A stretch of 31,155 bases of DNA, from the IMG/VR virus record IMGVR_UViG_3300020440_000048, positions 1 to 31,155 of that record. One strand, given 5' to 3'. This stretch comes from a virus (Duplodnaviria; Caudoviricetes). The notes beneath the pieces were generated by a model, which saw only the letters and a program-made list of their open reading frames with translations, ran no database searches and was not told where the DNA came from. The position numbers and the translations under genes are program-made. Every line of letters starts with the position of its first letter. The first letter of the stretch is position 1. Positions 1 through 31,155 of the stretch are shown one piece after another.

Positions 1-30
1 AACTGAGTAGTAATTAATTAGGAGAGAAAT

Positions 31-513
31 ATGATAGATCCAGTTTCGGCGGTGGCGGTTGCAACAGGCGCCTTCAATGCAATTAAAGCTGGCTTTACGG
101 CAGGCCGTGACCTTGAAGGTATGGCAGGAGACTTGTCCAGATGGATGGGTGCAGTTTCCGATATTAAAAAAGCAGACGAATACAGCAAAAACCCCCCCTT
201 ATTTAAGAAAATATTTAATGCTGGTTCTGTAGAAGAAGAAGCAATGGCTGCCTTTATGGCCAAGAAAAAGGCAGAGGATATGAGGGCCGAATTAAAGAAT
301 ATAATTTCTTTTACAAGAGGGCCAGCTGCATGGGAAGAATTATTACGCACAGAAGGAGATATAAGGAAAAAACGGCAAGCCGCAATATATGCCCAAGAGG
401 AATATAGACGAAAAGTTATCGAATGGGCTGCGATAGGTCTTGCTACGATATCGATAGTAGGATTTATAGGTTTTATAATCTATCTTTATCTACAAACTAG
501 AGGATTTGTTTAG
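31..513 (+). CDS. hypothetical protein with C-terminal transmembrane helix
   Basis: 160-aa ORF, AGGAG RBS upstream, hydrophobic C-terminus. Confidence 0.8.
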   Translation: MIDPVSAVAVATGAFNAIKAGFTAGRDLEGMAGDLSRWMGAVSDIKKADEYSKNPPLFKKIFNAGSVEEEAMAAFMAKKKAEDMRAELKNIISFTRGPAAWEELLRTEGDIRKKRQAAIYAQEEYRRKVIEWAAIGLATISIVGFIGFIIYLYLQTRGFV

Positions 514-519
514 TAGTCG

Positions 520-753
520 ATGTTACACATTTTTCTTCTTACCGTTATGTTGGGTGATATCTCTATTTCGGAAGATATGCATTTTTTCGATATAACTCGC
601 TGTAATTATTTCGCATCACAGACAGTGAAAAGATATGGAAATTACAAATATTATTCTTCTGTTCCAATAGATAAAAGAGCTACTGCATACTGTACGCCAG
701 TTTTAGTTTCTAAGGCAGATATCAATAATGGGAAAGTATTAGTGTATCAATAG
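520..753 (+). CDS. small exported hypothetical protein (two Cys)
   Basis: 77-aa ORF, hydrophobic N-terminus, closely packed with the upstream gene. Confidence 0.7.
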   Translation: MLHIFLLTVMLGDISISEDMHFFDITRCNYFASQTVKRYGNYKYYSSVPIDKRATAYCTPVLVSKADINNGKVLVYQ

Positions 754-768
754 GAATACAATATGTCT

Positions 769-776
769 TATAAATA
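769..776 (+). promoter_or_regulatory. T4-type late promoter
   Basis: TATAAATA in an intergenic position. Confidence 0.6.
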
Positions 777-784
777 GATTAGAG

Positions 785-1015
785 GTGAAAAATATGCATA
801 TAGATATTATAAAAGAAAGATTGAACAATATTGAATATCGATTGGAGCAAATAGATAAAAAACTAGATGCTTTACTTAAGCAAGATAAACAAGAAACTTA
901 TGATAGGCAGAATGGGCTTGACAGGACTGCAAAAGTAGTGTATGATAATTCTAATTCAAAAACAAATTTCAAACCCCACGAACTTTTGACTAAAAATCCG
1001 TGGAATATGCCATGA
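785..1015 (+). CDS. hypothetical coiled-coil protein
   Basis: ORF with heptad-like N-terminus; start may be the ATG at 794 after GAGG. Confidence 0.7.
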   Translation: MKNMHIDIIKERLNNIEYRLEQIDKKLDALLKQDKQETYDRQNGLDRTAKVVYDNSNSKTNFKPHELLTKNPWNMP

Positions 1016-1218
1016 GTATAGATTTAGAATCAAGAGTTTCTTCAATAAAAGAAAGAATCAAAAAAGTTAAAGAAAGTAATCCAGAATTATATGTTAGAGA
1101 TTTTGTTACAAAACAAAAACAACTGACAGAATTAAATTGGGATGGAGATGAAGAATTTAGACAATCTTCTGATATGGACGAATTAAGACGTAAACTGAGA
1201 CCCCAAATGAAAGGATAG
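1012..1218 (+). CDS. hypothetical protein
   Basis: ATGA overlap with the upstream stop suggests the start is 1012. Confidence 0.65.
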   Translation: MSIDLESRVSSIKERIKKVKESNPELYVRDFVTKQKQLTELNWDGDEEFRQSSDMDELRRKLRPQMKG

Positions 1219-1221
1219 GTC

Positions 1222-1551
1222 ATGAAATTTTTGTTAGTAGTATTTTTTATAAACATGGGACAACCTATGTCAGAGTTCTATGTATTTACTGACCCAAAAT
1301 TCGAAACAAGAGAGGCTTGTGTTGCCTCTGCAACCAATCGACAAGAAATTCAAAAATATATGATGAAATTAATGCAAATATATGGGCCTGCACTAAAACC
1401 AATTCAATCAGTAAACTGTTTGCCAGAAAAAGTAGTACTAGATACTATAGAACAGATGAAAAAAGAAGGGTATATCACAGACGAACCAAAAAGGCCTGCC
1501 CCAAAACTAAATTATCCACCAACCAAATCGAAAGCGGGGATTAAAGTATGA
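1222..1551 (+). CDS. small exported hypothetical protein (two Cys)
   Basis: 109-aa ORF, signal-like N-terminus, F-x-T-x3-C motif. Confidence 0.7.
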   Translation: MKFLLVVFFINMGQPMSEFYVFTDPKFETREACVASATNRQEIQKYMMKLMQIYGPALKPIQSVNCLPEKVVLDTIEQMKKEGYITDEPKRPAPKLNYPPTKSKAGIKV

Positions 1552-1916
1552 CCACAAATGACCCTAGAGTACTGAGTAATTTAATTGCATTAGTTGAAAA
1601 ATGGCATCATGATAGAAATCTGATAGATGGTAGTACTGACAAAGACCAAGTACTCAAACTTCTAGAAGAGTTCTCAGAACTATCAAACAGTGTTTGTAAA
1701 GGTAAAGATATTCGTGACGATATCGGTGACATGTTGGTTGTGATGATAAACATCATGGCAAGACGTAAAATAAGTTTTGAAGAATGTCTTGCAACTGCAT
1801 ATGATGATATCAAAGACCGAAAGGGTAGGATGATAGATGGCATCTTTGTTAAAGATGCAGACCTAACCCAAGAACCCCCAGATGCACATGAAGAGTTTAT
1901 TGGAGCTGCTATATAA
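1548..1916 (+). CDS. MazG-like nucleotide pyrophosphohydrolase
   Basis: KLLEEFSEL ... DDIGD acidic motifs and AYDDIKDRKGRMIDGIFVK tail typical of phage MazG-like proteins. Confidence 0.85.
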   Translation: MTTNDPRVLSNLIALVEKWHHDRNLIDGSTDKDQVLKLLEEFSELSNSVCKGKDIRDDIGDMLVVMINIMARRKISFEECLATAYDDIKDRKGRMIDGIFVKDADLTQEPPDAHEEFIGAAI

Positions 1917-1921
1917 AAAAG

Positions 1922-1955
1922 GCTTGACTTTATAATCAATGTATGCGATCATGTA
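1922..1955 (+). promoter_or_regulatory. sigma70-like early promoter
   Basis: A-rich UP element + GCTTGACT; -10 degenerate. Confidence 0.5.
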
Positions 1956-1984
1956 TACCTAATCAATGAGAAAAGGACTATATT

Positions 1985-2251
1985 ATGAACGTATCGACAA
2001 TTAAGAACGCAATGTTGACCATGACTCAATCAGAATTGAGTGAAATCATCCATATTGCAACTCAAATCAAATCGATTTCTGCAACTGCAACATTTTCTGT
2101 TGGTCAAGAAGTAATGGTTGTTCAGAAAACGAAATCAACCCCAGCAACTATCATTAAGATGAACCCCAAAAAGGCAGTAGTCGAAATGAACTGGCAAGGC
2201 CGAGGTATCTCAAAGGTTACCGTACCATATTCTATGTTAGAAGCCGCATAA
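1985..2251 (+). CDS. hypothetical protein with SH3/KOW-like C-terminal beta domain
   Basis: AAGGA RBS; FSVGQEVMV...ATIIKMNPKKAVV pattern; ends in -AA. Confidence 0.75.
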   Translation: MNVSTIKNAMLTMTQSELSEIIHIATQIKSISATATFSVGQEVMVVQKTKSTPATIIKMNPKKAVVEMNWQGRGISKVTVPYSMLEAA

Positions 2252-2260
2252 AACTTCTAG

Positions 2261-2334
2261 AGTGTGGTGACAGATCGGTTATGTGGCGGATTGCAAATCC
2301 GTTTAAGTGGGTTCGATTCCCACCCACACTTCCA
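2261..2334 (+). tRNA. tRNA-Cys(GCA)
   Basis: acceptor AGTGTGG/CCACACT, anticodon arm GCGGA-TTGCAAA-TCCGT, GGTTCGATTCC T arm, U discriminator, encoded CCA. Confidence 0.95.
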
Positions 2335-2360
2335 AAAAGTTTCAAAAAAGTCAAAATAAA

Positions 2361-2391
2361 GCTTGACATTTAGTCAATAGTCTGTTATGAT
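2361..2391 (+). promoter_or_regulatory. sigma70-like early promoter
   Basis: TTGACA-17 bp-TATGAT with extended -10 TG. Confidence 0.8.
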
Positions 2392-2424
2392 CATCATACA
2401 CTAAAGACTTAAAGGAAAAAACTT

Positions 2425-2574
2425 ATGAACTCAATTAACTATCTTATGGAAGCGAAAGGAATGGATCGTGAAGACGCCGAAATCGTAGACTACCTTATGC
2501 AAAGTAAGGGCATGTCCTATGAAGAGGCACTTGAGACCTCTCTCATGTTGCTTCAAATTCAAAACCAAAGTTAA
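2425..2574 (+). CDS. 49-aa hypothetical protein with internal repeat (not in the ORF track)
   Basis: AAGGA RBS after a promoter; MNSINYLMEAKGMDREDAEIVDYLMQSKGMSYEEALETSLMLLQIQNQS. Confidence 0.7.
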   Translation: MNSINYLMEAKGMDREDAEIVDYLMQSKGMSYEEALETSLMLLQIQNQS

Positions 2575-2604
2575 ACTTTTTACAGTAAAAAGTTTTCAGA
2601 AAAT

Positions 2605-2637
2605 GCTTGACATTAGTATAATACTTGTATATTATAA
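2605..2637 (+). promoter_or_regulatory. sigma70-like early promoter
   Basis: GCTTGACA followed by TGTATTATAAT. Confidence 0.75.
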
Positions 2638-2668
2638 TAGTGTAGGTAACAAAAAAGAAAGAAATCAA

Positions 2669-2875
2669 ATGACAACATTTTTCTCAACTTCAATGAATCA
2701 TTTATCAACTACAGCTAGTGGTGATAAATTTTTAGTGAGTTCTACGTTTGCTGGTTCTTCTGCTAATACTGAGGCAGAATCAGTTGCAAATGCGATTGCA
2801 GCTTATGAGAAAGCTGGTCTCACTGCTGATGAATTGATGTCCATTGAAACAGTTGAATTAGAAGATTTTGAATAA
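2669..2875 (+). CDS. hypothetical protein
   Basis: start reassigned to the ATG at 2669 (MTTFFST...), downstream of the 2605 promoter. Confidence 0.65.
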   Translation: MTTFFSTSMNHLSTTASGDKFLVSSTFAGSSANTEAESVANAIAAYEKAGLTADELMSIETVELEDFE

Positions 2876-2889
2876 TAATTGAAAAAAGT

Positions 2890-2920
2890 GCTTGACATCA
2901 GGCACTTTTTTTGTTATAGT
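2890..2920 (+). promoter_or_regulatory. sigma70-like early promoter embedded in a terminator-like inverted repeat
   Basis: TTGACA-17 bp-TATAGT with TG; inverted repeat AAAAAAGTGCTTGA/TCAGGCACTTTTTT. Confidence 0.75.
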
Positions 2921-2954
2921 GATCATATAAGTTAATGAAGTGAGGTTCTAAATT

Positions 2955-3350
2955 ATGGCATATATTGGACAAAAAGAGAAGAAGGAGTTAGCTCCTGCTA
3001 TCAAAAACGTCTTAAAAACTTACGGTATGAAAGGTTCTATCGGAATCGACAATCATTCATCTTTGGTTGTTAACGTCAAAGAGGGTGTTTTAGATTTTAC
3101 TGATCATTTCACTCATGGTGATGGTTATATCCAAGTCAACACCTATCATATTGACAATTGGTATTCTGGGACTATCAAAAACTTTTTGAATGACCTAGTA
3201 AAAGCAATGAAAGGTGCAAATTGGTACAACAATACTGATGCGATGATTGATTACTTTGACATTGCATACTATGTTGATATCAATATTGGAAAATGGAACA
3301 AACCCTATGTCCAAACAATGCAAAACCCTCATGTAAAGGTGGCCGCATAA
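2955..3350 (+). CDS. conserved phage hypothetical protein
   Basis: GAGG RBS; WYNNTDAMIDYFDIAYYVDINIGKWNKPY motif seen in phage early proteins; ends in -VAA. Confidence 0.8.
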   Translation: MAYIGQKEKKELAPAIKNVLKTYGMKGSIGIDNHSSLVVNVKEGVLDFTDHFTHGDGYIQVNTYHIDNWYSGTIKNFLNDLVKAMKGANWYNNTDAMIDYFDIAYYVDINIGKWNKPYVQTMQNPHVKVAA

Positions 3351-3712
3351 TGACACAAGTAGCAGTTATTCACACGGCATTTGAAGATAGTCCACGAACA
3401 GTTGCTTTAGTAGACGTTAATGAAGATATGTCAACTGAACAAAAATTGGAATATGCATATCGCTGGACTAATAATGTGATGGGTTCGTGGTCAATTAAAG
3501 AAAAATTCTTAAAAATCCGTGGAGACTTGATTGAGAATGGTGACTACAATGAAAGTGTCACAGTTATGACGGAATTGGAAAATGGTTTAGGTGTACGCTC
3601 GACATCGATGGGTGACCAGATGTTGTTAGGTACTACAAAATATAAAGTTGATATGGTTGGTTTCAAACCAATCGATGAGGAAGAGGATTTTGAATATCCT
3701 TGCCCTACTTAG
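3350..3712 (+). CDS. hypothetical protein
   Basis: TAATG coupling gives start 3350 (MTQVAV...); RSTSMGD motif. Confidence 0.75.
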   Translation: MTQVAVIHTAFEDSPRTVALVDVNEDMSTEQKLEYAYRWTNNVMGSWSIKEKFLKIRGDLIENGDYNESVTVMTELENGLGVRSTSMGDQMLLGTTKYKVDMVGFKPIDEEEDFEYPCPT

Positions 3713-3722
3713 AAGGAGAAAA

Positions 3723-3884
3723 ATGTTCGAAGTTTTTAATGCAAAACATGGTTATACTCATAGTGTTGGCCATACAACATTGGATGCAGCTATAAAGTCT
3801 GCTCTAAAGTCTGGTTTTGCATGTTCGATATTTAAGAGTGATGATCCATTTACGATAGTTAAATGGGTTTTCCCAAACAGTTAA
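3723..3884 (+). CDS. hypothetical protein
   Basis: AGGAG RBS before the ATG at 3723 (MFEVFN...). Confidence 0.65.
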   Translation: MFEVFNAKHGYTHSVGHTTLDAAIKSALKSGFACSIFKSDDPFTIVKWVFPNS

Positions 3885-3907
3885 AAATCTAGAAGTGACG
3901 GCTTCTA

Positions 3908-4066
3908 GATGTGGTGGCTGAAGAAGAGTTAAACGATGACTCTAAGGCATACACGAAGAAGGTTAGCGCCTTGTCTTAGCGGATGCAGTGTAGTTGGAAA
4001 GCGAGTATAGAATGGTAATCGTTCTGTGTGAGTACATGTAGGTAAACCCCAATCCTACCCACAACC
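3908..4066 (+). ncRNA. candidate tRNA-like structured RNA
   Basis: acceptor-like GATGTGG/CCACAAC, class II-type D arm TGGCTGAA...TAAGGC, T-stem-like GTAGG/CCTAC, extra hairpins. Confidence 0.55.
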
Positions 4067-4074
4067 TTAAATTT

Positions 4075-4151
4075 CGGGATATAGCGCAGTCTGGTAGCGC
4101 ATCTGCTTTGGGAGCAGAGGGTCGTTGGTTCGAATCCAGCTATCCCGACCA
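4075..4151 (+). tRNA. tRNA-Pro(TGG)
   Basis: CGGGATA/TATCCCG acceptor, TCTGC-TTTGGGA-GCAGA anticodon arm, GGTTCGAATCC, CCA. Confidence 0.97.
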
Positions 4152-4196
4152 GAATTGAGAATTTTTAAACATCTAAATAGATGATGGAGTTAAAAA

Positions 4197-4556
4197 ATGC
4201 CAAAACTTGCGAAGATGGAAGATACAGAACCATTCTCTATTGAATTTGGTACAGTTAATTATTATTCGAAACCAACTTACAAGGGATTGTGGATTGGTCA
4301 ACAAATAGTACTACAGTTTGGTGAATATGGTTATCAGTGTTCTGTTATAAATGATGGATACGGCGGTCAAAAAGGATTATTTGAAATTGGTGTTTTTGTA
4401 TATGATGAAGAGTCTTCAAAGTTTGACATGGCATCATTGCCTGGAGTTACACATGAAGATGATTCAGTTAGAGGATATTTGACAGAAGAAGAGATGACTT
4501 CTTTGTTGAAGAAAGTTTTTATTCTGAGTGGTGAAACTCCAATACAAATAAACTAA
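4197..4556 (+). CDS. conserved phage hypothetical protein
   Basis: GGAG RBS; YQCSVI..GYGGQKGLFEIGV and DDSVRGYLT motifs. Confidence 0.8.
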   Translation: MPKLAKMEDTEPFSIEFGTVNYYSKPTYKGLWIGQQIVLQFGEYGYQCSVINDGYGGQKGLFEIGVFVYDEESSKFDMASLPGVTHEDDSVRGYLTEEEMTSLLKKVFILSGETPIQIN

Positions 4557-4573
4557 AAAGAAAGGATGCCGTC

Positions 4574-4873
4574 ATGGATAAGGATGACACAAATAATGAT
4601 CCTTGTGATGATGTATCTGGTAAAGAAATGAGTGGATGGTTATCAAGTAACCCTACAGTTGTTCCGAAGTTAAAAGTACATGACAAATGTGGTACACCAG
4701 ATTGTTGTGGAGAATGTGAAACAGCTGATATATCTACAGTAAATGGATACCCAGATGTTCACAAAAACGAGTCGAGGGAAGGTTATTACGATTATATGCT
4801 AAGACGATATCGGGAAGAAAACGAAAAAGATGATATCGCAAAGGTGAAAACTGCCCTTAGCTCAACTGGATAG
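4574..4873 (+). CDS. hypothetical protein with HxxCGTPDCCGEC motif
   Basis: AAGGA RBS; Cys cluster; 3' end overlaps tRNA-Arg. Confidence 0.7.
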   Translation: MDKDDTNNDPCDDVSGKEMSGWLSSNPTVVPKLKVHDKCGTPDCCGECETADISTVNGYPDVHKNESREGYYDYMLRRYREENEKDDIAKVKTALSSTG

Positions 4874-4927
4874 AGCAACAGCCTTCTAAGCTGTAGGTTA
4901 CAGGTTCGACTCCTGTAGGGCAGGCCA
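4851..4927 (+). tRNA. tRNA-Arg(TCT)
   Basis: CTGCCCT/AGGGCAG acceptor, ACAGC-CTTCTAA-GCTGT anticodon arm, GGTTCGACTCC, CCA. Confidence 0.96.
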
Positions 4928-4944
4928 ATTTAGAGAGGAAGAAA

Positions 4945-5214
4945 ATGGACGTTAATAATCACATAATGCCTAATCCTATGATGTTGCATTACATAGACCA
5001 ACAACGAAGTAAAGCGTTGCAAGTTAAAGAACAACAAATGGTTCATCAAATGGAGAAACAAAATCAATTGAAACGACAATTCAAGTCGTGGCAAGAAAGA
5101 GTTGAGGAGTTGCAACATTATCTGCGTCAATTAGCGGTTGTAGAATATAATCGTGATGGTAGTAGAAAACTTCGTGAAATAGAACAAGGACAACTATTGG
5201 ACATTAAAGCATGA
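4945..5214 (+). CDS. hypothetical Gln-rich coiled-coil protein
   Basis: GAGG RBS, 89 aa. Confidence 0.7.
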   Translation: MDVNNHIMPNPMMLHYIDQQRSKALQVKEQQMVHQMEKQNQLKRQFKSWQERVEELQHYLRQLAVVEYNRDGSRKLREIEQGQLLDIKA

Positions 5215-5486
5215 AAACCTATATACATGTCAATCAACATGTTATTCGTGCAAATAAGAAACACGGCAAGGATGACCCTTGTATTACAGTAAAACGTGGA
5301 AAGACTAATACATATTGCCATGAAGTCGAAGTTCATGGGCCTTCGAAAGTAAGATATGATGGTGGAGAAAAACCAATTCTCTCTTGTGGTGCAAGAGTTG
5401 TTATAGAGACAAATTCTGATGTCGTGTGTATGACAAGGGATGTAGAGAAGGATGTCGAAATACATATACAAAACAGCACAACTTGA
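5211..5486 (+). CDS. conserved phage hypothetical protein
   Basis: IHVNQHVIRANKK...LSCGARVVIET motif; ATGA overlap. Confidence 0.8.
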   Translation: MKTYIHVNQHVIRANKKHGKDDPCITVKRGKTNTYCHEVEVHGPSKVRYDGGEKPILSCGARVVIETNSDVVCMTRDVEKDVEIHIQNSTT

Positions 5487-5676
5487 GAATAATGGAAGAT
5501 CTTCAACAGTCATAAAAGATGAAAGACTGTTATTTCAAGGTGATTCTTATGTCGCCATAATGATATTTATAAACGCATGTAACAATGCACCAGAAGTGAT
5601 AAAATGGTTTAAACCACAACTGGAACAACGTGAACATGCAAAGCACATGATAGAAAAGGCAAATGAGAGAAGATAA
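5452..5676 (+). CDS. hypothetical protein
   Basis: 74-aa ORF within an operon. Confidence 0.6.
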   Translation: MSKYIYKTAQLENNGRSSTVIKDERLLFQGDSYVAIMIFINACNNAPEVIKWFKPQLEQREHAKHMIEKANERR

Positions 5677-5679
5677 ATT

Positions 5680-6693
5680 ATGTTAATTTATGACGATACA
5701 AAATTAGATTACAATGATGTTCTTATCAGACCTAAAAGGTCAACTCTTACATCTCGTTTCGATGTAGACATGGATAGAACATATACTTTTTATCACAGTA
5801 AAAAAGAATGGACAGGAGTTCCAATCATGGCCAGTAATATGGATACGGTTGGAACTTTTGCTATGCACGATGCATTGTCCGAATTTGGAATGATAACATG
5901 TATTGCAAAACATAATAACTCAGACATCGATTTATGGGACAATATTACTTTAAAAAGAAATCGACTTTGTGCTATGGGTGGTATATCAGATTTTGATATT
6001 GACAATTTAGTACAATTAGATGATATTATTGAACCAGAGTTTCTTGGACTTGATGTTGCGAATGGTTATACAATCAGTTTTGTAGATGGTTTAAAGAGAT
6101 TAAGAGATAGATGTCCAAATGCAACAATTATTGCTGGTAATGTTGTAACTGCTGATATGACTTCTGAATTAATCCTTGCTGGTGCTGATATTGTAAAAGT
6201 AGGTGTTGGGCCTGGGTCTGTATGTACAACAAGAATTAAAACTGGAATTGGTTATCCACAATTGAGTGCTGTTATAGAATGTGCTGATGCAGCTCATGGG
6301 TTGGGTGGTCATATTATTGCAGATGGTGGATGTAATTCTTCTGGAGATATTGTAAAAGCTTTTGCTGGTGGTGCAGATTTCGTAATGATTGGTGGTATGT
6401 TATCTGGTCATGACCAGTGTGATGGTCAAATAGTAAATGGTAAGATGAAATTCTATGGAATGGCATCAGACTCTGCAATGGATAGACATCATGTTCCTCA
6501 TAGAGAATATCGTGGTGTTGAAGGAAAAACTGTAGAGGTAGAATATAAAGGGCCTGTTGAGAGTACTTTGATAGATGTCATGAGCGGGATTAGGTCTGCT
6601 TGTACCTATGTTGGTGCAAATAAATTAAAGTCTCTATCAAAATGCACTAGTTTTGTTCGTGTAAATAATACACACAATAAAATTTACGAATAA
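5680..6693 (+). CDS. guaC: GMP reductase
   Basis: DVLIRPKRSTL, PIMASNMDTVG, LDVANGY, KVGVGPGSVCTTR catalytic loop, IIADGG; no CBS domains. Confidence 0.93.
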   Translation: MLIYDDTKLDYNDVLIRPKRSTLTSRFDVDMDRTYTFYHSKKEWTGVPIMASNMDTVGTFAMHDALSEFGMITCIAKHNNSDIDLWDNITLKRNRLCAMGGISDFDIDNLVQLDDIIEPEFLGLDVANGYTISFVDGLKRLRDRCPNATIIAGNVVTADMTSELILAGADIVKVGVGPGSVCTTRIKTGIGYPQLSAVIECADAAHGLGGHIIADGGCNSSGDIVKAFAGGADFVMIGGMLSGHDQCDGQIVNGKMKFYGMASDSAMDRHHVPHREYRGVEGKTVEVEYKGPVESTLIDVMSGIRSACTYVGANKLKSLSKCTSFVRVNNTHNKIYE

Positions 6694-6701
6694 GGATAAC
6701 A

Positions 6702-6914
6702 ATGAGTTGGAAAAATTACGCAAAATGGTATAAGCAGAAGGATGCATGGCAACGAGCTCCAATGAAAGATAAAGATGCTGACCCAGATGATATAAACATC
6801 GATAACGCATATAAAACACGATGGATTTGGTATCACACTATTTTGGGAATACAATTGTTTATAATCATAATATTGCATATAGCAACATTTACTCTATTGG
6901 CAATAAAGTTATGA
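6702..6914 (+). CDS. small membrane protein
   Basis: AAGGA RBS, C-terminal hydrophobic helix. Confidence 0.7.
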   Translation: MSWKNYAKWYKQKDAWQRAPMKDKDADPDDINIDNAYKTRWIWYHTILGIQLFIIIILHIATFTLLAIKL

Positions 6915-6981
6915 TGATGGAATGTTTCATAATAGGTTGTTTTTTCTTCATAGGGGGATATTTGGTAGGGAGTTTAAGTAA

Positions 6982-7164
6982 ATGAGTAGAAGTAAATTAT
7001 TAAATCATGTAAAAGCACTTCAAGAAGAAGTTGGGATATTAACAAATAAACTACAAAACCAACATATAGAAGTAGAATGCTTCTATCTTGATTCTGCAAT
7101 AAGAGTTTTGAACGAAAGAATTATAGAGTGTCAAAAAGAATTAGAAGCTTCTATCCCCCAGTAA
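6982..7164 (+). CDS. hypothetical coiled-coil protein
   Basis: GGAG RBS, 60 aa. Confidence 0.6.
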   Translation: MSRSKLLNHVKALQEEVGILTNKLQNQHIEVECFYLDSAIRVLNERIIECQKELEASIPQ

Positions 7165-7289
7165 CATATCCATCATGTGTTGGATTGTGTGGAGTCAAAG
7201 TTGGGTGGAGATGGAAGAATTACGAGATTTGGAACGATAGGACTCATAGGATTGTTCCAATGTGGGCAAGATACTTGCCAATAAAATGG

Positions 7290-7318
7290 TTGACTTTTAG
7301 CGAAAAAGGAGTTAAACT
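7290..7318 (+). promoter_or_regulatory. sigma70-like promoter of the tmRNA precursor
   Basis: TTGACT-17 bp-TAAACT just upstream of the acceptor piece. Confidence 0.7.
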
Positions 7319-7324
7319 AAATAT

Positions 7325-7388
7325 GAGTGTTCGGTGAAGCAATCTGAACTTAAACTGGACTTGGGTGCAATTCCCAACTCCTCCACCA
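7325..7388 (+). ncRNA. ssrA: permuted tmRNA, acceptor piece (5' end approximate)
   Basis: GGAC + T arm TTGGG-TGCAATT-CCCAA + CTCCTCC-A-CCA. Confidence 0.9.
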
Positions 7389-7401
7389 TAAGGACACTAT
7401 A

Positions 7402-7674
7402 ATGGAACACAACGAAGAACACGGCGACATCATAGAAATGTCTCAGACTATAGGAGACAATTTTTCTGGTACAAAAGAAATTAATATTGGGGGTAACGGC
7501 CCAGAAGGAGATGTTCAAGCAACTTTAGAGTTTGTAGAACATATCTATAATTATCTTCCAGAACTTGGTTTTGCCACAATATATGGTCTTATCGTATATG
7601 CAGCTGTTCTTTGGATTAGTAGAACCATAAACAATAAATCTTGTAACTGTAAAGATTGTGATTGTTGTGAATAG
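7402..7674 (+). CDS. membrane protein encoded inside the tmRNA intervening segment
   Basis: AAGGA RBS right after the CCA; 90 aa; acidic N-terminus, one TM helix, CNCKDCDCCE tail. Confidence 0.75.
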   Translation: MEHNEEHGDIIEMSQTIGDNFSGTKEINIGGNGPEGDVQATLEFVEHIYNYLPELGFATIYGLIVYAAVLWISRTINNKSCNCKDCDCCE

Positions 7675-7684
7675 TGTTTTTATG

Positions 7685-7857
7685 GGGGGAGAGTTAGGAT
7701 CGACAGGTAAGGTAGGAAAGTGGAGAACTGGTGTGCAAGCTACCATAAACGTAAGAAAAAAACTAAATGCAAACGATAACTTTGCTCCTGTGGATTTTGC
7801 TCTAGCAGCATAATCTAACGGCGTATGAGATCCACGTGGCAACAGAACGGTCTCACT
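7685..7857 (+). ncRNA. ssrA: permuted tmRNA, coding piece (3' end approximate)
   Basis: GGGGGAG pairs with CTCCTCC giving G3-U70; AGGATCGAC D-loop region; tag frame 7769-7813 ANDNFAPVDFALAA*. Confidence 0.92.
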
Positions 7858-7871
7858 TAATTTCATAACAT

Positions 7872-7902
7872 GCTTGACATTTAGTCTATAGTCTGTTACG
7901 AT
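7872..7902 (+). promoter_or_regulatory. sigma70-like early promoter
   Basis: TTGACA-17 bp-TACGAT; 32/34 identical to the promoter at 2361. Confidence 0.75.
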
Positions 7903-7954
7903 CATTATATCATCAATGAAGGTGATTAATTTGTCATGTTACAAAGGAGAATAT

Positions 7955-8218
7955 ATGACTACTCAAACTGAAACCCAAGCAACTAAGGTTGCAAATGCAC
8001 TGATGGGTGGTGCTGAACTAACTGCAAAACAAATTTCATACCGATATGGTGTAAAGAATGTTCGTGCCGTTATTAGTAAACTACGTTCTGAAGGTTATTC
8101 GATTTATCTGAACAACCGTACATCATCTTTTGATGGTCAGTCCTATAAGAAGTATCGTCTAGGTGCTCCGACTAGGGAAGTAGTAGCAGCTGGTTATGCG
8201 GCCCTTCGCTCTGCCTAA
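7955..8218 (+). CDS. winged helix-turn-helix DNA-binding protein
   Basis: AAGGAG RBS before the ATG at 7955; LTAKQIS...VRAVISKLRSEGYSIY pattern. Confidence 0.75.
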   Translation: MTTQTETQATKVANALMGGAELTAKQISYRYGVKNVRAVISKLRSEGYSIYLNNRTSSFDGQSYKKYRLGAPTREVVAAGYAALRSA

Positions 8219-8302
8219 CTGAAACTAGCGTATGGGCTCCACCATGTACATGATACTAAACGGGCCCACTTTCAAAACTTTAAAATAAGAAAGGCAAAAG
8301 TT

Positions 8303-8731
8303 ATGAAAAAACTTTTATCGACTACGATTTTACTGACTATGTTTTCTACAACAGTATTTGCAGAAGACAAAACCATCGAAATGTTAAATAAACGTGATGA
8401 TGGTGCAAAAATGGTATACAGTGAAGACATCACTCGTATTGATGTTGGAGATACCATTACTTGGTTACCTACTAGTAAAGGACACAATGTAGAATTTAAA
8501 GTAGGGCCAAACGGATATGAGCTTCCTAAGAAGAGTAAAAATAACAAAGAAGTTGAAATTACTTTTGATACGCCTGGAATTTACTTATATCAGTGTACAC
8601 CACATGCTACAATGGGCATGATTGCTCTTGTAATTGTAGGTGATGATACCTCAAACAAAATGGCTATTGCAAAGTCAAAGGTAAGAGGGAAGTCCAAGAA
8701 GAAACTGAAAAAACTTCTTGATAGTATTTAA
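8303..8731 (+). CDS. pseudoazurin/plastocyanin-family blue copper protein
   Basis: signal peptide; type 1 Cu ligands GHNVEF and CTPHATMGM; IEMLNK...GAKMVY N-terminus typical of pseudoazurin. Confidence 0.9.
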   Translation: MKKLLSTTILLTMFSTTVFAEDKTIEMLNKRDDGAKMVYSEDITRIDVGDTITWLPTSKGHNVEFKVGPNGYELPKKSKNNKEVEITFDTPGIYLYQCTPHATMGMIALVIVGDDTSNKMAIAKSKVRGKSKKKLKKLLDSI

Positions 8732-8743
8732 TAGGAGAAAAAT

Positions 8744-9007
8744 ATGTTTGACCCAGAAGATTTAGAAGATGGCGAACCAACATTAAAAGAAATGTATGAT
8801 ATGTATCTTTCTATGTGCAATCTCTTTATTGAAGGTCAAGGTAAAAGTCCTATGGAAGTAGCAGCCATTTTACAATGTATTGCTACTTCCCTATATAAAT
8901 CATGTTTATCAACTCAAGATTTTGAAAAAATCATGAAACACATGTATGATAGTCGCAATCTTGTAGAGCACATGGTCTACAGACCCGAAAACGAGAGGAT
9001 TCATTGA
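8744..9007 (+). CDS. hypothetical protein
   Basis: AGGAG RBS, 87 aa. Confidence 0.75.
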   Translation: MFDPEDLEDGEPTLKEMYDMYLSMCNLFIEGQGKSPMEVAAILQCIATSLYKSCLSTQDFEKIMKHMYDSRNLVEHMVYRPENERIH

Positions 9008-9237
9008 AGGAAGTAACCTATCAAGTACACCTATGGGACGAATTGCCAAGAATCGGGTCTGGATTTAGACTAGTAGTAGTAAAAGAAGGACGAAAATGGG
9101 TTTATGTTAGGTCTTATTCACCAGTAGAATATCCCCAGTATCAAAAGAAACAAAAAATTCATAAAAAAATATGGGAAAAAATTAAGATGAATAAATCGAC
9201 AAGAGTTTTTGATGAAAAAAATAGTCCCAGACAATAG
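9004..9237 (+). CDS. hypothetical protein
   Basis: TTG start overlapping the upstream stop, GAGG RBS; GRKWVYV motif. Confidence 0.65.
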   Translation: MKEVTYQVHLWDELPRIGSGFRLVVVKEGRKWVYVRSYSPVEYPQYQKKQKIHKKIWEKIKMNKSTRVFDEKNSPRQ

Positions 9238-9448
9238 ATTGCCCCAAGGGTATCGAATTGAAGATATGACTACAGAAGAAATAATGGATGATTTCTTTTC
9301 AGATTATCCAAATGTTCCAAATCCAGAAAATTACCCAAAAGTATTTCAGTGGCATGTCCAAATGTGGGCATACCACAAGGAGAGAAAGCTCAAGGATGAG
9401 ATGACAAATTTTAAACGAGATAAATATTCTGATGGAACACGTTGGTGA
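9209..9448 (+). CDS. hypothetical protein
   Basis: 79-aa ORF, PNPENYPKVF motif. Confidence 0.65.
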   Translation: MMKKIVPDNRLPQGYRIEDMTTEEIMDDFFSDYPNVPNPENYPKVFQWHVQMWAYHKERKLKDEMTNFKRDKYSDGTRW

Positions 9449-9480
9449 TTCTTATTTATTCATAATAGAAAGACAGTACA

Positions 9481-9771
9481 ATGCAGTGGGTAATATTATT
9501 ATATGCGTTTCTAGAGTATCCAGATGGTTCTTTAGAGAAAGTGGTTAGTAGAAATTTACCGTTTCAGACTTACAATCAGTGTGAACAGTTCTATTACCAA
9601 AACAAAGACAATTTAATTCCAGGCGTAATAGATTACAGTAAAACATATAATGGTGAAAAGCTTAATCTTATAGAAATGGGATGTTCAAAAGCTGAAGTGG
9701 TGAAGCCTGGTCAACCTATTCCAGAACCAACAGGATTTAAACCATTATACAGATTGGGAACGAATACATGA
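9481..9771 (+). CDS. small exported hypothetical protein (two Cys)
   Basis: hydrophobic N-terminus, FQTYNQC motif. Confidence 0.7.
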   Translation: MQWVILLYAFLEYPDGSLEKVVSRNLPFQTYNQCEQFYYQNKDNLIPGVIDYSKTYNGEKLNLIEMGCSKAEVVKPGQPIPEPTGFKPLYRLGTNT

Positions 9772-9920
9772 TATACAAAGTAATAGAAATTTTAGCTGAA
9801 CAAGAAAATCGAAATAAGAGACCAGATAAATCTGCTGATGCTTTTGATTTATTTCCAGCCGTAATCTTTGTTATTGCAATTTTAGGATTAGTGTTTATGA
9901 TTGCTCCAATGGCGTTATAA
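9768..9920 (+). CDS. 50-aa membrane protein (not in the ORF track)
   Basis: ATGA overlap; MIYKVIEIL...FPAVIFVIAILGLVFMIAPMAL. Confidence 0.6.
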   Translation: MIYKVIEILAEQENRNKRPDKSADAFDLFPAVIFVIAILGLVFMIAPMAL

Positions 9921-9980
9921 CCATATATGAACATCATATATATTATTCCCAAATGTCATGCAAAAAAATCATAAAAGTTT

Positions 9981-9988
9981 TATAAATA
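9981..9988 (+). promoter_or_regulatory. T4-type late promoter
   Basis: intergenic TATAAATA followed by the hairpin TGATTGAAGA/TCTTCAATCA. Confidence 0.65.
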
Positions 9989-10046
9989 TTCAGTGATTGA
10001 AGAATCCGTCTTCAATCAATTTTCCAACAATTAGGAGTAAAAAGTT

Positions 10047-10187
10047 ATGAGTGCCGCCGTGGCGTATATTTATGAGCGTAGTTGCAAGTTCTGTGATGCA
10101 ATATCAGATTGGGTTCAGTTGTTCCTTTATCTAGCCATTCCCCTTGGTCTACCGTTCTTTATCATTTGGATGAGTTCACAAACATAA
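10047..10187 (+). CDS. 46-aa membrane protein (not in the ORF track)
   Basis: AGGAG RBS; MSAAVAYIYERSCKFCDAISDWVQLFLYLAIPLGLPFFIIWMSSQT. Confidence 0.65.
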   Translation: MSAAVAYIYERSCKFCDAISDWVQLFLYLAIPLGLPFFIIWMSSQT

Positions 10188-10204
10188 TAAAATCTATCAA
10201 AAAT

Positions 10205-10236
10205 GCTTGACATTTATCCCCTTGTGTGTTATTATA
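10205..10236 (+). promoter_or_regulatory. sigma70-like early promoter
   Basis: TTGACA-17 bp-TATTAT with TG. Confidence 0.75.
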
Positions 10237-10269
10237 CCCTAGTATTAATAATCAATAGAGGACAAAAGA

Positions 10270-10500
10270 ATGATTCGCACCAAAGATCCGCTCACTGAAC
10301 GAGAATTAGTTATCGATTTGGATGGGCCTCAAGGTAATGCTTTCTTTCTACTAGGTCAAGCATCACGATTTGCAAGACAATTAGGTATGGACGCAAACGA
10401 AATTATCGAAGAAATGAAGTCTGGAGACTACGAGAACCTTATCTCAGTCTTTGATAAGTTCTTTGGTGATTTCGTTGTTCTTGAGCGAAGTGCTTCATGA
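10270..10500 (+). CDS. conserved phage hypothetical protein
   Basis: GAGG RBS; IDLDGPQGNAFFLLG...MKSGDYENL motif. Confidence 0.8.
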   Translation: MIRTKDPLTERELVIDLDGPQGNAFFLLGQASRFARQLGMDANEIIEEMKSGDYENLISVFDKFFGDFVVLERSAS

Positions 10501-10913
10501 TACTATCATATGTGGTGGATGAAAATATCCAACACGCCCCTCTCAACAATCCAGAGTCTGGAATTAATTTTCCAGACTCACCAAGGTATGTCTGTACCAC
10601 ACAGTTATATAAGGCGCTGGGTTGTTGGGATGGGCCCTTTGATATCTTCTATCTGGATAAACATCAAGAATATATTGGTGTAGATAAGGATGGATGGGAT
10701 GGAGTCATCCATTTTAAAAAGGAATACATTGAGAGTTTACCTTTTGGAATGATACGAGATGAATATGGATTGTGGTGGTATGCACAATGCCATGATGATA
10801 GTCTCTTTATTGATGGAAACTGGATAACTGGTCACAGAGATAAAGAGAGTATACGAGGAAGTGATGACTATTCTGTATTTTACTTACACGAAGGTCGATT
10901 TAAATATATGTAG
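10497..10913 (+). CDS. hypothetical protein
   Basis: 138-aa ORF, ATGA overlap. Confidence 0.7.
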   Translation: MILSYVVDENIQHAPLNNPESGINFPDSPRYVCTTQLYKALGCWDGPFDIFYLDKHQEYIGVDKDGWDGVIHFKKEYIESLPFGMIRDEYGLWWYAQCHDDSLFIDGNWITGHRDKESIRGSDDYSVFYLHEGRFKYM

Positions 10914-10929
10914 GAAAGGATAACCAACA

Positions 10930-11244
10930 ATGGGCACGATTAACTATGTCGGATCTCTACGTTACGATATACATGGACGTAAGAGGAAAACAAAATCTCT
11001 AAATAAACCGAAGCCTCTGAAAACGAAAGGAGTATCGGTACATACAGAACTCATGGATGAGAAGATGAAGGAACATCGAATTAAATATCCAAGTTCAAAT
11101 AGTATGAATGGTTCTACTGCAAAGAAAGAACAACATGTGTATACTGGAGATTTAATAGTCGGTATTGCTACAATGCATAAATCAAATGCAGTTCCTGTAA
11201 TGAACAAACAACAAGCGAAAGACATTTCTCGTATGGGAAAGTAA
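10930..11244 (+). CDS. conserved basic phage hypothetical protein
   Basis: AAGGA RBS; YTG...GIATMHKSNAVPV motif. Confidence 0.8.
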   Translation: MGTINYVGSLRYDIHGRKRKTKSLNKPKPLKTKGVSVHTELMDEKMKEHRIKYPSSNSMNGSTAKKEQHVYTGDLIVGIATMHKSNAVPVMNKQQAKDISRMGK

Positions 11245-11405
11245 TGAAAACGATGTGGAAAGTCTGGAAATATAGTCTTGGTTCATTTAGCGATGAAGAG
11301 ACAAAGAACTATGATAATCACATAGCAGTTGTTCGCACCTGTATTGTTCTGGTTAATTTCGTCACATGTTTTTTTATCATGTCGAATATAGTGAAGAATT
11401 GGTAG
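11244..11405 (+). CDS. 53-aa membrane protein (not in the ORF track)
   Basis: TAATG coupling; MKTMWKVWKYSLGSFSDEETKNYDNHIAVVRTCIVLVNFVTCFFIMSNIVKNW. Confidence 0.7.
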   Translation: MKTMWKVWKYSLGSFSDEETKNYDNHIAVVRTCIVLVNFVTCFFIMSNIVKNW

Positions 11406-11409
11406 ATGC

Positions 11410-11844
11410 ATGAAGGTACATACACTCTTTGGTGAAGAGATATTTCAATCTAAAAAATGTAGAGAATGTGGAGTCGAAAAACCTTTCACTGATTTTGGAT
11501 ATCGCAATCACACTAAAAACAAACCTGAGCTTCTGAATACTTGCAGAGAATGTAAGAGTATTCATGATAAGATTGTAAGGGATTTCAAGAAAAGTAATGC
11601 AAAACCAGATTCGCATTACAAATGCCCAGTATGCAAGGAGACATCTGAAGAAATACGAAGTCGAGGGGGATTTCATTCTCATCAACCCAAGGATGTCTGG
11701 TGTGTCGATGTCTGTCATGATGAAATGCGAGTGAGGGGATGGATTTGCGATTACTGTAATAACATGATAGGTAGGAGTCTGGATAGACCAGACGTTTTGA
11801 GGGAAGGGGCACTATGGATAGAACAATTTAAAAAGGAGGCATAA
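11410..11844 (+). CDS. endonuclease VII-like (His-Me finger) nuclease / homing endonuclease-like protein
   Basis: N-terminal CxxC pairs; CPVC...VDVCH..VRGWICDYCNNMIG. Confidence 0.8.
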   Translation: MKVHTLFGEEIFQSKKCRECGVEKPFTDFGYRNHTKNKPELLNTCRECKSIHDKIVRDFKKSNAKPDSHYKCPVCKETSEEIRSRGGFHSHQPKDVWCVDVCHDEMRVRGWICDYCNNMIGRSLDRPDVLREGALWIEQFKKEA

Positions 11845-11847
11845 TGT

Positions 11848-12069
11848 ATGTCAGATTTACCACTTGCAGACCAAATATTTTGGTTTATATTTTGTGGTTT
11901 AGTAGGTGTTATCGTTTTAGCACTTAAATACCAATACTATAAAAACTTAACGATAAAGGAAAAGGAGAAACATTGGTTCTCCACATTTGTTAATAAAACA
12001 CTTGGCGGTAAAGAAAATAAAATATATGATAAGTACAACGTCAAGTACAATGACAAAGACAACACATAG
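11848..12069 (+). CDS. membrane protein
   Basis: GGAGG RBS, N-terminal TM helix. Confidence 0.7.
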   Translation: MSDLPLADQIFWFIFCGLVGVIVLALKYQYYKNLTIKEKEKHWFSTFVNKTLGGKENKIYDKYNVKYNDKDNT

Positions 12070-12090
12070 AAAGGATAGTAGAGTTTCAAG

Positions 12091-12291
12091 ATGGACGAGT
12101 ATAAAGCAGAAAATATGGTTCTGAGTAGAGAGGATGAAAAAGAAATTGAATACGCTCATGCCATGACAGGAGAGCCTGTTGAAAAACTTGCACAATGGCG
12201 TAAAGAAAAGATTGCAGAAGATTTAAATGATTATCTTAAAAAAAGAAATGATATGGTTTCTAAATTTGCAATGAGGAGAGTGTACGAATGA
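12091..12291 (+). CDS. hypothetical protein
   Basis: 66-aa ORF within an operon. Confidence 0.6.
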   Translation: MDEYKAENMVLSREDEKEIEYAHAMTGEPVEKLAQWRKEKIAEDLNDYLKKRNDMVSKFAMRRVYE

Positions 12292-12536
12292 TGTTAGAAC
12301 TTGCCTTAGGAAGTATGATGGCATGTAGACTCTCTGGACAAGAGATAAAAGGATGGGATACAGAATATAGTGAAGCAAAAAGAATTTGTTATTATTCATG
12401 TCCCGATAGTACTAAAGACCAACATAGTACATTGAAACAGTATTCATGTCCACAAACACTAAACGTGGATAGACCCCCACTTCCATTTAAAGACCAGAAG
12501 AAAAGGTCGAAGTGGACAAAAGAATACAAAAATTAA
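12288..12536 (+). CDS. hypothetical Cys-containing protein
   Basis: GAGGAG RBS, four Cys. Confidence 0.65.
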   Translation: MMLELALGSMMACRLSGQEIKGWDTEYSEAKRICYYSCPDSTKDQHSTLKQYSCPQTLNVDRPPLPFKDQKKRSKWTKEYKN

Positions 12537-12550
12537 GAAAGGAAAGAAAG

Positions 12551-12913
12551 ATGAGAGAGTGGATATATGATAGCTGGAATTGTGTGATGAACGCAGATAT
12601 CAGTCCATTGAGAAATATTCCAGATACGATGGTACGCCATATGGTATTGCAAATACTCGCATGGATGTGGTGTATCGCATTTTCAATGATTATAGGAAGT
12701 TTCGTAGTGTTCGGAATTAGTATGATTGCTCATGTAGTACTATTAGCTGCAATAGCAATCACAGTAGGAGCCTTTGAGGTTGCAGAGAAACAACCACAAT
12801 TCTTTATGGATAAATTTCCACATTCCACTCCAAGTCGGGCGAGACATAATATGTGGGTAGATGGTGAGAAGATTGTTCTAGATAAGGATGATAAGGGTGG
12901 AGAACATGAGTAA
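12551..12913 (+). CDS. membrane protein
   Basis: start reassigned to 12551 (MREWIYDSW...); two TM helices. Confidence 0.75.
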   Translation: MREWIYDSWNCVMNADISPLRNIPDTMVRHMVLQILAWMWCIAFSMIIGSFVVFGISMIAHVVLLAAIAITVGAFEVAEKQPQFFMDKFPHSTPSRARHNMWVDGEKIVLDKDDKGGEHE

Positions 12914-13009
12914 AAATCAAAATTCACAAAGTAAAGGACTAATATTAACTTTCGTCTTAGCCTTTACTGCAACTATAGTGTGGCATGCCCTGACAGCATG
13001 AGTAATCTA

Positions 13010-13044
13010 ACCCATATTACTCCACAAATTCCCACATAATCCCA
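13010..13044 (-). repeat. four TGGRN pentamers at an exact 10-bp period (MraZ-box-like)
   Basis: minus strand reads TGGGA-ttatg-TGGGA-atttg-TGGAG-taata-TGGGT. Confidence 0.6.
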
Positions 13045-13149
13045 AAATGGGGTGCAGAAACGTAAAATTGAGTATGCCACTTAATCTGCGCCCAATTTTC
13101 CAAAAGAAAAAAAGTTTCTTCAAAAAATATCGAATTAATTTAAAAAAAG

Positions 13150-13180
13150 GCTTGACAAACGCTCAGATATGCTGTATAAT
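13150..13180 (+). promoter_or_regulatory. strong sigma70-like promoter
   Basis: A-tract UP element, TTGACA ... TGTATAAT. Confidence 0.8.
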
Positions 13181-13225
13181 GACCCTGTAGGTCTTTAAGA
13201 ATATTAATAAGAAGCTTAAATTAAT

Positions 13226-13256
13226 GCTTGACACTTCAGAGAGTATATGATATACT
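13226..13256 (+). promoter_or_regulatory. sigma70-like promoter
   Basis: TTGACA-17 bp-TATACT with TG; predicted +1 near 13263. Confidence 0.8.
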
Positions 13257-13262
13257 GTTTAT

Positions 13263-13354
13263 AGTCAATTGGGATGTGGCCTTGTAGTAATATGAGGCCT
13301 CCATCGGAAGCTCGAGACTATGCAAATCCTAGTGTCCCATCCCAATTGACTCCA
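13263..13354 (+). ncRNA. candidate ~92-nt small RNA
   Basis: perfect 14-bp terminal stem AGTCAATTGGGATG/CATCCCAATTGACT followed by CCA; internal hairpins; lies between two promoters. Confidence 0.65.
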
Positions 13355-13361
13355 ATAAAAG

Positions 13362-13397
13362 GCTTGACAAACCAATAGAAGTATTGTATAGTATAAT
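13362..13397 (+). promoter_or_regulatory. sigma70-like promoter
   Basis: GCTTGACA ... TGTATAGTATAAT. Confidence 0.75.
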
Positions 13398-13425
13398 CTA
13401 ATGGTAATTAATTATGGAGTTACAT

Positions 13426-13770
13426 ATGCTTAAATCATCTCAGATAGCCTCAAAGATTCAGAGTCTATGTGACCAGAAAGGCTGGACATATAATGTTAGA
13501 AATAATATTCTTTCAATATCAAAACCTTTTACTCCTCATAACATGGATGAGCTTATCGATTGTGATATGGAGTACTATGGTATATTATCAGAACTGCCTC
13601 GTTGCAGAGCTGGTTCTGATTGGGGTACAGAATGTGGCGGAGTTGGTGCCATCCAAGCACTGAATGACGGCATCTTCGTTATGAATCGCTCCGGCGGTAA
13701 TAAAAATGTTTTGAAGCTACTTGCGAAGGCATCACATCCAGCTTCGAAGCTACTTGCGAAGGAGATTTAG
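13426..13770 (+). CDS. hypothetical protein
   Basis: GGAG RBS before the ATG at 13426; 17-bp direct repeat near the 3' end. Confidence 0.75.
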   Translation: MLKSSQIASKIQSLCDQKGWTYNVRNNILSISKPFTPHNMDELIDCDMEYYGILSELPRCRAGSDWGTECGGVGAIQALNDGIFVMNRSGGNKNVLKLLAKASHPASKLLAKEI

Positions 13771-13808
13771 CTATGACTTGGGTTTATTAAAACTAAACAA
13801 CAACACTT

Positions 13809-14198
13809 GGGGTATCGAATTAAAATAATCTAATTCGGTATCCCTAACTATAGAATTACAAAGAAGAGTTAGACAATGTAAAAAAGTCGCTCGCAGACGC
13901 TTCTGCTAGACCTCTTAGAGAACTGTAATGAACTTGTATGGAAGCTACCATGCTTGTGTCTCTCTAAGAGGTCTTGGTGAGCCGACTCGTAATCCCCCCC
14001 CTCTAATACTGGCTTGTAACTTTATAATTTAAGGTTCACTTAGAGTGGTGTGGTCGGTCTTCTAGACGCACCCCATCAAATTTACTTACTCTGTAGAGTA
14101 AAAAGCGATAATTTACTTTGTAGAGTAAATTTGGTGGAGAACCCCCCCAAATTCTGGAGTGGTATCCAAACGAATACCATTTCAAAATTTTTTTTGGG
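13809..14198 (+). other. ORF-free, hairpin-dense intergenic region
   Basis: at least five stems including a perfect 14-bp AGACCTCTTAGAGA/TCTCTAAGAGGTCT. Confidence 0.5.
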
Positions 14199-14223
14199 AT
14201 CAGAAAACTAAAATACCTTTTTT

Positions 14224-14254
14224 GCTTGACATTACTATCAGTTTAGTGTATAGT
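14224..14254 (+). promoter_or_regulatory. sigma70-like promoter
   Basis: TTGACA-17 bp-TATAGT. Confidence 0.75.
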
Positions 14255-14329
14255 AATCAATACATAGGAATATAAGGCAGTTGTGTCTTGTAATCCCATA
14301 TCTATAACTACTCTTAAAGGAGAATTGCA

Positions 14330-15103
14330 ATGAGTCAACCTAACGTGTTCGACAACATGTCGGAAAGTCAAATCGACAGATTAATCAGAGATATCAAGAA
14401 TGCCCCACCACTAGACCCAGATACTACAGACCGTTTACCGTTCTATGAGTTTAAATGTACAGATGGGTCTGGTAATGTAACAAATATTATACGAGGAAAT
14501 GCAGAGACTTTGCAAGATGTGATTAACCTCTTTGAGCAGTTCGTCCAAGGTTCTGGATTTTCATGGGTCGAGTCAGAGACTATACAGTATGCTGCCCATG
14601 ATAATTGTTTTGCTGCCAATGATGAATTTGAAGATGAATACGAAAGGATGCATAGTGATATGGAATCTCAGAAGTCTTTTGACTTTGGAGAACTAGAAGC
14701 TGCAAACTATATGGCATCGATGCCCATAGATTCCTTTAATAATAAAACCCAGAAGCACGAACAGGAAATTGCAGAGGAACAATCCTATCCAGATGCAGAG
14801 GTTGGAATATCAAATGTAACTCCTATTGATAGTTCCTTTACACTTCACCCACAAGGCCCTATCAGTATTCAAGAGAATCCATATGAGAATGTAACGACTA
14901 CAGTTTCTTTTACTGGAGAAAATATTGATAGCAATCCTTCAGTCACTATCAGTAAAAATGATTCTGGAAATGAAGTAGTAGGTAAGGTTGTTCCTGTTGA
15001 TATGAAACAACCAGAATTGAAAGTACCTGTGGAAGATATTCCAGAATGGAACGACTCAGACAAGAAAGATAAGGTTGTAACTCCTAAGAATCCAATTATA
15101 TAA
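14330..15103 (+). CDS. acidic hypothetical protein
   Basis: AAGGAG RBS, 257 aa, low-complexity acidic C-terminal half. Confidence 0.8.
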   Translation: MSQPNVFDNMSESQIDRLIRDIKNAPPLDPDTTDRLPFYEFKCTDGSGNVTNIIRGNAETLQDVINLFEQFVQGSGFSWVESETIQYAAHDNCFAANDEFEDEYERMHSDMESQKSFDFGELEAANYMASMPIDSFNNKTQKHEQEIAEEQSYPDAEVGISNVTPIDSSFTLHPQGPISIQENPYENVTTTVSFTGENIDSNPSVTISKNDSGNEVVGKVVPVDMKQPELKVPVEDIPEWNDSDKKDKVVTPKNPII

Positions 15104-15114
15104 GAGAAAATATT

Positions 15115-15360
15115 ATGTCAGTAACACCTAAGTTTGATAAAACGTGGTATATAAAATGGGTTGCATCAATACTTTTATTGTTTGCAATGATGTTTCGTTC
15201 TGCACAAGTTTATCCATTCGCAGATTTAGTTCTGTCTTTTATAGGCGTTGTAGGATGGACTTGGGTAGGAGTGTTGTGGAAAGACAGAGCATTAATCGTA
15301 TTAAATGTTGCGGCTCTGATGGTGTTGGGAACTGGTATTTTAAAGTATATAGCAAACTAA
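15115..15360 (+). CDS. small three-TM membrane protein
   Basis: WYIKWVAS...WKDRALIVLN motif. Confidence 0.8.
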   Translation: MSVTPKFDKTWYIKWVASILLLFAMMFRSAQVYPFADLVLSFIGVVGWTWVGVLWKDRALIVLNVAALMVLGTGILKYIAN

Positions 15361-15382
15361 GAAGAGGGTAGAATGGTAACGA

Positions 15383-15802
15383 ATGACACAGAAACTGAAT
15401 GAACGACTTCATTGGACAACAGTAATGACAGAAAAGATAATGCTAGGTGGGATAGGTTGTCTCACAGTACTCGCTGCTTGTCTGGATGTCTATGATATAT
15501 TTTTAGAACGTAATATTGAACTTGCAGATTTGTTTCTCTTGTTCATATACACAGAAATAGTCGGCATGGTTGGTGCGTATTACATTAGTAATCGTATTCC
15601 AGTAACACTACCGATTATCATTGCCATGACTGCACTATGTAGATTGATTGTTCTACACAGTAAGGATGGTGAACCAATGACACTGATAGCAGAAGCAGGG
15701 GCGATTGCAATTCTCGCTGGTGCTGCTTATCTTATGAGTGTGAAAGATAAACTCTCTTTAGAGAAAGCGAAACTGAGAAAGGAAAGAAATGAAACTGAGT
15801 GA
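15383..15802 (+). CDS. psiE: phosphate-starvation-inducible PsiE-family membrane protein
   Basis: LADLFLLFIYTEIVGMV...RIPVTLPIIIAMTALCRLIVL signature. Confidence 0.85.
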   Translation: MTQKLNERLHWTTVMTEKIMLGGIGCLTVLAACLDVYDIFLERNIELADLFLLFIYTEIVGMVGAYYISNRIPVTLPIIIAMTALCRLIVLHSKDGEPMTLIAEAGAIAILAGAAYLMSVKDKLSLEKAKLRKERNETE

Positions 15803-15902
15803 ATTTAGAAAGAGATACGGAGAAGGTACAGACTTTGATCTGGATTGGGGAAAACTTGTTATCCTTGGTCTCTGTATTTACATTGCATTGAAAGTCACAT
15901 GA
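15789..15902 (+). CDS. 37-aa membrane peptide (not in the ORF track)
   Basis: AAGGA RBS; MKLSEFRKRYGEGTDFDLDWGKLVILGLCIYIALKVT. Confidence 0.55.
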   Translation: MKLSEFRKRYGEGTDFDLDWGKLVILGLCIYIALKVT

Positions 15903-16015
15903 AGAAAATATTATTAATAAGTATGGCATTGGGTCTGGGATTTTGTCATCCAGTAAATGCTGGAGATTGGACAACAAAACCAGTGATGTGTGGAACTATG
16001 GAAGAAACACAATAG
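15899..16015 (+). pseudogene. possibly truncated exported protein
   Basis: full signal peptide MKKILLISMALGLGFCHPVNA followed by only 17 residues. Confidence 0.35.
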
Positions 16016-16059
16016 TGAGCGGCCGATCGGATCTTTCGGATAATTTAACGGAGAAAGGT

Positions 16060-16287
16060 ATGAGTGAAGACAGTCGAATAATCTTTCTAACTGACCTCAT
16101 TGACACTAAGGTACGGAAAGAAAAAGAGATAGATTATTATGAGAAACAACTTATAGAGATAGAGAAGAAACTTTTCTATCTCCGTAAGGAACAAGACTTA
16201 ACCAAAACTATTCTTGGTCTTATAGAGAGTGAGAAGATTATAGACTTACGAGAATATATTTTGGAGCATAAGCCGAATGATAAATAG
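16060..16287 (+). CDS. hypothetical coiled-coil protein
   Basis: GGAG/AAGG RBS before the ATG at 16060. Confidence 0.7.
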   Translation: MSEDSRIIFLTDLIDTKVRKEKEIDYYEKQLIEIEKKLFYLRKEQDLTKTILGLIESEKIIDLREYILEHKPNDK

Positions 16288-16309
16288 TAGCTAAAAAGGT
16301 TAATTCTTT

Positions 16310-18316
16310 ATGGCGCAGTTTACGATAGGGCCAGTACAACAAGTCAGTGATTTGTATGGATTTACACTTCCTTCGAATTTTGTAGTTGACAATAGTACTA
16401 CTCCACCAACATTAGTATACTCTCAGTCAGTACTGGCCGTAAATAGTACTGATGTACAAACGGCTGTTGCGAGTGGACTACGAGTAAATATGATTGGAGT
16501 TTCCCCAGAACAATTACGAGGGAAAAGAATCCAAAGTATTGGTAATGGTGCTATAGTTACTGATAGGGCTGTCGAAACGATTAATAGTGCAGTTGCAGCT
16601 GGGGCGCCTGGGTCTGAAGCAGATTTGGTTGGAGACATGTTAGTATTCTCTGACATTGATTCTGATGCAGACACACCACAAGAACCTGCTGGAGCTGGGG
16701 CATCTGGAGATGCTGGGTCGAGTCAAGTTCTTGCCTTTTGTGTTTTCCCACCCATGAGTTATTTTAGAACTCTTGCAACAGCAGGAAAAGGTATACCAAG
16801 GATTGATAGTTTCCTACAGTTCACAACAACATACGCAGCTGCTGTTGAACGACAAACCTATATAAAACAGAATTTTGGTGTTGTTGGGAGAATTATACCC
16901 ATCGCCATCGAGCTAGCACAAGGAGCAGATATAGAAGTGGATATTACCTTACTTAAACAATTTAGTAGTAGTGTTGGTGCTGGTGGTGATACTGGTGCTG
17001 TTATCCAAGTTGATAATACTCTCACATCACCTACTCTATATAAGACTGCTAAGTTAGAATCAAAAAACATTATAGAGAGTGCAGTTCAGAATCTGTTTTT
17101 TACGCAAGGAAGAGTTGAGTCTGCACTTATCGGAAACCATTTCAGTGTTCCTACTGCAACCAGTGGAGATAACTCTGGTCTTATTGCAAATACTCAATTC
17201 GTACAAAACGCAGTATCAGATTTAGTAGACAGTGCCCCGAACACATTAAATACATTGAATGAACTAGCAGCTTCATTGGGAGATGACGCAAACTTTGCTA
17301 CAACAACAGCAACAAATTTAGGAAACCTTCGTACTACTATTACGACAGAAGCAGATGGTTCGTTCTCTACATATACGTCTACCAATTATATTAATTCAGC
17401 AACATCGATAAAAGATGCTGATGTAAAGTTAGATGCACAAATTAAATCAGTTGCAGATAATCTTGCAGTTGCAAATTCAAATCATCAGGCACTCCAAACA
17501 CTGGTTGGTGTTGTTCCTACAACGTCAAACTTCCTAGAGTCTAATTCTACATTTGGAAGACAACTAGAATTATTAGATGCACAGTTACAAACGGTAACAA
17601 ACAATTCTTCATCTGGTGGTCAGGCTGCAACTTTACAAGATATAACAAATGTAGAAACTTCCATCAATACGGTTGAGGCTTCTATTGGATTGGGTACTGA
17701 TGGGTCATACACATCACCATCAACAGTTACTGCTGGTAGTCATGTATCAACTGATAGTATCTATTCTCATCCAGCAAATCATGATGTTGGGAATAGTGCA
17801 AATTATAATACAAATATTATAAACAATTTAGTAGCCGTAGATACGGTAGTTCACAATCTCTTTACTGCAATTGGTACAGACCAAAAGGCTGGCGAACTTA
17901 CAGGAGTTGATGCTGGTAATTATACTGCAAGTAATGTATTGAAGACGGCTCTTTTAAATCTTGATTCGCAAGTAAAAACAAATACAGATGCAATATCTGT
18001 TTTAAGTAATGCTGGTGGATGGAATACTTCATCAATGATATCATCAGCTGATTCAATAAATACTGCAACAGGTTATTATAACACTTACTCGCATCCTCTG
18101 TTTGTTAGTGGTCGAACAAATAGTACAAGTCCACAACCAATAGAAATAAAAAGAACAAGTGATAATGCGTCACTAGGCAGTGTAGGAAACGTATTACAGC
18201 AAGATGGAGATTCAGGCACATACGATTTTTTTGCAGTAATATTACCGCCTGGATATTCACTACAAAGCTCATCCTCCTTTTCGGTTGAGTTTGCAATACC
18301 ATTAATATTAAACTAA
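16310..18316 (+). CDS. virion structural / tail-fibre-like protein
   Basis: 668 aa, Thr/Ser/Asn-rich; IANTQFVQNAVSDLVDSAPNTLNTLNELAASLGDDANFATT fibre motif; repeated LDAQ(I/L/V) segments; late-like ATAAATA upstream. Confidence 0.8.
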   Translation: MAQFTIGPVQQVSDLYGFTLPSNFVVDNSTTPPTLVYSQSVLAVNSTDVQTAVASGLRVNMIGVSPEQLRGKRIQSIGNGAIVTDRAVETINSAVAAGAPGSEADLVGDMLVFSDIDSDADTPQEPAGAGASGDAGSSQVLAFCVFPPMSYFRTLATAGKGIPRIDSFLQFTTTYAAAVERQTYIKQNFGVVGRIIPIAIELAQGADIEVDITLLKQFSSSVGAGGDTGAVIQVDNTLTSPTLYKTAKLESKNIIESAVQNLFFTQGRVESALIGNHFSVPTATSGDNSGLIANTQFVQNAVSDLVDSAPNTLNTLNELAASLGDDANFATTTATNLGNLRTTITTEADGSFSTYTSTNYINSATSIKDADVKLDAQIKSVADNLAVANSNHQALQTLVGVVPTTSNFLESNSTFGRQLELLDAQLQTVTNNSSSGGQAATLQDITNVETSINTVEASIGLGTDGSYTSPSTVTAGSHVSTDSIYSHPANHDVGNSANYNTNIINNLVAVDTVVHNLFTAIGTDQKAGELTGVDAGNYTASNVLKTALLNLDSQVKTNTDAISVLSNAGGWNTSSMISSADSINTATGYYNTYSHPLFVSGRTNSTSPQPIEIKRTSDNASLGSVGNVLQQDGDSGTYDFFAVILPPGYSLQSSSSFSVEFAIPLILN

Positions 18317-18328
18317 AAAGGAAAAGTA

Positions 18329-19162
18329 ATGGATTTTAATTTTACAAAACAACAGGCTGAAGCAATTCTTCACAACGATGAAGTTGGTGAATGGTATGAT
18401 TCGATGATGAAGATGTTTCCTCAGTACGAAATAACAAGTCAAAGAAGAGTTGCTGGGTTTCTTGCCCAGACAGCACACGAAAGTAATAGTTATAAAGTTT
18501 TATCAGAAAACTTGAATTATTCTTCCACAGCATTGAATAAAATATTCGGTAAATATTTCCAAAGAGCTGGTCGAGATGCTCAACAATACCATCGTCAACC
18601 AGAAAAGATTGCAAATGTAATTTATGCAAGTCGAATGAATAATGGAGATACAAACTCTGGCGATGGATGGAAATTTAGAGGTGGTGGAATCTTACAACTT
18701 ACTGGCAGATATAATTATACACAATTTGGTAAGAGTGTAAATATGACTGCTGAAGCTGCAACTGATTATGTCAGAACTAAAGACGGTGCAATTGAAAGTG
18801 CATGTTGGTTCTGGAAGACAAATAATATTAATCAGTATTGTGATGACAACGATATTTTGGCAATGACAAAGAGAATCAATGGTGGAACTATTGGTCTTGC
18901 TGACAGAACCAAACATTACAAACACGCTCTTCATGTTCTTGGAGAAGATTGGGATGGTGATGAACTTCAAGCCCAATTCGGTATTCTCAGAAAAGGTTCT
19001 AAAGGACAGGGTGTAAAAGAAATGCAAGAAGCTCTTGGTATTACAGCTGATGGCATATTTGGTGCTGGAACAGAAGCATCATTAAAAGACTGGCAACGTG
19101 AGAATCATCTTGTAGCAGATGGTGTCGCAGGGCCGAAAACATTAGGTATATTACTAGATTAA
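18329..19162 (+). CDS. glycoside hydrolase family 19 endolysin with C-terminal peptidoglycan-binding domain
   Basis: FLAQTAHES, ENLNYS, GDGWKFRGGGILQLTGRYNY, TKRINGG; ADGIFG/ADGVAGPKT PG-binding repeats. Confidence 0.92.
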   Translation: MDFNFTKQQAEAILHNDEVGEWYDSMMKMFPQYEITSQRRVAGFLAQTAHESNSYKVLSENLNYSSTALNKIFGKYFQRAGRDAQQYHRQPEKIANVIYASRMNNGDTNSGDGWKFRGGGILQLTGRYNYTQFGKSVNMTAEAATDYVRTKDGAIESACWFWKTNNINQYCDDNDILAMTKRINGGTIGLADRTKHYKHALHVLGEDWDGDELQAQFGILRKGSKGQGVKEMQEALGITADGIFGAGTEASLKDWQRENHLVADGVAGPKTLGILLD

Positions 19163-19179
19163 GAGAGAAAGGGATGTGA

Positions 19180-19710
19180 ATGTTTTTGCGATTGGTTTTG
19201 GTGGCAATTTTTATAATATTGCCATACAAAGTATTATCAGATGTACTTCATCATGATACTTTGAGAATTATTCAATGGTTGACAGACAACAGTAAATACG
19301 AATGGAATGGAGAAGAACTCCCAGAAATAAAATTTGAAGACACAGAAGTTATGTGTGAAATATTGTTTGCAGAACCACCAATCCCCTGTGATATTGGTGG
19401 TTATTATAATGACGATACTAATCAAATTTTTATTGCAAATGAACCTACAAGACATATGGTCGAAGAAGGATATGTAGAATCTGTACTAGTACATGAATTG
19501 GTTCATTACTTACAATTTGCAAACGGAGAATACGAAGTTGTTAAGTGCAATAGAGAATTAGAAAGAGATGCGTTTGATTTGCAAGATGAATACGTTACAG
19601 AATTTGGATTACCAGAAGAACATCTGAATGATCCTTTATTCGCATTAATGGTAAGCTCTTGTGATACACATATGCATACTTCTGATACATTTCCCAATAG
19701 TGGAAACTAA
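19180..19710 (+). CDS. exported putative zinc metallopeptidase
   Basis: signal peptide; LVHELVHYLQ (HExxH) and a downstream E..A. Confidence 0.75.
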   Translation: MFLRLVLVAIFIILPYKVLSDVLHHDTLRIIQWLTDNSKYEWNGEELPEIKFEDTEVMCEILFAEPPIPCDIGGYYNDDTNQIFIANEPTRHMVEEGYVESVLVHELVHYLQFANGEYEVVKCNRELERDAFDLQDEYVTEFGLPEEHLNDPLFALMVSSCDTHMHTSDTFPNSGN

Positions 19711-19731
19711 CATAAAATATAGGAGAAAAAA

Positions 19732-19965
19732 GTGAATGATAATGAAGATTTAGTGAAAGAACTAACAAAGGAAGATATCCTTGAGGTATTGGATAATATA
19801 ACTGCAATAGAACTTGTGAATGGGGATGATAACATAGTAGAGTTTGGTTGTAGAAATGTAGGTAGTCATCATTTTAGGATTAAACAGTACTGGACTGAGG
19901 ATAATGTACCACAACAGTGCCTACAACTAGTATTTAATCCAAAAAAATATCAGGAAAAGGCTTGA
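19732..19965 (+). CDS. hypothetical protein
   Basis: AGGAG RBS, GTG start. Confidence 0.7.
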   Translation: MNDNEDLVKELTKEDILEVLDNITAIELVNGDDNIVEFGCRNVGSHHFRIKQYWTEDNVPQQCLQLVFNPKKYQEKA

Positions 19966-19993
19966 CATCTGCCACCAATTATGGGATCATGAT
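19960..19993 (+). promoter_or_regulatory. sigma70-like early promoter
   Basis: GCTTGACA with a degenerate -10. Confidence 0.5.
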
Positions 19994-20019
19994 CTTGTAA
20001 TTGGTGGTTAGGATATATA

Positions 20020-20454
20020 ATGACTAATGTGATTGAAGTTCGTGGTGGAAACGCTCGAGAGAGAAAAATTGTCGAAGACGTTTCCAGCTGGTGTGTTCGT
20101 GAATTACTCCCCAAATTTCGTACTCTAGACATCCAGATTGAGATGACTAATTGTATGAAAGATGGTGCATATGGATATGCATTGGATCATGATGACCGTA
20201 ATGTATTTGAACTTGAGATTGCTCGTGGTCTTAAATTATTCGATTTAATCACCACTGTTTGTCACGAAATGGTTCATGTCAAACAATATGCACGAAAAGA
20301 ACTTACTTGTGTTGGTGTTCAATCCAGATGGAAGGGCGAGTCTGTTGGAAGTAGAGTCCAATACCACAATCTTCCTTGGGAAAAGGAAGCATTCAAACTC
20401 CAAGATGTTCTTGCTGTAAAGTGTTTAAAAGATATATATTCGGACGAATATTGA
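20020..20454 (+). CDS. putative zinc metallopeptidase
   Basis: TVCHEMVHVKQY and PWEKEA motifs. Confidence 0.8.
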   Translation: MTNVIEVRGGNARERKIVEDVSSWCVRELLPKFRTLDIQIEMTNCMKDGAYGYALDHDDRNVFELEIARGLKLFDLITTVCHEMVHVKQYARKELTCVGVQSRWKGESVGSRVQYHNLPWEKEAFKLQDVLAVKCLKDIYSDEY

Positions 20455-20467
20455 TAGGAGAAAAAAA

Positions 20468-20692
20468 TTGGATACAGAATTTAAAAGATTCATATACGAT
20501 ATGTGGCAAGAAAATTGTAGTGAAAGAGAATACTATGGTGGTGTTCCCTACGATCACGAAGATAAATATTATAAAGATAATAAAGACTTTGTTGATAATG
20601 CATGGTTTAATGATATCCATAAACGACAACAACAACTCTCATCGCACAATCAAGAAGGTGGAAGTTTTACTCATATGATAAAGGAGAAATAA
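20468..20692 (+). CDS. hypothetical protein
   Basis: AGGAG RBS, TTG start. Confidence 0.7.
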   Translation: MDTEFKRFIYDMWQENCSEREYYGGVPYDHEDKYYKDNKDFVDNAWFNDIHKRQQQLSSHNQEGGSFTHMIKEK

Positions 20693-21255
20693 TGAAAACT
20701 AAAAGTTTAATTATAGGTACTGGTATATTAATATTATCTGTATTCTGTAGCGCCCCAGTGGCTGCTGAAAGTGTACAAGCAAAAGTAATATCCAAACAAC
20801 CATTGTATACAGCAAATACTGTTCGTCAACCAAAAACGGTGTGTTCTCAAGAACCAGTTTTTATTGCTCGTGGTAATGGTCACGGTTATTATGAACGTGG
20901 ATTTATTGATAGTGTTGGTCGAGGAATATTTGGTAGTACTCAAGGATTGGTTGGTGCGACAGTAGGTGGACTTATTGGTAATGAAATAGGTCAAGGTCGA
21001 GGTCGAGACATCGCAACTACGGTTGGAGTAATATTGGGGTCGCAGATTGGAAACAATCATGCACAATCTCAGAGAAATAACAATCCCATCACAAAGAATG
21101 TTTGTCGAACAGTTTATGAATATGTAAATGTCACAAACACTAATGGATGGAGAGTAGTCGCTGAAGTTAATGGACGTTTAGTTGAACTAACTACACCATA
21201 CGAACCTTCTGATTATATCATGTTAAACGTACAAACATCCTACAGCTATAATTAA
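20692..21255 (+). CDS. exported glycine-zipper 2TM-domain protein
   Basis: signal peptide; GATVGGLIGNEIGQGRGRDIATTVGVILGSQIG. Confidence 0.85.
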   Translation: MKTKSLIIGTGILILSVFCSAPVAAESVQAKVISKQPLYTANTVRQPKTVCSQEPVFIARGNGHGYYERGFIDSVGRGIFGSTQGLVGATVGGLIGNEIGQGRGRDIATTVGVILGSQIGNNHAQSQRNNNPITKNVCRTVYEYVNVTNTNGWRVVAEVNGRLVELTTPYEPSDYIMLNVQTSYSYN

Positions 21256-21270
21256 TATTATTTGGAGAAG

Positions 21271-21300
21271 AACCCAGAATCTGATATTCTGGGTTTTTTT
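21271..21300 (+). terminator. intrinsic terminator
   Basis: AACCCAGAAT/ATTCTGGGTT stem followed by a T-run. Confidence 0.85.
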
Positions 21301-21343
21301 AGGCCCTAAATAAAAATGTAAGGAATAAATTATAGAGGATAGT

Positions 21344-22126
21344 GTGACTATATTACGAGAAGAATTTCAAAAATATTCGTCTATTGATTCTACATCTACA
21401 TATAACAAGTTAGTTGCTAAACAACTGGCATTGTTTTGTGCATTGGTATATCGAACAGACGATAAAAAATTTGTAGAAAATGTTCTGCTCCATTGGGGTT
21501 GTCAAAGAGTAAAACTATTTGACAATGAAGGCACAGAAGCTATGTGCATAAAAAAGGACAATAATATTATTCTTTCTTTCAGAGGAACAGAACCCAACGA
21601 ACTTTCAGATATCTTAGCAGATATTAATATTATTCCCAAAAAAGCTGCAAATGAAAAACAAGGTCTAGTGCATAGTGGATTTGCAGAGGCCTTAGATAAG
21701 ATTTGGCCTAATGTACAAACTTTTCTTGATAGTATATACGAAGATGGAAACTGTATATACATATGTGGTCACAGTTTAGGTGGTGCATTGGCAATGGTTG
21801 CAGCTGCGAGGTCTAAGTATATTTGCCAAGTATATACATATGGACAACCAAGAGTTGGAAGCACAAAGTACTCAAAAAATATAAAGTCTAAAATGTATCG
21901 TCATATAAGAGGTTGTGATATAGTTCCAAGTGTACCATTCCCTATTATATATCATCATACAGGCGACATAAAAGTTGTTGACAAGCACACTAAAATAGTG
22001 TATGATGTACACGATTATGTGCGTTTAGGCGGTATAAGATTTTTACAATTTATAAGGAATATAATATCACCATCAAAATATGTTGGTGACCACGATATAC
22101 TTGGATACTATAGCGATATTAATTAG
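21344..22126 (+). CDS. class 3 lipase (alpha/beta hydrolase)
   Basis: SFRGTE, VHSGF, GHSLGGALA, YTYGQPRVG, DIVPSVP, C-terminal DH. Confidence 0.9.
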   Translation: MTILREEFQKYSSIDSTSTYNKLVAKQLALFCALVYRTDDKKFVENVLLHWGCQRVKLFDNEGTEAMCIKKDNNIILSFRGTEPNELSDILADINIIPKKAANEKQGLVHSGFAEALDKIWPNVQTFLDSIYEDGNCIYICGHSLGGALAMVAAARSKYICQVYTYGQPRVGSTKYSKNIKSKMYRHIRGCDIVPSVPFPIIYHHTGDIKVVDKHTKIVYDVHDYVRLGGIRFLQFIRNIISPSKYVGDHDILGYYSDIN

Positions 22127-22134
22127 GATATAAC

Positions 22135-22392
22135 ATGCCAACTTACACTTACTCATGTAAAAGTTGTAATCATGCCTTTGAAGAGTTTCATAGCATGGAC
22201 AACAGAAAAACACCAGAATCACTTCCATGCCCAAACTGTGGTGCAATAGAAGTGTCCCAGACAATCAACAAAATCACAATCGGAGATTCCGTAAATCTGG
22301 GTATACGGAAACTACCACCAGCATTTAAGGAGAGGTTATCAGAGATAAAAAGTAATTCGCCAGGCTCTGTTATGAAAACAGAATTTAATTAA
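22135..22392 (+). CDS. FmdB-family zinc-ribbon protein
   Basis: MPTYTYSCKSC...CPNCG. Confidence 0.85.
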   Translation: MPTYTYSCKSCNHAFEEFHSMDNRKTPESLPCPNCGAIEVSQTINKITIGDSVNLGIRKLPPAFKERLSEIKSNSPGSVMKTEFN

Positions 22393-22470
22393 AAAAACCA
22401 AGTTGAATTGAATACCTCTGTTATGGTTGATTATGAAAATGGTTACAACAATAACAACGAGGTAATTCAT

Positions 22471-23184
22471 ATGGGTAGGCAAAGAACAGTTGCTAAGAAA
22501 AGAGCACAATTTTCACATAACGAAGCTCATTTTAAATTAGATGGAATTATTCCATTAAACCATAATCAAGAAAAAACTTTCAGACATTACGAAGAAGGAC
22601 AACATCTATTTCTTCATGGAGTAGCAGGAACAGGAAAAACATATATTTCTTGTTATTTAGCCATGACAGATTTGATGAAACCCAGACCAATATATAAAAA
22701 CCTAACATTGGTCAGAAGTGCAGTTCCCACAAGAGATATCGGTCACTTGCCTGGGGATGAAACTGAGAAAGCTGAAATTTTTGAAACTCCATACAAATCA
22801 ATATTTACAGATCTTTTTAGAAGAGGTGATGCATATTCCCTTCTTAGAAAGAAGTCTGTTATTGATTTTAAAACGACATCCTATGTTCGTGGAATTACTC
22901 TTGATAATACTATTGTCATTGTTGATGAGTGTCAGAATCTTTCATTCCACGAATTAGATTCTATAATCACAAGAGTCGGTGATAACTGTAAGATAATTTT
23001 TTGTGGAGATATTCGTCAGTCAGACTTCACAAAGACTACAGATAAAAATGGAATAAATACCTTTGTCGATATCATAAAGAATATTCCAGAAATATCCTTT
23101 ATTGAATTTCTTCCAGAAGATATTGTTAGAAGTGATTTCGTCAAAACTTATATTCTAGAAAAATTAAAAAGGGACATCAACTAA
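22471..23184 (+). CDS. phoH: PhoH-family ATPase
   Basis: GVAGTGKT, RSAVPTRDIGHLPG, RGITLD, VDECQN, CGDIRQSD, DIVRS; start reassigned after GAGG. Confidence 0.92.
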   Translation: MGRQRTVAKKRAQFSHNEAHFKLDGIIPLNHNQEKTFRHYEEGQHLFLHGVAGTGKTYISCYLAMTDLMKPRPIYKNLTLVRSAVPTRDIGHLPGDETEKAEIFETPYKSIFTDLFRRGDAYSLLRKKSVIDFKTTSYVRGITLDNTIVIVDECQNLSFHELDSIITRVGDNCKIIFCGDIRQSDFTKTTDKNGINTFVDIIKNIPEISFIEFLPEDIVRSDFVKTYILEKLKRDIN

Positions 23185-23189
23185 ATGTC

Positions 23190-23546
23190 ATGTCTGAGTT
23201 AATAGAAAATAATAATGTAATAGACGCTAGGCCCCTCTTCAAAGTGAGGAGAGATTCTAGGGTAAGCACGCTCGATGAGTTAGAGACTATACTTGAGGCT
23301 GAAGAGTTGTGCGAAGAGGTATGTATGTCTATTACTGATGATATTGTTCATGTAGTACAAGAATTTGGATTTGATTTATCGAATAAAAAATTAGTAGATG
23401 ATATTAGTTTTATAAATATTCTGGTAAGAGCGGTAATCGATAGACAGTTAAAACTCGAAAATCCACTGATAGAAGACATAGACCGAGCAATAATATTTTT
23501 AAAAGATATTGCTAAACAGCTTGAGGAAAACGATGATAACATTTGA
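23190..23546 (+). CDS. acidic hypothetical protein
   Basis: 118-aa ORF within an operon. Confidence 0.7.
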   Translation: MSELIENNNVIDARPLFKVRRDSRVSTLDELETILEAEELCEEVCMSITDDIVHVVQEFGFDLSNKKLVDDISFINILVRAVIDRQLKLENPLIEDIDRAIIFLKDIAKQLEENDDNI

Positions 23547-24417
23547 CGCAATAAGACAAGAACAACTAACAGAAGAATATCTGGAAGAAAAACAAATTAT
23601 TGTAGGCAAAGGAAAGAACTATAATAATATTATTTTTCTTGCTGGTGGAGCTGGTTCTGGTAAAGGGTTTGCAATAAAAAATTTCCTTCAAGGAGAGAAA
23701 TATCGTGTGCGTGATGTGGATGAGTGGAAACGTCTTGTAATGAAAATCCACAAATTAAAAAGGTCAGATTCAAATTTAAAAAATCTAAATCTAAGAAACC
23801 CAGATGATGTTTTTACTCTACATCAATATGTAGAGAAATTAGGAATAAAAGATAAAACACTCTCTGGAATGTTGAAAGGAATATCGGGAGATAGTAGACC
23901 TAATATTCTATTTGATATAACTCTTAAAAATCTCAACAACATTGCAATGTCATTGCCTGGATTGTTAGAAGTTGGATACCAACCAAAGAATATACATTTG
24001 ATTTGGGTTCTAACTGATTATGCAGTTGCAGTAAAACAGAATAAATCTAGAGATAGGGTTGTTCCAGATGATATCCTTTTGAAAACCCACGAAGGAGCTG
24101 CAAATACAATGATGCAAATTATTAGTAAAGGATTGCCAAATGGAATGGATGGTGCGTTACATGTTATCCTTGGTGGAAAAGAGCATACGGTTGTATATGC
24201 TGGTTCTGATGGAAAGCCTCTTACGGACAAGAGGGGTGAAGTTGTCGTAAAAGACTTCACTTACTTTACACTCAAAAAAGAAGGTAGGCCAATGCTCAAG
24301 GATGTTAACAAAGGGCCCGGCGGTACTCTCTCTGGAGATGTCATTAAACAAAAATTGTTTGATATCATTAAAAAGAAAATTCCCAAAGGTAAAACCTTAT
24401 CCCAAATAATGGAATAA
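23533..24417 (+). CDS. P-loop NTPase/kinase (zeta toxin-like fold)
   Basis: IIFLAGGAGSGKG Walker A, ILFDIT, QNKSRDRVVP; GAGG RBS before 23533. Confidence 0.75.
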   Translation: MITFDAIRQEQLTEEYLEEKQIIVGKGKNYNNIIFLAGGAGSGKGFAIKNFLQGEKYRVRDVDEWKRLVMKIHKLKRSDSNLKNLNLRNPDDVFTLHQYVEKLGIKDKTLSGMLKGISGDSRPNILFDITLKNLNNIAMSLPGLLEVGYQPKNIHLIWVLTDYAVAVKQNKSRDRVVPDDILLKTHEGAANTMMQIISKGLPNGMDGALHVILGGKEHTVVYAGSDGKPLTDKRGEVVVKDFTYFTLKKEGRPMLKDVNKGPGGTLSGDVIKQKLFDIIKKKIPKGKTLSQIME

Positions 24418-24419
24418 TT

Positions 24420-24451
24420 GCTTGACTTCAGTTCAAATTTATGTTAGTATT
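24420..24451 (+). promoter_or_regulatory. sigma70-like promoter
   Basis: TTGACT-17 bp-TAGTAT with TG. Confidence 0.7.
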
Positions 24452-24479
24452 ATACTATAATATTTAACTTGGAGAACCT

Positions 24480-25178
24480 ATGTTTGAGCGAATAGACTTT
24501 ATGAATAATGGTTTGGATTGTAAACGTGTTACCGTTGATGGTAATCGGTTCTACCAAACTGAAGATGGTAAAAGATACCCATCCATCACCACCGTAATAG
24601 GATGGTCTGGTAGAGAAAAAATTAAACAATGGCGAGCTCGTGTTGGTGAGAAAAAGGCAAATGCAATCTCAACCCAAGCCGCCCGCCGTGGAACAAAAGT
24701 CCACAAAATGTGTGAAGATTATGTCAACAACAAACCCGATTTTCTAAATGGCCATATGCCTAATGACATAGAAAATTTCACTGCAATCAAACCCGATATT
24801 GATAAGTTAATTGGTGGAGTTTATGCACAAGAATACTTTATGTATTCTGACCATCTTGGTATCGCTGGAACTGCTGACTGTATTGCAATGGTCAATGGTA
24901 AAGCGTCTATAGTTGATTTTAAAACTTCTAAAAAATCGTTAGTCAAAGGTGGATATAAACTTCCAAAGTATTTTGCTCAGTGCGCTGGATACGCAGTTAT
25001 GTTTGAAGAAAGAACTGGTATACCAGTATCACAATTAGTTATCATTGCAGCTGTTGATGAGAAACTTGAAATCTTTGAAAAAGACCAAGCAGAAGTATAT
25101 ATAGAGAAGAGGGATGACTACATAGATAGTCTAAAAGATTTAATTCATAATTATAAGAAAGATAATAATTTACTCTAA
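24480..25178 (+). CDS. PD-(D/E)XK exonuclease
   Basis: YPSITTV, RGTKVH, AGTADCI, IVDFKTS, QCAGYA. Confidence 0.9.
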   Translation: MFERIDFMNNGLDCKRVTVDGNRFYQTEDGKRYPSITTVIGWSGREKIKQWRARVGEKKANAISTQAARRGTKVHKMCEDYVNNKPDFLNGHMPNDIENFTAIKPDIDKLIGGVYAQEYFMYSDHLGIAGTADCIAMVNGKASIVDFKTSKKSLVKGGYKLPKYFAQCAGYAVMFEERTGIPVSQLVIIAAVDEKLEIFEKDQAEVYIEKRDDYIDSLKDLIHNYKKDNNLL

Positions 25179-25375
25179 TGGAATCCACATCAAGTATAAG
25201 TCCAATATCTTCTGTTGCACAGTTGGTTGTAAGAGAGCATGTAGTTCCAAGAGTTTACGAAACTGATGACGGAAAACACAAAGTAGTTAACACTCACTTT
25301 GAAGCATTGTTATATAATAGAAATGGATATTTACAGACGATAACAAATACAAACACAATATCATATATTGTATAG
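25178..25375 (+). CDS. hypothetical protein
   Basis: TAATG coupling. Confidence 0.6.
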   Translation: MESTSSISPISSVAQLVVREHVVPRVYETDDGKHKVVNTHFEALLYNRNGYLQTITNTNTISYIV

Positions 25376-25387
25376 GGAGATACGAAT

Positions 25388-25645
25388 ATGAATCTATTTT
25401 TTTATTGGGCTATGAAAGCTATAGCTGGTAGTCTTTTGGGTAGTGTAACAGTAGAGTGGTTTAGAAAAACAAAGTTAGGGATTTGGTTTTTCAGTAAAGT
25501 ATCAAATATGTATGATTGGGCAGCAGATAGATATAATTTAAAAGTTCTTGATATAGAAGAAGAGTGGAAAAAGAAACATCCAAACATCGCCTTTGATATG
25601 GAACGATTAGAAAAAAGAATAAAAAAACTTGAGGATGATGCATAA
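25388..25645 (+). CDS. hypothetical membrane-associated protein
   Basis: GGAG RBS, 85 aa. Confidence 0.7.
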   Translation: MNLFFYWAMKAIAGSLLGSVTVEWFRKTKLGIWFFSKVSNMYDWAADRYNLKVLDIEEEWKKKHPNIAFDMERLEKRIKKLEDDA

Positions 25646-25686
25646 CGGAATTGTTCAAATGACATAACAGTTTTTGATACTTCCAA

Positions 25687-25694
25687 TATAAATA
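25687..25694 (+). promoter_or_regulatory. T4-type late promoter
   Basis: intergenic TATAAATA. Confidence 0.65.
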
Positions 25695-25730
25695 TTCGTG
25701 AACATCACACAACATACACAGAAAGGATTA

Positions 25731-25967
25731 ATGATGTCAATAATAGATACCCACTCAATAGGCTTTTTCTCTGCCGTAAATAATATAAATGCTTCTGCCC
25801 ATAAATGGTACGTCAAACAAAAAGCAAAAAAACTTCAAAAACAAACTATGAATGAACTGTCAGCATTATCTGATAAGGAACTTAAGGATATTGGAATTTC
25901 TAGAGGAGAAATTTACAGTAAAGCTAAGGATGCTGCTAATAAATATAGAATTAATTTCTGGATTTAA
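25731..25967 (+). CDS. DUF1127 (YjiS-like) small protein
   Basis: TMNELSALSDKELKDIGISRGEI signature; AAGGA RBS. Confidence 0.85.
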   Translation: MMSIIDTHSIGFFSAVNNINASAHKWYVKQKAKKLQKQTMNELSALSDKELKDIGISRGEIYSKAKDAANKYRINFWI

Positions 25968-26060
25968 TAAGTATATTAATAAGGGGTTGTTACCTAATAA
26001 ACACGCTGGGGCCCACGGTTAGGCCCCAATTCACACACAGACACAGGAAAGGAAAAAACT

Positions 26061-26309
26061 ATGTCAAATAAAAATCCATTTGAAATACGACTTGAGGTTC
26101 TTAAAATGGCCCAAGATCAAGCAATTAGAAATCATGAATTTGCAATGGAAACATTTTTTCAAAGCATGACTAATACTGCCGAAGCTTGGAACAAATCTAC
26201 AGAAGAATTGATTGGTCACTTTCAAGACACAAAACCAGTGTTCCCAACACCAGAAGAGGTTTTGCATAAAGCAAAAGAAATGTATTCTTTTGTTTCTAAA
26301 AAAGACTAA
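26061..26309 (+). CDS. conserved phage hypothetical protein
   Basis: NPFEIRLEVLKMA...PTPEEVLHKAKEMYSFV motif; AAGGA RBS. Confidence 0.8.
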   Translation: MSNKNPFEIRLEVLKMAQDQAIRNHEFAMETFFQSMTNTAEAWNKSTEELIGHFQDTKPVFPTPEEVLHKAKEMYSFVSKKD

Positions 26310-26320
26310 TAAAAAATATT

Positions 26321-26351
26321 GCTTGACATATCATTTAATTTGACGTATAAT
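26321..26351 (+). promoter_or_regulatory. sigma70-like promoter
   Basis: TTGACA-17 bp-TATAAT. Confidence 0.85.
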
Positions 26352-26367
26352 GTAAACCATAATTAAA

Positions 26368-26952
26368 ATGGAGCAGTATATGAGAATTTTATCGATAGTC
26401 CTAGCGACTACATTAATGGTTGCACCTATGAGTTCTGTAGGTGCAACTCAACCTTACGATATTTATAGAGTAGATGGAATAAGTCTACAAGAAGAACTTA
26501 CATGTCTTGCCAAGAATATATATTTCGAAGCAAGAAATGAAAGTGCGATGGGACAACTTGCAGTTGCATATGTAACACTAAACAGAGTTGCCCATAAACA
26601 TTTTCCAAGTACAATTTGTGGAGTTGTTGAAGAAGGAATCTACAAAGAGAGTTGGAAAACAAAAGCTACCAAAGACCCATATGATGCAAGGATGATTCCA
26701 GTTAGGAATCGATGCCAATTTTCATGGTGGTGCGATGGTAAAAGCGATAAAGTCATGGATAAAGATGCTTGGGAATTATCAGTTCATATTGGTGCCCATG
26801 CATTGAAAGAGTATGGAACAACACAACACAATGACCCAACAGTGGGAGCTCTTTACTATCATGCAGACTATGTTAAGTCTAAGTTCCACAACCAATTTAG
26901 AAAGACAACAAAAATTGGTACTCATATTTTTTACAAAGACGATAGAGGATGA
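26368..26952 (+). CDS. SleB/Hydrolase_2-family cell wall hydrolase
   Basis: CLAKNIYFEARNE, VTLNRV, FPSTICGVV, CQFSWWCDG, GALYYHADYV, IGTHIFY; start may be 26380. Confidence 0.9.
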   Translation: MEQYMRILSIVLATTLMVAPMSSVGATQPYDIYRVDGISLQEELTCLAKNIYFEARNESAMGQLAVAYVTLNRVAHKHFPSTICGVVEEGIYKESWKTKATKDPYDARMIPVRNRCQFSWWCDGKSDKVMDKDAWELSVHIGAHALKEYGTTQHNDPTVGALYYHADYVKSKFHNQFRKTTKIGTHIFYKDDRG

Positions 26953-26955
26953 TAA

Positions 26956-27180
26956 ATGCTAAATACTAAGAGTCCAAAAGAATTTTCTCAAGAGATCGAG
27001 ACATTCGCAAAGGAAAATAAACTGAAGTATATGGAAGCAATAATAGAGTATTGCGAAAAGACAAATCTAGAACCAGAAGTTGCTGGTTCTCTTTTGTCTC
27101 CAATCTTAAAAAAGAAACTTCAATATGAAGCAGAAAAACTTAATCTTATTCCGAAAACATCTGAAGAATTACCGCTATAA
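26956..27180 (+). CDS. late-promoter transcription coactivator (T4 gp33-like)
   Basis: FSQEIE...YMEAIIEYCE...LKKKLQYEAEKLNL; position upstream of gp59/gp32. Confidence 0.85.
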   Translation: MLNTKSPKEFSQEIETFAKENKLKYMEAIIEYCEKTNLEPEVAGSLLSPILKKKLQYEAEKLNLIPKTSEELPL

Positions 27181-27872
27181 TGCGAGTTATAATGTCTGGT
27201 AAAAAGATAGATGAATTGGATGCTTATAAAATCTATGTCGCAATGAAATCTCATTTTCAAGGCGAATATGATTATAAAAAGTTTAAAGGAAAGACTAGAG
27301 TTAATAGGGAGTCTTTTAATAAAAGAAAAGACCAAGAAACTTTTACTGAACTTTCTAGAAGGTTTGATAAGAAAAGTTTAGAAGAATATTTGCTAGCAAC
27401 TTTTCTAAATATTACCACAAATGGAAATCTTGCTCTGGCAAGAAATGAATTTATGTGGACGGGCAATCTTTTGGACGAAGAAACCTTCAGTGCATTTAAA
27501 GATTGGAAGAAGAGGATACAAAGTATTTCATACATTTTTTCTGAGGATACCAAAAAATTATTAGAGGCAACAATCTTCAATGAATTAACTTTTAATGAAA
27601 GTTTAAGATCTGTTAATTCAGAATATCCTTTGATAATGCAATTGGAAAATAGAGGGGATATATCGCTAGAGACACTTGTTATATTTGACAAGATATTTAA
27701 TTTTTTAGATAAAGTTAAAATCAATGATACAGTATATTGGCCTCTGTATAAAACGAAGTGTAAAAAATACTCTACATTTTTAGATATAAATATAAATTAC
27801 TACACTGAAAAAATCAAAGAAATTATGTTTAATGATTTCTATGATGATTTTGGAAAACATTTAGAAAGGTAA
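27180..27872 (+). CDS. helicase loader (T4 gp59-like)
   Basis: AYKIYVAMKSHF..YDYKKFKGK, FNKRKD, ISLETLVI; synteny. Confidence 0.88.
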   Translation: MRVIMSGKKIDELDAYKIYVAMKSHFQGEYDYKKFKGKTRVNRESFNKRKDQETFTELSRRFDKKSLEEYLLATFLNITTNGNLALARNEFMWTGNLLDEETFSAFKDWKKRIQSISYIFSEDTKKLLEATIFNELTFNESLRSVNSEYPLIMQLENRGDISLETLVIFDKIFNFLDKVKINDTVYWPLYKTKCKKYSTFLDININYYTEKIKEIMFNDFYDDFGKHLER

Positions 27873-27875
27873 TTT

Positions 27876-28877
27876 ATGATTGAAATTATAATTACGTTGA
27901 TTTCAGCGTTATCTATAAGTGGTGTGGCTGCATATTATTCTATCTTTGGGTTATCAAAAATATTTGCAGCTGCAACTGTCCCTATTATTATAATGGGAAC
28001 AGTATTAGAAGTTGGTAAACTCATTACTGCTTCGTGGTTATATAGAAACTGGAAAACAACGAATATATTACTAAAGACCTATTTGACAACAGCCTGCGTT
28101 GTATTGATGCTGATAACGTCTATGGGTATATTTGGGTTTCTATCTTCTGCACATATTGAACAGTCTGTGGGTGCAGACCAGAACGTGGCTAAGATAGAAA
28201 GACTACAACAACAAATAACATATAATGAAACACAGATTGAAAAATATCAAGACTCTATAATATCTTCTACAAGAGATTTAGATTTATTAAACAAGTATCT
28301 TGCAGAAGGTAATATAGAATTAGTTCAAGGATTAGTTGGAGTTCCAGTTGATGGAAGATATGGAAAAAATACTGCACAGAAAGTAGATGAATTTAGAACT
28401 AAAGCTGAAGAAAAATATGATGAGTCAAGAGTAGAAAATTGGCATAATCTTATACGAGATTCGGAGATAGAAATACAAAGTCTATCTAAAGAGAAATTCC
28501 AACTTGAAGCTGACTATAGAATATTAGAAGCAGAGTTTGGGCCAATAAAATATATTGCTGAATTATTTCACGATGTTGAGGATGATGGTAATATATTAGA
28601 CGAAGTAGTTAGATGGGTCATCGTGGCAATTGTTTTTGTTTTTGACCCACTTGCAGTATTACTAGTTATAGCTGCGAATATAAGTTTAGACAAATGGTCT
28701 AGAGATAGAAAAAAACTTAAACCTTTATTAGAAGAAGAGGAGACATATGCATATGATGAACCTTCTTCAGTAGACCACATTCTCATGAAAACTAATGATG
28801 GTTGGAAGAGAATGAAAAAGGTGAAAGTCCCAACAACCACAACTAAAGAAGAGGAAGAACTTGGCAAAACAGATTAA
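27876..28877 (+). CDS. membrane-anchored coiled-coil protein
   Basis: three N-terminal TM helices, coiled coil with a VDGRYG PG-binding-like motif, C-terminal TM VFDPLAV. Confidence 0.8.
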   Translation: MIEIIITLISALSISGVAAYYSIFGLSKIFAAATVPIIIMGTVLEVGKLITASWLYRNWKTTNILLKTYLTTACVVLMLITSMGIFGFLSSAHIEQSVGADQNVAKIERLQQQITYNETQIEKYQDSIISSTRDLDLLNKYLAEGNIELVQGLVGVPVDGRYGKNTAQKVDEFRTKAEEKYDESRVENWHNLIRDSEIEIQSLSKEKFQLEADYRILEAEFGPIKYIAELFHDVEDDGNILDEVVRWVIVAIVFVFDPLAVLLVIAANISLDKWSRDRKKLKPLLEEEETYAYDEPSSVDHILMKTNDGWKRMKKVKVPTTTTKEEEELGKTD

Positions 28878-29004
28878 AAAATTCGTAAGTGTTCACGAAC
28901 CACAACACAAGAACACATCTATAGGCGATGGTAAAGTAAAAACATCATCTATGAATAAGTCTAAAAAAAGAAGTTATAAAAAATATCGAGGCCAAGGAAA
29001 ATAA
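28861..29004 (+). CDS. 47-aa basic protein (not in the ORF track)
   Basis: GAGG RBS, TTG start; ...TSSMNKSKKRSYKKYRGQGK, a tail typical of small T4-like phage proteins. Confidence 0.7.
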   Translation: MAKQIKKFVSVHEPQHKNTSIGDGKVKTSSMNKSKKRSYKKYRGQGK

Positions 29005-29005
29005 T

Positions 29006-29036
29006 GCTTGACATTCATTATAAATAGTGGTATGAT
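29006..29036 (+). promoter_or_regulatory. overlapping sigma70-like and T4 late promoters for gene 32
   Basis: TTGACA-17 bp-TATGAT with TATAAATA (29019-29026) inside the spacer. Confidence 0.75.
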
Positions 29037-29120
29037 GGTATTTATATTATGTAAGTGATGACTATACATAATGGTAACGAATATAACGAATAAACCGTAT
29101 ATAAAACATAGGAGAAAAAT

Positions 29121-30068
29121 ATGTCTTTTGCATCGTTAAAAAAGAACCGTGGTAATTTTGCCAAGTTAACTGAACAGCTTGAAGCAACAGTATCACCCCA
29201 AAAAAATTCATCCAATAGAGATGATAGATTTTGGAAACCTCAAACCGACAAATCTGGAAATGGGTATGCACTCATTAGATTCTTGCCTCCAAGTGAAGGT
29301 GAGGAACTACCTTGGGCTCGTGTATTCAATCATGGATTTAAGGGGCCAGGCGGATGGTTGATTGAGAACTGTCCTACGACTATCGGTAAACCATGTCCAG
29401 TATGTGAAGAGAATACTAGACTGTGGAATACTGGTGATAAGGACAATCAAAATATTGTTCGTGAACGAAAGCGTAAGTTGAAGTATATCTCCAACATTTA
29501 CGTTGTAAATGACCCATCAAACCCAGAGAATAATGGACAAGTATTTCTTTATTCTTATGGAAAGAAAATCTTTGATAAACTCAATGATTTGATGCGTCCA
29601 GAGTTCGCTGACGAACAAGAAGTAAATCCTTTTGATTTATGGGAAGGTGCAAACTTCAAACTTAAAATTCGTCAAGTAGAAGGTTATACCAACTACGACA
29701 AATCAGAGTTTGAAGGTGTTTCTGCACTATCAGATGATGATAGTCAATTGGAAACAATCTACAACAAACAGTACTCTCTTGAAGAGTTTACTGCACCAGA
29801 GGCTTTCAAGTCTTATGAACAAATTCAAGAACGTCTTAATAAAGTCTTGGGTTCTGTACAGATGACTCGTACAGCTGATGAGGATTTTGCTCCAGTGATT
29901 GACGAAACCCCACCCCCAGCACCATCAAGAACAGCTGAGGCGCCAACTTTCGCAAAGAAAGAAGTACCTACCCCTACTCCAGTAGCAGTAGATGCCATAA
30001 CTGAGACCGAATTAGATGGTGTGGATGCAGATGATTTATCATATTTTGAAAAACTCGCAAATGAGTAA
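29121..30068 (+). CDS. single-stranded DNA-binding protein (T4 gp32-like)
   Basis: DDRFWKP..DKSGNGYALIRFLP, ENCPTTIGKPCPVC, NPFDLWEGANFKLKIR, acidic tail. Confidence 0.95.
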   Translation: MSFASLKKNRGNFAKLTEQLEATVSPQKNSSNRDDRFWKPQTDKSGNGYALIRFLPPSEGEELPWARVFNHGFKGPGGWLIENCPTTIGKPCPVCEENTRLWNTGDKDNQNIVRERKRKLKYISNIYVVNDPSNPENNGQVFLYSYGKKIFDKLNDLMRPEFADEQEVNPFDLWEGANFKLKIRQVEGYTNYDKSEFEGVSALSDDDSQLETIYNKQYSLEEFTAPEAFKSYEQIQERLNKVLGSVQMTRTADEDFAPVIDETPPPAPSRTAEAPTFAKKEVPTPTPVAVDAITETELDGVDADDLSYFEKLANE

Positions 30069-30090
30069 TTTATTATTCAGATAAATCTTA

Positions 30091-30119
30091 AAGGGGAGTC
30101 TTCGGACTCCCCTTTTTTT
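30091..30119 (+). terminator. intrinsic terminator with UUCG loop
   Basis: AAGGGGAGTC-TTCG-GACTCCCCTT followed by a T-run. Confidence 0.92.
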
Positions 30120-30126
30120 ATAAATA
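30119..30126 (+). promoter_or_regulatory. T4-type late promoter
   Basis: TATAAATA directly after the terminator. Confidence 0.7.
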
Positions 30127-30178
30127 GTATATGTCCATATCCTTGGACACCATAAGTCATGGTTGAAAAGACTACACT

Positions 30179-30230
30179 CGTTCATTCACTTTACAGTGAA
30201 CGGAAGTAGGCAATTCTGCTGAAGGAACGC
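30179..30230 (+). ncRNA. Downstream-peptide / glutamine-II riboswitch aptamer
   Basis: CGTTC-AT-[TCACT/AGTGA]-ACGGAAGTAG-[GCA/TGC]-TGAAG-GAACG matches my recollection of the motif; a YRG peptide follows. Confidence 0.85.
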
Positions 30231-30258
30231 ATCTCTACGACTATCAAGGAGATGTCTT

Positions 30259-30429
30259 ATGACTATCAAGCAATACAGAGGCGTTACATACACTGCTAAA
30301 ACCATAGAAGAGGTTTCTAATCCTCAATCTTTATGCTATCGTGGTGTTAAATATAATTCTACAGATATTAATCACAATACTCCAGTAGCTAAATCTGGAA
30401 TATATCGTGGGTTTAAATGGTCTGTGTGA
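30259..30429 (+). CDS. DUF4278-like 56-aa peptide with three YRG repeats (not in the ORF track)
   Basis: AAGGAG RBS; MTIKQYRGVTY...LCYRGVKY...GIYRGFKWSV. Confidence 0.85.
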   Translation: MTIKQYRGVTYTAKTIEEVSNPQSLCYRGVKYNSTDINHNTPVAKSGIYRGFKWSV

Positions 30430-30438
30430 GGTAGTAAT

Positions 30439-30465
30439 AGGGGGGATTAACTTCCCCCTTTTTTT
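30439..30465 (+). terminator. intrinsic terminator between convergent genes
   Basis: GGGGGA/TCCCCC stem followed by a T-run. Confidence 0.8.
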
Positions 30466-30472
30466 ATAAAAA

Positions 30473-30661
30473 CTATTCTATATCGATGAATATCCTATAC
30501 AGACCATAGGCTATCATTGCAACTGCAATCCATGTTGCTACAGACTTAAATACGAGAATGGCTGCTCCTCCCAATAATAATCCAGTTCCATCCAATGATG
30601 ACCTAGATGCAATTAGGTAGTCAATCATATCGATTGATTTTTTAAACATATTCTTAATCAT
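30473..30661 (-). CDS. small membrane protein
   Basis: AAGGAG RBS on the minus strand, two hydrophobic segments. Confidence 0.7.
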   Translation of the reverse strand: MIKNMFKKSIDMIDYLIASRSSLDGTGLLLGGAAILVFKSVATWIAVAMIAYGLYRIFIDIE

Positions 30662-30805
30662 TTATTTCTCCTTTTTTAGACAATACTAAGCACAGGACAT
30701 CATTGATATTATCAATCATGCCTTTGGATTTTTATCTACTGAACTCAAATGGTTCTCACGAGCATTATGCACACATAATATAAAATATTAGATAAAAACT
30801 ACTTT

Positions 30806-31153
30806 TTAGAATGACCCAGAAAGAGCAGCTTGTGCTTCCCTATAGGATGATTCTTGGTTTCTTAATGGGGTGGCAATAACGGTAGTTTGTTGAGTATTAT
30901 TTACAGTATTTGCTACGTTTGTATTAACTCCAACTGCCGTTGTATTATCTCCACTATCAGCAGGCCCCATTTCTCTTTCTGACATTTGATTCACTGCGGC
31001 TGTTTTAGTTGCAACAGCACTTGTATCAGGTGTTATATTACTTGATGGGGTTACTCCACCCACTGCCTGTATGCCATTAACAGAATCTACGCCATCTGCG
31101 CCAGACGCCCCTGTGGCTCCTGTGGCACCAACTCCTGTTTCTCCATCTGCAGA
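30806..31153 (-). CDS. C-terminus of a larger, probably virion-associated protein (runs off the window)
   Basis: frame open to the window edge; short G-X-Y run (GETGVGATGATGASGADG), Thr/Asn-rich tail. Confidence 0.65.
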   Translation of the reverse strand, partial: SADGETGVGATGATGASGADGVDSVNGIQAVGGVTPSSNITPDTSAVATKTAAVNQMSEREMGPADSGDNTTAVGVNTNVANTVNNTQQTTVIATPLRNQESSYREAQAALSGSF

Positions 31154-31155
31154 AC

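Follow-up and report, generated by a model that had tools for sequence, protein, structure and literature searches.

Between positions 7329 and 7857 of the window, by which I mean the whole 31,155-nt stretch of viral DNA analysed here (a 31-kb virus record, estimated to be 18% complete), lies a tmRNA gene in two pieces, and the intervening segment that separates them (the spacer) contains a 90-codon open reading frame (ORF; Table 1). ARAGORN calls the gene as a permuted tmRNA with the tag ANDNFAPVDFALAA, and two covariance models score above their cut-offs with the whole insert spanned: RF04321 at 89.7 bits (cut-off 47), which places the insert between CCA and G1, and RF01849 at 70.2 bits (cut-off 50). 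These scores, together with the position of the acceptor piece upstream of the coding piece, identify a permuted alpha-type tmRNA. The same class is indicated by the T arm, the discriminator A, the CCA and the acceptor stem, in which 7685-7691 and 7378-7384 form seven of seven pairs with G7687-U7382 as the G3-U70 pair, and by a tag reading frame with a hydrophobic C-terminus of the ALAA type. Helix 2, read directly from the sequence, pairs 7704-7711 with 7349-7357. The gene is not an intron-form tmRNA: no group I intron model matched at E values up to 1, and the T loop is intact.

Table 1. Features of the tmRNA locus, in positions of the window
Feature	Position	Strand	Remarks
Predicted composite promoter	7290..7323	+	sigma-70-type -35 at 7290-7295, -10 at 7313-7318
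T4-late-like box ACTAAATA	7316-7323	+	overlaps the sigma-70-type promoter
Acceptor piece	7329..7388	+	helix-2 strand, T arm 7361-7377, acceptor 3' strand 7378-7384
Discriminator A and CCA	7385-7388	+	CCA at 7386-7388
Spacer (intervening segment)	7389..7684	+	296 nt
Closing stem, 5' arm	7387..7400	+	last CA of CCA and SD-like AAGGA 7390-7394
Nested ORF	7402..7674	+	90 aa
Closing stem, 3' arm	7671..7684	+	ORF stop TAG 7672-7674; ends at the predicted RNase P site 7684/7685
Coding piece	7685..7857	+	acceptor 5' strand 7685-7691, tag frame 7769-7813, 3' structure to about 7857
Promoter-like site of next gene	7874..7902	+	10/12 match, extended -10

The ORF takes up 273 of the 296 nt of the spacer, an extent rarely matched in 300 dinucleotide shuffles (p = 0.003), and leaves 10 nt between its stop codon and the coding piece. 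Codon use is phage-like in this frame only (+0.21, versus -0.13 to -0.79 in the other five). The architecture given in a preliminary description of this DNA, namely a permuted two-piece tmRNA with a 7-bp G3-U70 acceptor stem, T arm, CCA and helix 2 and a 90-codon ORF filling its spacer, was thus recovered in full.

From the tRNA-like geometry, RNase P would be expected to cleave at 7684/7685; the 5' end of the precursor was taken as about 7325, an assumed position. The next gene (7916-8218) encodes a winged-helix protein, and the promoter-like site in front of it likely marks the end of the tmRNA unit. Two other metagenome assemblies are identical to the locus over 4270 nt and may derive from the window's own sample; a third keeps the layout at 89% overall identity. 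An assembly artefact as the source of the nested layout was rejected. The closest other tmRNA body is only 73% identical, and therefore no sister of the window lineage with an empty spacer was found. A search for kin with the window's own acceptor sequence gave one locus, which is not a tmRNA.

The nested ORF belongs to a family of free-standing phage genes

Homologues of the nested ORF number 11 in the protein collection, and 344 stretches of viral contigs match it. The best 80 of these 344, one more viral locus and seven metagenome loci make up a set of 88 free-standing homologue loci. None of the 88 has a tmRNA nearby, by ARAGORN or by blastn with all collected tmRNA pieces; Rfam models run on 20 of the 88 gave no tmRNA either, and in 77 of the 88 the flank is long enough to exclude nesting. 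The family thus occurs away from tmRNA genes, and the nested ORF is therefore likely to be a captured phage gene. In six comparisons over a 37-codon core, pS was 0.54-0.90 and pN 0.07-0.19, values that mark the family's members as genuine phage genes. L323-L325 keep the frame intact; the window's nested copy differs from that of L325 by three synonymous and two non-synonymous changes, too few to judge selection.

The encoded protein has an acidic, disordered N-terminus (net charge -11) and a conserved helix. Its one hydrophobic stretch gives a predicted membrane span at residues 55-73 (mean hydropathy 1.88), and the AlphaFold model consists of one long helix (residues 37-80) behind a disordered N-terminus. 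It is likely to be a single-span accessory protein of the inner membrane, with the acidic end predicted outside and the basic end inside. It has no PHROG and no Pfam match (one of 12 family members gave a weak, unrelated Pfam match), the ESM Atlas returned unnamed matches below 0.9, and no match was found in cultured phages. The Cys-rich tail CNCKDCDCCE, singled out in the preliminary description, occurs in one of 56 free-standing homologue proteins (a set that includes one truncated protein and one mis-extracted entry) and is not a feature of the family; the tail as a family-defining metal site was rejected on the same count.

A conserved stem closes the spacer

A feature absent from the preliminary description came to light in the follow-up: the two ends of the spacer pair with each other. 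The two arms form 14 consecutive pairs, which also appear in a free fold, and the nested ORF is the loop of this closing stem, with the Shine-Dalgarno-like (SD) motif in the 5' arm and the stop codon in the 3' arm. Both G of AAGGA pair with U, the start codon stands 7 nt behind the SD, and acceptor stem and closing stem together make about 21 near-continuous pairs.

Eighty-five of 89 viral spacers of at least 100 nt show at least eight of ten stem pairs at one fixed register. No slid register reaches this in more than 4 of the 89, and these include the window and its allele, which have a leader 2 nt shorter. In the unselected viral sample described below, 412 of 440 stem cells are paired, against 314 ± 8 when the 3' arms are re-dealt; neither these counts nor the preceding ones are phylogenetically independent. 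C-G, G-C, U-A and G-U alternate at the same stem columns across relatives. The closing stem is conserved by pairing, not by sequence. The same hairpin is found in short viral spacers devoid of an ORF and in 49 of 94 bacterial spacers, and the stem therefore predates the cargo.

Ensemble folding, that is, equilibrium prediction on truncated transcripts with the start assumed at 7325, gives a probability of 0.45-0.57 that the SD is unpaired in transcripts ending at 7450-7660, of 0.00 in transcripts ending from 7684 on, and of 0.02 in the released spacer. The unconstrained minimum-energy fold lacks the T arm and lies 3.3 kcal/mol below the tRNA-like fold. UGAU ends 127 of 154 viral spacers. In the window, the leader before G1 is 2 nt (UG, 7683-7684), which can still pair with the CA of CCA; 85 of 89 relatives have 2 nt more of unpaired leader, and processing in the window may therefore differ. 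In the unselected sample, an SD-like motif lies within the first 18 nt in 10 of 16 ORF families as against 4 of 63 ORF-less spacers; the other 6 of the 16 families have no such motif in the arm.

Spacers of phage tmRNA genes carry exchangeable cargo

To obtain viral spacers unselected for their own sequence, loci were collected by the coding-piece pattern alone. The search returned 119 of about 500 loci, of which 110 were resolved; the other nine had short flanks or, in the one inspected, a short spacer. The median spacer length over the 110 is 85 nt. Among the 99 unique spacers 29 are of 150 nt or more, and 28 of these 29 are filled by an ORF, so that the nested layout of the window recurs when spacer length and content are compared across related phages. 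In bacteria, a scan of 120 of about 2900 loci (108 resolved, 104 unique spacers) gave a median of 30 nt, and none of the 104 reached 150 nt; six unresolved bacterial loci with full flanks have short spacers by eye. For Caulobacter, an intervening segment of 14 nt was given in the preliminary description.

As a second bacterial control, RF04321 was run over 151 and 101 genomes, from the class and the order of an alphaproteobacterial genome. Scores above the cut-off were obtained in 146 and 96, and the longest among the matches listed measured 343 and 397 nt, compared with 485 nt in the window, figures from stricter filters that may lose long weak matches. Of the 21 longest bacterial matches 20 were fetched (the 21st is L218); these 20 have spacers of about 80-185 nt, many of them palindromic, and none has both an SD-like motif and a filling ORF. 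Two bacterial spacers of about 180 nt, L444 and L453, consist of palindromic repeats with no SD-led ORF.

A second viral sample, picked by a window-like spacer start (103 loci, 76 resolved), added 53 unique spacers; being biased, it was used for families only. The spacer ORFs of both samples fall into 29 protein clusters, most of them without a known family; an HNH endonuclease and a DUF2061-like protein are among their products. The median pairwise dN/dS while nested is 0.10-0.26 in five families of 3-15 members (the pairs are not independent), a range that indicates purifying selection on the larger spacer ORF families. A four-member ORF cluster in 85-nt spacers had a dN/dS of 0.62 and was dropped from the 29.

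Among 79 spacer ORFs, the stop codon is the conserved leader's TGA in 41 and a TAG in the arm in 17, while 13 run past the cleavage site into the coding piece; 30 of 32 ORF-bearing spacers have the stop within their last 17 nt. Unrelated spacer proteins (L029, L336, L375, L419 and others) share a C-terminal VSL or MSL because the 3' stem arm and the leader encode it.

Comparison of tmRNA bodies with their cargo suggests rapid turnover. L356, with an ORF in a 140-nt spacer, and L358, with a spacer of 28 nt, have tmRNA bodies that are 100% identical; L029 and L095 (98% identical) differ by the presence or absence of an ORF, as do bodies that are 96% identical, and L350 and L369 (94% identical) carry different ORFs. 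Conversely, one ORF family rides on tmRNA bodies as little as 48% alike. The spacer is a general cargo slot in phages, whose cargo is gained and lost fast between near-identical tmRNAs.

Single loci illustrate the range of contents. An HNH endonuclease gene (L017:1301-1612, minus strand; phrog_2255, E = 2e-25) fills a 327-nt spacer, and tmRNA bodies 91-93% identical to L017 are without it; it may be a homing element that uses the spacer as a shelter. A complete tRNA-Arg(TCT) gene (L092:196-272) lies inside a viral permuted tmRNA spacer of 110 nt. The 499-nt spacer of L012 contains two ORFs, the second of which shares 60% identity over 120 aa with a gene that stands free elsewhere in the window (12512-12913); the same family is therefore found both nested and free. 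In L365 a 40-nt spacer has kept both arms and the start codon, and its relatives L334 and L341 have a 140-nt spacer with a 45-codon ORF, which looks like a clean loss of cargo. Four spacers of 110-152 nt (L046, L059, L079 and L110) are apparently structured, with no filling ORF and no Rfam match of their own at the gathering score; it is possible that they are small RNAs of a new kind.

Transcription of the locus

A promoter had been placed at 7290-7318. The site matches the consensus at only 9 of 12 positions, and eight such sites were found in the window where 5.1 are expected, but related phage tmRNA genes have the same promoter motif at the equivalent position. The motif derived from these phages has a single match at the window locus, the upstream site, and none in the window spacer. 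It occurs in 1 of 51 long spacers (1.2 ± 1.1 expected); its upstream count of 39 of 51 is circular, the motif having been derived from upstream regions. Of 151 related viral tmRNA genes, 85 are preceded by the sequence TATAAATA, which I take to be the T4 late promoter box; none of 58 long spacers contains it. Read as a T4 late box, it suggests both early and late transcription of the tmRNA gene. An internal promoter at 7524-7551, within the ORF, was considered and rejected: a sigma-70-like match of 10/12 is no more than chance would give, and the phage-derived motif is not matched there. No terminator-like site was found on the plus strand at the locus. Both tmRNA pieces and the ORF would accordingly be carried by one joint precursor.

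Contigs from 7 of at least 24 sequencing runs were compared, 6 of them on record as RNA. In five of the six RNA runs a contig bridges the CCA into the ORF; these contigs begin at 7153-7287, ahead of the promoter, and could stem from DNA or read-through. Their ends vary, and across the rest of 2000-14000 coverage is patchy at a similar depth (8-11 of 30 bins). Among the contigs listed, none of the window genome bridges 7684/7685 with 31 letters on both sides, an observation not used as evidence. The differences listed within the ORF are substitutions, with no stops or indels.

Proposed mechanism and its alternatives

I propose that the spacer is a stem-closed loop holding a captured phage gene that is translated from the nascent precursor and is then shut off and destroyed at processing, a reading that I consider probable. 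A single precursor would be made from the promoter upstream of the acceptor piece. Before the 3' arm is transcribed, ribosomes would load on the ORF while the SD is open, which folding predicts to be the case about half of the time. About 280 nt after the SD, the closing stem would form, blocking new initiation and bringing the two tmRNA pieces into the tRNA-like fold. By analogy with known tRNA and tmRNA processing, RNase P would then cut at 7684/7685, another 3' nuclease would make the CCA end, and the spacer would decay; RNase P and tRNase Z have been named as the probable enzymes for permuted precursors (PMC3985003). RNase III might also act on the long helix, as it does on rRNA intervening sequences. 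The cargo would obtain a strong tmRNA promoter and a brief pulse of translation per transcript, at little cost to the tmRNA because the stem keeps the two pieces together whatever the loop holds. As part of this reading, the coupling of translation to processing is probably a built-in by-product.

Two proposals had been made in the preliminary description, that expression of the ORF is coupled to tmRNA processing and, alternatively, that the spacer is a neutral site for cargo. From the former, a real nested gene and, by inference, a joint precursor are retained; purposeful coupling fits less well. The latter is right as to cargo (29 clusters, swaps, free-standing kin) and not as to neutrality, given purifying selection and an SD-like motif that mostly accompanies an ORF. 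The cargo reading is preferred over deliberate coupling because the family is free-standing elsewhere, the cargo is swapped or lost, and 29 clusters use the slot. That maturation releases an mRNA, as had also been suggested, is unlikely since the SD is predicted to stay paired in the released spacer.

How do other readings fare? Ribosomes on the ORF might melt the stem and cover the RNase P site, putting translation in competition with tmRNA maturation, so that the amount of tmRNA or of cargo protein would be set by the translational state of the cell. Such a selected switch would make sense of an SD and a stop codon that both lie in stem arms, of stops so regularly placed near the spacer end (30 of 32), and of the 13 of 79 ORFs that run past the cleavage site and would become non-stop messages. 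It is nevertheless unlikely: cargo is unrelated between phages and is lost or swapped between near-identical tmRNAs, one family has members stopping before and after the cleavage site, and the conserved UGAU leader and the arm's own UAG account for stop codons in the arm; moreover the stem, present also in short ORF-less viral spacers and in about half of the bacterial ones, predates the cargo. I regard it as quite improbable that the ORF, though a real gene, fell silent after its arrival in the loop, like the S23p ORF of Coxiella. The precedent of the Coxiella 23S rRNA intervening sequence (PMC4990558), the fully paired SD predicted for the finished precursor and the small number of changes between nested alleles, too few to show selection, would all be compatible with a silent passenger; yet the frame is intact in L323-L325, the RNA-run contigs differ in the ORF by substitutions without stops or indels, the start codon stands 7 nt behind an SD, and other spacer-resident families show dN/dS of 0.10-0.26 while nested.

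Release of the spacer, or of an acceptor-plus-spacer intermediate, as a stable mRNA serving as the main protein template is likewise improbable. The contigs reaching from the CCA into the ORF in five of six RNA runs, and the lack of one across 7684/7685 with 31 letters on both sides among those listed, could be read in this way; however, these contigs begin upstream of the promoter and end at varied places and so show no processing, both arms stay in the released spacer with the SD predicted paired (0.02 unpaired), and trimming the 3' arm to free the SD would remove the stop codon. It is very improbable that each tmRNA piece has its own transcript and that the two anneal in trans, with the ORF as an ordinary gene between them. 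The 10/12 sigma-70-like site at 7524-7551 that speaks for this is at chance level and is without the phage-derived motif, that motif is no more frequent in long spacers than expected (1 of 51) and TATAAATA is absent from all 58, no terminator-like site interrupts the plus strand, and a covarying stem joins both spacer ends. The preferred reading of a captured gene translated from the nascent precursor also has a stronger form, in which marine T4-like phages use the spacer as a plug-in expression cassette and the passage of ribosomes through the stem governs how fast the tmRNA matures; I consider this form rather unlikely. If it were true, the closing stem would supply the SD and often the stop, any small gene in the loop would get a self-limiting pulse of translation, and translation load would be linked by feedback to ribosome rescue.

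Under the preferred reading, a stable-RNA precursor likely doubles as an mRNA, and one stem would both hold the tmRNA pieces together and gate translation of whatever the loop contains. The slot is a hotspot of gene swapping that accommodates at least 29 protein clusters, the majority belonging to no known family. Its occupants form a class of small phage genes liable to be lost in annotation, since they overlap a called tmRNA. The processing of permuted tmRNA precursors and the need for the closing stem become testable, and a cultured phage-host pair with the same architecture is available in Methylophilales phage Melnitz on OM43 strain H5P1.

Relation to known systems

Two-piece tmRNAs have been described in phages, for example in the marine myophage Melnitz (PMC9004378). 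The window gene shares with the permuted tmRNAs of Alphaproteobacteria and of Melnitz the piece order, the G3-U70 stem, the T arm, the CCA, a tag ending in ALAA and, by inference, the single precursor; it differs from the bacterial genes in that its spacer is 296 nt long and contains a protein gene, as against a bacterial median of 30 nt. Melnitz itself (L321:1359-1500) has a 142-nt spacer with the same closing stem and an SD, and its 54-codon ORF extends 42 nt into the coding piece. Over 26 residues this ORF shares 46% identity with the first of the two ORFs in the L012 spacer; the GenBank record has no CDS there and skips locus tags 87 and 88, and the word "intervening" does not occur in the Melnitz paper (PMC9004378). 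Pelagibacter phage HTVC008M (L437:1139-1480) has a permuted tmRNA with the tag ANFNEYALAA and a 49-nt spacer without an ORF. It is not annotated in the GenBank record, and the same holds for phages RpAliso, vB_RpoS-V10 and RcXuper.

Large inserts in the intervening sequence have been reported by Nawrocki, Petrov and Williams (2025, PMC11915505), whose tmRNA database holds 79 phage sequences: one tRNA-Ala gene and one repetitive element. The tolerance of the spacer for large inserts is thus common to both studies, as the tRNA-Arg gene in L092 illustrates; by contrast, no protein gene in a spacer is reported in the parts of that article consulted, and a search of the accessible supplement for one found none.

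A close parallel is the 23S rRNA intervening sequence of Coxiella and Leptospira, which contains the S23p ORF, reported as probably not made in vivo (PMC4990558). There too, complementary borders form a stem from which an ORF is looped out, and the loop is cut from a stable-RNA precursor without religation; the window locus would work in the same way. It differs in its host RNA, a tmRNA, in its many unrelated cargo families as against one, and in that several of these appear to be under purifying selection; RNase III excises the rRNA insert, whereas the enzyme is here only predicted. The S23p family itself is not involved: the window ORF has no Pfam family, and 0 of 28 other spacer ORFs match S23p. 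Homing endonuclease genes of group I introns, including those in intron-form tmRNA (PMC11915505), likewise shelter in a discarded part of a precursor, and the HNH gene of L017 resembles them; here, however, there is neither intron nor splicing, and most cargo is not a nuclease. A literature search found no description of protein genes in tmRNA spacers, a result on which primary papers on two-piece tmRNAs may bear. Protein genes in phage tmRNA spacers are thus apparently a widespread and undescribed phage habit.

The phage and its other genes

The window encodes a T4-type single-strand binding protein, a helicase loader, a late transcription regulator, an exonuclease, PhoH, endolysins and a tail fibre, and therefore comes from a T4-like phage. 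DNA nearly identical to it is present in marine metagenomes and in seawater RNA runs. The tmRNA is of the alphaproteobacterial type. No smpB gene was found in the 31-kb record (estimated 18% complete), and the tmRNA partner SmpB is assumed to be supplied by the host.

Other features of the window include a manA RNA motif at 3891-4068 (53.1 bits, just below the cut-off of 55.2; E = 5e-11), directly upstream of tRNA-Pro (4075-4151), and a glutamine riboswitch at 30177-30429 (56.8 bits) upstream of a gene for a 56-aa DUF4278 protein. Its auxiliary genes encode a protein with a GMP reductase/IMPDH domain (5680-6693), a copper protein of the plastocyanin/azurin type (8303-8731), PsiE (15383-15802) and a class 3 lipase (21344-22126).
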